Shown here: piece after piece, positions 1 to 64,000 of the stretch
Position numbering within the stretch: position 1 is the stretch's first letter
Layout of the letters: each line of letters opens with the position of its first letter
NCBI GenBank assembly: GCA_963849325.1
Contig: CAWKHF010000005.1
Coordinates: 1,056,001-1,120,000 of the forward strand
DNA: 64,000 nucleotides
From: an uncultured Planctomycetota bacterium
GTDB taxonomy: Bacteria; Planctomycetota; Planctomycetia; Gemmatales; Gemmataceae
Direction: 5' to 3'
Notes under the pieces: generated by a model
What the model was told of the DNA's origin: nothing
Databases searched by the model: none
The model's input: only the letters and a program-made list of their open reading frames with translations
Program-made: the position numbers and the translations under genes

Positions 1-896
1 CGAGGAGGGCGGCGTGGACTTCTCCTACGTCATCGGCAACGACGAGTGCCGCTTCCGCGTCAGCCTCTTCAAGCAGCGCGGCCGGCTGTCGCTGGTCGCC
101 CGCCGCGTCAACACGTCCATCCCCAGCTTCGCCGACCTCGGCCTGCCGCCGAGCATCGAGAACCTGTGCAACTTCCCCGAAGGACTGGTCATCCTCGCCG
201 GCGTCACCGGCTCCGGCAAAAGCACGACCATCGCCTCCATGCTCGACTACATCGACGAGCGCGAGCCGCTGCACATCCTCACCGTCGAGGACCCCATCGA
301 GTTCACCTTCACCGACAAGAAGTCGTACATCAACCAGCGCGAGATCGGCCTGGACGTCTGCGACTGGCACAAGGCCCTCAAGGACGCGGTGCGGCAAGAC
401 CCCGACGTGATCCTCGTCGGCGAGCTGCGCGACGTCGAGACGTTCGAGGCCGCCGTCCACGCGGCCGAGACCGGCCACTTGGTGTTCGGCACCATCCACG
501 CCTCCAGCGCCGGCCACGACCATCAACCGTATCCTCGACCTGTTCCCGCCCGGACAAGCACGGCGCCATCCGCAAGGCGCTGGCCAACAACCTCAAGGCC
601 GTCGTCGCCCAGAAGCTGCTCAAGGGCCTGAAGAAGGGCACGCGTGCCGACCAACGAGATCATGATCGTCAACCCGACCATCCGCAAGCTGATCGCCGAG
701 GGCGAGGACAGCAAGCTCAGCGACGCCATCAAGATCGTTCTACCACGAAGGCATGGTCGATTTCACCGAGAACCTGCGGCAGCTCGTCGAGCGCGGCGAC
801 ATCGACAAGGCGACCGCCCTGGAGTTCGCCCCCGACCCCGAGAAGCTCAAGATGGCCTTCAAGGGCATCAAGGTCTCCGCCCCCGGCATTCTGTAG
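1..896 (+). CDS. pilT: PilT/PilU-family type IV pilus retraction ATPase (5'-truncated by window, 2 apparent frameshifts)
   Basis: Walker A GVTGSGKST, EDPIE Asp box, RQDPDVILVGE, AETGHLV.GT.H and TIRKLIAEG; the reading frame continues through shifts near 515 and 740 to TAG at 894-896. Confidence 0.85.
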
Positions 897-919
897 GAGA
901 CCAACCGCCAAGACGCCGA

Positions 920-1018
920 GAGCCACTAACCAAATGGCGAACGGCCGGCGTAAGCCGGCTGGTTTGTGGCCCCCACCAGCCGGCTTACGCCGGCCGTTCG
1001 CCATTTGGTTAGTGGCTC
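920..1018. repeat. Perfect palindrome with 44-bp arms (REP-like)
   Basis: GAGCCACTAACCAAATGGCGAACGGCCGGCGTAAGCCGGCTGGT (920-963) and its exact reverse complement (975-1018). Confidence 0.95.
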
Positions 1019-1074
1019 CAAGGACGCCAAGGGAAGAGAGAGAAAAGAGAGATAGAGAAAGAAGGAATTCGGCC

Positions 1075-2896
1075 ATGCGTGCGGGGACTCATTGCCTTCT
1101 GGCTTCTCTGGCGCCCTTGGCGTCCTGGCGGTGAATCCTCTTTTCGCCGCCGACACGACGTTCCCGCGCGGCCCGGGCCTCTACTTCCACCCCGCCAAGC
1201 TGCTCGTCTTGCTCCTTCGTCTACCTCGCCTGGGTGCGAACCTGCTGGTGGGTGGATCAGGATTGCGAGGAGCTGAAGCTGCCGGCGAGACGTGGAACCC
1301 GGTCCTGCTGATCTGCGGGGTGGCCGGCCTGCTGCTGGTCTGGCTGCTGCCGTGGTTCTGGCTCGGCTTCTTCGTCCTCCTCGTGCTCTACCTGGCGCCG
1401 ACCTTGGCTTACGTCAGCATTCGCAACGAGAAGGCGACGCCGGACCAGCGCGTCCTGACGCCGCCGCACCTGCGGAAACTGGTCCGCCGCTGGCTGCGCC
1501 TCGATTTGGCCGAACCGCAAGGGCCGAGCGAACGGCACATCCCCATCCGCTTCGTCGGCAAAAGCTCCAGCGGCGAACGGGAGGACGACCGCCGTATCGC
1601 CCGGCTGCAAGACACCAAGGGCTATCGCGCCGCCCTGGAGATGATCCACGAGGCTCTGCAAAGGCGGGCCACCGACATCCACCTGGAACCGACCAAGAAC
1701 GAGATGATCGTCCGCTTCCGCATCGACGGCATCCTCGAACCGACGACGCCCTTCAGCCGGGCCACGGGCGACTCGGTCGTCAACATCTTCAAAGTGCTGG
1801 CCGACCTGGACATCACCGAGAAACGCAAGCCGCAGGACGGCAGTTTTTCCGCCGAGGTGGCCGGCTCGATCGGCCTGACGCCGCCCGCCAAACCCCGCGA
1901 CGAAGAGGGCGACGGCGAGGGAGACGAGGACGCCGAGGAGCCGGCCGCCGCCTCGAATGCGGTTCGGCAGATCGATTTCCGCGTGGCCACCGCCGGCAGC
2001 GTGGTCGGCGAAAAGATGGTCATGCGCATCCTCGATCCGAAGCCGGCAGGTGGCCAGCCTGACGCACATCGGCATGCGCGAGCAGCTACGCAAACAGGTC
2101 CGCGGCATCGTCACCCAGCCGCACGGCCTGTTCATCGTCTGCGGCCCGACCGGCGCCGGCAAGAGCACCACCCTGTACGCCTGCCTGTCCGAGATCGACC
2201 GCTATCAGAAGAACGTCATCACCATCGAAAACCCGGTCGAGTACCACATCGACAACGTGACGCAGATCGAGGTCAATCCCAAGGCCGGCAAGACCTTCGC
2301 CTCGGAGCTGCGCAGCATCCTGCGCCAAGACCCCGACGTGATCTACATCGGCGAGATCCGCGACCAGGAGACGGCGGAGATCGCCTGCCAGGCGGCCCAG
2401 ACCGGCCACATGGTCTTCACCACGCTGCACGCCAACGACACCGTGACGGCCCTGGCCCGCCTCATCGACCTGGGCGTGCAGCCGTTCATGGTCGCCAACG
2501 CCGTCACCGCCGTCCTCGGTCAGCGCCTGGTCCGCGTGCTCTGTCCGCAGTGCAAGACAGCGTTACAAGCCCAACGCCGAGCTGCTGCGCAAGGCCAACC
2601 TGCCCGCCGACAAGATCAAGTTCTTCTACCGTCCGCCGGAGAAGAACCCGGAAGAGGACATCGTCACCGTGCCCGTACTGCGGCGGCACCGGCTACCGCG
2701 GCCGCACCGGCGTCTTCGAGCTGCTGGTCCTGACCGACAACCTCAAGCGAGATGATCAAGCGAAAACCCCAACTTCAACGCCATCAAGCAGGAGGCGGTC
2801 AAAAGCGGCATGAAGTATCTCCAGGAAGACGGCCTGCGGCAGGTGATCGAGGGGCAAACCTCGATCCAGGAGTTGCTGCGCGTGTGCAGCAAATAA
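1075..2896 (+). CDS. PilB/GspE-family secretion ATPase with N-terminal TM segments (several frameshifts)
   Basis: ATDIHLEP, VRFRIDG, RKPQDG, GPTGAGKSTT, LRQDPDVIYIGEIRD, QRLVR.LCPQC...CPYC, GYRGRTGVFELL; TAA at 2894-2896; start position uncertain. Confidence 0.85.
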
Positions 2897-2897
2897 C

Positions 2898-2977
2898 CAG
2901 TTCTGAGTTCTGAGTTCTGAGTTCTGAGTGAAAACAGAACTCAGAACTCAGAACTCAGAACTCAGAACTCAGAACTG
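2898..2977. repeat. Inverted heptamer tandem array (TTCTGAG)n / (CTCAGAA)n
   Basis: About 4 TTCTGAG units followed by about 6 CTCAGAA units, able to fold as a long hairpin. Confidence 0.9.
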
Positions 2978-2985
2978 AGAGAGAT

Positions 2986-3582
2986 ATGCCGCTCGGTTTT
3001 TTCACGGTGCTGATTATGCTGGGCGTTGCCTACGCCTTCTGGCGCCAGGGCGTGCTGGCAGCCTTCGTCATGGCGGTCAACGTGTTCCTGGCCGGCCTGG
3101 TGGCGTTCAATTTCTTCGAGCCGATCGCCGCCGAGCTGGACCCGATGCTGGAGGGTTCGTTCTTGCAGCCCTACGTGGACAGTCTCTGTCTCATCGTGCT
3201 GTTCTGCCTGCCGCTGAGCTTTCTGCGCTGGGCCACCAACGCCCTGATGCATTCGACCCTCGAATATCACCGAGTCGTCCAGCAGGGAGGCGCCATTCTG
3301 TTCGGCCTGCTGACCGGCTATCTCGTGGCGGGTTTTCTGTTGTGCGTGATGCAGACGATGCCGCTGAGCGAGCATTTCATGCAGTTCGACGCACGGATCG
3401 ATAGCAGTTCGGCGGGGGCCAAGGTCCGGCGGGTGATGCCGCCGGATCGGATGTGGCTGGCTCTGATGCACCGGGCGAGCGAAACGTCCCTGGCGTGGGA
3501 CGCGGACGCTCCCTTCGATCCCGACGGCAGCTTCGAGCTGCGCTACAGCCGCGAACGCCGCACCCCAGACGAAACGAAATAA
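2986..3582 (+). CDS. CvpA-like membrane protein
   Basis: 198-aa ORF with about 4 hydrophobic helices and a GG.LFGLLTG motif. Confidence 0.6.
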   Translation: MPLGFFTVLIMLGVAYAFWRQGVLAAFVMAVNVFLAGLVAFNFFEPIAAELDPMLEGSFLQPYVDSLCLIVLFCLPLSFLRWATNALMHSTLEYHRVVQQGGAILFGLLTGYLVAGFLLCVMQTMPLSEHFMQFDARIDSSSAGAKVRRVMPPDRMWLALMHRASETSLAWDADAPFDPDGSFELRYSRERRTPDETK

Positions 3583-3591
3583 CCGCTAACT

Positions 3592-3661
3592 CTCGTTTAG
3601 CCGCGACGCGCAGCGGAGCGCGGTTGCTCCCGCGCTCCGCTGCGCGTCGCGGCTAAACGAG
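3592..3661. repeat. REP-like palindrome, family B (TTAGCCGCGACGCGCAGCGGAGCG); may act as a bidirectional terminator
   Basis: Perfect inverted repeat between convergent genes; near-identical copies at 8371 and 11945. Confidence 0.9.
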
Positions 3662-3677
3662 GATTTCGATTTGACGG

Positions 3678-4523
3678 TTACTCGAAGGTCAGGAAGCGTT
3701 CGACGGCGCGGGCGACGCGATCGGGTTGGGTCACGAAAGCGAGGTGCCCGCAACCCGGCAGGTCAACCCGCTGCGAACCGTCGATGCCGTGAGCCAGGTC
3801 CGCCAGGCTGTGCGGGGAGGCCAGCAGGTCGCGGTCGCCGGCCATCAGCAGCGTCGGAACGCGAACGTCGTGCAGGCGCGGCCCCGGATCGAACGATTCG
3901 ACCAGCTGGAAGCGATGCGTCATCACGCTCTGGTCCGTCTGCCAGCACTGCCGCGTGACGAACTCGAAGAGCGGGCCAGGCCGCTGACGCGAGCCGAAGA
4001 GCAGATTGAAGAACTGATTGACGAACGGGCTGTCCGAGGGCAGGGGATAACGAGACAGCACCCAGCCGGCTACCTGCTGGAGCAGGCCACGCTCGAAACG
4101 CGCCCCTACCCCTTGCGTCACCAGCGCCTGCAATCGGTGCGGCCAACGCATCGCCAACTCCAGGGCCAGGACGCCGCCAAAGGAAACGCCGAGGATCGGC
4201 GGCCGTTCCAATCCGAACCAGTCGAGGAACTCGCGCAAGTCCTCGACGAGATCCAGCAACTCAAAACGCCGGCGCAGGGCGAAAAAATCGTCCTCGCCGC
4301 GGAGCTGGTAACTGATGACCTGGAAGTTGCGGGACAGCAGACGAGCCAGCGGGCCAAGCAACTCGAAGCCGCCCGCCAGACCTGGAACGAGTACGAGAGG
4401 TCGTCCTTCGCCCCAAACACTATATCGAGCCGTGTAATATTTCAGATGGGCCAAACCCGAGCGGCCGACCCCGGGACTGAATTCCGCACCACTGCCGCTG
4501 ACCCACTCCAGAGATGCCTGCAC
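3678..4523 (-). CDS. Alpha/beta fold hydrolase
   Basis: LVLVPGLAGG, GVSFGG nucleophile elbow, GDRD and GCGH; GTG start with a purine-rich RBS. Confidence 0.85.
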   Translation of the reverse strand: MQASLEWVSGSGAEFSPGVGRSGLAHLKYYTARYSVWGEGRPLVLVPGLAGGFELLGPLARLLSRNFQVISYQLRGEDDFFALRRRFELLDLVEDLREFLDWFGLERPPILGVSFGGVLALELAMRWPHRLQALVTQGVGARFERGLLQQVAGWVLSRYPLPSDSPFVNQFFNLLFGSRQRPGPLFEFVTRQCWQTDQSVMTHRFQLVESFDPGPRLHDVRVPTLLMAGDRDLLASPHSLADLAHGIDGSQRVDLPGCGHLAFVTQPDRVARAVERFLTFE

Positions 4524-4602
4524 GCTTCTTCTCCCCTCTCAGTTCATACCTGACACGCGCGATGAGCTTGCCTCGGATTGTTCCGTGGGACAACACTCCC
4601 TG

Positions 4603-4618
4603 AGCACGACTCATACCA
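4603..4618 (-). promoter_or_regulatory. Putative sigma54 -24/-12 promoter for the hydrolase
   Basis: Minus strand TGGTAT-GAGTC-GTGCT (GG-N10-GC), about 80 bp upstream of the GTG and adjacent to a bEBP gene. Confidence 0.5.
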
Positions 4619-5113
4619 AAGAGAGACAGCCCGAACCATCCCGTTTCACACATCGCTTGAATGACATAACAACCTGAGGATAACGCCCTTACAGAGATCA
4701 ATGAGAGAAGACGAGTATCAATTCTTTCTCGGCGCTGACGACTTTTCGTCAGCGTTCGGCGCATTTCGGCGCTGATCGACGTTTTTTCGGCGCGAGGTTG
4801 GAAGCCTGGAAAAAATGGGGGATATGGCTGTTTGCTTGGGATTAACGAAGCTTTTTCGCTTTACACGACAGATGGAAAGAATCTCAGCCTGACTGGCAAA
4901 CCGGGCGAGTCTTTGGGCGGAGTACGAGGAGACCGTTGACCCGACGTTATGGACCAAGTAGAGTGAGGAGATTAAGGGTGGTTCCCATTTTATGGTTTTG
5001 ACGTGGAGGAATGGACCGAAGCGGAAAAGTGCATGGAGCCAAAGGGTTAGGAATGGCGCCGAACTTTCGGCGCCTTTCGTCAGCGTTCCCGTCAACCGGA
5101 TCAGGGGTAGGAG

Positions 5114-8353
<3,240 letters not shown>

Positions 8354-8370
8354 GGTGTTCCAATCAATTC

Positions 8371-8435
8371 GTTTAGCCGCGACGCGCAGCGGAGCGCGGG
8401 ATGCTCCCGCGCTCCGCTGCGCGTCGCGGCTAAAC
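8371..8435. repeat. REP-like palindrome, family B
   Basis: Inverted repeat with the same arm as 3592, between convergent genes. Confidence 0.9.
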
Positions 8436-8443
8436 ACGGAACC

Positions 8444-9820
8444 TCACTTGGCGGCGAGAGAGACGCAGACGATCTCCTTGTCGTTGCGCGCGTACATCGA
8501 CTTGTGCGCGAAGGCCGGGTGAGACCAGACGACCTTGCGGTCTCCGATTGGCCCCGTCGGCTCCAGGATGTGAGCGCGGTCGATCGCTTCGTAACCTTTC
8601 GGCGTGAGGCGAGCGATGAGGAGATCGCCCTTCTCGTTGGGCAGAAAGAAACGATCGCCCTGCGCGATCAGGAAAGCGTTGGCCCAGCGCACGCTCTCGT
8701 CGGGGACTTCGGTAGCCTGGAGCGTCATCCAGACGCGCTTGCCGTCTTCGGCGTGCAGGCAGCGCAGCTCGCCGTAACTGCACACGCCGTAGATGTAGCC
8801 GTCCTTGAAGAAGGGCGTGGGAATGATGCTGTTGAGCGTGTCGGTTCGATCCGGTTGCTCGCTCTGCACGCGGCTGCGCCACAGGACGCGGGCGGCCGGC
8901 TTGTCGGCGGGAGGGAGTTGGAGCATCATCGCGCCGTTGTAGAAGGAAGTCACGAACAGCCGATCGCCTTCCAGGCGAGGCGTTGCGATGGTCAGGTTGG
9001 CGTTGGCGCGGAACGGCTGCGACCAGTACAGTTCGCCCGTCTCCGGATTCAGACCGTTGACGGACTCGGGGTGCCAGATGATGAGCTGGCGCTTGCCGCC
9101 AACCTCGTAGATCATCGGCGGACAGTAACCCACCTCGGTGTTCGGCTTCTGAAACGACAGGGCGTGCCATTTTTCCTGGCCGGTGTTCTTGTCGAAGGCG
9201 ACGACGATGTGGTCCTTGCCGCCGACGAGGCAGATGAGCTTGTCGCCGTCGAGCAGCGGATGGGCGGCGAAACCCCACTGCGGCACGGGCGCCTGGTAAT
9301 CCTTGACGAAGTTTTTCGACCACACTACCTTGCCGCCGGCCGCGTCGAGGCAGAAGAGGTGCCCCATCGCGCCAAGAGTAAAGACCTTGCCGTCGTGGAC
9401 GACCGGCGTGGTTCGCGGCCCACAAGGATAAGAGATGCGATAGAGGCAATCGTACTCGTGGCTCCAGAGAATCTTCCCGGAGGCGTCATCGAGACAGAGG
9501 ACACGTTCCTTGCCGGGGACCGCCTTGCGGGCGAAGGGGTCGCCGGGGTTCTGGACGCCTTCCGGCAGGATGCGGTCGGTGACGTAGACGCGATCCTTGA
9601 CGACGGCGGGACCGGCATAGCCGCCGCCAATGGGCGTGCGCCAACGGACCTTGGGACCGCCGGACGGGAAGCGCTCGAGGATGCCCGTCTCGCGCCAGAC
9701 ACCGTCGCGCTTCGGCCCCAACCACTGCGGCCAGTCATCGGCCCGGACGAGAAGCGGCGGACTCAGAAGCGTGGTCAGGATCAGCAAGGGAAGGCCGAGA
9801 CGGACTGGCATGGAGCGCAT
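8444..9820 (-). CDS. Secreted PQQ-like beta-propeller repeat protein (planctomycete type)
   Basis: Signal peptide followed by DWPQWLGP.RDG, GYAGP.V, repeated CLDA..GK..W and a C-terminal WSHPA motif. Confidence 0.85.
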   Translation of the reverse strand: MRSMPVRLGLPLLILTTLLSPPLLVRADDWPQWLGPKRDGVWRETGILERFPSGGPKVRWRTPIGGGYAGPAVVKDRVYVTDRILPEGVQNPGDPFARKAVPGKERVLCLDDASGKILWSHEYDCLYRISYPCGPRTTPVVHDGKVFTLGAMGHLFCLDAAGGKVVWSKNFVKDYQAPVPQWGFAAHPLLDGDKLICLVGGKDHIVVAFDKNTGQEKWHALSFQKPNTEVGYCPPMIYEVGGKRQLIIWHPESVNGLNPETGELYWSQPFRANANLTIATPRLEGDRLFVTSFYNGAMMLQLPPADKPAARVLWRSRVQSEQPDRTDTLNSIIPTPFFKDGYIYGVCSYGELRCLHAEDGKRVWMTLQATEVPDESVRWANAFLIAQGDRFFLPNEKGDLLIARLTPKGYEAIDRAHILEPTGPIGDRKVVWSHPAFAHKSMYARNDKEIVCVSLAAK

Positions 9821-10036
9821 GTGCTTCCTCTCTTCACGAAGGGGACGTTGCCCAAGCCGCTTGCGGCTCGGACTACCGACTCTGATTGTACGACGTGCCG
9901 CCCTACGCGCGTATTCAGACCCCACCTCCCGCCGGCTGCCTCGTTTCCTACTGGCAATCGACTCGCCGACGTGATACCTTCAGAACAGATGCCCACGCCC
10001 CCTGTTTTCACCCCGTGGTCTCGGATAATTCGACCC

Positions 10037-11387
10037 ATGGAAGATCGTCAACAGCGCTGCTCGCGTCGCAAGTTCCTCGCCTCGGCGGCGGCCCTCACCC
10101 TGGCGGGCGGCGTCTCCGCCCGCGAAGCGCCCGAGGGATCGCTGCCGCTGTCGCGCACCCGGCCGGGCAAGCCCTCCACCAAGGGCCGTAAACCGCTCGC
10201 CGTCCTGTCCACGGTGTATCGACCGCTGTCGCACGCCTACCACATCGGCGGACGCTTCCTGCACGGCTACGCACGCGGCGGACAACTGCACGTGCCGCAC
10301 CACTACGTCCACTCCCTCTACGTCGATCAGACGCCGGACAACGACCTGTCGCGCGACGTCGCCCGCGATTTCGGCGTCCGCGTCACGCGCCGCGCCGGCG
10401 CCGACCGCGTGCGGCCGGTCGCCGAGGCGCTCACCGCCGGCGGCAAGCTCGCCGTCGAGGGCGTCCTCCTCGTCGCCGAGCACGGCAACTACGAACGCAA
10501 CGACAAGGGACAGATCCTCTATCCGCGCCTCGAGTTGATGCAGGAGATCGTCAACGTCTTCCGCCAGACCGGGCGGAGCGTGCCGGTCTTCAATGACAAG
10601 CACCTGTCGTACACCTTCGCCAACGCCAGGAAAATGCTCGATTGGTCGCGCGAGCTGAACTTTCCGATGATGGCCGGCTCCAGTCTGCCCGTGACCTGGC
10701 GCGGCCCGGAGCTGGAGCTGCCCCTGCGAGTCGCCCATCGAGGACGCCCTGGTGGCGGGGTATGGTCCCATCGAGGTATACGGCTTCCACGCCCTGGAGA
10801 CGCTGCAAGTCATGATGGAGCGCCGCAAGGGCGGCGAGACCGGCGTCAAGGCCGTCACCTGCCTGAGCGGCAAGGACGTGTGGAAGGCCGGCGATGCCGG
10901 GCGCTGGAGCTGGGACTTGCTCGAAGCGGCGCTGGCGCGCAGCGAGACGGTCAACCCCGGCGACATCCGCGTCAACGTCGGCAGCATGGCCGTCTACAAC
11001 TACAAGCCGACGCCCGCCCTGGCCTTCCTCCTCGAATACCGCGACGGCACGCGCGGCACGATCCTGTTGCTCAACGGCCACGTCCTCGACTTCACTTTCG
11101 CGGCCAAGCTGCGCGGCGACAACAAACCCGCCTCGTGCCTGTTCCGCCTGCCGCCGCCGCCCGGCGCGCGCTTCTTCGACGCCCAGGTGGCCAACCTCGA
11201 AAAGTTCCTCGATACCGGCAAGGCTCCCTACCCCGTCGAGCGCACCTTGCTGACCACCGGCATCCTCGACGCCGCCATGAACAGCCACCACCAGCGCGGC
11301 ACGCGCCTCGAGACACCCGAACTCGACGTGCGCTACACGGCCCCCGCGGACAGCGGCTTCCTCCGCGGCGCCGTCGCCGAGTTTTGA
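10037..11387 (+). CDS. Tat-exported conserved hypothetical protein (possibly oxidoreductase-like; frameshift near 10730)
   Basis: SRRKFL twin-arginine signal; SHAYHI, EHGNY, VFNDKHL, GSSLP, YGFHALE and PYPVERTLL blocks; strong GC3 bias. Confidence 0.7.
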
Positions 11388-11482
11388 TAGGGTTTAGGAT
11401 TTAGGGTTTAGGGTGAAGAAGGGCCGGCAGCGTCCGCCTCTTTCCCAAAACCCTCCACCCTAAACCCTAAACCCTAAACCCT
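11388..11482. repeat. Inverted heptamer array (TTTAGGG)n / (CCCTAAA)n
   Basis: TAGGGTTTAGGATTTAGGGTTTAGGG ... CCCTAAACCCTAAACCCTAAACCCT. Confidence 0.9.
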
Positions 11483-11948
11483 ATGGCTCTTCTCCGTCGT
11501 TTCCTCGTTCTCCTCGCCCTGTTCTTCTGGCAGGGCGGATTCACCTTCTACGCGGCCGTGGTCGTGCCGATCGGACAGCACGTGTTCGGCCACTTGCGCC
11601 AGGGCTTCGTCACCCGGCAAGTGACGGTTTACCTCAACCTCGCCGGGGCCGTCGCCCTGCTCATCCTCGTCTGGGATCTGTTCGCCGCGCGAGGCGGTCT
11701 CCTGGCGCCGATGGGGCCGCTGGCTGCTGTGGGGAGGGATGGTCCTGTCTCTCCTGATGCTGCACGGACTGCACGGATGGCTCGATGAGCTGCTCGATCC
11801 CGAGGGCCACATCGTCCTCGATGTCGGGACGTTTCGTCCCCGGCATCGCCTTTATCTGTGGCTCTCGACCGTGCAATGGGCATGGGGATTGCTTTTTCTC
11901 TTTCTCAGCCTGGGGACGTGGCGCACGGAAGATCAATCATCCGTTTAG
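11483..11948 (+). CDS. Small multi-pass membrane protein (frameshifted)
   Basis: Hydrophobic segments split over ORFs 11483.. and 11739..11948; WQGGFTFYA.VVVP motif. Confidence 0.6.
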
Positions 11949-11999
11949 CCGCGACGCGCAGCGGAGCGCGTGCCGCGCTCCGCTGCGCGTCGCGGCTAA
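11945..11999. repeat. REP-like palindrome, family B
   Basis: Same arm as 3592 and 8371. Confidence 0.9.
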
Positions 12000-12597
12000 T
12001 CCGGAATGTTTTGGAGGGGGAGAAAAAAAGTTCCGCCGCTGGCTCCTTCGGCGTCGCCCAGTCACCGAAGTCGTCATACGGCGGAACGCTGGTAATCGTA
12101 TCCTCCGCATCGGGAGTTGCAAGAGGAGTTTCAAAAAAAATCTGAAAAATCCATCACCCCCTCCTCCAGCGTGAAAACGACGGAAGAGCGAGACTTCCTC
12201 CGGCGGATAGCCGATACAACAGGAAGAGGGTCCGCAGCCGTTACTTTCCGTCGAGAGAAGAAGAGGAGCCGGCGAGAAAAGGAAGGAACATTGTTGAGAA
12301 AGTACCTGCTCTAACTATTCTAACTTTTCCGTGCAGGATGCCTCAGTTCAGTGAACTACCCAGATTTCGCAATCGATTCAGATTGCCAACAGATTCACTC
12401 TAAGCGCATGATAGAAGGACGTGACGAGAAGTAGTTGGGGTGAAAGACAGGACTTGGGTAGTTGAGTGAAGAGAGAGACGAGACTTCGGGACTTTCGGGG
12501 TTGCCGGTCGGGGGGGCGGTAGATATACTTCCCTCTTTTAGCCGGATGATCGGCTGAAGGTAGTGGCAGGGCAAGAGTTAGGCTTTGGATCGCCAAC

Positions 12598-13070
12598 ATG
12601 CGCTTCAACCTGATCGACCGGATCGTCGAAGTGCGGCCGGGCCAGGGTCTGCGAGCGGTGAAGAACCTGACCCTCGGCGAAGAGTACCTGGCCGACCACT
12701 TCCCGACCTTCCCGGTGATGCCCGGCGTGCTGATGCTGGAAACGCTGGTCGAGGCCGGCGCCTGGCTGTTGCGGCTGACGGACGATTTCGCCACAGCGTA
12801 ATCGTGCTGCGGGAAGCGAAGGGCGTCAAGTACGGCACCTTCATGGAGCCGGGCAAGCAGATGGCCATCTCGGTCGAGTTGATCGAACGCGGCAGCGGCC
12901 TGGCGACGTTCAAGGGCAAGGGCGAGACGGAGGGGCAGAGCACGGTGGCCGCTCGTTTGACCCTGGCTCACTACAACCTGCGCGACCGCGATCCGGCGAT
13001 GCAGGCGACCGACGAACGGCTGGTACGGCATTTGCGGGAACAATACGGATTGCTGCGGTTGTCCGCTTGA
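12598..13070 (+). CDS. fabZ: FabZ/FabA-like hot-dog dehydratase 1 (frameshift near 12790)
   Basis: LIDRI, AVKNLT..E, DHFP.FPVMPGVLMLE. Confidence 0.85.
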
Positions 13071-13089
13071 GCAAAGGACATTGACACCC

Positions 13090-13852
13090 ATGCGGCTGAA
13101 GGACCAGATCGCCCTCGTCACCGGAGGCAGCCGAGGCATCGGCCGGGGCATCGTCCAGGCGTTCGCCGCCGAGGGTGCCAAGGTCGCCGTCGTCTACCGC
13201 GGCAGCCAGCGAGGCCGCCGACCAGGTGACGACCGACATCCGCGAAAAGGGCGGCACGGCCGTGGCCATCCAGGCCGACGTCGCCGACGCCGCCTCCGTG
13301 CAGGCGTGCGTCGAGCGGGTCGAGAAGGAGCTGGGGCCGGTCAACATCCTGGTCAACAACGCCGGCGTGATCGAGGACGATCTGTTCGTCCGCATGGAGC
13401 CGGAAGCCTGGAACAAGGTGATCCAGACCAACCTGGGCGGCGTGTTCAACTTCTGTCATGAGGTCGCCTTCGGCATGATGCAGCGGCGCAGCGGGCGGAT
13501 CATCAATATCTCCAGCGTGGCGGCCGAGCACGTGAACATGGGCCAGACGAACTACGCCGCCAGCAAGGGGGCGATCAACTCCTTCACCCGCGCCCTGGCC
13601 GTCGAGTTGGCCAAGCGCGGCGTGACGGTCAACGCCATCGCTCCCGGCTTCATCGAGACGGACATGAGCGCCGCCGTCCGCAACAAGGCCGGCGACCTGA
13701 TCACCAAGCTCATCCCCATGCGCCGCATCGGCACGCCGGAGGACATCGCCCGCGTGGCGGTGTTCCTGGCCAGCGCCGACAGCGCCTACATCACCGGACA
13801 GGTGCTGACTGTGGACGGCGGCTTGACGCTGGGGGCCGTGGGGGCGGATTGA
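13090..13852 (+). CDS. fabG: 3-oxoacyl-ACP reductase (SDR; frameshift near 13210)
   Basis: TGGSRGIG, NNAG, YAASK and VNAIAPGFIETDM. Confidence 0.9.
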
Positions 13853-13890
13853 TGAATTAGCCGCTTGCGGCTTAGAGGCACGAACCGAAT

Positions 13891-13947
13891 GTGGCGGCAC
13901 GTTTGTAACGTGCCGTACAATCCAACACGTTGAAAACGTGTTGCCAC
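13891..13947. repeat. Imperfect palindromic REP-like element (GTGGCGGCACGTT... family)
   Basis: GTGGCGGCACGTTTGTAACGTG ... CACGTTGAAAACGTGTTGCCAC. Confidence 0.6.
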
Positions 13948-14041
13948 ATTTTGGTAGAGCCTCTTAGCGAGGGCCGATGGCCCGAATCGTGGAAACGGTA
14001 GTTTGCTTCGCTGTCTCTAATCTTGTGGGAGGTTTGCTCCA

Positions 14042-14443
14042 ATGCCGACGCAGGACGAAATTTACTCGAAGGTGTCCGCGACCCTGGTCGAGGCGCTGAA
14101 CGTGGACGAGGAAGACATCAAGCCGACGTCCACGCTGCAGGGCGACCTGGGCGCCGAGTCGATCGACTTCCTGGACATCGTCTTCCGCCTGGAACGCGAG
14201 TTCGGGATCAAGATCCCGCGCGGCGAACTGTTCCCCGAGTCGATCTTCCAGGGCGACCCGGAATTCGTGCAGAACGGCCGCGTCACGGCCAAGGGCCTGG
14301 AGGAGCTGCGCACCAAGATGCCGTTCGCCGACCTGACGAAGTTCGAGGAAGACCCGGAAGTCGGCAACCTGAGCGACCTGTTCACGGTCGATCTGATCAC
14401 GCGCTACATCCAGGGCAAGCTGGTAAACGGCAGCCAGAATTAA
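14042..14443 (+). CDS. Oversized acyl carrier protein (133 aa)
   Basis: DLGAESIDFLDIVF.LE..FGIKIP phosphopantetheine motif; acidic; long insertion before the final helix. Confidence 0.88.
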   Translation: MPTQDEIYSKVSATLVEALNVDEEDIKPTSTLQGDLGAESIDFLDIVFRLEREFGIKIPRGELFPESIFQGDPEFVQNGRVTAKGLEELRTKMPFADLTKFEEDPEVGNLSDLFTVDLITRYIQGKLVNGSQN

Positions 14444-14484
14444 CGAGCCGCTGGCGACGTGGCGGCCCGGATAGGACGGCGAGC

Positions 14485-14991
14485 ATGCGCTGGATCTGGA
14501 TCGATCGCTTCGTGGACTTCCAGAGTGGCAAGTCGGCGCGGGCGGTGAAGAACCTGAGCCTGGCCGAGGACCACTTCGCCGACCACTTTCCCGGCTATCC
14601 GGTGATGCCGGCGGCGCTGATCCTGGAAGGGCTGGCGCAGACAGGCGGCATCCTGGTCGGCGAGGCCAACAAGTTTCAGGAGAAGGTGGTGCTGGCCAAG
14701 GTGCCGCGCGTGGTCTTCCACCGCGAGATGCTGGCCGGCGAGCAGCTGATCTACGAGGTGGAGATCCAGCACCTGCGCCCCGAGGGGGCGTCGGTGCAGG
14801 GCCGCGTTCGGGTCGGCGATACGGTGACGGCCGAGGCGGAGATTTTCTTCGCCCATCTGGACCAGTCGCGCTCGAAGCAGCTGTTCGGCGATCACAATTT
14901 CGTCTTCAGCGGCGAGATGAAGTATCTGCTGGGCCGGATGACCGGCGGGAAGGACACCACGGGAGGCCCTGTCGGGACGGCGGGGGGCTGA
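14485..14991 (+). CDS. fabZ: FabZ-like dehydratase 2
   Basis: WIWIDRF, AVKNLSLAEDH, DHFPGYPVMPAALILE. Confidence 0.85.
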   Translation: MRWIWIDRFVDFQSGKSARAVKNLSLAEDHFADHFPGYPVMPAALILEGLAQTGGILVGEANKFQEKVVLAKVPRVVFHREMLAGEQLIYEVEIQHLRPEGASVQGRVRVGDTVTAEAEIFFAHLDQSRSKQLFGDHNFVFSGEMKYLLGRMTGGKDTTGGPVGTAGG

Positions 14992-15097
14992 GTGTGCAAC
15001 AGGACGCGGGCGGCGGATTCACGAGAAACATGAGAAGAGTAAGGAGGGGCGGCTTGGCTGACTCGCTGACTTCGGCGAGGGTCGCCGCTGCTGTTCC

Positions 15098-16384
15098 ATG
15101 GCTGTTCCATCGCGCCGGGTCGTCATCACCGGCATCGGCATCATCAGCCCCATCGGCCTCGATGCGGCCACCTTCTGGCGCTCGCTGCACGAGGGGCGCA
15201 GCGGCGTCCGGCCCATCCGTACCTTCGACGCCTCCGGCCTGCCGGTGCGCTTCGCCGGCGAGATCCCCGACTTCGACGCCAAGGATTACGTCGAGAAGAA
15301 GGACCGCAAAAGTCTGCGAGTGATGGCCCGCACCATCCAGCTGGCCGTCGCCGCCGCCCAGCGCGCCCTGGACGACGGCCAGGTGGACAAGAGCAAGCTC
15401 GACCCGACGCGCTTCGGCGTCGAGTTCGGCGCCGGCCTGATCGCCACCGAGCTGCCGGACCTGGCCGACGCGGCCGCACGTCAGCGCCAACTGCCAGCCG
15501 GGCCGCGTCGATCTGGAGAAGTGGGGCGAGCAGGGCTTGCCGGCCATCCAGCCGCTGTGGATGCTCAAGTATCTGCCCAACATGCTCGCCTGTCACGTCT
15601 CGATCCTGCACGACGCCCAGGGGCCCAACAACAGCATCACCGAGAGCGACGTCGCCAGCCTGCTGGCCCTGGGCGAGGCGTACCGCATCCTGGGCCGCGA
15701 CCAGGCCGACTTCTTCCTGGTCGGCGGCGCCGAGAGCAAGATCAACCCGCTGAGCATGGTTCGCCAGTGCCTGTTCGAGCCGCTGTCGCACCGCAACGAG
15801 ACCCCGGAGAAGGCGTGCCGGCCGTTCGACCGCGACCGCGACGGCCTGGTGCTCGGCGAGGGGGCCGGCGTGTTCGTCGCTGGAGGAACTGGAGCACGCC
15901 CGGCGGCGCGGCGCGCGCATCTACGCCGAGGTGGTCGGCTTCGGCGCCGCCTTCGACCGCGAGCTGACGGGCGACGGCCTGGCGCGGGCCGTCCGCGCCG
16001 CCCTGGCCGAGGCCGGCATCGGGCCGGAGGACGTCGATCACGTCAACGCCCACGGCCTGGCGACGCGCGAATCGGACGCCTGGGAGGCACGCTGTTTGCA
16101 AGAGGTGTTCGGCGACTGCTTCGCCGCCCGTGCCGGTGTTCGCCGCCAAGAGCTACATCGGCAACCTCGGCGCCGGCGGCAGCACGACCGAGCTGGCCGC
16201 CAGCCTGCTGGCCCTGCCGCACGGACAGGTGCCGCCGACGCTCAACTACGAGCAACCCGACCCGGATTGTCCCATCACGGTACTGGCCGGCGCGCCGCGG
16301 CCGATGACGCGGCCCTACGTGGTCAAGGTCAGCTTCACCCAGATGGGCCAGTGCGCGGCCGTGGTCGTGCGGAAATGGGAGTAA
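15098..16384 (+). CDS. Ketosynthase-like protein lacking the catalytic Cys (chain-length-factor-like; frameshifts)
   Basis: RRVVITGIG and RPFD..RDG.VLGEG; TAC replaced by ESD; KS..GH replaced by KSYIGN. Confidence 0.8.
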
Positions 16385-16394
16385 GAATCGATTT

Positions 16395-16458
16395 TGGCGA
16401 GCGGGGGGCGTCAGCCCCCTGTTGCTTCTAACAGGGGGCTGACGCCCCCCGCTCGCCA
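16395..16458. repeat. REP-like palindrome, family E (GGCGAGCGGGGGGCGTCAGCCCCCTGTT)
   Basis: Perfect inverted repeat; copies at 32461 and 53498. Confidence 0.9.
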
Positions 16459-16475
16459 GCAGAGGAGCGGCATTC

Positions 16476-17777
16476 ATGCGACGACGAGTCGTCATCACCG
16501 GCATGGGGGCCATCACGCCGCTGGGCCACAGCGTCAAGCGACATCGTTCGAGGCCCAGCTGGCCGGCACGCAGCGGCGTCGGCCCGATCCACTGCTTCGA
16601 CGCCCGCCGCTTCCCGACCCGGTTCGCCGCCCAGGTCAAGGACTTCGACCTGGCCGTTTCGTCCCCGACGCCGGCCGCTGGGCGCACTCCGGCGTCAACA
16701 GCCAGTTCGCCGCCGCCGCCGCCCAGCAGGCCCTGCGACGACGCCGGCCTGCTCGACGACCGCCGCGTGGATCGCAATCGCTTCGGCGTCTACCTCGGCT
16801 CCGGCGAGGGCATCCAGGACTTCCACAACCTCGTGTCGCTGATCGCCAGTCCTATCGCCGCGAGACGCGCCAGTTCGACGCGGCCGCGTTCGAGCAGCGG
16901 CGGCCTGAACGCCGTTCCACGCCGAGCCGCGAGGCCGAGCAGGAGCTGCACACGACGCCGGCCCACCTGGCCGCTCACTTCGACCTGCGAGGGCCCGAAC
17001 TACAACTGCCTGACGGCCTGCGCCGCCAGCAGCCAGGCCATCGGCGAGGCGACCGAGCTGATCCGCCACGGCGACGCCGACCTGATGCTCGCCGGCGGCT
17101 CGCACAGCATGATCCACCCGCTCGGCGTCACCGGCTTCAACCTGCTGACCGCCCTGTCCACGCGCAACGACGAGCCGGAGAAGGCGTCGCGGCCGTTCGA
17201 CCTCAACCGCGACGGCTTCGTCCTCGGCGAAGGCGCCGGCATGCTCGTCCTGGAGGAGCTGGAGCACGCCCGGCGGCGCGGCGCCGACATCTACGCCGAG
17301 CTGACCGGCTACGGCTCGACGGCCGACGCCTTCCGCGTCACCGACAGCCATCCCGACGGCCGCGGCGCCATCGCCTGCATCCGGGCGGCGCCTGAAGGAC
17401 AGCGGCCTGAACGCCGCGGACATCGGCTACATCAACGCCCACGGCACCAGCACCCAGGTCAACGACCGCGTCGAGACGCTGGCCATCAAGAAGGTCTTCG
17501 GCGAGGACGCCTACCGAAGGTCCCGGTCAGCAGCAGCAAGAGCATGCTCGGCCATCTGATCGCCGCCGCCGGCGCGGTCGAGCTGATTACCTGCGTCGAG
17601 GCGCTGCGCCGCGGCGTGCTGCCGCCGACGATCAACTACGAGACGCCCGACCCGGAGTGCGACCTCGACTACATCCCCAACGCGGCCCGCGAGAAACGCG
17701 TCCACCACGCCCTGAGCAACAGCTTCGGCTTCGGCGGGCAGAACATTTCGCTCATCGTCAGCCGTTTTTCATCGTAG
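16476..17777 (+). CDS. fabF: Beta-ketoacyl-ACP synthase II-type KS (frameshifts)
   Basis: [21 protein letters not shown] and [10 protein letters not shown], giving a full Cys-His-His triad. Confidence 0.88.
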
Positions 17778-17780
17778 TTC

Positions 17781-17833
17781 GATCCGCGAACGTCAACGAG
17801 CGGAAAAATACCGCTCGCGGACGCTTGCGGATC
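17781..17833. repeat. Degenerate REP-like palindrome related to the 36202 element
   Basis: GATCCGCGAACGTCAACGAGCGG ... CCGCTCGCGGACGCTTGCGGATC. Confidence 0.65.
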
Positions 17834-17855
17834 GGATGACTCGGAGGTTGCCGCT

Positions 17856-18941
17856 GTGTTGTTCTGGCTCGGTGTGGCGTTGATGTGCAGTATGCCGGCC
17901 GCTCTCGGCGCGTTCATGGTTTTCCTGCATTTTTACCTGCGGCTGAAAGTACCTGCACTTTCTCGTCCGCATCTTCCAGGAGAAGCCGCTGTTCATCATC
18001 CCGCGCGGCCAGCCCGACGCCGAGGCCGAACAGTTCGCTTTCCCACGGCGACGGCCTGACGCTCTCCGGCTGCTACCTGCGTGCCACCCGGCCGCGGCGC
18101 GGCGTCATCCTGTTCGGCCTGGAGTTCGGCTCCAACTGCTGGTCGTGCCGCCCTACTGCGAGCACCTCGTCGCCAGCGGCTTCGACGTCTTCGCCTTCGA
18201 GTCGCGCAACCAGGGCGACAGCGACTGCCAGCCCGGCTACGAGCCGCTGCAGTGGGTGACGGACTACGAGGTGCGCGACGTCGCAGGCGGCGCTGGCCTA
18301 CCTGAAGGGCCGGCCCGACGCCGACCCGCGCGGCGTCGGCTTTTTCGGCATCAGCAAGGGGGCCGGCGCCGGCCTGCTCGCCGCTGGCCGCGACCCCTAC
18401 GTCCGCTGCTGCGTCACCGACGGCATGTTCGCCACCTACACGACGCTGGTGCCGTACATGCAGCAGTGGTTCCGCATCTACAACAACCATTATCGCGGTC
18501 CAGGGCCTGATCCCGCCGTGGTATTACGGGCTGATCGGCCTGGCGGGCCTGCGGCAGATCGAGCGCGAACGGCACTGCCACTTCCCGCACCTGGAGACGG
18601 CATCTGCCGCGGCTGGCTCCGCGGCCGCTGCTGATGATCCACGGCGAGGCCGACACCTACATCAAGCCGGAGATGGCCGTCCGTCTGTTCGAGTTCGCCC
18701 GCCAGCCCAAGGAGTTCTGGCTGGTCGAGGCGCCAAGCACAACCAGGCGCTGCAGGTCGCCGGCGAGGAGTATCGGCAGCGCGTGCTGGCGTTCTTCGAG
18801 CAGCACCTGGCCGAGCGCCGGAAGGAGCGCGAGCCACTCCGCCGATCGGCGACAAGGAGCACAGGGCCAGCCACGCTGCGAGCGCGGCCGAGCCACGGAG
18901 GGCGTCGCACTCGTTCCGTGCCTCGCCTTCTTCGGCTGTGA
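17856..18941 (+). CDS. Membrane-anchored alpha/beta hydrolase (heavily frameshifted)
   Basis: N-terminal TM; GISKG nucleophile motif, IHGEAD and KHNQ recovered across frames; 3' end approximate. Confidence 0.7.
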
Positions 18942-19106
18942 CGGCGTGTCGCCGAGAGCAGACCACGGATTGCACGGCTAACCGGATACGGATAGAGCTA
19001 GAGAGCCAGTCCGCACGCCAACGTATTGTATTCTGCCTACGTGTACCGTGTATCCGTGGCTTATACCTTCGTCCCGGATTCGTGTCTCCGTCCCCGCGAG
19101 AACGCC

Positions 19107-20872
19107 ATGAGTACGATCCTCCGCCGGGGCGTGAAGCGGTCCTCCACTTCCTGCTGCACAAAGTGGTCCTCAAGGCAATGGCCCGGCCCATCCGCCGCCG
19201 CCTGGCGCAGTTCGAGGCGGCCACGCACCGGCCGCGCGAGGTGCAGGAGGCCCTGCTGCGCGACATCCTGGCCTACCAGGCGGCCACCGCCTTCGGCCGC
19301 GACCACCACTTCGACGCCATCCGCACGCGTCGACGACTTCCGCCGTCAGGTGCCCGTGGCCGGCTACGAGTACGTCGAGCCGTACATCGCCCGCGTCCGT
19401 CGCGGCGAGACGGCCGCCCTGCTGGCCGACCCGCGCGTCCACATGTTCGCCCTGACCAGCGGCACCACGGCCGACGCGCAAGTTCATCCCGGTCACGCCG
19501 CAGTACCTGGCCGACTACCGCCGCGGCTGGAACATCTGGGGCCTGAAGGTCTTCCGCGACCACCCCGAGGTCGCGCTTGCGGCCGATCGTGCAGATGTCC
19601 GGCGACTGCGACGAGTTCCGCACCGAGTCCGGCGTGCCCTGCGGCGCCGTCACCGGCCTGACGGCCACGATGCAGAAGCGCATCATCCGCTGGCTCTACT
19701 GCGTGCCGGCCGTGCGTCGGCCGCATCAAGGACCGCGCGGCCAAGTATTACGCCGCCCTGCGTCTGAGCCTGCCGCGCCGGGTCGGCATGATCATCGCCG
19801 CCAACCCCAGCACGCTCATCAACCTGGCCCGCGCCGGCGACCAGGAGAAGGAGTCGCTGATCCGCGACCTCCACGACGGCACGCTGTCGCCGCGCTTCGA
19901 CGTGCCCGCCGACATCCGCGCCGAGCTGACCGCGGCGCGCTGCGCCGCCACCCCGAGCGGGCCCGCGAGCTGGAAGAGATCGTCCGCCGCACCGGCACGC
20001 TGTATCCCGAAGGACTACTGGCCGGCCGATTGCCTGCTGGGCAACTGGACCGGCGGCAGCGTCGGCGCCTACCTGCGGCACTACCCGCGCTACTACGGCG
20101 ACCACGCCGGTCCGCGACGTGGGCCTGATCGCCAGCGAGGGCCGCATGACCATCCCGCTGGCCGACGGCACGCCGGCCGGCGTCCTCGACGTGACCACGC
20201 ACTACTTCGAGTTCATCCCCGAGGCGGAGGGCGACAGCCCGCAGCCGACCGTGCTGGGCGCCGCACGAGCTGCGCGAGGGCGCGACGTACTATCATCCTG
20301 CTGACGACGGCCTTCGGCCTGTACCGCTACCACATCCACGACCTGGTGCGCGTGGCCGGCTTCCACAACGGGACGCCGCTGATCGAGTTCCTGAGCAAGG
20401 GGGCCCACTTCGCCAACATCACCGGCGAGAAGCTGTCGGAGTATCACGTCACGCAGGCGATGGCCGAGGTGCTGCGCGAGCTGGACCTGACGCTGACGGC
20501 CTACAGCCTGGCTCCGTGCTGGCCAACGACGGCGCATCGGCGCCGACCGAGGATTTCGAGCAGCCATATTACGGTCTGTTCGTCGAGCACGGCGACCTGC
20601 CCGACGCCTCGATGGGGCAGCGCCTGGCGGAGCGACTGGACGCTCGGCTGCGGCAGGTGAACATCGAGTACGACAGCAAGCGCGAGAGCCAGCGGCTGGC
20701 GCCGGTGCGGCTGGAGTTGGTGCGGACCGGCTTCTGGCCGCAGTGGGACCGCGCCCGCCTTCTGCAAACCGGCGGCACGCTGGAGCAGTACAAGCATCCC
20801 TGCCTGATCGCCGACCTCAACTTCCGCAGCCGCGTCATGGGCGAGCAAGTCCTGCTCGCCGGCGGTTCGTGA
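19107..20872 (+). CDS. GH3-family acyl acid-amido synthetase (heavily frameshifted)
   Basis: Q..LLR.IL....T.FGR.H.F, FR..VPV..YE, TSGTT...KFIP, GLIASEG, YFEFIP, GLYRY.I.D, TGEKLSE, N.EY...R and QYKHP. Confidence 0.85.
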
Positions 20873-20890
20873 CGGAGCTGGCTGTCTAAC

Positions 20891-22363
20891 TCAGGGCTTC
20901 TTCTCCGGGCCGACGGACCCGCCGGTCGAACCCGGCGACGGCACCGGCTGGATGGTGATGGTCTGGCTCAACTCCGCCGGCTTGAACGGCAGTTTGGCCG
21001 TGAGGTCGGCGATGAAGTTGGCGCGCTGGAGGAACAGCAGGGCCAGGCAGGTGTCGATGGTCGGACTGGCCTTGTGATAGCCTCCATTGGTCCAGTAACC
21101 GCGCTTCTGCTGGTTGGCGACCAGCACCTCGGCCCCCCAGCGATACCAGTCTCGGCCGCCGACCGCCGGCAGGCCGTACAGCACGCCGACACGCTCCAGC
21201 GACCACAGATAATACAGGTTCTCCATCGGCTGATCGCGCCAGCGGCCGGTCGGCTGGCCGACACTCTTGGCCAGCGCCGCCAGACCGTTGCGGATGCGCG
21301 GGCCGGCGACCGACTTGGGGTCGGACTTGTCAAGCGGCGCGTGCGCAATGCCGTGGCCGACGGCCAGGCCGAGCAGGCCCACGCAGGTCATGGCCGGCTC
21401 CCCCGATTCGCCGCCGCCGTACTGGTAACGATAATCCCAGCTGCCGTCCGGATTCTGGCTGGTTTCAAAGCGGTGGACGAGGAGCCGCAAGCTGCACCGC
21501 GCCGGCACGTCATGCCGCTGCGCGACCCACAAGGCCAGGAGGGCGAACTGCGTGTTCGAGTTGTCCGTGACACTCTGCCGGCCGCGAGCCTCGCGCAGCG
21601 ACAACGGGTCGGGGTCTTGGAACACGGGCAGCGCCTTCAGTCGGCGCGGCAAGGCCGCCGGATCGAGAGTGGGCGGTTTCTCCTGCGGAGGCGCGAGATC
21701 GGCCGGTTTGGAGGGGGCTGATTTGGATAGTTTCGGGATGTCCGAAGGAGACGATTCGGCCGGCTTGGCCGTCGTCGTTCCTTCCAGAAGAGGCGGTTTG
21801 CCGGTGACGGCCGTTCCCGAGAGCGCGGCGCCGGTCTTCGCCGGAATGCCCGCGAGCGGCGGCGGATCGAGTTGCCGCAGCGCGGTGAGGATGTCGTGCT
21901 GGTCCTTCTTGGTGACGAGTCCACAGCGGTAGGTCCAGCCGCCCGTCTCGGCCTGGCCGGCCATGAGGCGGACGGCCAGCGTCTGAATCCGTTCCTTGTC
22001 GTTGGCGTCGCCCAGGCGATCGAGGAACAGAATGCTCAGGGCGATCTCGTAGGTGGCCTCGAGGTTCGGCACGGCTCGCCGGACCACGGCGGCGGCGCGG
22101 CGAACGGCGGGATCGGTGGCCGGCACTCCGCACTCCAGCAGCGTCAGACCGGGCAGGGCCGTGTAGCCGACCGGATACTTTTCCCCCGGACCGGCCCAGG
22201 TGCCGTGCGTGCCCTGCGCTCGCTTGAGGTAGGCGGCGCCCTCGTCGATGGCCCGGTTGATACGCGCATGTTCCTCTTTTGTCAGGGGAAGCGCGTCGGC
22301 CCGCACGAAGGCGGCCCCGAGGACGAGCGCGGACAGGCCGCAGCCGATGGATAGCGTTTTCAT
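20891..22363 (-). CDS. Secreted prenyltransferase/squalene-oxidase-repeat (alpha/alpha barrel) protein
   Basis: Signal peptide; AI..GA.YL..AQ...G.W, Q...GGWTY, DNSNTQFALLAL, QN.DGSW.Y and YYLWSLER. Confidence 0.75.
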   Translation of the reverse strand: MKTLSIGCGLSALVLGAAFVRADALPLTKEEHARINRAIDEGAAYLKRAQGTHGTWAGPGEKYPVGYTALPGLTLLECGVPATDPAVRRAAAVVRRAVPNLEATYEIALSILFLDRLGDANDKERIQTLAVRLMAGQAETGGWTYRCGLVTKKDQHDILTALRQLDPPPLAGIPAKTGAALSGTAVTGKPPLLEGTTTAKPAESSPSDIPKLSKSAPSKPADLAPPQEKPPTLDPAALPRRLKALPVFQDPDPLSLREARGRQSVTDNSNTQFALLALWVAQRHDVPARCSLRLLVHRFETSQNPDGSWDYRYQYGGGESGEPAMTCVGLLGLAVGHGIAHAPLDKSDPKSVAGPRIRNGLAALAKSVGQPTGRWRDQPMENLYYLWSLERVGVLYGLPAVGGRDWYRWGAEVLVANQQKRGYWTNGGYHKASPTIDTCLALLFLQRANFIADLTAKLPFKPAELSQTITIQPVPSPGSTGGSVGPEKKP

Positions 22364-22472
22364 GGGACTCGTACTCGCGCCGATCTCCTCGGTGGAAAGG
22401 AAGCACTGCATCGATCCTACTGCCGGCCGCCGCCTTCCGGCAAGCGGAAACGAGGAATAGACGAAAACCATA

Positions 22473-22613
22473 AACCGCCAAGGCGCCAAGGATGCCAAGA
22501 GAAGAAGAGAAAAAACCAACAAAAGGGGATGACAAGGGGAATGTTATTCCCCCTACCTTTTGCTGCTTTGTCTTCTCTCTACTTCTCTTGGCGTCCTTGG
22601 CGCCTTGGCGGTT
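22473..22613. repeat. Long palindromic element, family A (9-mer CGCCAAGGN units plus purine/pyrimidine tracts)
   Basis: AACCGCCAAGGCGCCAAGGATGCCAAGAGAAG ... CTTCTCTTGGCGTCCTTGGCGCCTTGGCGGTT. Confidence 0.9.
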
Positions 22614-22620
22614 CCTTCGA

Positions 22621-23793
22621 TTACGCCGATGCCCGACCACGTTCATCGCGCGCCAACCATTTCTGCATTTTCGCTAGCTCTTTTGTCCATTGATCGCCGG
22701 CCCGCTTCGCGCTGAAGGCGTCGTAGAGAAGGTCGAGCGTCTCCAGCAAATGACGCAGTTGGGTGATGCGTTCCTCCAGCCGAGCGCGTTCGTCGCTGGC
22801 TTCCGGCGCCGGCAGTCGCGCGCCGCTGACGGCCAGTGTCTCGGCCTGCAAGGTCAGCTCGTACTGATGATCGTGACGGACGACGGTGAGACCGACCTTG
22901 CGCGGCAGCTTGCCGGCCTGGATGGCGCGGCGCGCTTCCGGCAAGCGCGTCGGACCGTCGCTGCTGATGCTCTCGCGTCCGGTCTGCCCGCGCGGACACT
23001 CCAGGACCAGCGTGCGCGTCAGCAGGACGTCGGCTTCCGAGCCGTCGCCCAGCCGGATCGTGTCCGAATCGGAATCGAGCACGTACCACAGCCACAGGAG
23101 ATATTCATTGCCCAGGAAATCGCGGCTGTTTTCGTCGGGCAGCCAGGCGACCTCGGAGGGCGAGGAGCCGGGCACGAACGGGGCCGGCGTCGCGTCATCG
23201 ATGCCGCGCGTCTGCTGGCGCGGTTCGGACAGTCGAAACGCCTGTGGGCCGGCGCCGAGCGGCTCGAAACCGTGACCGAAGGTGTCCTCGAAAAGCGTGT
23301 GCAGACGGTCCAGCGCCGTCACCGAGGAGGTGCCGACGAGCAGCTCGTTGGACAGGGCGTCCCACAGCAGGGGGTAGACCTTGCGCTTGAGGAAACGGCC
23401 GTCGCGGGCCTCGTCTTCCAGCTTTTCGCGGGCGATCTCGCGGGCCTCGCGCTTCTGGCGGGCGCTGGGCAGACCGCTGGGGTTGCCGGCCGCCAAGCCT
23501 TGCAGCTCGATGTGCGTATACGCCCGCAGCAGATCGGCCGGCAGACGCATACTGTCGATGCGCAGGCAGAAGTGCAGCGCATCGTTGACGATGTTCTTGG
23601 CCAGGTCGAACGAGGTATCGAGCAGATGATCGCCGGCGGTCCAGCCGACCTCGACGCCGTCCGCGGAGGCGATCTTCTGTTTGCCGATGGCGTGCGTTTG
23701 CAGGCGTTTCAGGTGCTCGGGACCGAACAGGCCCGGCGATGGACCCTTGAGGCGATAGCGCCCGAAGCTGACCCGTCCGGAGAAGAAACCCAT
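22621..23793 (-). CDS. RdgC-like putative DNA-binding/recombination-associated protein
   Basis: Intact 390-aa ORF; S..RY, VGW, LRID...LP..LL and FLG.EYLLWLWY patterns resembling RdgC-related proteins. Confidence 0.55.
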   Translation of the reverse strand: MGFFSGRVSFGRYRLKGPSPGLFGPEHLKRLQTHAIGKQKIASADGVEVGWTAGDHLLDTSFDLAKNIVNDALHFCLRIDSMRLPADLLRAYTHIELQGLAAGNPSGLPSARQKREAREIAREKLEDEARDGRFLKRKVYPLLWDALSNELLVGTSSVTALDRLHTLFEDTFGHGFEPLGAGPQAFRLSEPRQQTRGIDDATPAPFVPGSSPSEVAWLPDENSRDFLGNEYLLWLWYVLDSDSDTIRLGDGSEADVLLTRTLVLECPRGQTGRESISSDGPTRLPEARRAIQAGKLPRKVGLTVVRHDHQYELTLQAETLAVSGARLPAPEASDERARLEERITQLRHLLETLDLLYDAFSAKRAGDQWTKELAKMQKWLARDERGRASA

Positions 23794-23855
23794 GAGGTGC
23801 CTCGCTTCCTACGGCGGTAGGGAGAATGTCCCTCCCTCTCTATCGGCTTTCCTCT

Positions 23856-23911
23856 TTCCGAGCCTGAAGCGTAAGCGAAGAGATTTCTTCGCTTACGCTT
23901 CAGGCTCGGAA
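23856..23911. repeat. REP-like palindrome, family C (GAGCCTGAAGCGTAAGCGAAG)
   Basis: Perfect inverted repeat; copies at 48787 and 50287. Confidence 0.9.
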
Positions 23912-23972
23912 TGAAGCTCGCTGTCCCCTGCTGGGATGCGTTCGCGCGGGGCACGGCGGTACAATACCGGAC

Positions 23973-26143
23973 ATGGCCGAGAACCTGACCGGCATCATCG
24001 AGCGCGTGACATTCCACAATCCCGACACGGGCTTTGCCGTGCTGCGCGTGCAGGTGCGCGGGCGGCGCGGGCTGGTGACCGTCGTGGGACAGATGCCGTC
24101 CGCCGTCGTCGGCGAGTACATCCAGGCCAGCGGCGAATGGATTCAGGACCGCACGCACGGCGAACAATTCAAGGCCGCCGAGCTGCGCTGCACGCCGCCG
24201 CACACCGTCGAGGGCATCGAAAAATACCTCGGCTCGGGGCTGGTCAAGGGCATCGGGCCGCACTTCGCCAAGAAGATCGTCGCCGTCTTCGGCGAGCGGA
24301 CGTTGCAGGTCATCGACGAAAGCCCGGCGTTCCTGAAGGAGATCAAAGGCATCGGCCCGCGCCGCATCCAGCGCATCCGCGAGAGTTGGCAGGAACAGAA
24401 GGCGGTGCGCGACATCATGCTCTTTCTGCAATCCAACGGCGTCGGCACCGGCCGGGCCGTGCGCATTTACAAGACCTACGGCGACCAGGCGGTCGAGCTG
24501 GTGCGCGGCAACCCCTACCGCCTGGCGACCGACGTCTGGGGCTTCGGCTTTCAGACCGCCGACGAGTTAGCGGGACGGCTCGGCATCGATCGCGCCTCGC
24601 CGCTGCGCACCGCGCCGCCCTGCGTTTCGTGCTGCAAGAGGCCAGCCAGGAAGGCCACGTCGGCGCTCCCGAGGAAGCCATCGTGCGGCAGACGGCGGAG
24701 TTGACGGACATCCCGGACGAGATCCTCCGCGCCGCCGTCGAGCACGAACGGCAGGCCGGCGACGTGGTGCGCGAGCCGGGCGGCGACGAGCCGTGGCTCT
24801 ATCTGAAACCGCTGTTCCTCGCCGAGCTGGGCCTGGCCCGCTCGGTTCGCAAGTTGCGGCAGGGGCGCCATCCGTTGCCGGCGATCGATGTCGAGGCCGA
24901 TCTGGCACGGGTCGAGCAGAAGATGGGCCTGCAACTGGCCGTCACCCAGCGCGACGCCATTCGAGCGGCAGCGCGCGAAAAGATGCTGATCGTCACAGGC
25001 GGACCCGGCGTTGGGAAGTCAACCATCGTCCGCGGCATCCTGGAGGTTTTTGCCGCGCGGAACCAGCGCTGCGCCCTGTGTGCTCCGACCGGCCGCGCCG
25101 CCAAGCGCCTCAGCGAGACGACCGGCCGTGAGGCCAGGACCATCCACCGGCTGCTGGAATTTGACCCGGCGCTGGGCGGATTCAAGCGCGACGCGGCCCA
25201 ACCGCTCGACCTCGACCTGCTCGTGGTGGACGAGGCGTCGATGGTCGATGTCGTGCTGATGTATCAACTGTTGCGGGCCGTGCCGGCGCACGCCTGCGTG
25301 GTGCTGGTGGGCGACGTCGATCAACTGCCGTCGGTGGGTCCGGGCCTGGTGCTGGCCGATCTCATCGCCTCCGGCACGGTGCCGGTGGTACGGCTGACGG
25401 AGATTTTCCGCCAGGCCGGCCAGAGCTGGATCGTGCGCGCGGCCCACGCCATCAAGCACGGCGAGCTACCCGAGTCGGCGCCGGCCGGCCAGGGCGATTT
25501 CTACTTCGTCGAGGCCAACACGCCCGACGGCATCCTCGAACGCATTGTCGCCATGGTGCGCGAGCGCATCCCCGCCCGTTTCGGCCTCGATCCACTCCGC
25601 GACGTGCAGGTGTTGACGCCGATGAACCGCTCGGAGCTGGGTTCGCAGTCGCTCAACCTCCGCTTGCAGGAGGTGCTTAACCCCGACGGTGGTTCGCAGG
25701 TACAGCGCTTCGGCTGGACCTTCCGCGCCGGCGACAAGGTCATGCAGACGCACAACAATTATCAGAAGGAAGTCTTCAACGGCGACATTGGCCGCATCAC
25801 TGCCATCGACGAAACCGAGCGCGAGCTGACCGTCGAGTACGACGGCAAATCGGTGGTGTATGATTTCGGAGAGCTGGACGAGCTAAGTCTGTCATTCGCC
25901 TGTACGATCCATAAGGCGCAAGGTTCGGAATATCCCGCCGTCGTCATCCCGTTGCACACGCAGCATTACATGATGTTGCAACGCAACTTGTTATACACCG
26001 GCGTGACGCGCGGCAAGAAGCTGGTGGTGATCGTCGGCAGTCGCAAGGCGCTGGAGATGGCCGTGCAGCGCCAGGACACGAATCGACGCTATTCGGCGCT
26101 GCGGCGCCGCTTGCAAGAAGAGGAGGAGCGACCGACCGGATAG
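23973..26143 (+). CDS. recD2: RecD2 (YrrC-type) SF1B DNA helicase (frameshift near 24610)
   Basis: N-terminal ERV.F.N...GF.V, HhH KGIGP repeats, [36 protein letters not shown] and [10 protein letters not shown]. Confidence 0.92.
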
Positions 26144-26226
26144 ATCACGACGTCGCTTCGCTTTCCCGGATCGAATGCGAATAGGTAGAATAAGGGACGG
26201 TCCCTCTTGTACTTGGGAGAAACGCC

Positions 26227-26967
26227 ATGTCGGCCGAATGGTCGCGGGGATTGATGGAATGGTACTACGAGAAAATGGAGCGGGAGTATCTACGCCGTCT
26301 GCCGCTGGAGCATTTCATGGAAGCGACTCCTCAAGGGACCCAACGAGAGATCACCCTGGAAAGCCTGGCCTTGCTCAAGGCCCAACGCCCGGACGTGCAG
26401 GTGTTTAACGAGTTGCTGGTGCAGTACCCCTTGCCGCGGCGTAAACGACTGGGCCAGGTCGTGCCCGACAACATGGTGGTCGTCCACCCGGAACCAATCA
26501 AGGCACACGGAAGTTACAATCTGCCGTTGCAGCCGGTCGGGCCATTCTGGATGCTGGAATACGTCTCCAAAAGCAGCGAGCGCAAGGACTACGAGGACAG
26601 CAAGAACAAGTACGAACACGACTTGAAAGTGCCGTACTACCTGGCGTTCATGCCCGAACTGCAAGAGATGACGCTGTATCACCACAACGGCGAAAAATAC
26701 GACCGCGTCCAAGCCAACGCCCACGGCCGTTATGAGATCCCCGAACTGGAACTGGAAGTGGGGTTGCATGGCGGCTGGATGCGTTACTGGTTCCGGGGCG
26801 AGCTGCTACCGTTGCCTGCCGAGCTACAAAGCGAACTCCAGAAGGAACGCCGCGAACGAGAGAAGGAGCATCAAAGTCGCCTGGCCGCGGAAGAGGAAGT
26901 GGCCCGGCTGCGGGCGGAACTGGAACAGTTGAGACGAGGCGGAGCAGACGCGGCCGACGGACGCTAA
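26227..26967 (+). CDS. Uma2-family PD-(D/E)XK putative endonuclease with coiled-coil tail
   Basis: VVPD..V, P.W.LEYVS, KDY..K..Y...LKVPYY. Confidence 0.8.
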   Translation: MSAEWSRGLMEWYYEKMEREYLRRLPLEHFMEATPQGTQREITLESLALLKAQRPDVQVFNELLVQYPLPRRKRLGQVVPDNMVVVHPEPIKAHGSYNLPLQPVGPFWMLEYVSKSSERKDYEDSKNKYEHDLKVPYYLAFMPELQEMTLYHHNGEKYDRVQANAHGRYEIPELELEVGLHGGWMRYWFRGELLPLPAELQSELQKERREREKEHQSRLAAEEEVARLRAELEQLRRGGADAADGR

Positions 26968-27053
26968 GCCGCCAGCGGCCCGCTCTGCTATACTGATATT
27001 CGCCGCTTTTACTCACCGCGTTGCGCCCGCCCACCTGGGAGTCACCACTCGTC

Positions 27054-30000
27054 ATGAATCGCTGGTCGCGTTTGCTCTGCCTCGTCTGCTTGCTGTTTGT
27101 ACCCGCCGCTCAGGCCCAGCTGCCGCCCGACAAGGTGGCGTCCACCTTCCAGGTGGTCGATGGCCTGGAAATGTCCCTGTGGGCCAGTGAGCCGCTGTTC
27201 GTCAATCCCACCTGCATGGACATCGACCATAAGGGCCGCGTCTGGGTCTGCGAGTCGGTCAACTATCGCAACAAGCTGCACCGCAAGAAGACGCTCAACC
27301 GGCCGGAGGGCGATCGCATCGTCATTCTGGAAGACAGCAAGGGCACGGGCCGGGCCGACAAGGCAATCACGTTCTACCAGTCGCCGGACCTGCTGGCGCC
27401 GCTGGGCATCGCCGTGGCCAAAGATCCGGTTGGTCCCGGCTACAAGGTCTACGTTTGCCAGTCGCCGGACATCCTGCTTTTCGAGGACAAGGACGGCGAC
27501 GGCAAGGCCGACGGCCCGCCGAAGAAGCTTCTAACCGGCTTCGGTGGCTACGACCATGACCACGGCGTCCACGGCATCCTGATCGGGCCGGACGGCAAGC
27601 TCTATTTCAGCGTCGGCGATCAGGGCGTCCACGGTCTGCAGAGCGCCGACGGCAAGGGCCGCAAATGGCAGAGTAACAACACCGATTGCCGCGCCGGCAC
27701 TATCTGGCGCTGCGACCTCGACGGCACCCACCTCGAATTGATCGCCCACAATTTCCGCAACGAGTACGAGCCGTGCGTCGATAGTTTCGGGACCGTTTTT
27801 GTCTCCGACAACGACGACGACGGCAATCAGCAGACGCGCATCTGCTACGTCATGCCCGGCGGCAACTACGGCTATCACGCCACCGGCAAGAAGGTCAGCC
27901 ATTGGAACGAGGAGCTGCCCGGCATCGTGCCGAAAATCCTGCGCACCGGGTTCGGTTCGCCGACCGGCATGTGCGTTTACGAGGGGACGCTCCTGCCGAA
28001 GAAATACTGGGGCCAGTTGCTGCACGTCGATGCCGGCCCACGTCACGTCCGCTGCTATCACCTGACGCCCAAGGGCGCCGGCTACGACGTGGAGCGCGAA
28101 GACATGGTAACGAGCACGGATAACTGGTTCCGACCGAGTGACATTTGCGTGGCGCCGGACGGCAGCGTGTTCGTCGCCGATTGGTACGATCCAGGTGTCG
28201 GCGGTCATGGCATGGGGGACACGACACGCGGCCGTATCTATCGACTGGCACCAAAGGGAAGCAAGTACAGTGTGCCGAAGGTGGACTTAGAAAACGATGA
28301 TGGCGTTCGGAGTGCTTTGGCGTCGCCCGCACGTTCTGTCCGTTATATGGCGATCGCTAAACTCAGGCAGAAGAAGTTAGTTTCGGAAAATGGGCACGTT
28401 ATATATGAACGCGAGCGCGTTCTGCGTCCAGCCGTTGAGCAGCGAGAAGATCCCTGTCTGCGGGCAAGAGCATTATGGCAACTGAGAGATTTGGATCAGC
28501 TCCAGTACATTTTCAAACAGAGGCTGGATGACGATCCGCGAATTCGCATTATCGTCCTTCGCATGTTCAGCGAGGTATTGGGCGCGACGCCAGAGTGGCT
28601 AGATAGGAGGAGTCGCCTTCGGCTTGTGAGAGACCCTTCGGCGGCAGTCCGGCGTGAAGCGCTGTTATTACTCCGCAATGTGGATCCGGCGAAAAAGGCA
28701 CCCAACGATCAATCCCCAGCCAATGCGAGATCGTTGATTTTGGCTCTCGCCAAGCACTACGACGGTAAGGATCGCTTTTATCTCGAAGCCATCGGCATCG
28801 CCGTCGGCCACGATCCGAAACGCCGCGAAATCATCCTCGCCGACTTCGCCCAGCAGTTCCCCGAATGGAACGAGAAAGTCGCTGGTCTCGTCTGGGAGCT
28901 GCGGCCGCCCGCCATGCTGCCGGTACTCGAAAAACGCATTGCCGATGCCAGCATACCCGCCGCCCAGCGAGCGCAGATCGTGGACATCCTCGCCGCCTCG
29001 GAGGACAAGGACGCCGGCCTGGCCTTGCTCAAGGTGCTGCAAGCGGACGCGCCCTCCGAGGTGCGCGACAAGATCATCGACAACCTCAAACTATTCCTGC
29101 CCAACAAGTGGCAAAGTCTACGCAACGGCAAGGAGTTGAACGGCGCCATCGAGAACCTGCTGGCGAAGGCGGATACGCGCGCCATCGGCCTGTCTCTGAT
29201 CGGCGCGGCGGAACAGGCAGCGGCCGTGCCTCGGGTGACGGCGCTGCGCGCGACCGCAACGAAGCCGAGGCGGTGCGCAAGGCCGCCGTGCAAACGCTCG
29301 GTCAGTTGGCCCATGTCGATTCCGTCGCCGTCCTGGCCGACCTGATGGCAGACGCCGCCATCGGCAACGAGGCGGCCCAGGCGCTCGGCCGGCTGGCGCA
29401 ACACAAGAGCGACCGCGGCGTCGCAACCCTGGCCCTGCGCAAGCTGCAAGACGCCATTACCGCCAAGGGAACGCCCGGATCGGCTCGTCTGCCGGCCCTG
29501 TCGGCCCTGGTCGGTACGCCGCCCAGGTTCGCAGTGGCTGCTCGACCTGCACGCCCGCAAGCAGCTTCCGTCGGATCTCGTCGCCGACGCCGCCCGGCTG
29601 TTGCGCAACAGCTCCTACGTCGATCTCCGCAACAAGGCCATGATCGCCTTTCCGCCGCCGGGCCGTATCGATCCGAAGAAACTGCCGTCCATCGCCCAAC
29701 TGCTGACGCGCAAGGGCGACCCGACTCGCGGCAAGAAACTCATGGCTGCCAGCATCAATAACGACATGCAATGTCTGAAATGCCATACCATCCGCGGCAC
29801 CGGCGGACAGATCGGACCCGACCTGTCCGTCATCGGCAAGAAGGCCAGCAAGGAGAACCTCTTCGAGTCGATCCTGAACCCCAGCAAGGCCATCGCCGAT
29901 CAGTACCTCGTCTGGCAGATCGAGACGAGGAAAGGACTGTCGCTGACCGGCCTTGTCGTCGAGGAAACGCCGGCCAGCGTGACCCTGCGCGACGGCAACG

Positions 30001-30632
30001 GCAAGGACACCAAAATCGACAAAAAAGACATCGATAGCCGCGAAAAGAGTCCGAAATCGCTGATGCCGGACGATTTGCTCGTGTACATGACCGAGGACGA
30101 CCTGGTTGACCTTGTCGCCTACCTGTTCGAGCAGAAGACGCCGGCGCTGGGGATGGACTGGTGGCACATCGCCGGGCCGTTCGACAACGGCGAGGCCGAC
30201 GCCGGTTTCGACAAGGTATATCCGCCGGAAAAGAGCGTCGATCTGCAAGCAACCTATCCGGGCAAGAACGGGCCGATCCGCTGGCGAACCGTTCGGCCGG
30301 ACGCGAAGGGATATGTCGATCTGCAAGCGTTCTTCGCCCCGGACAGCGATCAAATCGTCTCGTACTTGTATCGGGAGATTGAATCCCCGGCCGACCAGGA
30401 AGCGACCGTGCTACTCGGCGCTGACGATTGCGCTCGGCTGTGGATCAACGGCGAAGTGGTGCATACCAGCCGCGACCACGCCGCCGCTCGGCCCGAGCAG
30501 TACATGGCGAATGTGAAGCTCAAGAAGGGTGTCAATCGCATCCTGCTCAAAATCAACAACGGCAACGGTATGCACGGCTTGTACTTCACCCTGCTGGCCG
30601 AGCAGGAATTGAAGCGCGTCGTCCGTAAATAA
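27054..30632 (+). CDS. PVC-type membrane-bound dehydrogenase domain / heme c (CxxCH) protein (frameshifts near 29250 and 29520)
   Basis: Signal peptide; WASEP...NPT..D.D.KGRVWV, HNFRN.YE, FRPSD, DWYDPGVGGH, HEAT-like middle region, CLKCH...GG.IGPDL and KSLMP. Confidence 0.88.
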
Positions 30633-30638
30633 CCAAAC

Positions 30639-30710
30639 AGACCACGAAAGACACGAAAAAAAGATACTAATTTTGTCTTTTTTTCGTGTCTTTCGTGTGT
30701 TTCGTGGTCT
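30639..30710. repeat. Palindromic 9-mer (ACACGAAAN) element / terminator between convergent genes
   Basis: AGACCACGAAAGACACGAAAAAAAGA ... TCTTTTTTTCGTGTCTTTCGTGTGTTTCGTGGTCT. Confidence 0.8.
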
Positions 30711-30716
30711 CTCTCT

Positions 30717-31453
30717 TTAGCCCATGCCCATCGATCGGGCCCTCTCCGAGCCGTTGCTCTCTTCGTATTCGTCTTCGCCTCGGCCCAGCATGGCCCCGGG
30801 TGGGACGAGTTGACCGCCGAGCTTCGTCGTGACGCGGTCCATGAGGTCAGCGAAGTTCTGCTGCATTTGCGGAGGCACCGATTCGCTGACCTTGTCGCGT
30901 ACCACTCCTAGCGCCATTCCGAGAGCGGCGCTCTTGAGCTTGTTTATCTCCGGCGCAAAGGTGTCGGCCAGCGCTTTGAGAAAGGAGGGAGCGGAACGGC
31001 GCGGAGCGCCTCGGCTTCCATTCGTTGGCGAAGCTCGGAACCCTCGGGGAGTAATTGCTCCGGTGACGCCGGCAGGGCCGGCAGCGACGGCAGACGTCCG
31101 CGCTCCAGGTTGTCGAGGATTCGGCCGCCCACGTAACCGGCGAACACGGAGCCGCCCAGCAACACCCAGGGGTGATGTTCCATCTGCTGCGTAACGTCCA
31201 GGGTATCGCGTACCGAGGACAGGGCCTCGCGTATCGTCGCTCGGACGTCGTGGGCGGTCTCGCGCACCGTGGCCCCCACCTCCTGCACGGTACCGGAGAC
31301 GGCGTGGGTGGTGTCCTGCACGGTTCCCATCACCTGGCTCGTGGTGTCGTGTACCGTGCCGAGCACCTTGTTTTCGAGCGCCTCCATCTTTTCCGTCAGC
31401 GCAGACCGGGTTTGGCTCATCTGCTGTTTGATTACTTCTGTCTCAGGAGGCAT
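30717..31453 (-). CDS. DUF3618/ElaB-like hypothetical protein (frameshifted)
   Basis: I..QM..TR..L.EK...LE, 11-mer T/V-rich repeats and a HPW.LLGGSV..GY..G membrane anchor. Confidence 0.6.
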
Positions 31454-31839
31454 GCGACGTTCTCCTTGAGGGACGCGGCGGACTCGGACAAGGACGCGGC
31501 GTCCTGGAATTTCTTCAGGGCGGCATACGAGGCGCCGCCGCCAAGGAAGAGGAACACGATCCCGAATATGCCGAAACAGGCCCACAAGGGCAGTGCCGGG
31601 GCGAGCCAGTTCAAAAGCATCGGCAGCATGAAACAGAACAACAGTCCGCCAACCAGCGTGACGCCCAGGCCCGCACCGAGGAAAATGGCCCCGGTACGGG
31701 CCTTGCGCAAGTCCTCCTGGATCTCCAGCCGCACCAGCCGCGTTTGCTGGACGAAAAGTTGCTGGACGTCCTCGAGGATCCCGCCCACCAGGGACGACAT
31801 GCTCGGCTGGGACAACCCATTGCGCACGTCCGTCCTCAT
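31432..31839 (-). CDS. YqjE-like / phage holin family 2-TM membrane protein
   Basis: SLV..I..D...L..Q...L.R.E..E followed by two TM helices. Confidence 0.7.
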   Translation of the reverse strand: MRTDVRNGLSQPSMSSLVGGILEDVQQLFVQQTRLVRLEIQEDLRKARTGAIFLGAGLGVTLVGGLLFCFMLPMLLNWLAPALPLWACFGIFGIVFLFLGGGASYAALKKFQDAASLSESAASLKENVACLLRQK

Positions 31840-31842
31840 GGC

Positions 31843-32236
31843 TTATCTCCGCAACAGCCTGGCGAGCATGATAACCGATGCCGACGCCGACCAGCATGGA
31901 CGGGATGGGGTTCCGGCGGATCAGTTCGGTCACGTCTTCCGCCATGCCCAGGATACCCTCGTCCTGCAAGTAGCGGCCGGCGTGATCGAGCGAATCGGCG
32001 ACGGTGCCGGTGGCCGTGCCCATCATGCCATCGTGCGGCCCCCGTTCGCGGAGGGTGCCGGCCGCGGACTTGACGCGCTCGCCTAGGGCGGTGGTGGCCT
32101 CGTCCACGCGCTTGCCGGCGTTGGAAACCAATTCCTGGGCCTTGCCCATCGCGGCCGACGCCGCCTGCTGGACCTTCTCGCTGGCCTGGTTCGCCGCATC
32201 CTCCACATTGCTCCGAATGGCGTTGGTGTCCGACAT
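31843..32236 (-). CDS. ElaB/YqjD-like tail-anchored protein (frameshift near 3' end)
   Basis: Ala/Lys-rich amphipathic N-terminus, then IRRNP...LVG.GIG.ML...LRR; stop at 31843-31845. Confidence 0.7.
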
Positions 32237-32284
32237 GATTGTTCTCCTTTCCCGAAAACATTTCCCGACGCACGGGACATACGA

Positions 32285-32300
32285 AGCAAGATCGATGCCA
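32285..32300 (-). promoter_or_regulatory. Sigma54 -24/-12 promoter
   Basis: Minus strand TGGCAT-CGATC-TTGCT, near-consensus, about 50 bp upstream of ATG 32236. Confidence 0.75.
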
Positions 32301-32460
32301 AGACCGGCGAAAGGATCGGCTGGAGCAAGCCTCGCTCCACGCTACGGCTCGGTAACAGTTTACGGGAACGAACGATGATTTGCTCAGGCGAGACTGGAAT
32401 AGCTCGGCATCGGCAAGCCAAGAAGTGGGAAGGCGGGGTATCAAGACGGACGCACGGCAC

Positions 32461-32526
32461 CTAGCGAGCGGGGGGCGTAAGCCCTCTGTTGGGTGTAACA
32501 GGGGGCTTACGCCCCCCGCTCGCCAG
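32461..32526. repeat. REP-like palindrome, family E
   Basis: Near-perfect inverted repeat with a GTAA internal loop variant. Confidence 0.88.
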
Positions 32527-32528
32527 CC

Positions 32529-34563
32529 TTACTTCCTCTTCGCCGCCCTGGCTTCGAGGTACATCCCCAGCGCGTCGGCCAGGGCGGTCAGACTGCCCGG
32601 ATTGGTCTTCAGCGGGACGGCCAGCGCCTTGAAGGTCTTCTCCGCCCATTCGGCGTAGCGCTCCTCGCCGGTCTTCGTCCACAGGCGGACCAGGTTGCGC
32701 GCGGCGACGCTGTTGCTGGCCGGCTGGGCGCCGTCGTACTGCTCCTTGCTGCGGGCGAACAGCTTTTCGTGATCGTTGGACGTGTAGAAGAAGCCGCCGT
32801 GCTCCTTGTCGCCGTGAAACTCGGACCATGATGTCCGTCAGCGTCTTCGCCTCGTCGAGCCAGCGCTTTTCGCCGGTCGCGTCGTGCAGGCCGAGCAGGC
32901 CATGCACCAGGAAGGCGTAATCGTCGAGGTAGCCGTTGAGACGGGCCTCCGCCTTCTGTCCGGGAGCGGCGCCGTAGGTCCGCAGCAGTCGGCCGTCCTT
33001 GGTCCGCAAGGTCTGCAGCACGAAGTCGGCGGCGCGCACCGCGCTCTCGATCGGCTTCTTCTCGCCCAGCGCCTGCCCGGCGGCCGCCAGGCCGGCGATC
33101 ATCTGTCCGTTCCACGCCGTCAGCACCTTCGTGTCGAGGAACGGTCGCGGCCGCTTCGCCCGCACTCGAAAGAGCTTCTCGCGCAGAGGGGCGAGCCGCG
33201 CTTCGAGTTGCTCTTCCGTCATCTCGCGGTCCTTCGCCTGCTCGGCGAGCGGACGCGGCAGGGTCAGGATGTGATAGCGCGACTCGAAATTCGGCCTCGC
33301 CGTCCGCCCCGTAGACCTGTTTGAACAAATCCGTCTGCCCCTTGTCCGAGAGGACGGCGTCGATCTCCTTCGCGGTCCAGACGTAGAAGCGACCCTCCTC
33401 GCCCTCTGAGTCGGCGTCGAGCGCGGAATAAAATCCGCCCTCCGGCGAGGTCATCTCGCGGCCGATGAAGGCGATGGTTTGCTCCAGGACGCGCCGGTAT
33501 TGCGGCTTCTTCGTGGTCCGGTAGGCGTCGGCGTAGACCTCGCAGAGCTGGGCGTTGTCGTACAGCATCTTCTCGAAGTGCGGCACGGTCCAGGTGCGTT
33601 CGGTGCTGTAGCGATGGAAGCCGCCGCCGAGCTGATCGTAGATGCCGCCGCGCGCCATGTGGTCGAGCGTGACGGCGACCATGTCGTCGAGTTCCTTGGC
33701 GCGGTCCTTCGACTGACGCGCCGCGCCTCGTGCTGGAGCAGGGCCAGGCGCGACGGCATCGGGAACTTGGGGCCGCGGAAGTCGCGGGCCGGCGAGCCGA
33801 AACCGCCGTACTTGGGATCGAAGCTCTCCTTGACCTCGTCCACGGCCGCGTCGACGAGGTCGCGGTTGAGATCGAGGATCGCCGTGCCGCGCACCAGGCC
33901 TTCCAGGGCCGTACTGGTCTTCTCGGCGTTCTGGTCGGCCAGCTCCCGAACTTCCTTGGGCTTGTCCGTCCAGGCGTCCTGAACGATCTTGAAGGATGGT
34001 CTTGAAGCCGCGTACCTTGCCGCCCTCGAGCTCCTTGTCCTCGGGCGGCCAGTAGGTGCCGCCGAAGACCGGCTTGCCGTCGGCGCGTGAGGAACATCGA
34101 CAGCGGCCAGCCGCCGTTCTGCCGCGGCGGCATGACCTGCATGGCCGTCATGTAGACGTTGTCGATGTCCGGCCGTTCCTCGCGATCGACTTTGATGCAG
34201 ACGAAATCGCGGTTGAGGAGCTTGGCGATCTCCTCGTTCTCGAACGACTCGCGCTCCATGACGTGGCACCAGTGGCAGGAGCTGTAGCCGATCGACAGGA
34301 AGACGAGCTTGCCTTCCTTCTTGGCCTTGGCGAACGCTTCCTCGCCCCAGGGATACCAGTCCACGGGATTGTGGGCGTGCTGGAGGAGATAGGGGCTGGT
34401 CTCGCGGGCCAGGCGGTTGCTGTGCTTGGCCTTGGACGCGGGATTGGCCGGCGGTTCGGCCTCGGGGCTTGTCGGGGTCGGCCGGAACCATGTGGGCCAG
34501 CAGAAGGACCAGCATGCCCAATGTCAGGCCGCGGCGGAGCCAGCGCCACGTCGTTCGCAACAT
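32529..34563 (-). CDS. YyaL/SSP411-like thioredoxin-domain protein with signal peptide (frameshifts)
   Basis: [78 protein letters not shown] and GYLDDY. Confidence 0.88.
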
Positions 34564-34591
34564 GAGGGGTGAATCCTTAGGTGGAAAGTCA

Positions 34592-34662
34592 CCCTCTCGA
34601 CCAGCCCGGAGCGCGAGCGACGGGACAGCCCCGTCGCTCGCGCTCCGGGCTGGTCGAGAGGG
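34592..34662. repeat. REP-like palindrome, family F (AGCCCGGAGCGCGAGCGACGGG)
   Basis: Perfect inverted repeat. Confidence 0.9.
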
Positions 34663-34663
34663 A

Positions 34664-35148
34664 TCAGGGCACCGAGACCTTGACGGTCGCCGGCAGCAGG
34701 CAGCGAGCATTATCGCAGGCTTGCAGCTTGACACTCACTTCGAGGGGGTCGCTGTCCCCGCGCGTGCGCTTCACGTGGGCCTTGATCGTCAACTTGCCTT
34801 CGTAGATGTTGTACTTCACGCCGCGATCTTCGTGGACCTTGCCGGCGGGGTAGTCGATCTTGACGTCTTCGGGCTTGGCCTTGGCGTTGATGGTGACGAC
34901 CGTCTCGGCGTTGGCCAGGTCTTCGTTCTCGACCGGGTTGGCGTACAGGTGCCAGGCCTTTTCGATGTCCAGCGTGAGCGTCACCGTCTGCTTGCCGTCG
35001 GCGTCGGGCTTGTCGGCCGTGGCGTTCAGCTTGACGACGGAATCCGATTTTTTGATCTGTGCTCGCGCCGTGCCGGCCGACCCGGCGACCAGCGCCGCCA
35101 ATGCGACGGCGAGCGAACGACAACGCGACGTGAACCAGTCCGAACCAT
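34664..35148 (-). CDS. DsbD N-terminal (DsbD-alpha)-like secreted protein (frameshift in signal peptide)
   Basis: WHLYANP, YP.G, Y.G and a C-terminal QAC....CL.P. Confidence 0.75.
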
Positions 35149-35315
35149 CTCGGATTCCTCCCTATATCGGGGCGTGCCACGGGGCGAACGCCGAACGTCC
35201 TGCGATACGGTCCTCGGAGTCGTCCGCGTCGCTGGGTGAAAAAGAGTGGCGACCGCGGGCCGGCTCCGGCTTATAATCGCGGAAGATATTGTACACCGTG
35301 AAGAAAGGGCAAACC

Positions 35316-36200
35316 ATGCGAAGTTTTCGGGGGCTGATGCTGGCCCTGGCGGTCGGGCTGGCAGGTACGGCGATGGCGGCGGACCCGGCCAGCTCGGCGG
35401 ACGAGCTAAAAAAGAGGGCCGAGGCAAACTGGGACACGGTCGGCGCCGGCAAGCCGGTCCTGTACGAGACGAAGCACTTCCTGGTCTGCGCTCCCGAGGC
35501 GATGGCCAAGCGGCTCAAGGACGTGGGCGAACTGCTGGAGAAGCACCACGACAAGGCGAAGGAGGCGTTGCAGTTCGAGAGGAAGGAGGAGAACAAGGGC
35601 GAGGTGCTGCCGGGCAAGGTGACGGTGTACCTGTTCCCGGAGCGCGAGCAGTTCACGGCGTTCGTGCGGCGGATCGAGGGCCGTCGCCTGTTGCCGGAGG
35701 AGACGGGCAGTTACGCGGCCGCCGACGCCAAGCTGCACGTGGCGGCCAGTCCGCCGCGGAGCAAGCAGGGTTGGTCGGTCGAGAGCCAGGCGTGCGAGCA
35801 GGCGGCGAGCCTGATGCTGGCGCGACGGGCCGGGGTCCGCACGATCCTGCCGGAGTGGTTGGTGGCCGGCTTCGGTCGGGCGACGTATTACCGCGTCGCC
35901 CCGCGCGACCGGGCAGTGCTGTCCGACCGCGGCCAGGCGGCCGCCCTGTCGCGCAAGCACAGTGCCGCCGACATCTGGGACGGCAAGGTCTCCGCCGACG
36001 AGGCCGACGCCTTGCAGGGCAGCCTGGTGGACTTCCTGGCCTACGGCCCGGCCTCGCGGGCGTTCCCGAAGTTTGTCGCCGGCTTCGCCCCGGAAGAACG
36101 AATCGAGAAGAAGACCGCCGCCCAGGCGTTCGACACTGCCGGACTCAAGCCGGATCGGATCGCCGCCAGCTGGAAAAAGTGGGTGCCGACGGCGCGCTGA
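35316..36200 (+). CDS. Secreted hypothetical protein
   Basis: Signal peptide MRSFRGLMLALA..AMAA; ET.HF and LPEWL..GFG motifs. Confidence 0.65.
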   Translation: MRSFRGLMLALAVGLAGTAMAADPASSADELKKRAEANWDTVGAGKPVLYETKHFLVCAPEAMAKRLKDVGELLEKHHDKAKEALQFERKEENKGEVLPGKVTVYLFPEREQFTAFVRRIEGRRLLPEETGSYAAADAKLHVAASPPRSKQGWSVESQACEQAASLMLARRAGVRTILPEWLVAGFGRATYYRVAPRDRAVLSDRGQAAALSRKHSAADIWDGKVSADEADALQGSLVDFLAYGPASRAFPKFVAGFAPEERIEKKTAAQAFDTAGLKPDRIAASWKKWVPTAR

Positions 36201-36201
36201 T

Positions 36202-36260
36202 CCGAGCCGCGACCGTCAGGGAGCGGTGACGAAGACCGCTCCCTGACGGTCGCGGCTCGG
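36202..36260. repeat. REP-like palindrome, family G (GAGCCGCGACCGTCAGGGAGCGG)
   Basis: Perfect inverted repeat between convergent genes. Confidence 0.9.
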
Positions 36261-36261
36261 T

Positions 36262-37404
36262 TTACGCTCCGATTTCCGCCAGCGCTCGTGCGAGATGATC
36301 GATGTCCTCGGGCGTGCTGAACGGGCCGGGGCTGACGCGAACCGTGCCTTCGGGGGCCGTCTTCAGGGCGTGATGGATATACGGGGCACAGTGCAATCCC
36401 GGCCGCACGGCCACATCGAAAGAGCTATCGAGGGTGCCCCCAAGCTCCTGCGTATCCATCGCCTCGTTGCGAAAACTGATCGTGCCGACGCGCCGGACGT
36501 GATCGCGGTGGCCGAATACCTCGTATCCCTTCATCTCGTCCAGCCGTCGCCACAGTCGTTCGACCAACTCGACCTCATGGCGATGGATGTGCTCGATCCC
36601 CCGTTGCTGAACGTAGCGGATGCCCTCAATAAGGCCGGCGACGCCGAGGACGTTGGGTGTGCCGCCTTCGAGGAAGTGGGGGAACTCGCGCGGCTGCGTC
36701 TCGCTGGACGAATCGCCGCCGGTGCCGCCCTCGCGCCACGCCGCCACGCGCGTGCGCGGGCCGGCGTAGAGGAAGCCCGTTCCTGTCGGCCCCAGCAGCG
36801 ACTTGTGACCGGGAGCGGCCAGCAGGTCGATATTCATCTCCTGGATGTCGATGGGTACGACGCCCGCCGTCTGGGCCGCATCCACCAGGAAAAGCAGATC
36901 GTGCTCGCGCGCCAGGCGTCCGATCTCAGCGATCGGCTGCACGGTGCCGAGCACGTTGCTGCCGTGCGTCAGAGCAATAAGGCGCGTTTTCTTGGTGATA
37001 GCGCGACGGAGGTCATCGGGCTGCACGGTGCCGCCGCCGTCGGCGGCCACGCGCGTCAGGCTGATGCGTCCGGCCAGCTCCATCGCTCGCAAGGGCCGAC
37101 TGACGCTGTTGTGTTCCAGGTTCGTCGTGATGACGTGATCGCCCTCGGCCAGCACGCCCTTGAAGGCCATGTTCAGGGCGTCGGTGCAGTTGAGGGTGAA
37201 GATGAAGCGCTCCGGTTCCTTGCCGTGGAAGAACTGGTTGAGCAGGTGGCGGCCCTCGTCGAGCACGTGCTCGGCGGCCAGCGCCATCTTGTGTCCGGCG
37301 CGGCCGGGGTTGGCGAGGCTCTGCCGGGCGAAGCGGTCGAGGGCTTGATAGACCGTTTCAGGCTTGGGGAAACTGGTGGCGGCGTTATCGAGGTAAATCG
37401 TCAT
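36262..37404 (-). CDS. Cysteine desulfurase family protein (class V aminotransferase, group II-like)
   Basis: IYLDNAATS, EHNSV, DAAQ, GHK PLP lysine, EGGT.N and RPGLHCA. Confidence 0.88.
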   Translation of the reverse strand: MTIYLDNAATSFPKPETVYQALDRFARQSLANPGRAGHKMALAAEHVLDEGRHLLNQFFHGKEPERFIFTLNCTDALNMAFKGVLAEGDHVITTNLEHNSVSRPLRAMELAGRISLTRVAADGGGTVQPDDLRRAITKKTRLIALTHGSNVLGTVQPIAEIGRLAREHDLLFLVDAAQTAGVVPIDIQEMNIDLLAAPGHKSLLGPTGTGFLYAGPRTRVAAWREGGTGGDSSSETQPREFPHFLEGGTPNVLGVAGLIEGIRYVQQRGIEHIHRHEVELVERLWRRLDEMKGYEVFGHRDHVRRVGTISFRNEAMDTQELGGTLDSSFDVAVRPGLHCAPYIHHALKTAPEGTVRVSPGPFSTPEDIDHLARALAEIGA

Positions 37405-37425
37405 GAGTTAACCGTGAATTCTCGC

Positions 37426-37710
37426 TCAGGGGACTGCGCCATTGGACCGGAAGGAAACGTAATGGACCTTGGCCACCTCAACAATTCGATCCGGCTCTCG
37501 AACCGCGAAAAGAACTAACAGCGGATAGAAAACCATTTCTCGCCTTCCCGTGGAAGATAGGGTTCCCTTCCGCTCCGGATCGTTCACCAGCTCCGCATCA
37601 ACCTCCGCCGCTGCCGTGGTAATGGCTTCGCGCTGCTGAGGATGATCGATCCAAAGCTGCGCCAGTTGGTCGAGGGCGTGCTGCAACCAAGTAACCGTGA
37701 AGCGAGTCAT
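37426..37710 (-). CDS. RelE/ParE-like toxin
   Basis: 94 aa; F.V.W...A...L, L...P..G, R......L...F.V and V.V..V; ATGA overlap with the upstream small gene. Confidence 0.6.
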   Translation of the reverse strand: MTRFTVTWLQHALDQLAQLWIDHPQQREAITTAAAEVDAELVNDPERKGTLSSTGRREMVFYPLLVLFAVREPDRIVEVAKVHYVSFRSNGAVP

Positions 37711-37928
37711 TTCGACTCCAACGAGCGCAGATGCGCCAAAACCTGCTCCGTCGTGTAACGCGGTTCATCGGAGGCCAGATGTCGTTCAGCCTCTTCGAGA
37801 TCAGCCGGCGTGAAACCGACAAACTGGAGATAGCCGACGAGATGGCCACCGCTATCGCGCACTTCAACCTGTCTTGGTGTCTCAGCGAGGATTTTCATCT
37901 GCTCGTCGTTCAGAACGATGTGTTTCAT
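37707..37928 (-). CDS. Putative antitoxin
   Basis: 73 aa; VEVRD..G..VG plus an acidic C-terminus ending Y.T.QVL..L; coupled to the toxin. Confidence 0.55.
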   Translation of the reverse strand: MKHIVLNDEQMKILAETPRQVEVRDSGGHLVGYLQFVGFTPADLEEAERHLASDEPRYTTEQVLAHLRSLESK

Positions 37929-38084
37929 GAATGCAATCCTCCTTATACCATCAACATAACGAGAAACCTTACTGCCTGCCAGGATTGTTCTCTCACGCAC
38001 CGGACGGCAACGGATCGCTTGCGGAAACCCGGGCTACTTCATTTCCCCCGATCACCCGTCTCGCTCCACGCGCAACGGACCCCA

Positions 38085-39155
38085 TCAATGCCCGACGTAT
38101 TTGGCATACAACGTCCGCGCCTTGTCCACGTCGGCGGTCCCCTTGATAATGGCCCGACCGTCGGGGAACACCGTGAACTCATAGCTCTCGACGTTGAACT
38201 TGAGCAGGAATCGGTTGTAATTCACCTCGCCCATCTTCTCCAGGTGACGGGCCATCTCCTCGAAGTTGAGCTTGGTCGGCGTGCGGTGCGACACCTGCAC
38301 GGCATTGCGGCCGCACAGGCTGGTTGTCTGCGAACCGTGGGCGCCGTCCAGCCACTCGAAGCGGCGATGCCGGCAGCAGGGACAATCGACCTTGCCCAGC
38401 AGCGGCGCGATCTTGATGCGGCGCTGCACGTTGTCCCAGATGTCGAAGTACAGCAGTTCGCGGTTGATCCGGTCGCGTCGGCCGGTCAGGATCTTGAATG
38501 CTTCGGTCGCTTGCAGGCTGGCGATGATGTTGACCATCGGGCCGAGGACGCCGGCCGTCTCGCAGGTGCCGGCCTCGCCCGGCGCCGGGGCGGCCTCGAA
38601 AACGCAGCGCAGACACGGCGTTTCGCCGGGCAGAATGGTCATCGTCTGGCCGTGGCTGCCGATGCAGCCGCCGTAGACCCACGGTTTGCCCAGCTTCACG
38701 GCCACGTCATTGATGAGATAACGGATCTCGAAATTGTCCGTACCATCGAGGATCAGGTCGGCGTCCTGCACCAGTTCGACGATGTTGGTGCGATCGATGT
38801 CGGCGACGACGGGATCGACGTGGACGCTGGAGTTGATGGCGCCGAGCTTGCGGGCGGCGGCCTCGGCCTTGGGCAGGTTCTCGGCCACGTCATGCTCATC
38901 GAACAGCACTTGCCGTTGCAGGTTGCTCGTCTCGATGAAATCGCGGTCGATCAGGCGCAGATGGCCGACGCCGGCGCGAACCAGGGCGTTGGCCAGCACG
39001 GTGCCCAGGGCGCCGCAGCCGCACAGCGTCACGCGCGAAGCGAGCAAGCGGCGTTGGCCGTCCTCGCCGATGCCGGGGAAGCGAATTTGCCGGCTGTAGC
39101 GCTCCAGGCTCCCGTCGCTGGCGCTCCGGGCTTGGGGGGATGCGTCCGTCGTCAT
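38085..39155 (-). CDS. moeB: MoeB/ThiF-family sulfur-carrier adenylyltransferase
   Basis: RYSRQ, GCGALG, D.D....SNLQRQ, DGTDN, PCLRC, TC.TAGV and CPCC. Confidence 0.9.
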   Translation of the reverse strand: MTTDASPQARSASDGSLERYSRQIRFPGIGEDGQRRLLASRVTLCGCGALGTVLANALVRAGVGHLRLIDRDFIETSNLQRQVLFDEHDVAENLPKAEAAARKLGAINSSVHVDPVVADIDRTNIVELVQDADLILDGTDNFEIRYLINDVAVKLGKPWVYGGCIGSHGQTMTILPGETPCLRCVFEAAPAPGEAGTCETAGVLGPMVNIIASLQATEAFKILTGRRDRINRELLYFDIWDNVQRRIKIAPLLGKVDCPCCRHRRFEWLDGAHGSQTTSLCGRNAVQVSHRTPTKLNFEEMARHLEKMGEVNYNRFLLKFNVESYEFTVFPDGRAIIKGTADVDKARTLYAKYVGH

Positions 39156-39490
39156 GCTTCGCCTTTCTCGATGCCGAAATCCTGGAGGAAACTTTGTAGC
39201 ACCCGCACCAGTTGTTTGGGCCATTTTTCCTGTTTGGCGAACGCGATCAGGCAGGCCATGTCCTCGCGCACTTGCCGTAGCAGTGCTCCGTCGAGGCGCT
39301 GCAGGTAGCCGGCCAGGTAATGCAGCGCCTCCTCGGCGGCGGCGGCATCGACCACGGTATCGTCGGAACCGGCCAGGAATACGGTGGCGTGCAAGGCAGC
39401 CAGCAGCAGGGGGTTGACACCCAACTCGGGCGGGATCAGGGGAAAGACCGCCGCACCCTCGGGCACCTCGGCCTCGCCGGCATCGCTCAT
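39152..39490 (-). CDS. Hypothetical protein, translationally coupled to moeB
   Basis: 112-aa ORF MSDAGEAEV... with ATGA overlap and typical codon bias. Confidence 0.6.
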   Translation of the reverse strand: MSDAGEAEVPEGAAVFPLIPPELGVNPLLLAALHATVFLAGSDDTVVDAAAAEEALHYLAGYLQRLDGALLRQVREDMACLIAFAKQEKWPKQLVRVLQSFLQDFGIEKGEA

Positions 39491-39491
39491 G

Positions 39492-39764
39492 TCAACCTCC
39501 GGCCACGGCGGGAATGATCGCCAGTTCGTCGCCGTCCTTGACCGGCGTGGCGAGATTATCCAGATAGCGAATGTCCTCATTATTGAGGTAGATGTTGACG
39601 AAGCGCCGCACCTGCCCGTTGTCGAAGAGGCGCTGCGTCAGGGCGGGGTACTTACTGCCCAGGGCGGCGAGGGCGGTCTGCACGTTGGTCCCGGCGACCT
39701 GCACGGACGCTTGCCCGTCGGCGTGCGGACGCATCGGCGTCGGAATATGGATGGTGATCGGCAT
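39492..39764 (-). CDS. MoaD/ThiS/CysO-family ubiquitin-like sulfur carrier
   Basis: IPT.MR, FVNIYLN.EDIR and C-terminal IPAVAGG. Confidence 0.9.
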   Translation of the reverse strand: MPITIHIPTPMRPHADGQASVQVAGTNVQTALAALGSKYPALTQRLFDNGQVRRFVNIYLNNEDIRYLDNLATPVKDGDELAIIPAVAGG

Positions 39765-39803
39765 GATGTTCCTCCACAAAGCGCGACAACAGAAACCAGG
39801 TCG

Positions 39804-40346
39804 TCACAGTCCAGCCGCGAGCCGGCGCGGTTTGCGGCGGACGCGGACAGCCTGGATCAACAGGGCGAGAATGACGATTTTCACCGGCAGACCCAGCAGC
39901 GCCAGGCCGGGCAACACCAGCGCGTCCACGAGGGCCAGCCCTAGGTAGATGGCTCCCGCCGTCAGGACGGCCGGCAGCGGCTGCCAACGCGCCCACCAGC
40001 CCAGGGCGAGGAAAATCAGCAATATCGCCACGCCGATCAGCAGCAGGTCGGGAATGAAGTCGGCCTTCAGCTGCTCGCGCGACACCAGCAGCGGTCCCAG
40101 GACGATCAAGCCGCCGCAGCCGATGAGGTTGACGAGAGCGGCGCTGAACAGCCAAGCGGAGGGCTGCTGGCTTGGCGTCCGCTCGGAATCGGACGCGGGT
40201 ACGGCAGCCCGCTCGTGCGAGACCGACTCGTGGCGCTGGTGTGCCAGGGAGGCGGGGGGAAGTTTCTTGCCGCAGCCCTCGCAATAGCCCGCCGACTGGA
40301 CAGCGTCGTTGTCGGCGTCGCAGTACAGACATCGTACGCGGGACAT
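39804..40346 (-). CDS. Membrane protein with N-terminal zinc ribbon
   Basis: CLYC...CEGCG followed by about 4 TM helices. Confidence 0.65.
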   Translation of the reverse strand: MSRVRCLYCDADNDAVQSAGYCEGCGKKLPPASLAHQRHESVSHERAAVPASDSERTPSQQPSAWLFSAALVNLIGCGGLIVLGPLLVSREQLKADFIPDLLLIGVAILLIFLALGWWARWQPLPAVLTAGAIYLGLALVDALVLPGLALLGLPVKIVILALLIQAVRVRRKPRRLAAGL

Positions 40347-40410
40347 GGCGCGTCTCTCTTCCGGGCCACTGGCGGCTTCGCGCGACGCTAAGCCGTCAGC
40401 GGCCACCGTG

Positions 40411-41668
40411 TCACACCAGCACCGGACTCGACGCCTCGGCGATCAGACCGCTGAACTCCTCCAGCGACGGCGCGATGACGGTCGGCTCTTCCAGGTAGTC
40501 GGCCACGGCGTCCTGCGTCTTCAGGCCGTTGCCGGTGATGCACAGCACGATCTCCTCGTCGCGCGGCAGGCGACCCTGTTCGAGCAATTTGCGGGCGACG
40601 GCGAGGGTCACGCCGCCGGCCGTCTCGGCGAAGATGCCCTCGGTTCGGCCCAGCAGTGCCATCGCCTCGGCGATCTCGCGGTCGCTGACGTCCTCGGCCC
40701 AGCCGCCCGAGTCGCGGATGACCTTCGCCGCGAAATAGCCGTCGGCCGGATCGCCGATGGCCAGCGACTTGGCGATGGTGTTCGGCTTGCGCACCGGCCG
40801 ATGAGCGTCCCAGCCGTTCTTGACCGCGGCGCTGATCGGGTTGCAGCCGGTCGGCTGGGCGCCGTAGAACTTGCAGCGCGGCTGTTCGATCAGTCCGGTG
40901 CGGTGCAGCTCGGTAAACGCCTTCTGAATCTTGCCGATCAGGCTGCCGCCGGCCATCGGACAGACGACGTGTCGCGGGGTGCCGCCAGCCGAGTTGCTCG
41001 GCCATCTCGAAACCAAACGTCTTGGAACCCTCGGCGTAGAACGGCCGCAGGTTGATGTTGACGAAGCCCCAACCGTACTTGAAGGCGATCTGCGTACACA
41101 GGCGGTTGACCTCGTCGTAGGTGCCGCGGATGCCGATGACCTTCGCCCCGTAAACGCTGGTGCCGAGGATCTTGGAACGCTCCAGGTCGGCCGGCACGAG
41201 GATGTAACTCTCCAGGCCGGCGGCGGCGGCGTTGGCGGCGACGCTGTTGGCCAGGTTGCCGGTCGAGGCACAGCCCACCGTGGTCAGGCCGAGTTCGCGG
41301 GCCTTGCTCAGAGCGACGGCGACGACGCGGTCCTTGAACGACAGCGTCGGGAAGTTCACGGCGTCATTCTTGAGCCACAGCCGTTCGACGCCCAGCTCAC
41401 GGGCCAGGCGGTCGGCCGGGACCAGCGGCGTACCGCCGACCTGCCGGCCGACGGTCGGCTCGCCGTCCAGCGGCAGAAACTCCTGGTAGCGCCACATGTT
41501 GAACGGCCGCAGCTCAATCTTGGCGCGGTCGAGGGCGTCGGCGATGGCGTCGTAGTCGTAATCGACTTCGAGGGGGCCGAAGTCCTCGGTGCAGAAGTTG
41601 GTCGCCGAGATGGGGTAAGCCTGGCCGCACAGGCGGCATTTCAGGCCGCGGACGAAAGAAGAAGACAC
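40411..41668 (-). CDS. thrC: Threonine synthase-like PLP enzyme (frameshift near 40985)
   Basis: GTG start after GAGGA; CRLCG, PTLSFKDR, ASTGNLA, EGSKT, AIGDPADG, EGIF.E and TGNGLK. Confidence 0.85.
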
Positions 41669-41783
41669 GGACAATTCCTCCACAAGCCGGAGCAAGGTTC
41701 CCGAGCCGGAGGTGTGTATCGTCCAGGAGGGGTTCTCTGCGGAAGGCAGAGAGTAGAGAGGCAAGAGGCGTGCGGGGCACACG

Positions 41784-41896
41784 ATCTTATCTCTCCCGGC
41801 GCACGCCGGGTAGGAGGTAGCACCAGCATCCCCCTTGCGGAGGACCGGTTGCTGTGGCTTCACAGGGCCTAATCCCTCAGCCACTCTGGATAAGAT
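41784..41896 (-). promoter_or_regulatory. SAM-I riboswitch (S-box)
   Basis: Minus strand ATCTTATC-CAGAG-TGGCTGAGGGATTAGGCCCTGTGAAGCCA-CAGCAACC...GGTGCTACCTCC...GATAAGAT; P1 ATCTTATC/GATAAGAT. Confidence 0.92.
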
Positions 41897-42076
41897 ACCC
41901 ACCAGGTTGTCAGAACATGATCTTAGGACATCGTTGTGGCAGAGGCAATGGCCACTCGGCGTTTTTTCGGGAAAGCCACGGAAGCTCCACGGCAAATCCT
42001 TCACGGGACATTGGGCGGAAGGGGACCAATGAGGTAGAATGGGGACAGATTCATTACCTACGACAGGAGCTGGCCC

Positions 42077-42319
42077 ATGCCTCCCGCCGATCTGCTGCTT
42101 ATGCTTCGCGCCCAGCCGTTTGTCCCCTTCCGTATTCATCTGTCCGATGGGACGGTGTATGAGATCCGCCATCCCGAATTGGTTTTGCTCAGCCTGGCCT
42201 CCGCGATTATCGCATTCCCGGACCCGGAACATCCCGGCTTGAATCGTTCCTGGGAGATCGTCGCCCTCCGCCACATGGTCCGCCTGGAGCGCATTGAGCC
42301 AGTCACTCAAGCCGGTTGA
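42077..42319 (+). CDS. Small conserved hypothetical protein (PF.PFRI.LSDG..YEI.HPE type)
   Basis: 80-aa ORF with AGGAG RBS. Confidence 0.7.
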   Translation: MPPADLLLMLRAQPFVPFRIHLSDGTVYEIRHPELVLLSLASAIIAFPDPEHPGLNRSWEIVALRHMVRLERIEPVTQAG

Positions 42320-42338
42320 CCGACACGACCTGCTGTGG

Positions 42339-43646
42339 TCACGACCCCCACAGCCAGAGCAACAAGACGATAATCAGATTCACGCCCAGAAGCACAATCC
42401 CGATGGCGATCAGCAGCATTTTCATTCGCACCGACCAGCGCGGCGGGGCGGGTTCCGACTCCCTCTCATCGGACAAATCCATCTCCGAGGCGGAGGGGTT
42501 CGGCAAGTTATCCTCCACCGGCGGTTCGGCCTGTTCCAGAGCGGCGACCGCCTCGACGTACCACGGATCCTCTCGGCGGTCCAACGGCAGAATGGGGGCG
42601 TCCGTCGCCCAGGCGCGCAGCTCCTCCTCGACGGCCGCCGCCGAGGGTGGGCGTTCCTTCGGTTCCTTGGCCATCATCTGTTCGACAAGCCGAGCGAAGT
42701 CGGCCGGCACGGATGGGGCCAGCTCCAACAGCGGCCTCGGCTCCTCGTTGCGATGACGGCGGACCTTGTCGCGGCTGCTGCCGCCGGGGAACGGCGGTTG
42801 GCCGGTCAGGGCGAAGTACAGCGTACAGCCCAGAGCGTAAATGTCGGCCCGGCCGTCCACCCCGGCCGAATCGGTCGTCTGTTCCGGGGCGATGTAGTCC
42901 ATGGTGCCGACGATGTAACCCTGGCCGCCGATCACGCTCTCCTCGGCCTGCTCGCCCAGCATCAACGCCAGGCCGAGATCGAGCACCTTGGCATGATCGT
43001 TGGGCGTGACCATGATGTTCGACGGCTTCAGGTCGCGGTGGATCAGCCCCTGGTTGTGGGCGTGCTCCAGTCCCGAGGCGGCCTCAGCCATCAACCGAGC
43101 GGCGCGGGCGACGGACAGCGGCCCGCCCTCGGCGACGACGCGCGACAGGTTCTTGCCGGGAATGTACTCCATGGCGATGTAGTAGACGTGCTGACAAATG
43201 CCGCTCTCGTAGGTCCAGGCCAGGTGCGGATGAGCGACGCGACGGCTCATCTCCATCTCGCGCTGGAAGCGAGCCAGCAAGCGGTCTTCGTTGCGCCAGC
43301 GGCTGGGCGGCAGCAGTTTCAAGGCCACCAGTTCGCCGCTGCGCTCGTCGCGGGCCAGGTACACCGTGCTCATGCCGCCGCGACCGATCGGCGACAGGAT
43401 CTGGAAATGACCCAGGAGCAGCCCTCGGCCGGCCCCGCGCATGATCTTACTGGCCTGGAAGCGCGTCAGCTTGCCTTTGCGGACGAGGTGGTCGGCCAGG
43501 GCGCGGGGATCGTCGCGCTGTTCCTTCGGTACGTCGCGCAGCGCCTCCTGGAGCTGAGCACGGTCCAGCAGGCCGCTACGCAACACGGTCTTGAGAAAGC
43601 CCTCGACGGAGGGGAGATCGGTACGAGAAGAGGGAACCTCGGACAT
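42339..43646 (-). CDS. Hanks-type Ser/Thr protein kinase with C-terminal TM
   Basis: IGRGGMSTVY, VALK, HRDLKPSN, DLGLA, GT.DYIAPEQ and DIYALG. Confidence 0.93.
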   Translation of the reverse strand: MSEVPSSRTDLPSVEGFLKTVLRSGLLDRAQLQEALRDVPKEQRDDPRALADHLVRKGKLTRFQASKIMRGAGRGLLLGHFQILSPIGRGGMSTVYLARDERSGELVALKLLPPSRWRNEDRLLARFQREMEMSRRVAHPHLAWTYESGICQHVYYIAMEYIPGKNLSRVVAEGGPLSVARAARLMAEAASGLEHAHNQGLIHRDLKPSNIMVTPNDHAKVLDLGLALMLGEQAEESVIGGQGYIVGTMDYIAPEQTTDSAGVDGRADIYALGCTLYFALTGQPPFPGGSSRDKVRRHRNEEPRPLLELAPSVPADFARLVEQMMAKEPKERPPSAAAVEEELRAWATDAPILPLDRREDPWYVEAVAALEQAEPPVEDNLPNPSASEMDLSDERESEPAPPRWSVRMKMLLIAIGIVLLGVNLIIVLLLWLWGS

Positions 43647-43702
43647 GCGGTTTCCGGCGGTTTGGACCAGGGGCCGCTCGCGGCCCCGAACCCTGCCATC
43701 CC

Positions 43703-46266
43703 CTACTCGCGGATCTGCGCCTTGAGGACGTGCTTGAGGCGGCCCATGATTTTCTTGTGCGCGTTGCTCACTTCCTTATCTGTCAGTGTGCGGTCGTCGG
43801 CCTGATAGGTCAAGGCGTAGGCGAGGCTCTTGGTCCCGGCGGGGATGCTGTCGCCGCGGTATAGGTCGAACAGACGCAGGCCGCGGAGCAACGAACCGCC
43901 GGCGGTACGGATCTCGCCGGCCACGCGCTCGGCGGGCATGGCTTCCTCGACGATGACGGCCACGTCGCGCAGGGCAGCTGGGAAGCGCGGCACCGACTGA
44001 TACAGGGGACGCGGCAGCAGCACGCCGTGCAGCGCCTCCAGGTCGATCTCGCCGGCCAGCACCGGACGCCCGCCAAGCCGGAACGCCTCGGCGACCTTCG
44101 GATGCAATTCGCCGAAGTGGCCGAGAACGCGATCGCCCACGACCAACTCGGCGGCGCGGCCCGGATGCAGGGCCGGCACTTGGGCGGGACGATAGCTCAC
44201 GTTCGCCACGTGCAAATCGGCGAGGAGCGCTTCGAGGACGCCCTTGAGGTCGTAGAAATCCAGCATCGGCGCCGGCGCAGCGGGCGCATCACTCCAGAAC
44301 TCCGTCTGCCGAACGCCGCACAGGATGAGGGCGAGGCGGCGCGGCTCGTCGGGCAGCTTCTGGTTGGGCCGCGGCAGATAAACCGAGCCGATCTCGAATA
44401 GCCGCACGTCGTTGGTGTGTTGCAAATTCGACGCCGCCACGTCGAGCACGCCGGCGAGGAGGCTGTGCCGCATGACTTCGCGCTCGCTGCTAATGGGGTT
44501 CTGCAAACGGACGTACTCGCCCGGCGGCAGGCCCAGCGGTTTCTCGTGCTCCTCGGTCGTCAAGGCGTAGGTGATGACTTCCTGCAAGCCCAGCGCGACC
44601 AGACGGTCGCGCAGGCGCTCCTCGAAGACGAGTGGTTGATTGGTTCGCTGCTGCGGCAGCTGATCGGCCAGCAGCGTCGCCGGCAGACGATCGTAGCCGT
44701 ACAGCCGAACCAGGTCCTCAATGAGGTCCGCCGGCCCTTCCTGAATGTCGAGTCGATGCGGCGGCGCCGTCGCCCGCAGAACGTCTGCATCTCCTTCCTC
44801 GACCTGAAATTCGAGCGCCCGCAGGATGCGGACGCACTCCGCGCGTGGCAGGTCCATGCCGAGGACACGGCGGACCTCCGACATCTTCAGTTCGATGACC
44901 CGCAGCGGCAACGGTCGAGGGTAGACATCGACCAGGCCGCGACAGATCGTGGCCCCGGCGTGCGGACGCATCAACTCGGCGGCGCGCTCGACGGCGGGCT
45001 GGACCGTCTCGGGATGGATGCCCTTGCTGAAGCGCACGCTCGCCTCGCTGGGCAGGTTGAGCGCCTTCATGGTGCGGCGGATGGAAATGAAATCGAAATT
45101 GGCCGACTCCAGCAAGACGTTGCGCGTGGCGTCCGTGACCATCGTCTCGGCGCCGCCCTTGATGCCGGCCAGGGCGATTGGTCCTGCCTCATCGGCGATA
45201 ATCAGCATCTCCGTTGTCAGTTTCAAGGGGGCAGTCTTGTTGCCTTCGTCGAGCGTCGCCAACGTCTCGCCGGCGCGGGCGGGACGGATGCGAATGTGCG
45301 GCGACTTGCCGGCGGCGCGGCGCGCAGCTTATCGAAATCGAAGGCGTGCAACGGCTGGCCCCATTCCAGCAAGACGTAGTTGGTGATGTCCACGATATTG
45401 CTGATGGGCCGCATGCCGGCGTAGCTGAGGCGTCGCCGCATCCATCCCGGCGAAGGACCGATGTACACGTCTCGGAGCAGCATCGCCGCGTAACGGGCGC
45501 ACAACTTCGGGTTCTCGATGGAGACGCGCACCTGTCCCTCGATGGCCGGTCCCCCTGCTCCCCTCTCCCCCGCTTCGGGGGAGAGGGGTTGGGGGTGAGG
45601 GGGGGGCGGCAGACGCAGCGTTTGCCCCGTGAGGGCGGCGACTTCGCGGGCCACGCCGAGCATGGACAGACAGCGCGCCATGTTCGGCGTCACTTCCAGC
45701 TCCAGTACGATGTCGCCCAGGAAATCGACGGCGGGCGTGCCGGGCGCGACGTCTTCATCCAGCAGGATAATGCCCGCTTCCTTGTCGTCGTCGATGCCCA
45801 GCTCGAACGCGGAGCAGACCATCGCATCGCTGGGAATGCCGCGGATCTTCGCCGGCTTCAACTCTTGCAACGTCTTCTCGTTGCTCTTGGCATGGTGGTT
45901 GAACAGCACCGAGCCGGTCAGGGCGAGGATGACCTTCTGTCCGCAATCACCGATCTTGAGGTTCGGCGCCCCGGTGACGAGCTGCTTGGTACGGCCCTCG
46001 CCGTATTCCACAGTCGGCAGTTTCAGGTTGACGACGGCGGGATCGGGGTGCGGCTCGACTTTCTGCACGCGAGCGCTGACGATTTTGTCCGGCTGCCACA
46101 CCGGCCCGACCTCGGCGGACTTGACGCGCAGTCCCTCGGGGGGCGGCACGCCGATCAGACGGACAGCGGACACTTCCAGGCCGGCCAGAGTGAGGCGTTC
46201 GACCAACTCGGCGACGGGAACCGTCAACGGCACGTATTCCGCGAGCCACTTCAGAGGTATTTTCAT
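43703..46266 (-). CDS. pheT: Phenylalanyl-tRNA synthetase beta subunit (frameshift near 45300)
   Basis: MKIPLKWL, GAPN, S..M.CS..ELG, TPN...CLS..G.ARE, VDITNYV, GQP.HAFD, NP.S.E...MR.SL and D.Y.G..I..G.KSLA. Confidence 0.95.
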
Positions 46267-46469
46267 GGTGTCTTCTCGAATCCGTCGTGGACGTCCGCGG
46301 GACGTCGCCTCGGGTACACCCTTGTTATAGAGGGCGCGCCGTGCGCGGGACAACGGCAAGCCGGCGGGCTGGACTACTCACCTTTACTCGCCCACCGAGG
46401 TAGATTACCCTCGGGGGAGAACGTGCGATCGATACGCCCTGTTCCTTGGATGCGGGAGGCAAACTCCTC

Positions 46470-47267
46470 ATGATTGTTCCGACGCCGTGGCTTTACGACC
46501 TTTCTCACATCTACCCCGAATCGGACGGGCTGCCGATGGCGGACAATACCACGCAGTATCGTTGGATGGTCACCATCAAGGGCGGCCTGGACATTCAGTA
46601 TGGCGGAGATGCCAACGTGTTCGTCGCTGGCGATCTGTTCTGGTATCCCGTCGAGGGGCACCCGGAGATCCGCGTGGCGTCGGACGTGTTGGTTGCCCTG
46701 GGTCGGCCGCGAGGCGAGCGGCGTTCGTACCTGCAATGGATGGAGGACAACGTCGCGCCGCAGGTCGTTTTCGAGATCCTCTCGCCGGGCAACACTCCGC
46801 GCGAGATGGACAACAAGCGCGAGTTTTATCAGCGCTATGGCGTCGAGGAATACTACGTCTACGATCCCGATGAACGGCATCTGGAGGGCTGGCAGCGATC
46901 CGGAGCGCTCCTGGCGGCCATCTCGACCTTGGACGGTTGGGTCAGTCCGCGTTTGGGCATTCGCTTCGACCTGTCTGCCAGGGACCTGCGGATCTTCAGC
47001 CGAGAAGGCGAATTGTTCGTCGATCCTCTCGGACTGGCGACGCAGCGCGACAGCGAGAGGCAGCAGAAAGAACAAGCCCGGCAACGCGCCGAACAGGAAC
47101 GGCAACGCGCCGAACAGGAACGACAACGCGCCGAACAGGAACGACAACGCGCCGAACAGGAACGACAGGAGAAAGAACGAGCCCAGCAACGGGAAACGGA
47201 GGCCGCCGCGCGCGCCGAACGACTCGCCGCCCAGTTGCGTGCCTTGGGCATCGAACCGGAACAATAG
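46470..47267 (+). CDS. Uma2-family putative endonuclease with (RQRAEQE)n tail
   Basis: YPESDG.PMA.N..Q, SDV.V, VFEILSP.N, Y...GV.EYY.YDP and RLAA.LR.LGI.P. Confidence 0.88.
   Translation: MIVPTPWLYDLSHIYPESDGLPMADNTTQYRWMVTIKGGLDIQYGGDANVFVAGDLFWYPVEGHPEIRVASDVLVALGRPRGERRSYLQWMEDNVAPQVVFEILSPGNTPREMDNKREFYQRYGVEEYYVYDPDERHLEGWQRSGALLAAISTLDGWVSPRLGIRFDLSARDLRIFSREGELFVDPLGLATQRDSERQQKEQARQRAEQERQRAEQERQRAEQERQRAEQERQEKERAQQRETEAAARAERLAAQLRALGIEPEQ
47079..47162 (+). repeat. 21-bp coding tandem repeat x4
   Basis: CG(G/A)CAACGCGCCGAACAGGAA x4, encoding RQRAEQE. Confidence 0.95.
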
Positions 47268-47298
47268 ATCCGGAAAAACGTTCAGCCGCGAAACGGCG

Positions 47299-48321
47299 TC
47301 AGGTGCCGAATTGCTGTAAGAAGCGTAGATCGTTGGCCCAGAATTGGCGGATGTCGTCGATGGCATAAGTCAGCATGGCGATGCGCTCCGGTCCCATGCC
47401 GAAGGCGAAGCCGCTGAACCGTTCCGGATCGTAGCCGCCGTTCCGCAAGACGACCGGATGGACCATGCCGGCGCCGAGGATCTCCAGCCAGCCGCTCCGT
47501 TTGCACAAGCCGCAGCCGGCGCCGGCGCAGACGATGCAGTCCATGTCCACCTCGATCGACGGCTCGGTGAACGGGAAGTAGCTGGAGCGGATACGCACCT
47601 GGCGCCGATCGCCGAACAGGCGGCGCGCGAAGGCGATGAGCGTGCCCTTCAAGTCGGCCATCGTCACGCGCTGTCCGATGGCCAATCCCTCGACCTGGTG
47701 GAACATGATCTCGCTGCGCGGCGTGATGGCCTCGTAGCGGTAGCACATGCCCGGCAGGATAACGCGGATCGGCTGCGGACACAGTTCACGCATGACGTGG
47801 ATCTGGCCCGGCGACGTGTGCGTCCGCAGCAGTACGCCGGGCGTCGTCGTGTGGAAGGTGTCCCACATGTCGCGCGCCGGATGGTGCTCCGGCATGTTGA
47901 GCAGGCCGAAGTTCGTCTCGTCGTCCTCGACCTCGGGGCTGCGATACACCTGGAAGCCCAGGTCGGCGAAGATGGCGTAGATGGCCCGCAGCGTCTGCGT
48001 CGAGATGTGTAATCGGCCGCGCCGCGCCGGCCGGCCCGGCAGCGTCACGTCGAGAGATTCCGACGCCAGGCTGCGGGCCAGGCTGCGTTCCTTCATGGCG
48101 GCGTCGGCGGCTTCGTAAGCCGAGGTCAGCTTCTTCTTCAGTTCGTTGGCCTGTCGCCCATACGCCGGGCGCTCGGTGGGTGGCAAGCCACCGGTCTTCC
48201 TGACCGCTTCCTCGACTTCACCCTTAAGGTATCGAGCATTCCAGGCGCACAGCGCCGCTTCGTCGGCACAAGCCTGCAAGTCCGCGAGCGCCCGTTGTTC
48301 CAGAGATGCGAGGTCGGACAT
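47299..48321 (-). CDS. pheS: Phenylalanyl-tRNA synthetase alpha subunit
   Basis: DVTLPG, HPARDM.DTF, LRTHTS, FHQVEG, YFPFTEPS, WLEILGAGMVHP and GFAFGMG.ER. Confidence 0.97.
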   Translation of the reverse strand: MSDLASLEQRALADLQACADEAALCAWNARYLKGEVEEAVRKTGGLPPTERPAYGRQANELKKKLTSAYEAADAAMKERSLARSLASESLDVTLPGRPARRGRLHISTQTLRAIYAIFADLGFQVYRSPEVEDDETNFGLLNMPEHHPARDMWDTFHTTTPGVLLRTHTSPGQIHVMRELCPQPIRVILPGMCYRYEAITPRSEIMFHQVEGLAIGQRVTMADLKGTLIAFARRLFGDRRQVRIRSSYFPFTEPSIEVDMDCIVCAGAGCGLCKRSGWLEILGAGMVHPVVLRNGGYDPERFSGFAFGMGPERIAMLTYAIDDIRQFWANDLRFLQQFGT

Positions 48322-48338
48322 GATGTTCAGGGAGTCGT

Positions 48339-48394
48339 CGGAACCCGCAGCGTTAGCGAGGGAAGTGCGGCCCTCGCTAACGCTGCGGGTTCCG
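48339..48394. repeat. REP-like palindrome, family H (AACCCGCAGCGTTAGCGAGGG)
   Basis: Perfect inverted repeat between rplT and pheS. Confidence 0.88.
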
Positions 48395-48400
48395 TTCGTT

Positions 48401-48757
48401 CTAAGGCAGGTTCGCCTTCGCCAACTCGACGATCTTGGTAAACGTATCGGGGTCGTGTACGGCCAGGTTGGCGAGCGTCTTGCGGTTCAACTCGACCTGC
48501 GCGCGCTGCAGGCCGGCGATGAGTTGGCCGTAACGCAGGCCGCGCATGCGACAGGCAGCGTTGATGCGCACGATCCACAGACGGCGGAACTCGCGTTTGC
48601 GGACGCGCCGATCGCGGAAGGCGTACACGCGGGCGCGGATGAGCGTCACCACCGCCTGCCGATACAGATGGTGCCGGCTCAGGCGGAACCCCTTGGTCAA
48701 TCGGCGCATGCGTTTGCGGCCGCGAAGGACCGTCTTGCCGCTGCGTGCTCGTGTCAT
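48401..48757 (-). CDS. rplT: 50S ribosomal protein L20
   Basis: MTRAR, KGF, AFRDRR.RKREFR.LWI.RINAA and LNRK.LA. Confidence 0.97.
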   Translation of the reverse strand: MTRARSGKTVLRGRKRMRRLTKGFRLSRHHLYRQAVVTLIRARVYAFRDRRVRKREFRRLWIVRINAACRMRGLRYGQLIAGLQRAQVELNRKTLANLAVHDPDTFTKIVELAKANLP

Positions 48758-48786
48758 GAAAAAAACTCCCTTGGCGGTCAATCTTT

Positions 48787-48839
48787 CCGAGCCTGAAGCG
48801 TAAGCGAAGAGATACTCTTCGCTTACGCTTCAGGCTCGG
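48787..48839. repeat. REP-like palindrome, family C
   Basis: Same arm as 23856; lies between rpmI and rplT. Confidence 0.9.
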
Positions 48840-48857
48840 GCAAGAACTCGTCTGGCG

Positions 48858-49058
48858 CTAGGCCTTGCCGCCCATGGCCTTGATGTACGTGCGCGACAGC
48901 TTGCCGCCGTCCACGATGACACCGCGCAACTGGCGCTTGCGCTTGCCGGTCTTGTGACTGAGCAAGTGCTTCTTGCCGGCCTGCCGGCGTTTCAGCTTCC
49001 CCGAAGCGGTCACGCGGAAGCGCTTCTTCGAGGCCTTGTGCGTTTTCATCTTGGGCAT
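48858..49058 (-). CDS. rpmI: 50S ribosomal protein L35
   Basis: [19 protein letters not shown]. Confidence 0.97.
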
Positions 49059-49161
49059 GGTTTGTGCCCCTCCCTTTCCATCCACTCCGCCGGGATGTCC
49101 GGGGAGAACCCTAATTGTAGAAGAAAAACGCGCGCGCGGGCAGGGGGGAAAAGAATCGGCG

Positions 49162-49707
49162 TCATGCTTTCGACGCCTTGGGGGCGAGCATGGCCGTCAT
49201 TCGTTTGCCCTCCATCGACGGCGCTTTTTCGATCTTGGCCACGTCCGCCAGCTTTTCCAGGATGCCGTCGATGATGCGTCGGCCCTCCTCGATGTGCTGC
49301 AATTCGCGGCCGCGAAACAGCACGTTGACCAGAACCTTGTCGTTGTGCTCCAGGAACTTGCGGGCCTGGTTGATCTTGGTATCGACGTCGTGTTCGCCGG
49401 TCTTGGGCCGGACGCGGATCTCCTTGAGCTTCTGCTGATGGACCTTGGTTTTGGTCTTCTTGTGCGACTGCTGATAGCGGAACTTGCCGTAGTCGAGGAT
49501 CTTGCACACCGGCGGCCGCTCGTTGGCGGCGACCTCGACGAGGTCCAGTTGCGCTTCGCGGGCCATCTCCATCGCTTGCGACGTGGGCACCACGCCGAGC
49601 TGTTCGCCGTTGACCCCGATCAGGCGAACCGGACTGATGCGGATTTGTTCGTTGATCCGCAAACCACGGTCGTGCGGCTGCTGCGAATGACGGTCGAAGG
49701 GGGGAAT
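49162..49707 (-). CDS. infC: Translation initiation factor IF-3 with predicted ATT start
   Basis: INEQI, LDLVEV....[15 protein letters not shown] and FRGRE; AAGGAG-N8-ATT in frame. Confidence 0.93.
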
Positions 49708-50032
49708 ACCTCGATCTCCTTTCGGAAAGGGACGCCCATTCGGACCGACGCTCGCCGGGCCGATGGCCCGGTCCACACGGATCGGCACGCGGCGATCCTC
49801 TTGCGTCGGCCGGAGGGAGGCGTCCGGTTCGTTGTCCTGGCGTGCCGGACCTTCCGGATAAAGACACGCCGGCGGAGGGAAGAGTTCACCGCCGGCCTTG
49901 GTGAAACTTTAACATCGAGAGACGTTGCAGGGAAGCCCCTTCCGCTCGGTCCCGTGAACCTTTGGTCGGATTGCTCCGTCTATCTCCTGTCCGGCCGAGA
50001 CACAGCGATTCACGCGGACGGCACGGATCGAT

Positions 50033-50108
50033 CCGGATGTAGGAGAGCCTGGTTGCATCCGCCGGCCCTGGAAGCCGGACCACGCTGGTTCAAATCCAGC
50101 CATCCGGA
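50033..50108 (+). tRNA. tRNA-Pro(UGG)-like, atypical (C33, A37)
   Basis: CCGGATG/CATCCGG acceptor, AGCCTGG D-loop, CCGGC-CCTGGAA-GCCGG anticodon arm, GCTGG-TTCAAAT-CCAGC T arm, A73; no encoded CCA. Confidence 0.75.
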
Positions 50109-50116
50109 CTGCATAC

Positions 50117-50202
50117 GGAAGGGCGAGCCAATTGGCGATGGCACCCCGCTCGAAACGGGGCGAGGCCGCAAGCCCTTGAGGGTTCGACTCCCTCTCCTTC
50201 CG
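50117..50202 (+). tRNA. tRNA-Ser(CGA), atypical acceptor-D connector
   Basis: GGAAGGG/TCCTTCC, GCCA/TGGC D stem, CCCCG-CTCGAAA-CGGGG, long variable arm, GAGGG-TTCGACT-CCCTC, G73. Confidence 0.82.
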
Positions 50203-50207
50203 CTGTC

Positions 50208-50277
50208 GGAGGGTCGCCGACGGGTGGCAAACCGCCCTGCTAAGGTGGTTCAGAAGGTTCGACTCCTTCACCTTCCG
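50208..50277 (+). tRNA. Compact tRNA with GCU (Ser) anticodon lacking the long variable arm
   Basis: GGAGGGT/ACCTTCC, GCC/GGC D stem, (AA)CCGCC-CTGCTAA-GGTGG(TT), GAAGG-TTCGACT-CCTTC, G73; 70 nt. Confidence 0.7.
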
Positions 50278-50286
50278 CTGAAGTCC

Positions 50287-50340
50287 TCGGAGCCTGAAGC
50301 GTAAGCGAAGGTTGCTCTTCGCTTACGCTTCAGGCTCCGA
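50287..50340. repeat. REP-like palindrome, family C (may terminate the tRNA transcript)
   Basis: Same arm as 23856 and 48787. Confidence 0.9.
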
Positions 50341-50362
50341 CGGAATCTCGTTGGTCCTGACT

Positions 50363-52148
50363 CTAGGGTTTGGCGATCTTCCCCTTGCGGAAGAGGTGGT
50401 CGGCGCGCTCGGCTTCCGCGGCGCTGATGAGTCCGTCGCCGTCGGCGTCGATCTGGCGAAACTCCTCGTCGGTGCCGAGAAATTCCCGACGCGATACGTC
50501 GCCGTCGTGGTTGTGGTCCATCTTGCGGAACCAGCGCGGGCCGGCGGTTCGCTCGGGCAACTGCGGCTCGTTGGCGCCCATGCGGCGGATAACGACGGCG
50601 CGCGGGGCGAACTGGTTGCCCGACGCCGGCCCTTGCCGCACGTCCACTCGATACTTGTGCGGTATCTCGCCGCGGCTGATACCGCCATCGTCGTCGCGGT
50701 CGAGCTGATCGATCAGCGAGACCATTTGCCGCAACTCGCGCAGGCTGAGCCGCCCGTCGCCGTTGGCGTCCACCAGGTCGAACAGACCCTTGCCCTGGTC
50801 CCGCACGGCCAGCGAGGCGCAGCTCCGCATGGCGCTCTCCTGCAACTCCTTCATCTTGTCCAGGTAGGCGACGATTTCCTTCTCGAACAGCTTGCCGTCG
50901 CCGTCGCGGTCCATCATCGGGAACAGGTTGCGATAGAGCGGATTTTGCTCCGCCTCCTTCTTGTCGAGGTAGCCGTTGTTATCGCGGTCGGCCATGCGGA
51001 ACTGGGCGAGATACTGCTGGCGTAGTCGAAACGCAAACTGAGGCTCCGTGGATGTGATTCCTCGGCCCAGTTCGATCTGCGTGGTGCCGAACTCCAGTAG
51101 CAAGGTCTCGTCTGATCCCGGACGAACTTGCTGGGTTCGAGGCGACGAGCGGTCCTTGGTTTGGTCCAACTCTACCGCCTTCTCCTTGTCGCTCTTGTTG
51201 CCGAGATGAACGCGGAACACCAGGTCGGGCGGCCGCTGGGCGAAGCGCGACAGTTCCTCGCTGTCCAGGGCGCCGTCCTCGTCGGCGTCGAGGCGGGCGA
51301 AGGCCGCTTCCTCCATGCCGAGATCCTGTCGGGTGAGCTTGCGGACGGCCGACCGTTTCCCCTTGGGGGCGTAGTGGTTCAACAACTCTCGGGCCAGCTG
51401 CTTGTTGCCTGGACCGGGAGTGACCATGACGAAGGGGACATCGTTGACGGGCTGCTGCTTCTCGTAGGAATAAACTGCCTCCCCTTGCGAACCGCTCGGG
51501 GCGTTGCCGCTCATCTCGCGGATGCTGACCATGTCGTCATCGTCATCGTCCAGCTTGGGCAGAAGGGCAGACGCCCGGCCCAACTCCTCGCGCGAGAGCT
51601 TGCCGTCCTTGTTGGTGTCGAGCAGGGCGAACAGCTTTTCGTTGAGAGCGTCATTGGAGAGCGGTTGAGCTCTGTCCGCATAAGTCGCACGACGAGGACT
51701 TGCTGCTGCTGCTGGAGTCCGCCCGTGCGGAACTGGAACGGCGTGGCGCCGATGCGGCGATACCAGTCGGCCAGCTCCGCGCGCGTGATCTTGCCGTCGC
51801 GGTTTTGGTCCAGCGCGCCGGGGAAGTTGGGCCGCTGGCCGACGAAATTGGGAGCGTTGTTGAACAGCACTTGCATCGGCGGCACGCGGGCCGCTTCCTC
51901 TTTGCTCAGCACGCCATCGCCGTTCTGATCCAGGTAAGCGAACAGCTTACCCATGAAATCCTCCCACACGTCGAGCAGCGGCTTGCCGTCGATGCGGACG
52001 TGGAAGCGCATCAACACCGGACCTTTGTCGCCCAGGTAAACGAAGTCCTGCACGTCGCGCTCCGGGGACAGCTTTCGGGGCGGCGCCGGCGGTCAGGCCG
52101 AAACCGAGGACGGCCAGCACGGCGGCGATCCAGAAGGGAGTTCCTCAT
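50363..52148 (-). CDS. Secreted multi-EF-hand protein (frameshifts)
   Basis: Many DxNxDGxxSxxE loops; ATG overlaps the DUF1501 stop (ATGA); hydrophobic signal after an indel. Confidence 0.85.
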
Positions 52149-53477
52149 GCGACCACCTCCTTGACGGGCTTGGCCGTGGGTTCGACGAGGCGGATCGGCC
52201 GGCCGACGTTGGAGTTGTTCTGCTTGCGGATGTCCAATCCCAGAGCGAGGCCGATGGTGCCGAGCAGATCGGGCACTTCCACCTTGCGTTCCTCGACGGA
52301 CATGCCGTCGGGGCTGGTCTTGCCGACGACTTGCCCGCCCTTGATGCCGCCGCCGGCCAGCACCGTGGACCAGGAGACGGCCCAGTGATCGCGGCCGGTG
52401 CGCTCCGTGGCGATCTTCGGCGTGCGGCCGAACTCGCCCATCCACACGATGAGCGTGGAGTCGAGCAGCCCCTTGGCCTTGAGGTCGTCCATCAGCGTCG
52501 CCCAGGCCGGGTCGAGCGTGCCGCTGAGCCGCTTGACCTGGTCGAAGTTCTGGTTATGCGTGTCCCAGCCGTTGAGGCTCACTTCGACGAACGGCACGCC
52601 GCGCTCGACGAGACGGCGAGCCAGCAGACAGCCCTGGCCGAACAGGTTGCGGCCGTACGGCGTCGCGCAGCTTGGCCGGCTCTTCGTCGAGGTTGAACGC
52701 CTTGACGGCGGCGGAGCGCATCATGGTGACGGCCCGCTGGTAGGCGGTGCGGTGGCTCTGGGCGGCGATGCTGGCGTGCTGGGCCAGGAAGTCCTGCTCC
52801 ATCTCATCGAGCATCTGCAAACGCGCCGCCGCGCGCTTGGCGTTGACGTCGCCGGGCAGGTCGAGGTCTTGCACGCGCAGCGCCTGGGCCACGTCGCCGC
52901 CGCGCTGCGGGCCGAGGCCGTTGCCGTTCTCGCCGACGATCAGAGGAGCGTACTGCGGCCCGAGGAAGCCGGGCGTGTAGGCGGCGGGATTGAGGAAACG
53001 GAACGGCGCGATGCTGACGAAGCTGGGCAGCTCGGCGTCGGGGCGCTCCAGCTCCTTGGCCACGAACGAGCCGAGCGGCGGATACTGGATCGGCCCGCCC
53101 GGCAGGCGGCCGGTACGGAGGTAATAGGTGGCGCGGCCGTGGTCGGCCTCCTTGGTACTCATCGAGCGGACCAGCACCATGTCTTTCATGTGCGTGGCGA
53201 GCTTGGGCAGGTGCTCGCTGATCTTGATGCCGGGCACGCTGGTGGCGATCTCCTTGTAGGGGCCGCCGTTGGCGTGGCCGGGCTTGAGATCGAAGGTATC
53301 CATCTGGCTGGGTCCGCCGGCCATCCACAGGAGGATGCACGCGCGTTTGCGTTCGGGGCTGGTGGCCGTGGCGGCGGCCAGGTTCTCCAGCCAGCCGGAC
53401 ATCGAGTAACCAATGACGCCGGCCGACGACAGCGTCAACCATTCGCGCCGCGACAGGTGATTCGAGGGGAGGGTCAT
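52145..53477 (-). CDS. DUF1501 Tat-exported protein (frameshift near 52660)
   Basis: SRREWL, CILLWM.GGPSQ.DTFD.KP, GWDTH, GEFGRTP and GRDHW. Confidence 0.9.
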
Positions 53478-53497
53478 GAGGGGATCTCCTGCGATTT

Positions 53498-53561
53498 GGC
53501 GAGCGGGGGGCGTCAGCCCCCTGTCTGGCGCTCAACAGGGGGCTAACGCCCCCCGCTCGCC
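53498..53561. repeat. REP-like palindrome, family E
   Basis: Imperfect inverted repeat with the same arm as 16395. Confidence 0.85.
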
Positions 53562-53567
53562 CATGAG

Positions 53568-55215
53568 TCAATGATTGAGGAAGAATTCGCCGCTGTTGAG
53601 CAGCACCCAAAACACGTCGGCCAGGGCTTGGTTGTACCGTTTGTCCTTGTCGGCCGAGGTCGCGGTAGCCTTGTCGTCGGACGAGCCGCCGCTTTCGACG
53701 TACCGGACCATGCGCGACAGTTCTTTCGGCGTCGGCTTGCGGGCCAGCGCCGCCAGGTAGAGCGTCTCGACGCGCTCGGCCGTGTCCATGAAGGGAGCGT
53801 CGAGCAGGGCGGCCAGCGTCTCGCTGCGCTCCAGGTGGGTCGCCTCGGACGTGATCTGATCCGTTCATCAGCGACAGCGCTTGCAGGATGGACGTCTGCA
53901 CCTCGGTCGCCTGGTCGCTGGTGTTGGCGAACTGGGTCAGGAAGCGGCCGCGCGCCCCTGATTGCCGAAGAACGGATTGTTGTTGCGGTTGCCCGTCTCG
54001 CGGTAGCCGGTCGCCTGGGCGACGCTGTCGAACAGTTGCTCGGCGGACAGACCGCGCAGCGGCATGCGGGCGAAATGATGCGGGTCGTCCTGGCTGTCGT
54101 GCGTGGACCGAGCTGCCGAGCTGGTAGGCCCGGCTGGCCGTGATGGCGCGGATGAGGAACTTCAAGTCGAAGTCGTGGGCGGCGAACTGGCGGGCCAGCT
54201 CGTCGAGCAGCTCGGGATGGCTGGCCGGGTGCTCGCCGCCGACCATCTCATCGACCGGGTCGATGATGCCGGTGCCGAAGAAGTAACCCCACAGGCGGTT
54301 GACCGCCGCCCGCGCGAAATAGGGGTTGTCCTTGCTGGTCATCCACTCGGCCAAGGTGGAGCGGGCGCTGGTGTTGAACTTCCATTTCGGCTGCGTGCCG
54401 TCGAGGAATGCGGCCTGCACGACGCGCTCGGTGCCGGGGATGGTCAGCTCGCGGCGGTCGGCGACCTCGCGGCCGGCGGCCACGAAATCGCCGTTTCCCT
54501 GCCGTTGCAGGCTGGCGAAGAAGGCGGCGTAAGCTCCAGAACTGATCGCGCTTCCACTCCGCGAACGGGTGATTGTGGCACTGGGCGCATTCGATCTTCA
54601 CGCCCAGAAACAGCCGCGCCGAGGCGGCGGCCAGGTTCTCCGGCTTGACCTCCTTGGCCAGGTAGAAGGCGATCGGCGTCGGTTCGCCGCCTTGCTGCCC
54701 GAAGGGATTGCGGCCCTGTCCGTTCATCGGCGCCGTGAGCAGTTCGCGCACCAGAACGTCGTAGGGCGTGTTCTGCTGGAGTTTCTTGTGCAGCCAGGCC
54801 TCGAAGCCGGGGGCGAGGAAACGCGCCTGCAAGCTCGCCGTCGTCTCGGGCAAGAGCAGGGCGCGCCAGACGTTGGTGAAGTGCGTGACGTAGCGCGGCC
54901 CGGCGAGCAGCTGCTCGACCAGGCGCTGCCGCTTGTCGGGCCGTCTTGTCGTCGAGGAAGCGGCGCACCTCGGCGACGGAGGGGATGCGTCCGGCCAGGT
55001 CGAGATAAACGCGGCGGACGAACTCGGCGTCCGTCGCCGGGGGTGCCGGCTGGACCTTGTCGGCGGCTCCAACCGTCCGCGAGGGCACGATCGATCCGAG
55101 CGGCCAGCGCCATCACGTCCGGGTCGGACGCCGCGCCGGGGGCCGCCTGTGCCGCCGTGTACAGGCCGGCCAGCGCGACACAGCCGCTCATCAGCCATAA
55201 TGGAAGACGGATCAT
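53568..55215 (-). CDS. DUF1549/DUF1553 protein (frameshifts)
   Basis: FVRR.YLDLAGRIP, FLG..I.CAQCHNHP, NPYFARA.VNR.W..FFG.G, SHPELL, QAL.LMN and D.FW.LLNS.EF..NH. Confidence 0.9.
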
Positions 55216-55276
55216 GAAGAGACCTCCTTCGCCGAGGGGCCGCGTGCAGCTTGGCATCAAGCCGCACGCGGCAGCG

Positions 55277-57237
55277 TTACGGAGCTTTCCGCCGCCGGGT
55301 ACTCTCGACGCGCGGCGCCGCGCCGAGCGACCATAACTTGACGATTCCATCGTCACTCACGGACGCCAGGTTGTTGCCGTCCGGGGCGAAGCATACGCAG
55401 CGGATGCCTCGGACGTGCCCCTCGAAGACGCGCACGGTTCGGGCGGTGGCGACGTCCCAGAGCCGCAGTTCTCCGGGGATCGCGTTCTGGTAATGCCCGC
55501 TGGCCGTCGCCAGCGTCTTGCCGTCCGGGGCGAAGGCGAGGCTGAGGAAGCCACAACGCTGCCCTTGCAGGCGGCCCTTGATTTGGCCGGTAGCGGTATC
55601 CCACAGCCGCACGGACTGGTCCCAGCTGGCCGTCGCCACCGTTTTGCCGTCCGGCGCGAACGTCACGGCCTCGACGCCCTCCCTGTGCCCTTTGAGTTCC
55701 AGCCGCAGCTTGCCCTCCACCGCGTCCCACAGCCGGGCCGTGTGGTCCTTGCTCGCCGTGGCGATCGTCTTGCCGTCCGGGGCGAACGCCACGGACAGCA
55801 CCCAGTCCGGGTGTCCCTCGAACGTCCTCACATCCTTACCTGTCGCCAGCTCCCACAGTTTCGCCGTCTTGTCGAGACTGCCCGTGACCAGCATTCGACC
55901 GTCCGGGGAGAACGCCAGCGAGTTAACGCCTCCCTTATGTCCCTTCAAAACGCGGAGGACTTTCCCCGTCGCCAGATCGCGCAGCTGGACGTTGTTGTCG
56001 AAACAGCCGGTCGCCAGCATTTTGCCGTCGGGCGAGAAGGCGACGTAGCGCAGGCCCTTCGCCTCCTGGACGGCGACGCGCTCCTTGCCCGTGGCCGGGT
56101 CCCACAGTTTCAGTTCGCCGCCCTTGTCCATGCCGCTGACCGTGGCGAGGGTCCGACCGTCGGGCGAAAGGCCGCGAACCAGCCTTGATCGGGGTGAGCC
56201 TGGAGTGTGAGCCGGGCCTTCTGCGGAAGCGCGATCGGCGTCCACAGCTTGATCGTGCGATCGAGTCCCGCGGACACGAGCCGCTTTCCGTCGGGGGAGA
56301 AGACGATGCCGGTGACGGCGTCGTTGTGACCGCGCAGCTGGCTACGCTGACTGCCGGCGGCCGGATCCCACAGGACGATCGTGTTGTCTCCGCCGCCGCT
56401 GGCCAGGGTCTTGCCCGCGGGCGAGAACACCAGGGTCATTACCTCGGCGTTATGGCCCTTGAGCGTGGACCGCTCGCTCTTGCCGGCCACGTCCCACAGT
56501 TTGATTACCTGATCGTCGCCACCGGAGGCCAGGGTCTTGCCATCCGGGCTGAAGGCCACGGCGCGAACGGCGCCTTCGTGGCCCTTGAGCGTGACAGGTT
56601 CGCCGTCGCCGGTCATCGGCCACAACTTGAGGGTGCGATCACTGCTGCCGGAAGCGAGCGTCTGGCCGTCCGGTGAGAAAGCGAGAGCGCGGATGGATGC
56701 CTTGTGGCCTTTGAGAATACGCAGCGCTTTGCCCGTGGCGGGATCCCAGAGGCGGATGGTTTTGTCGTAGCTGCCGCTGGCCAGCGTCTTACCGTCGGGA
56801 GAGAAGGCGACAGCGTAGACCCAACTGGTGTGGCCCTCCAGCGTGCGGATTTCCTTGCCGGTCGCTGCGTCCCACAGCTTGATATTCTGATCCGGACTGC
56901 CGCTGGCGAGGAGCTTGCCGTCGGGCGAAAACGCCAGGCACTGCACGGCATCGGTGTGCCCGCTGAGTCGATGCAGCAAGTCGCCGGAGGCGGCGTCGCG
57001 CAGGTGAATGGTCTGATCGTCCAGCGCGGTGGCGAGGATCTTGCCGTCGGGGGAAGAGGCCAGGGCCAGGATTTGAGGCGCCATGTTGTTGTTGGCGCCG
57101 AGCAGGTTTGTCGGCTGCGCATTGAACCGGGTCGGTTCCTCGGCCTTCGGCGTTTCCGCCTTGGTGAGCGCGAGAGGCAGACCGAGAGACAGCAGGAGCA
57201 TACCGGCGAGCATCAGCCACAACCGAAGACGGACCAT
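55277..57237 (-). CDS. Secreted WD40-repeat protein, about 2 propellers (frameshift near 56180)
   Basis: Signal peptide; repeated GH...V..VAFSPDG..LAS...D..I.LWD. Confidence 0.9.
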
Positions 57238-57262
57238 GAGGAGAGACCTCCTTTGTTGTTCT

Positions 57263-60202
57263 TCACGGAGAGACCGACGTTGTCGGCGCGGCTTTCGTCA
57301 TCGTCCGCGCCGGCTGTTCGTCGGTGAGCGACCATACGCGGATGGGGAAGTCCTTGCCGCCAGCGACGGGTTTGCCGCCCTCGTTCCGCCCTCCGCCGCC
57401 AGAAACGACCTGTCGGCCGTCGGGCAAGAATTTCACGGTGCAAACGTAGCCGCTTTGTCGGAAAATCTTCCGTTGCTGCCCCGTGGCCACGTCCCAGCAG
57501 CGCACGGTGCCATCGTAGCCGCCCGACAGAAGGCTATGTCCGTCCGGCGACACGTCCAAGCAGAGAACGCCGCCAGCGTGTCCCTGGAAGGTCCGCAACA
57601 GTTTGCCGCTTTCGATGTCCCATAACTGAATGACATTCGGGCCGGCCGTGCGAACCGCCTGGTGCGCGCTGGGCATCCAGGCCACGCAGTCGGTCCCTCC
57701 CCTGGGTCCGGACTGAAATTGGCGCAGTTGTTTGCCGCTGTCCACGTCCCACAACCGCATCATGTCGTCTCGACCGCCGGACAGAAAGCGTCGGCCATCG
57801 CTTGCGAAGCGCACGCTGCGGACCCAGTTGGTGTGGCCCTCGAACTTGCGGACTTCGCGACCGTTCTCGACCTCCCACAGACGGATGGTCTTGTCCCGGC
57901 CGCCGGACAGCACGTGCCGTCCATCCGGCGCGAAATCCAGGGCGTAAATGGCGCCGACGTGGCCGTGGAAGCGCCGCAGTTCGGCGCCCGTCTCCACGTC
58001 CCACAGGAAGGCCACGCCGCCGACGCCGGCCGAAACCGCCTGCTTGCCGTCCGGCGAAAGAGCTACCGCCTGGATCTCATTGGGCTGTTCGTTCGGCCCT
58101 TTGTCCACCGGCGGCGTCTCGGCCCGGAAGACGCGGAGTTCCTTGCCGGTCTGGAAGTCCCACAATCGCGCTGACTTGTCGCCTTGCGGCCAACCGCTGC
58201 CCGAAAATAGACGACGACCATCTCGGGAAATAACCAGGCTGAACACCGGACCCGTGTGTCCGCGCAACAGACGGATCGGCGCCGGTGCCGCCTGCCAGAC
58301 CTTCACCGAGTTGTCCAGGCTGGCCGACACGAGCCGCCGGCCGTCCGCGAACAGCAATCCCGTGATCGCGTTGCCGTGGCCATTCAGTCGGCTGCGCTGG
58401 CTGCCGGTCACGGCATCCCACAAGATGATCGTGTTGTCCGCGCCGCCGCTGGCCAGGGTCTTGCCCCGCGGCGAAAACGTCAGCGTCGTTACCTCCGCCC
58501 CGTGTCCTTTCAGGGTTGCTCGCTCGCTCTGCTTCGCCACGTCCCACAGTTTGATGGTGCGATCATCGCTGCCGGAGGCCAGGGTTTTGCCGTCCGGGCT
58601 GAAGGCGAGAGCACGGATCGCGTCCTCGTGGCCCTTGAGCGTGACGGGTCCGTCCTCGCCGGTCATCGGCCACAATTTGATGGCGCGATCGCTGCTGCCG
58701 GAAGCGAGCGTCCGGCCGTCCGGTGAGAAAGCGAGCGTTCGGATGGATGCTTTGTGCCCCTTCAGAATGCGCAACAATTGGCCCGTAGCCGGATCCCACA
58801 AGTGGATGGTCTTGTCATAGCTGCCGCTGGCCAACGTCTTGCCGTCCGGCGCGAACGCGACTGTGTAGATCCAGCTGAGGTGGCCTTTCAGCGTGTGGAC
58901 CTCCTGGCCGGTCGCCGCGTCCCACAGCTTGATCTTCTGATCGGGACTGCCGCTGGCCAGGAGTTTGCCATCCGGCGAATACGCCAGGCAGGTGACGACG
59001 TCGGCATGACCCTTGAGGACGTGGCGCTGGGTCCCGGTGGCCAGCTCGCAGATCTGCACGCCACCATTCTCGCCGGCGATGGCCACGCTCTTGCCGTCGG
59101 GTGAGTACGCCAGGGCGAGGACGGGCTGCGGCTCGAAGCGGCGCTCCTGCGTCCGCAGCGTGGCCAACTCCTTGCCTTCCACCACGTCCCATAGCTTCGC
59201 CGTGCCCTCATTGTTCCCCGCGGCCAGGCGTTTGCTATCGGGGGAGAAAGCCAATCCCCAAACGGCGCCGGTCTGGTTGTCGAGGAGGGGCCGTTCCTCC
59301 AGGGTGACGGCATGCCACAACTTCACTTTGCTGTTGTCCGCCGAGGCCGCCAGCGTCTTGCCGTCGGGCGAATACCTCACGCACCTCACGCTTCCTCCCG
59401 GACCCGGCAGCGTCGTTCGCTCCTGACCCGTGGCGGCATCCCACAGCTTCACCGTGCCGTCCCAACCGGCCGTGGCGACGGTCTTGCCATCCGGGGAAAA
59501 GGTGACGAACTCCACCGCATTGGCATGTCCGGTAAGCGTCGTCTGACTTTTGCCGCCGGCCACGTCCCACAGGATGGCGCTGCGATCCGCGCTCACCGAG
59601 GCCAGCGTCTTGCCGTCGGGAGAGAAGGCCACGCACAGGACGATGCCGGTGTGCCCCTGGAGGCGCAGCCGCTGCTTTCGCGTGTCCACGTCCCAGACGG
59701 TCACGACCTTGTCCAGCCCGGCCGCCGCCAGCATCCTGCCGTCCGAGGAGAAGGCGACGGCGTTGACGCCGGCCGTGTGTCCCTCAAGGGTGGCACGCAT
59801 CGCCCCGGTCGCCGGATCGCGCAGCTTCACGGTGCCGTCGAACTCGCCGGTAGCCAGGATCTTGCCATCGGGAGAGAAAGCGACCGAGCGCACGACATGG
59901 GGCAGCGGGACCGTGACGGCCAATCGCTCCCTGGTCAGATCCCAGAGGCGAAGTTCGCCGGTTTTCGAGTTGGCGCCGCGACCGGCGGCCATTGCCAGGA
60001 GCTTGCCGTCGGGGGAGAAAGCCACGCTGTCCACGGGAAGGATACGGCCTTGAAGAGAGGTCGGATTGGGCAGGAACGACTCGGCCTCCTCGCGCGGCTT
60101 GGCCCGCGCCGCCGGCTGTTTCTTCGTCTCCGTCTGAGCGAAGTTCGACTGCGGCGCCAGCAAAAACAGACCCAAGAGCACAAGCCAACGAGAACGAACC
60201 AT
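57263..60202 (-). CDS. Secreted WD40-repeat protein, about 3 propellers
   Basis: Intact 979-aa ORF with signal peptide and about 21 WD repeats. Confidence 0.95.
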   Translation of the reverse strand: MVRSRWLVLLGLFLLAPQSNFAQTETKKQPAARAKPREEAESFLPNPTSLQGRILPVDSVAFSPDGKLLAMAAGRGANSKTGELRLWDLTRERLAVTVPLPHVVRSVAFSPDGKILATGEFDGTVKLRDPATGAMRATLEGHTAGVNAVAFSSDGRMLAAAGLDKVVTVWDVDTRKQRLRLQGHTGIVLCVAFSPDGKTLASVSADRSAILWDVAGGKSQTTLTGHANAVEFVTFSPDGKTVATAGWDGTVKLWDAATGQERTTLPGPGGSVRCVRYSPDGKTLAASADNSKVKLWHAVTLEERPLLDNQTGAVWGLAFSPDSKRLAAGNNEGTAKLWDVVEGKELATLRTQERRFEPQPVLALAYSPDGKSVAIAGENGGVQICELATGTQRHVLKGHADVVTCLAYSPDGKLLASGSPDQKIKLWDAATGQEVHTLKGHLSWIYTVAFAPDGKTLASGSYDKTIHLWDPATGQLLRILKGHKASIRTLAFSPDGRTLASGSSDRAIKLWPMTGEDGPVTLKGHEDAIRALAFSPDGKTLASGSDDRTIKLWDVAKQSERATLKGHGAEVTTLTFSPRGKTLASGGADNTIILWDAVTGSQRSRLNGHGNAITGLLFADGRRLVSASLDNSVKVWQAAPAPIRLLRGHTGPVFSLVISRDGRRLFSGSGWPQGDKSARLWDFQTGKELRVFRAETPPVDKGPNEQPNEIQAVALSPDGKQAVSAGVGGVAFLWDVETGAELRRFHGHVGAIYALDFAPDGRHVLSGGRDKTIRLWEVENGREVRKFEGHTNWVRSVRFASDGRRFLSGGRDDMMRLWDVDSGKQLRQFQSGPRGGTDCVAWMPSAHQAVRTAGPNVIQLWDIESGKLLRTFQGHAGGVLCLDVSPDGHSLLSGGYDGTVRCWDVATGQQRKIFRQSGYVCTVKFLPDGRQVVSGGGGRNEGGKPVAGGKDFPIRVWSLTDEQPARTMTKAAPTTSVSP

Positions 60203-60269
60203 GAACGAACCTCCTTCTCTCGATACCTACCCATTCCTCGTCGTCGATCTGTTCCGCTCGCGGCCCCAA

Positions 60270-63194
60270 TTACTTTCGCACGGCCGCTTTCTTCATGGCC
60301 TGTGGCGGCGGTTCGTCGGTGAGCGACCAGACGCGGATGGGGAAGTCCGTGCCGCCGGCGACGTACTTGCCGCCGCCCTCTCCCCGTCCTCCGCCGGCGG
60401 TGATGGCCTGTCGGCCGTCGGGCGAGAACTTCACGACCCAAACGAAGCCGGTTTGTCGGAAGAGCTTGCGTTGTTGTCCCGTGGCCGCATCCCACCAGCG
60501 CACCGTGCCGTCGTAGCCGCATGACAGGATACTGTGGCCGTCCGGCGCGGCATCGACGGAAGTGACGCCGCCCGCGTGCCCCTGGAAAGTCCGCACCAGT
60601 TCGCCGCTTTCGACGTTCCATAACTGAATGACGCTCCCGCCGGCCGCGCAAATGGCCTGGCGCTGGTCGGGCATCCAGGCCACGCTATGAATCCATCCCT
60701 GCGTTTGCTGGAACGAACGCAGTTGTTTGCCGCCCTCCACGTCCCACAGCCGCAGCACGCCGTCTCGACCACCGGACAGAAAACGTCGGCCGTCGCGGGC
60801 GAAACGCACGCTGCGGACCCAGTCGGTATGGCCCTCGAACTTGCGAACTTCTCGACCGTTCTCGACCTCCCACAGACGGATGGTCTTATCGCGGCCGCCG
60901 GACAGCAGATGTCGCCCGTCCGGGGCGAAGTCCAGGGCGTTGATGGCGCCGACGTGGCCGTGGAAGCGCCGCAGCTCGGCGCCGGTCTCCACGTCCCAGA
61001 GAAAGACTACGCCGCCGACGCCGGCCGAAACCGCCTGCTTGCCGTCCGGCGAAAAGGCTACCGCGCCGATCTCATTAGGCTGTTCGCGCGGCCCCTTGTC
61101 CACCGCCGACGTGACACCCCGGAAGATGCGGAGTTCCTTGCTCGTTTTCAGGTCCCATAAGCGCACCGTCTTGTCCCCCTCGGGCCAACCGCTGCCCGAG
61201 AGCAGACGACGACCATCGCGGGAAATAACCAGGCTGACTACCGGGCCGGTATGACCACGCAGCAGACGAATCGGCGTCGGCGCTGCCTGCCAGATCTTCA
61301 CCGTGTTGTCCAGGCTGGATGATACGAGCCGTCGGCCGCCGGCGAAGGTCAATCCCGTGACGGCGTTGCCGTGGCCATTCAACCGACTGCGTTGGCTGCC
61401 GGTCGCGGCGTCCCACAAGAAGATGGCGTTGTCGGCGCCGCCACTGGCCAGGGTCTTGCCGGCCGGAGAGAAGGCCAGTGTTGTTACTTCCGCTGTGTGT
61501 CTCTTCAGGGTGGCCCGCTCGCTCTTCTTCGCCATGTCCCACAGCTTGATGGTGCGATCGTCGCTGCCGGAGGCCAGGGTTTGGCCGTCTGGACTGAAGG
61601 CGAGAACCCGTATGGCGTCTTCGTGTCCCTTGAGCGTGACGGGTTCGCTGTCGCCGCTCATCGGCCACAACTTGATGGCGCGATCGCTGCTGCCGGAAGC
61701 GAGTGTCTGACCGTCCGGTGAGAAAGCCAGAGCGCGGATGGATGCTTTGTGACCCTTGAGAATACGTAGTGTTTTGCCCGTGGCGGGCTCCCATAAGCGG
61801 ATAGTTTTGTCGTAGCTGCCGCTGGCCAACGTCTTGCCGTCGGGCGTGAAGGCCAGAGCGTAGACCCAACTGCTGTGGCCCTCCAGCGTGCGAACCTCTT
61901 GGCCGGTCGCCGCGTCCCACAGCTTGATCTTCTGATCGGGACTGCCGCTAGCCAACATCTTGCCGTCCGGCGAATACGCCAGGCAAGTAACCGCGTCGGC
62001 ATGTCCCTTGAGGACGTGACGCTGAATTCCGGTGGCCAACTCGCACAGTTGCACGCTGCCGTTCTCCCCGGCGATGGCCACGCTTTGGCCGTCGGGTGAG
62101 TACGCCAGCGCGAGGACCGGCTGCGGCTCGAAGCGGCGTTCCTTTGTCCGCAGCGTGGCCAACTCCTTGCCTTCCGCCACGTCCCACAGCTTCGCCGTGC
62201 CCTCGTTGCATCCCGTAGCTAAGCGTTTACTATCGGGAGAGAAGGCCAATCCCCAAACAGAGGGAGTCTGGTTGTCGAGGAGAATTCGTTCCTCCAGGGT
62301 GACGGCATCCCACAGTTTCACCTGGCGGTTGTTTCCCGAGGCCGCCAACGTCTTGCCGTCGGGCGAATACCTCACGCACATCACGCTTCCCCCCGGCCCA
62401 GGCAGCGTCTTTCGCTCCTGACCCGTGGCGGCATCCCACAGCTTCACCGTGCCGTCCCAACTGGCCGTGGCGACCGTCTTGCCATCCGGGGAAAAGGTGA
62501 CGAACTCCACGCCATTGGCATGTCCGGTAAGCGTCGTCCGACTTTTGCCGCCGGCCACGTCCCACAAGAGGGCGCGTCGATCGCGGCCGACCGAGGCCAG
62601 CGTCTTGCCGTCGGGAGAAAAGGCGACGCAAAAGACCCGGTCGCTATGCTCCTGGAGGCGCAGCCGCTGCTTTCGCGTGTCCACGTCCCAGACCGTCACA
62701 ACGTTGTCCAGCCCAGCCGCCGCCAGCATCTTGCCGTCCGGCGAGAAGGCGACGCCATTCACCCCGGCCGTGTGTCCGCGCAGGGTGGCGCGAACCGCCC
62801 CCGTAGCCGGGTCGCGCAGCTGCACCGTGTTGTCCAATTCGGCGGTAGCCAGCACCTTGCCGTCGGGGGAAAAGGCGACCGAGCGCACGATGTGGGGCAC
62901 CGGGACCGTGGCGATCCGTCGATCCTTGTTTAGGTCCCACAGGTGAAGCTCGCCTATCGATTGTCCGCCCCGACCGCCGACCATCGCCAGGAGCTTGCCG
63001 TCGGGCGAAAACGCCACGCTGTCCACGGTGAGAACGCGACCCTGGAGAGCAGCGGGATTGGGCAGAAACGACTCGGCCTCCTCTTGGGACTCGGCCTTCG
63101 CCGCCGACTGCTTCTTCGCCTCCGTCTGAGCGAGGTTGGGTTGCGGCGCCAGCACGAACAGACCCGCGAGCACAAGCCAACGAGAACGAACCAT
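60270..63194 (-). CDS. Secreted WD40-repeat protein, close paralogue of 57263..60202
   Basis: Intact 974-aa ORF, colinear with its neighbour from signal peptide to C-terminus. Confidence 0.95.
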   Translation of the reverse strand: MVRSRWLVLAGLFVLAPQPNLAQTEAKKQSAAKAESQEEAESFLPNPAALQGRVLTVDSVAFSPDGKLLAMVGGRGGQSIGELHLWDLNKDRRIATVPVPHIVRSVAFSPDGKVLATAELDNTVQLRDPATGAVRATLRGHTAGVNGVAFSPDGKMLAAAGLDNVVTVWDVDTRKQRLRLQEHSDRVFCVAFSPDGKTLASVGRDRRALLWDVAGGKSRTTLTGHANGVEFVTFSPDGKTVATASWDGTVKLWDAATGQERKTLPGPGGSVMCVRYSPDGKTLAASGNNRQVKLWDAVTLEERILLDNQTPSVWGLAFSPDSKRLATGCNEGTAKLWDVAEGKELATLRTKERRFEPQPVLALAYSPDGQSVAIAGENGSVQLCELATGIQRHVLKGHADAVTCLAYSPDGKMLASGSPDQKIKLWDAATGQEVRTLEGHSSWVYALAFTPDGKTLASGSYDKTIRLWEPATGKTLRILKGHKASIRALAFSPDGQTLASGSSDRAIKLWPMSGDSEPVTLKGHEDAIRVLAFSPDGQTLASGSDDRTIKLWDMAKKSERATLKRHTAEVTTLAFSPAGKTLASGGADNAIFLWDAATGSQRSRLNGHGNAVTGLTFAGGRRLVSSSLDNTVKIWQAAPTPIRLLRGHTGPVVSLVISRDGRRLLSGSGWPEGDKTVRLWDLKTSKELRIFRGVTSAVDKGPREQPNEIGAVAFSPDGKQAVSAGVGGVVFLWDVETGAELRRFHGHVGAINALDFAPDGRHLLSGGRDKTIRLWEVENGREVRKFEGHTDWVRSVRFARDGRRFLSGGRDGVLRLWDVEGGKQLRSFQQTQGWIHSVAWMPDQRQAICAAGGSVIQLWNVESGELVRTFQGHAGGVTSVDAAPDGHSILSCGYDGTVRWWDAATGQQRKLFRQTGFVWVVKFSPDGRQAITAGGGRGEGGGKYVAGGTDFPIRVWSLTDEPPPQAMKKAAVRK

Positions 63195-63271
63195 GAACGA
63201 ACCTCCTTCAATCGAGACGTGTCCTCTTCTCGTCGTCGATCCGTCCCTCTCACTGACGCTCGCGGCCCCCG

Positions 63272-64000
63272 TTACTTTCGCGCGGCCGCTTTCTTCATGG
63301 TCCGCGCCGGCGGTTCGTCGGCGAGCGACCAGACGCGGATGGGGAAGTCCGTGCCGCCGGCGACGTACTTGCCGTCGCCCGCACTCCGCCCTCCGCCGGC
63401 GGTGAAGGCCTGTCGGCCGTCGAGAGAGAACTTCACGGCCCGCGTGAAATAGTTATGCGGGAAAAGTTTGCGCTGCTGGCCGGTGTCCGCGTCCCACAAG
63501 CGCACGGAGAAATCGTAGCCGCACGACAGAATCCGATGGCCGTCCGGCGACACGTCCACGCCGGTGACGCCGTAGACGTGCCCCTGGAAGGTCCGCAGCA
63601 ACTCGCCGCGCTCGACGTCCCACAACTGCAAGACGCTGCCGCCGGCCCCGCAGACGGCCCGGCGATTGTCGGGCATCCAGGCCACGCACTCCGTCCATCC
63701 CTTCGGTCCGGCCTGGAACGAACGCAGTGGTTTGTCCTTCTCGATGTCCCACAAGCGCATCATCCCATCTCGGCCGCCGGACAGGAAGCGCCGGCCGTCG
63801 CCTGCCAAGCGCACACTGCGGACCCATTCCGTATGTCCCTCGAACTTACGAACCTGACGGCCGGTCTTGACGTCCCAGAGACGGATGCTCTTGTCCTCCC
63901 CAGCGGAGAGCACGTGCCGTCCGTCCGGTGCGAAGTCGAGTCCGGAAACGATGCCGGCGTGGCCGTGGAAACGTCGCCGTTCCGCGCCTGTCTCCACGTC
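63272..64000 (-). CDS. WD40-repeat paralogue, C-terminal part only (runs off the window)
   Basis: C-terminal propeller colinear with the two neighbouring paralogues (...GKYVAGGTDFPIRVWSL.DEPP). Confidence 0.9.
   Translation of the reverse strand, partial: DVETGAERRRFHGHAGIVSGLDFAPDGRHVLSAGEDKSIRLWDVKTGRQVRKFEGHTEWVRSVRLAGDGRRFLSGGRDGMMRLWDIEKDKPLRSFQAGPKGWTECVAWMPDNRRAVCGAGGSVLQLWDVERGELLRTFQGHVYGVTGVDVSPDGHRILSCGYDFSVRLWDADTGQQRKLFPHNYFTRAVKFSLDGRQAFTAGGGRSAGDGKYVAGGTDFPIRVWSLADEPPARTMKKAAARK

Follow-up and report, generated by a model that had tools for sequence, protein, structure and literature searches.

Three atypical tRNA genes beside infC in a planctomycete genome form an accessory operon of the tRNA-array kind

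The three closely packed tRNA genes that lie back to back with infC in the 64-kb window (by which we mean the whole stretch of DNA that was analysed) form an accessory tRNA operon of the tRNA-array kind. They represent a new case of the known L-arrays, of which they are a fragment, and they are preceded by a promoter-like motif of their own kind, newly noticed here, which is common to all four array loci of the genome. We consider it likely that the locus is a compact operon composed of a promoter, tRNA-Pro, tRNA-Ser(CGA), a truncated GCU gene and a hairpin, that it is the head fragment of an L-array, and that it belongs to a second decoding set, co-induced through an ECF-like promoter. Of the original prediction, which was of a small specialised or decoy tRNA operon, the accessory operon was thereby borne out, as array paralogy, redundancy and array homology all agree on it.

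The window comes from the genome assembly G000, which comprises 8.16 Mb in 14 contigs (C1–C14), with a GC content of 65% and a completeness of 84.7%. ARAGORN found exactly three tRNA genes in the 64 kb, all on the + strand (Table 1), and so the three closely packed genes are real. The Rfam tRNA model (RF00005, gathering cut-off 29 bits) backs two of them, tRNA-Pro (52.0 bits) and tRNA-Ser(CGA) (37.6 bits), while the GCU gene scored below the cut-off (23.6 bits). The three genes fit within 246 bp of one strand, are separated by spacers of 8 and 5 nt, which is near enough for co-transcription, and share one upstream motif and one downstream hairpin. To their left, the opposite strand carries infC-rpmI-rplT-pheS, and the cluster is thus divergent from infC, as had been claimed. 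To their right are genes of EF-hand proteins and of a DUF1553/PSD1 protein, the EF-hand gene being convergent with the cluster; the DUF1553/PSD1 domain is typical of Planctomycetota. Elsewhere in the window, a SAM riboswitch (S-box leader) was recognized at 41784-41896 on the − strand (Rfam, 84.3 bits).

Table 1. Features of the tRNA cluster and its borders, in window coordinates.
Feature	Position	Strand	Basis
Promoter-like motif GTGAAC-N18-GTCTA	49954..49982	+	pattern search
tRNA-Pro(UGG), array type	50033..50108 (ARAGORN Pro(tgg) 50033-50109)	+	ARAGORN, Rfam 52.0 bits
tRNA-Ser(CGA), array/phage type	50117..50202 (ARAGORN Ser(cga) 50117-50203)	+	ARAGORN, Rfam
Truncated array-type tRNA-Ser(GCU) derivative	50208..50277 (ARAGORN Ser(gct) 50208-50278)	+	ARAGORN; Rfam 23.6 bits
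60-nt perfect palindrome, dispersed repeat copy	50285..50344		folding, genome repeat count

The cluster is not the only one of its kind in the genome. Three further tight arrays of unusual tRNAs are present on contigs C1 (7 genes), C4 (13 genes) and C12 (12 genes), and the four loci together hold 35 genes with 33 anticodons for 19 amino acids (all but Met). All three genes of the cluster are redundant with canonical housekeeping copies: Pro(UGG) at C5:129468, a 90-nt Ser(GCU) at C9:487349, and a Ser(CGA) whose 5' half ends contig C11 and whose 3' half ends contig C14. A housekeeping-type Ser(CGA) was also found in G007, G013, G033 and G071. Several contigs of the assembly (C3, C9, C11 and C14) end exactly in housekeeping tRNAs (Pro-GGG, Ser-GCU and the Ser-CGA halves), and for this reason tRNA counts from the genome are lower bounds. 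In the counts of tRNA flanks given below, 9 of the 92 ARAGORN calls had been removed by eye as false positives, and one stray gene was counted among the non-array tRNAs: a solitary Leu(CAG) on C7 (G000:C7:207740-207823), which shares 92% identity with the array Leu(CAG) found in relatives and is thus of the array type. The genome contains other odd tRNA-like genes as well. One is a 72-nt 'tRNA-Stop(tta)' of ARAGORN (G000:C2:189639-189710) with a clean cloverleaf, possibly an ochre-suppressor-like tRNA; two others, a 78-nt 'Ser gct' (G000:C5:716835-716912) and an 88-nt 'Ala agc' with a long arm (G000:C6:234192-234279), have similar acceptor stems and both follow ggggag.

In relatives, the counterparts of the cluster are parts of long arrays. 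At 8 of the 16 related loci scanned, 8-28 tRNA genes lie within ~3 kb, and the homologous array of G029 packs 28 genes into ~2.5 kb. In G016, in G022 and in G006, which is of the same genus, the Pro-Ser pair stands at the head of arrays of 12-16 genes, and in G086 it comes last in the 14-gene stretch that was seen. The arrays of G006 and G016 are contiguous and align in turn to the window cluster (85-86% identity over ~175 nt), then to some of the C1 array and finally to the C12 array (77-79% identity over ~950 nt). Since these contiguous arrays align successively to the C5, C1 and C12 loci, the cluster is the head of an ancestral long array that was split over at least three loci in G000. As to the surroundings of the arrays, the C1 array (G000:C1:511000-521000) is flanked by an XhoI-type restriction-modification pair and split AcrB-like ORFs, a transposase-like HTH ORF follows the C4 array (G000:C4:428500-439500), and in a single case, that of G017, an ORF with a PIN domain of the VapC-like toxin family (L015:97-639, − strand) lies just upstream of the array head.

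L-arrays are described as horizontally spread and supernumerary, and as stress-induced in Anabaena; Planctomycetes are among the phyla that bear arrays (PMC8421152, PMC4758250). As far as the accessible text of these reports goes, the L-array of PCC 7120 (PMC8421152) and the tRNA array units (PMC4758250) resemble the cluster in being packed, same-strand and supernumerary, and in duplicating housekeeping isoacceptors. L-arrays also have in common with the present set some atypical or pseudogene members, a patchy distribution among relatives and a dedicated regulatory signal. The differences concern size and control. An array unit as defined by Tran 2015 has at least 20 tRNA genes at a density of at least 2 per kb, whereas the cluster has 3 genes and the largest locus of G000 has 13, which makes it a fragment and not an array unit. 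Moreover, the ancestral array is present here in at least three promoter-bearing pieces, and the promoter is ECF-like and not the Anabaena control region. Co-regulation with rtcB, which is reported for Anabaena, can be rejected here, as the motif was found at only 1/30 rtcB loci of the family. One motif match lies 336 nt before rtcB in G024, and the region upstream of rtcB in G000 contains only a loose look-alike of the motif. The G000 rtcB itself (G000:C10:46269-47539, − strand), which has an archease-like ORF upstream, gave three separate partial matches to its Pfam model, each in another frame, indicating frameshifts or assembly indels, and these frame breaks limit the trust in single-base features of the assembly.

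The motif that precedes the cluster consists of GTGAAC (−35-like, 49954-49959) and CGTCTA (−10-like, 49977-49982), and ends 50 nt before tRNA-Pro. It was matched once in the 64-kb window, compared with 0.02 matches expected from shuffles. A search of both strands of G000 with a spacing of N17-19 gave six matches, of which four are located directly upstream of the four array loci, 19-229 nt before the first tRNA. The spacing in GTGAAC-N17/18-CGTCTA is invariant at three array loci and one base shorter at the fourth. By our own estimate from base composition, about five matches in G000 are expected by chance, and so the signal is in the position of the matches, not in their number. The remaining two, one in the rplK/rplA region and one 13 nt before a Ser/Thr kinase ORF, are possibly chance matches. 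In 147 kb of related loci, four matches were found, each of which precedes same-strand array tRNAs by 31-270 nt. When 121 genomes of the family were searched for GTGAACC-N16-18-CGTCTA, the 45 matches obtained, versus ~53 with the reversed control, corresponded to the chance frequency overall; among the 30 matches examined, six were followed by a same-strand tRNA within 400 nt, and a seventh by one at 418 nt. In all, at least nine other genomes have the motif in front of arrays. As the motif is no more frequent than expected by chance genome-wide, its putative function is read from its position.

In the accessible text of two reports, the promoters of ECF sigma factors are characterized by AAC in the −35 element, a −10 element of the CGT/GTC type and a fixed spacing (10.1101/534826, PMC6767563). 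As the array motif has AAC in its −35-like element, CGTC in its −10-like element and a rigid spacing, we infer that it is an ECF-sigma-like promoter. Neither 24 ORFs that flank the arrays in G000 nor 9 ORFs upstream of the array heads of relatives included a sigma or anti-sigma gene. Two larger ORFs of the sigma-70 family, not obviously ECF, are located downstream of non-tRNA motif matches in two genomes. A scan for sigma-70 promoters and intrinsic terminators returned 0 and 0 sites, the sigma-70 scan being uninformative.

At its other end, the cluster is followed by a palindrome with a folding energy of −51.3 kcal/mol and with no T tract, which occurs at ~149 repeat sites in the genome. Perfect palindromes of this dispersed type are 55-60 nt long and have many more copies across the genus. 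Other copies lie near positions 23860 and 48789 of the window, one lies between rplT and rpmI, and one follows immediately after the C1 tRNA array. The palindrome may serve both the cluster and the convergent EF-hand gene as a terminator or 3' stabiliser.

The first gene of the cluster, tRNA-Pro(UGG), has a C1:G72 pair and A73, and its anticodon loop, CCUGGAA, contains the C33 and A37 that had been pointed out as unusual. In an alignment of 13 array-type Pro sequences, 15/20 pairs showed compensatory changes and 0 were broken, and so the covariation check that had been proposed came out positive for this lineage. The six closest homologues have the anticodon CGG, one base off the UGG found here; the closest of all, a copy in G016 with 93% identity, also has C33, whereas contigs of a close relative from soil RNA libraries have U33 and CGG. 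Within the lineage alignment, A37 is present in 8/13 sequences and C33 in 3/13, namely in this gene, in the G016 copy and in the Pro(GGG) paralogue of the G000 C4 array. Both bases follow a broader pattern: in G000, C33 was found in 6/35 array genes versus 1/48 others, and G37 in 2/35 array genes versus 13/48 others, and 22/276 array genes of relatives have C33. Thus, C33 and A37 are tendencies of the array class and not a private defect of the Pro gene. C33 weakens the expectation that this tRNA is efficient on the ribosome. The sole non-array tRNA of the genome with C33 is a housekeeping-type tRNA-Val(GAC) (G000:C13:80442-80515). Viral contigs, searched with a pattern made for the Pro lineage alone, gave 0 matches.

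In tRNA-Ser(CGA), the acceptor and D stems are joined by a C-G-A connector, the D stem has 4 bp, the variable arm is long and base 73 is G. The claim that this connector has 3 nt and lacks U8 holds, since the reading is fixed by the covariation of all four D-stem pairs, as found in a mixed alignment of 16 sequences. Because of this covariation, the tRNA must be read as a 7/5 acceptor/T molecule in which three bases lead from the acceptor to a D stem of 4 bp and a D loop of 8 nt. All 22 planctomycete Ser homologues, whose anticodons are CGA, GGA, UGA or GCU, have the C-R-A connector, and the array Ser(GGA) on C1 has the acceptor stem, C-G-A connector and D arm in common with the cluster gene. 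In the alignment of these 22 sequences, in which one row is one base off register, 9/21 pairs covaried and none was broken; the number increased to 12/21 when viral copies were added. The covariation check was therefore positive for this lineage as well, compensatory changes extending over all four stems of the cloverleaf. Other readings of the molecule were rejected. In 8/4 and 8/5 folds, C8 would face C65, and C8 is invariant opposite C or U65. On the tRNA-Sec model (RF01852, cut-off 47 bits), the gene scored 43.9 bits, and its anticodon is CGA, not UCA; a separate tRNA-Sec gene is located at C6:239940. The allo-tRNAs, as described in the accessible text of PMC5389517, resemble Ser(CGA) in scoring on tRNA-Sec models, in their occurrence in soil bacteria and phages, and in belonging to polycistrons of irregular tRNAs. 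However, their branches are 8/4 or 9/3 and their D stem is long and capped by a tetraloop, in contrast to the 7/5 branch, 3-nt connector and ordinary D loop of Ser(CGA), in which the 7-bp acceptor and 5-bp T stems covary, the D loop has 8 nt, and C8 stands opposite C or U65.

The architecture of Ser(CGA) is not confined to bacterial chromosomes. A tRNA-Ser(UGA) of Erwinia phage phiEa21-4 (EU710883.1), termed a 'possible pseudogene' in the record, is built in the same way, with an identical acceptor stem, a C-A-A connector, a 4-bp D stem, an 8-nt loop and a long variable arm, and its T arm and 3' acceptor half are identical to those of the cluster gene over 30 nt. Compared with the phage copies, the gene in the window is chromosomal, has no encoded CCA, reads CGA and lies behind a bacterial promoter motif. 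Unlike the Ser lineage, the Pro lineage had no viral match. We found the connector architecture in 26 viral contigs with a GC content of 31-61% and, among contigs of bacterial genomes, in at least 120 stretches; of the bacterial matches listed, 68/80 have titles that name planctomycete lineages. Four soil or peat RNA-library assemblies contained Ser(CGA) copies that differ from the cluster gene at only 1-2 positions. The main texts of the literature searched gave no description of a 3-nt connector in tRNA-Ser. Solitary array-type Ser(CGA) genes were seen in G002 and G009. At L002 and L003, two loci of relatives, array-type Ser genes with C33 were missed by ARAGORN and found by BLAST, while the C33-bearing Ser(CGA) of L014, also from a relative, was called by ARAGORN; because such copies can be missed, array gene counts from ARAGORN are lower bounds.

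The third gene deviates most. The GCU gene has 70 nt, a variable region of 4 nt, G73 and a shortened D arm, and its Rfam score is the lowest of all 35 array genes, the other 32 genes, at the three other arrays, scoring 28.0-67.3 bits. The sequence still folds into a cloverleaf (z = −2.1), with an ambiguous D arm. Of the deviations claimed for it, the missing variable arm stood, and the 1-nt connector did so only in part, as the connector has 1 nt or 0 nt depending on the fold. The 11 nearest among 659 tRNAs are all array Ser(GCU) genes, matching at most 59 of the 70 bases, and the alignment to them has a gap of 13-17 nt exactly at the variable arm and smaller gaps in the D arm. According to these alignments, the gene derives from an array tRNA-Ser(GCU) by loss of the variable arm. 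No full-length homologue was found by BLAST with 78 nt against 200 genomes of the family, or in 60 relatives; the best non-self match had 26 nt at 96% and the longest 50 nt at 78%, and the partial matches covered the T arm and acceptor, which are common to Ser genes. The argument that clean stems speak for selection therefore applies to the Pro and Ser(CGA) lineages, where it is backed by covariation, but not to the GCU gene, which has neither homologues nor a long arm. According to the accessible text of PMC5389517, the long variable arm and G73 are essential for SerRS. As the long arm is lost, serylation of the GCU tRNA is unlikely, and it is probably not a SerRS substrate. Two genes of the assembly look frameshifted, and so single-base features of this private gene could be assembly errors.

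Taken together, these features are most easily accommodated by the reading given at the outset. An ancestral long array, still contiguous in relatives, was broken into pieces in G000, and the 35 supernumerary tRNAs of the genome would be switched on together under some stress by the common ECF-sigma-like promoter. In the transcript of the cluster, RNase P would generate the 5' ends of the tRNAs, the 5-8-nt spacers would be trimmed, and CCA would be added enzymatically, as no tRNA of G000 encodes it (0/81). The induced tRNAs would then form a second decoding set, partly phage-related, beside the housekeeping tRNAs. Most likely, tRNA-Pro and tRNA-Ser(CGA) can be charged and take part in translation, and the GCU gene is most likely an uncharged relic, as it has lost the long variable arm. 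As for transcripts, all 24 RNA-library runs contained at most 16% of the sampled words; four metatranscriptome assemblies contained short contigs of relatives, which cover only the bodies of Pro and Ser(CGA) and leave the promoter, the GCU gene and the spacer joints uncovered.

A bolder interpretation, which we regard as possible though unlikely, would treat the array loci as one ECF-sigma regulon, encoding a phage-derived decoding set with its own rules that backs up translation when housekeeping tRNAs are cleaved or under-modified. The substitution of A37 for the housekeeping G37 (in Pro, Leu, Arg, His, Asp and Gln), the recurrent C33 and the Ser with a 3-nt connector would then be design rules of the set. 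Whereas the reading preferred here has the GCU gene as a relic, under the regulon interpretation it would be functional, having either switched its identity, as C35 and U36 are arginine-type anticodon bases, or become a decoy for a tRNA-targeting enzyme.

Another interpretation, likewise unlikely, is that the cluster is a decaying relic, the silent and horizontally acquired leftover of an array break-up, in which all three genes lack a role and are on their way to becoming pseudogenes. It would fit the GCU gene, which is truncated, private to the genome and below the Rfam cut-off, the occurrence of C33 in only three members of the Pro lineage (this gene, the G016 copy and the C4 Pro(GGG)), the redundancy of all three genes with housekeeping copies, the position private to G000, and the poor expression of most L-arrays stated in the accessible text of PMC8421152. 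However, the promoter motif is intact and agrees with the one at the other three loci and in other genera. Pro and Ser(CGA), moreover, have all their stems preserved, and in their lineages compensatory changes are numerous while not one pair is broken. Nor does decay agree with the near-identical Ser(CGA) copies, 1-2 differences away, in the four soil or peat RNA-library assemblies.

A further interpretation started from the flanks of the tRNAs and from their neighbour. It holds that the three genes encode tRNAs with 8-bp acceptor stems, serving as decoys or specialised adaptors, and that a single bidirectional control region governs both them and the infC operon. Its observational part is correct: bases −1 and 73 are T:A, C:G and C:G in Pro, Ser(CGA) and GCU, respectively, so that they are complementary in 3/3 genes, and CTG stands in place of CCA after base 73 in 3/3. 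The −1 base is also conserved within lineages (T in 7/7 close Pro homologues, C in 13/19 Ser homologues), and the cluster is indeed divergent from infC. However, among the tRNAs of G000, the CTG trailer follows 18/35 of the array type versus 8/46 others, and −1:73 is a Watson-Crick pair in 17/35 versus 12/46. Thus, the CTG trailer and the −1:73 pairing are array-wide tendencies, which also occur in housekeeping tRNAs, and are not signs of 8-bp stems; covariation backs 7/5, the 8/4 and 8/5 folds failing at C8 and C65. Furthermore, U or C at −1 is usual for ordinary RNase P substrates.

The shared control region fared no better. In 5/5 genomes of the same genus, infC was present with no tRNA within 1.5 kb, and the proposed search for syntenic copies upstream of infC in relatives thus gave none in these five genomes. 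The upstream flanks of 3/5 relatives match G000, each on a different contig, and the other two gave no match; the position of the cluster next to infC is private to G000. The homology between the region upstream of infC in relatives and the window ends near 49945, and the motif starts 9 nt after it. Because the motif starts after this homology ends, the cluster, with a motif of its own, and infC are back-to-back neighbours and not partners in one control region. Altogether, tRNAs with 8-bp stems tied to the infC operon are very improbable. The weakest explanation, that the cluster belongs to an integrated prophage or another mobile element with its own tRNAs, can hardly be entertained. In its favour are the Ser(CGA) architecture, which phage tRNA clusters and viral contigs share, and the restriction-modification pair and transposase-like ORF that adjoin other arrays. 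Against it, the module has only ~400 bp, and its neighbours within 3 kb are infC-rpmI-rplT-pheS on one side and EF-hand and DUF1553 genes on the other, with no phage genes; the plasmid collection gave no match and the phage collection only a 30-nt stretch.

What looked like a curiosity of one locus turns out to belong to a system that spans the genome: a second tRNA set, complete but for one amino acid, distributed over four loci with one promoter motif. The tRNA-Ser with a 3-nt connector, entered as a 'possible pseudogene' in a phage record, is a conserved, covarying design of phages and many Planctomycetota, which bears on the annotation of tRNAs and on the tolerance of SerRS and the ribosome for altered tRNA cores. 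If the motif is a real stress-sigma promoter, the system would be well suited to finding out what purpose accessory tRNA arrays serve, as the removal of one sigma factor or of the motif would silence all arrays.

Follow-up and report, generated by a model that had tools for sequence, protein, structure and literature searches.

Bacterial SerRS, by the textbook identity rule, finds its tRNAs by their long variable arm. The window (the whole stretch of DNA analysed here, 64,000 nucleotides long) carries on its plus strand, at 50208–50277, a 70-nt compact tRNA that has the AGY-reading anticodon GCU, a Ser-type acceptor end and, judging by its sequence, serine descent, and that has no such arm. 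The locus therefore raises the question of whether the standard SerRS, or some other enzyme, can charge this tRNA. Our best reading is that it is a selected, extra AGY-decoding tRNA with an mt-tRNA-Ser(UCN)-like shape, a reading to which its observed anatomy, descent, conservation and recurrent architecture all point.

Anatomy and genomic setting of the compact tRNA

ARAGORN called the gene as tRNA-Ser(gct) at 50208–50278, with the anticodon at position 32. In its drawing, the acceptor stem of 7 bp is formed by 50208–50214 and 50270–50276, has G4.U69 as its fourth pair and is followed by the discriminator base G73 at 50277, with no CCA encoded 3′ of it. A single connector, the C at 50215, leads into the D arm (50216–50228), where the stem GCCG/TGGC closes a 5-nt loop, ACGGG; the original prediction was right about the presence of a D stem but put it at 3 bp, and it can be 4 bp including one G.U. 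After an AA junction (50229–50230), the anticodon arm (50231–50249) has a stem of 6 bp, extendable to 7 bp with an A-U pair (AACCGCC/GGTGGTT), and presents the anticodon GCT at 50239–50241 inside the loop CTGCTAA. The variable loop (50250–50252) is 3 nt long, or 2 nt, and the T arm (50253–50269) reads GAAGG-TTCGACT-CCTTC. The predicted extension of the anticodon stem to 6–7 bp and the predicted variable loop of 2–3 nt are both borne out by this drawing, while the 7-bp acceptor stem, the single C connector, the canonical T loop and G73, also predicted, were recovered by ARAGORN and RNAalifold alike, the latter yielding the same cloverleaf independently from the five members of the family described below.

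The gene has the features by which a tRNA is known: four arms, an acceptor stem of 7 bp, an anticodon loop of 7 nt in which position 33 is U and position 37 a purine, and a T loop of the form GTTCRANYC. U33, U36 and A37 are invariant in 5/5 family members, and U36-A37 is what AGY- or ANN-reading tRNAs carry. The acceptor end is of the Ser type, with G73, G1-C72, G2-C71 and A3-U70, the last present in four of the five members and replaced by G3.U70 in one metagenome locus (L103). The class II hallmark, a variable stem-loop of at least 10 nt, is absent, the variable region being 2–3 nt. Against Rfam RF00005 the sequence scored 23.6 bits (E = 0.12) and did not reach the gathering threshold of 29 bits, which fits its odd geometry of a 1-nt connector and a lengthened anticodon stem. 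Folded as a single sequence it gave −30.1 kcal/mol (z = −2.09), a value matched by 7 of 200 shuffles; the D-arm register of this lowest-energy fold differs from that of the cloverleaf because the connector is C and not A.

The compact tRNA closes a Pro(UGG)-Ser(CGA)-compact tRNA mini-array called by ARAGORN on the plus strand (50033–50278). The array opens with tRNA-Pro(UGG) (50033–50109), which scores 52 bits with the Rfam tRNA model, and continues with an 87-nt class II tRNA-Ser(CGA) with a long variable arm (50117–50203), the sole Ser(CGA) that ARAGORN found in the source assembly, from which the compact tRNA is separated by a spacer of 4 nt. Directly after the compact tRNA, on the plus strand, lies a long perfect hairpin (50285–50344), one copy of a genome-wide palindromic repeat, with 106 hairpins of this type in the genome; it is possibly the end of the transcript, though it has no T tract, and a promoter and terminator scan of 49750–50450 found nothing. 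Together, the three tRNAs and the hairpin lie in a segment (49946–50377) that by blastn has no DNA likeness to same-genus relatives and that sits between the upstream region of infC and an EF-hand gene: when positions 48300–52000 were compared with seven loci of relatives, the matches ended at ~49945 and resumed at 50378. ARAGORN found no tRNA in the infC loci of five relatives (gene plus ~1.5 kb on each side), and five of the six EF-hand homologue loci of relatives were likewise without a tRNA, the sixth holding an unrelated Lys(ttt). Nearby lie infC and pheS, both encoded on the minus strand, and the genes for an EF-hand protein, DUF1501 and PSCyt2/DUF1549; we take the mix of PSCyt2/DUF1549 with DUF1501 to be typical of Planctomycetota.

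The source assembly (8.16 Mb in 14 contigs, 65% G+C, 85% marker completeness) holds 92 tRNA genes by ARAGORN and, besides the trio, three dense arrays of 7, 13 and 12 genes. The original prediction had raised the matter of a canonical Ser(GCU), and the genome does have one, a housekeeping class II tRNA of 90 nt at the end of contig C9 (C9:487349–487438). The compact tRNA is the only array-located GCU tRNA in the whole assembly, and a long array-type Ser(GCU) is not present there. Lying in a dense same-strand run of tRNAs and having a separate housekeeping isoacceptor, it has the marks of an extra tRNA, one that is borne by an array and, as its sequence suggests, folds into a compact cloverleaf of mitochondrial type. 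Four public sequencing runs, two of RNA and two of DNA, with shares of sampled words of 0.15 or less in the run search, have contigs over the Pro and Ser(CGA) genes and the hairpin repeat and none at 50206–50285 or at the unique flanks; since those flanks are also uncovered, the runs say nothing about the compact tRNA.

Descent, recurrence and conservation

We compared the compact tRNA with 281 ARAGORN tRNAs from the source genome and 19 loci of relatives. The closest of these is an array Ser(gct) of 87 nt, which belongs to an array-type Ser(GCU) of 87–91 nt that recurs in the family (L013, L022, L023, L025, L026, L029 and others). Aligned with the 88-nt Ser(GCU) of L025 and L026, it is identical at 60 of 68 bases, with a single clean gap of 13 nt exactly at the variable arm and a gap of 3 nt in the D loop; identity elsewhere is 49/69 with a compact tRNA-Trp, 53/64 with the neighbouring Ser(CGA) and 53/66, with scattered gaps, with the housekeeping Ser(GCU). 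With the array-type class II Ser(GCU) the compact tRNA shares the acceptor stem GGA(A/G)GGT/ACCTTCC and G73, the AGCCG at the start of the D arm, a loop core TGCTAA that holds the anticodon GCU, the flanks of the variable arm (TGGTTCA...GA) and the T loop. What sets the compact tRNA apart, on the other hand, is that it is without the 13-nt variable arm and without 3 nt of the D loop, that it has purines where the CCGG strand formed the 3′ side of the D stem, which now forms one base earlier, and that it has G4.U69 for A4-U69 and, in the T stem, A-U for G-C.

At the level of sequence, descent from a tRNA-Ser(GCU) appears clear. An array-type Ser(GCU) ancestor would have lost its variable arm of 13 nt, and its D loop would have been shortened by 3 nt with loss of the old 3′ D-stem strand, leaving a D arm that pairs one base earlier.

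BLAST searches of genomes had suggested a one-off deletion. No full-length match to the compact tRNA outside its source genome was found when the three-gene stretch was searched in 61 genomes, and a search of 252 family genomes with the compact tRNA itself gave matches in 98, all of them partial outside the source genome (251 other genomes); most of these cover other Ser tRNAs at their T arm and acceptor end, and a few cover the anticodon arm of the array tRNA-Arg(gcg). The idea of a one-off deletion was overturned by four metagenome homologues, which were found with a pattern that runs from the anticodon loop CTGCTAA through the short variable region and T loop to the Ser-type 3′ end CTTCCG. 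As this pattern demands both CTGCTAA and the CTTCCG acceptor end, more diverged armless GCU tRNAs would be missed.

In metagenome contigs the pattern occurs at 23 places, of which four are homologues of the compact tRNA (L089, L100, L103 and L105), ten are variable arms of tRNA-Sec, one is the variable arm of a Ser(act), one is a long 'Asp(atc)' and five are not tRNA; the remaining two (L090 and L104) are copies of a 74-nt GCU gene that is unrelated and poorly paired, with mismatched acceptor stems, and lies in an AT-rich array. One genome each of 185,579 species gave 13 places and no homologue (ten tRNA-Sec variable arms, one Ser(act) variable arm, two non-tRNA), and the single match in viral contigs is a normal 92-nt Ser(gct). 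Phage and plasmid records include none with an array bearing the compact tRNA, their single-tRNA matches having a coverage of 5% or less. A covariance model built from the five family sequences scores the compact tRNA at 99.1 bits, the best in 150 other family genomes reaching 48.5 bits. The family is rare.

All four homologues are 71 nt long by ARAGORN, and each lies downstream of a tRNA-Ser(cga), with a spacer of 4 nt in three of the four loci and a 168-nt simple-repeat insertion between the two genes in L103. Their contexts differ: a 19-tRNA run in L100 (Lys-Pro(cgg)-Ser(cga)-compact tRNA-Gly(tcc)-Glu and onward), a run of six tRNAs including the homologue in L103, Ser(cga)-compact tRNA-His followed by an ABC-type gene in L105, and Ser(cga)-compact tRNA followed by coding sequence in L089. 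The flanks of the five loci are unrelated and not alignable. The recurrence of this short form in four independent metagenome contigs excludes removal of the variable arm by the assembler, which the original prediction had named as a possible artefact.

Across the five members, 60 of 71 columns are invariant, including the anticodon loop CTGCTAA and the D-loop GG in 5/5, within a D loop AYGGG and beside a T loop TTCGAYT. Five of the 11 variable columns are unpaired (the connector and one base each of the D loop, junction, variable loop and T loop). Two make up the possible seventh anticodon-stem pair, which two members form as A-U and one as G-C, the other two having A.C; two more are stem positions at which pairing is kept (A-U to G.U, and G.U against G-C); and the last two are the closing pair of the anticodon stem, both sides of which are changed, to A.C, in L105. 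Standard pairs occupy 112 of 115 pair cells (97.4%; 23 pairs in five sequences). The percentage paired was reached by 69 of 500 shuffles and the covariation score by 284 of 500, with one pair changing on both sides; the five sequences are too alike for covariation to prove the fold, and the relative rate of change is therefore the better argument. Between L100 and L103 the compact tRNA is 94.4% identical, the five neighbouring tRNA genes are 86–99% identical and the spacers, with the 168-nt insertion left out, are identical at 50 of 75 positions (67%). The compact tRNA is thus a real, conserved gene, and from these alignments it looks held by selection in five unrelated genomic contexts.

Among the best of the weaker covariance-model matches were 70–71-nt tRNA-Trp(CCA) genes, with the anticodon at position 32 by ARAGORN, of which 17 distinct sequences occur across the loci analysed, including array C of the source genome. 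Aligning 16 of these sequences gave pairing in 96% of cells and compensatory changes at 16 of the 22 pairs; neither the observed percentage paired nor the covariation score was reached by any of 500 shuffles. In their cloverleaf the single connector is an invariant U, the D stem has 4 bp and the D loop 6 nt, the variable loop has 3 nt, and the anticodon stem has 5–6 bp, the sixth pair being formed in 11 of the 16 sequences. This compact array tRNA-Trp has the architecture of the compact GCU tRNA and, in some members, an identical T arm, but its anticodon and acceptor stem differ and it is widespread in the family, where the GCU tRNA is rare. TrpRS reads the anticodon, so the charging of the compact Trp poses no puzzle. 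Since the covariation-backed Trp shares the geometry of the compact GCU tRNA, this geometry is a working design in the arrays and not a by-product of decay.

These findings bear on whether the gene is a decaying pseudogene, that is, an arm-deleted copy of an array Ser(GCU) that persists and spreads with the useful Ser(CGA) 4 nt away. Such an origin would agree with the absence of the SerRS arm and the Rfam score below threshold, with the rarity of the gene (no full-length match in 251 family genomes, 0 of 13 species-genome pattern places), and with the lack of a counterpart to its segment at the same site in same-genus relatives. It would also agree with the company that the gene keeps, as evident wrecks occur in arrays, among them the Nostoc 'Ser(cga)' of 71 nt and the 74-nt GCU gene of L090 and L104, and planctomycete clusters are called degenerate in the available text of PMC4807772. 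Missing arm, low Rfam score and rarity, together with the A.C closing pair of L105, also count against reading the gene as a functional tRNA. Decay, however, would not be expected to keep the 23 predicted pairs in 97.4% of cells, to leave the anticodon loop, the T-loop motif and the D-loop GG invariant, or to hold the gene as conserved as its working neighbours when the spacers are 67% identical and the flanks cannot be aligned; nor would random decay be expected to produce a remodelled D arm and a longer anticodon stem that match the covariation-backed array Trp. We consider the pseudogene account unlikely, including the non-conserved pseudogene of which the original prediction had warned, since the gene has been preserved beside Ser(CGA) where spacers and flanks have diverged. 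To the reading that the compact tRNA is a functional member of a small, conserved compact-tRNA family derived from array-type class II Ser(GCU), and probably kept by selection, we would give an even chance.

Decoding, charging and the remaining alternatives

If the compact tRNA is a working, selected gene, it would be co-transcribed with the tRNA-Ser(CGA) lying 4 nt upstream and released by RNase P and 3′ processing, and CCA would be added afterwards, since none is encoded. Within the array-borne set of tRNAs it would then stand in for the AGY (AGC/AGU) decoder. Since there is a housekeeping Ser(GCU), the compact tRNA is not needed for decoding in this genome.

A second alternative takes the compact tRNA out of decoding altogether, as an uncharged decoy, as a nuclease-resistant stand-in within a stress or anti-defence array, or as a 3′-end processing signal for Ser(CGA). 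Its invariable position downstream of Ser(CGA), at 4 nt in four of five loci and at 168 nt in L103, suits such a role, and there are precedents for arrays with special functions: according to the sections available of PMC8421152, the long array of Anabaena is silent until translation is impaired, and non-canonical roles of operonic tRNAs are left possible there, while mycobacterial arrays are called a putative anti-defence system in the available part of PMC12803027. Elsewhere, however, Ser(CGA) directly precedes Gly(tcc) or other tRNAs in arrays that are without the compact tRNA, which is therefore not needed for processing. Furthermore, an invariant GCU loop and a Ser-type acceptor end suit a decoder rather than a decoy or a processing signal, and no toxin or nuclease gene is linked to it in the five loci, whose flanks were read by eye only. 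We regard a role outside decoding as unlikely.

For a decoder, the difficulty is charging. The long variable arm is a major SerRS determinant in E. coli, in T. thermophilus and in the eukaryotic cytosol, and its removal lowers serylation by orders of magnitude. In work on E. coli minihelices, acceptor-end features like those found here let SerRS act weakly but specifically without the arm. The source genome has one bacterial-type serS locus (C4:340423–341690; the assembly is 85% complete). This locus reads as two overlapping open frames, suggestive of a frameshift, which in turn suggests an indel error because a nearby DUF1501 gene is also truncated. In the same assembly, at its 85% completeness, no PylRS was found above threshold (best TIGR02367 score 24 bits against a cut-off of 178), nor a methanogen-type SerRS, nor a second or mitochondrial-like SerRS. 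The single ordinary SerRS would be the enzyme to attach serine, acting through the retained G73, G1-C72, G2-C71, A3-U70 and purine4-pyrimidine69. From the sequence, serine is the likeliest amino acid for the compact tRNA, and serylation without a variable arm would probably be inefficient. As the compact tRNA keeps acceptor features that are active in E. coli minihelices, we favour inefficient serylation combined with AGY decoding.

The third alternative keeps the decoding and changes the amino acid, with a synthetase other than SerRS charging the compact tRNA and so placing a non-serine residue at AGY codons, in regulated mistranslation or recoding. Loss of the arm does remove the main handle of SerRS. 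ArgRS is a candidate, as tRNA-Arg(YCU) has the same C35 and U36, and AlaRS is one through the G.U pair in the acceptor stem: G4.U69 was gained in all five members, the long relatives having A4-U69, and L103 has in addition G3.U70, the classical AlaRS mark. Arrays also contain likely anticodon-shifted genes, namely the 71-nt GCU gene of L020, which occupies the slot of Gly(GCC) elsewhere, and the 74-nt 'Tyr' of L031, which resembles Thr(cgt). But ArgRS expects A20, and the D loop AYGGG has no A at that position; G3.U70 occurs in only 1/5 members; and G4.U69 is, to our knowledge, not accepted by bacterial AlaRS. Moreover, there is no change in the Ser-type acceptor stem or in G73, no extra synthetase was found in the assembly (PylRS hits of 24 bits or less, no methanogen-type SerRS), and signs of AGY recoding were not found in this analysis. 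Charging by another synthetase is in our judgement very unlikely.

The reading of the compact tRNA as a selected, extra AGY decoder can be widened to the arrays in which its relatives lie. Relatives in the same family are rich in tRNA arrays, which pack as many as 28 genes into 3 kb, and the arrays of L013 and L020 include tRNA-Ile(UAU). This agrees with published accounts, so far as their available text goes: Planctomycetes are among the phyla that have long tRNA arrays (PMC8421152, PMC4758250), and planctomycete tRNA clusters are described as degenerate, with many partially degraded tRNAs, and as carrying tRNA-Ile(UAU) (PMC4807772). We tentatively suggest, as a possibility that falls well short of being probable, that soil planctomycete-like bacteria keep a parallel, array-borne set of compact tRNAs (class I-like Leu, 71-nt Trp, 69-nt Met and the compact GCU tRNA), and that in this set the compact GCU tRNA is a working AGY decoder charged by an ordinary synthetase without the arm, either with serine, a mode undescribed for bacterial SerRS, or with another amino acid, giving conditional AGY mistranslation. 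If this is true, either outcome of charging would be the first case in bacteria to parallel the way in which mitochondria deal with armless serine tRNAs.

Comparison with known systems

The closest setting is that of long tRNA arrays of the L-array type, which consist of dense, same-strand, extra tRNA genes. Homologues of the compact tRNA lie in arrays of at least 19 genes, whereas in the source genome it sits in a cluster of three. The Nostoc array has short tRNA-Leu of 75–78 nt, as do the arrays of the relatives of the compact tRNA. The delta-plasmid array of Nostoc PCC 7120 holds no counterpart of the compact tRNA: its sole 71-nt 'Ser', with the anticodon CGA and mismatches in the acceptor stem, does not resemble it, and its Ser(gct) is a normal 90-nt class II tRNA, so that the atypical tRNA-Ser(GCU) of cyanobacterial arrays, to which the original prediction referred, was not borne out there. 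In the main texts of the open-access literature searched, neither a lineage of bacterial tRNA-Ser lacking the long arm nor a compact Trp or class I-like Leu in arrays was found to be described, and among the array papers listed the phrase 'long variable arm' does not occur.

In architecture, the combination of a 1-nt connector, a 6-bp anticodon stem and a 3-nt variable loop was previously known from mitochondria and from tRNA-Pyl, and has arisen independently in free-living bacteria. The arrays of this bacterial family contain several compact tRNAs, scaffolds that are of interest as orthogonal tRNAs for genetic-code engineering. The original prediction of a geometry like that of tRNA-Pyl or mt-tRNA-Ser(UCN) was correct. 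According to the part of PMC7609411 that deals with it, tRNA-Pyl combines a single connector and a D loop of 5 nt with an anticodon stem of 6 bp, a variable loop of 3 nt, G73 and G1-C72, and is without the G18G19 and T-Psi-C motifs. The sizes of the connector, D loop, anticodon stem and variable loop are all as in the compact tRNA, and so are G73 and G1-C72. The compact tRNA, however, has the anticodon GCU and not CUA and keeps the GG and TTCGA motifs, and no PylRS was detected in its genome, assembled to 85% completeness.

With these two motifs kept, the best fit is to mammalian mt-tRNA-Ser(UCN), for which the corresponding part of PMC7609411 gives a single connector, a small D loop, a 6-bp anticodon stem and a 3-nt variable region, with G18G19 and T-Psi-C kept. 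The compact tRNA shares with this type I tRNA both its architecture and a serine lineage. It differs in being bacterial and chromosomal, in having the anticodon GCU and not UGA, and in being GC-rich with fully paired stems. Whereas mt-tRNA-Ser(UCN) is served by a specialised mitochondrial SerRS that reads the T loop, the genome of the compact tRNA has only one, ordinary bacterial serS locus. The likeness between the two is convergence, not homology.

Compact tRNA-Trp(CCA) and tRNA-Met(CAU) in the arrays

The arrays, dense same-strand runs of tRNA genes, contain a widespread compact tRNA-Trp(CCA), represented in the source genome by a 71-nt gene (contig C12:838553-838623) and found at other loci (L003, L008, L013, L022, L028, L034, L036, L100, L114-L118, L120, L123 and L126). 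In this tRNA one U connects the acceptor and D stems, the D stem has 4 bp, the anticodon stem 5-6 bp and the variable loop 3 nt. The fold is strongly backed by covariation, with 16 of 22 pairs compensatory and an observed score that none of 500 shuffles reached. A further non-canonical array tRNA is a compact tRNA-Met(CAU) of 68-69 nt (loci L009, L014, L037 and L048; for example, L037 1103-1171), which has a mini D hairpin rich in G+C and its anticodon at position 28-30.

Probable anticodon variants and unusual tRNA calls

Two array genes are likely anticodon-shifted: a 71-nt GCU gene with U73 (L020 1426-1496), which occupies the slot held by Gly(GCC) in other arrays, and a 74-nt 'Tyr(gta)' (L031 365-438), which closely resembles the adjoining Thr(cgt). 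A poorly paired 74-nt GCU gene (L090 1345-1418 and L104 1500-1573) lies in an AT-rich metagenome array (39% G+C), together with a 72-nt tRNA of anticodon UCA designated 'SeC' by ARAGORN. In the source genome, ARAGORN also predicted a 72-nt tRNA with anticodon UUA (C2:189639-189710) that would decode the stop codon UAA, and a 78-nt 'tRNA-Ser(gct)' call (C5:716835-716912), with an acceptor stem of 8 bp and an anticodon stem of 4 bp, is probably false or a tRNA-like remnant.

The family of X, its neighbourhood and overlapping reading frames

Among the relatives of X, the compact armless GCU tRNA of the window, the metagenome homologue L103 (1472-1542) is the single family member whose acceptor stem has both G3.U70 and G4.U69, the former being the classical identity pair for alanine. 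A perfect palindromic repeat with the arm GAGCCTGAAGCGTAAGCGAAG is present three times in the window (23860-23907, 48789-48837 and 50290-50337). Across the source genome, the arm has 336 exact copies, and two inverted arms lie within 45 nt of each other at 106 hairpin-forming places; the repeat looks like a REP-like intergenic element. At metagenome locus L105, a sequence related to the repeat precedes the Ser(cga)-X pair.

The serS gene of the source genome (C4:340423-341690; L109 461-1764, minus strand) reads as two overlapping open frames of 100 and 351 aa. In the window, DUF1501 (52554-54483) is truncated and also has overlapping frames. Both cases suggest assembly indel errors or real frameshifts.

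Array-only tRNAs and the short tRNA-Leu

The arrays of the source genome may not be merely redundant, because Asn(GUU), Ser(CGA), Arg(GCG), Leu(CAA) and Leu(UAA) were found solely there in the whole, 85% complete assembly. Array tRNA-Leu genes are often just 74-78 nt long, too short to include the long variable arm typical of class II tRNA-Leu (C1:516042-516115 and C4:434429-434502 in the source genome); in this 85% complete assembly, Leu(CAA) and Leu(UAA) exist solely in this short form. Short array tRNA-Leu genes occur at many other loci (for example, L023, L025 and L029), in the source bacterial family as well as in the long array of Nostoc PCC 7120 (plasmid locus L111 1054-1590).
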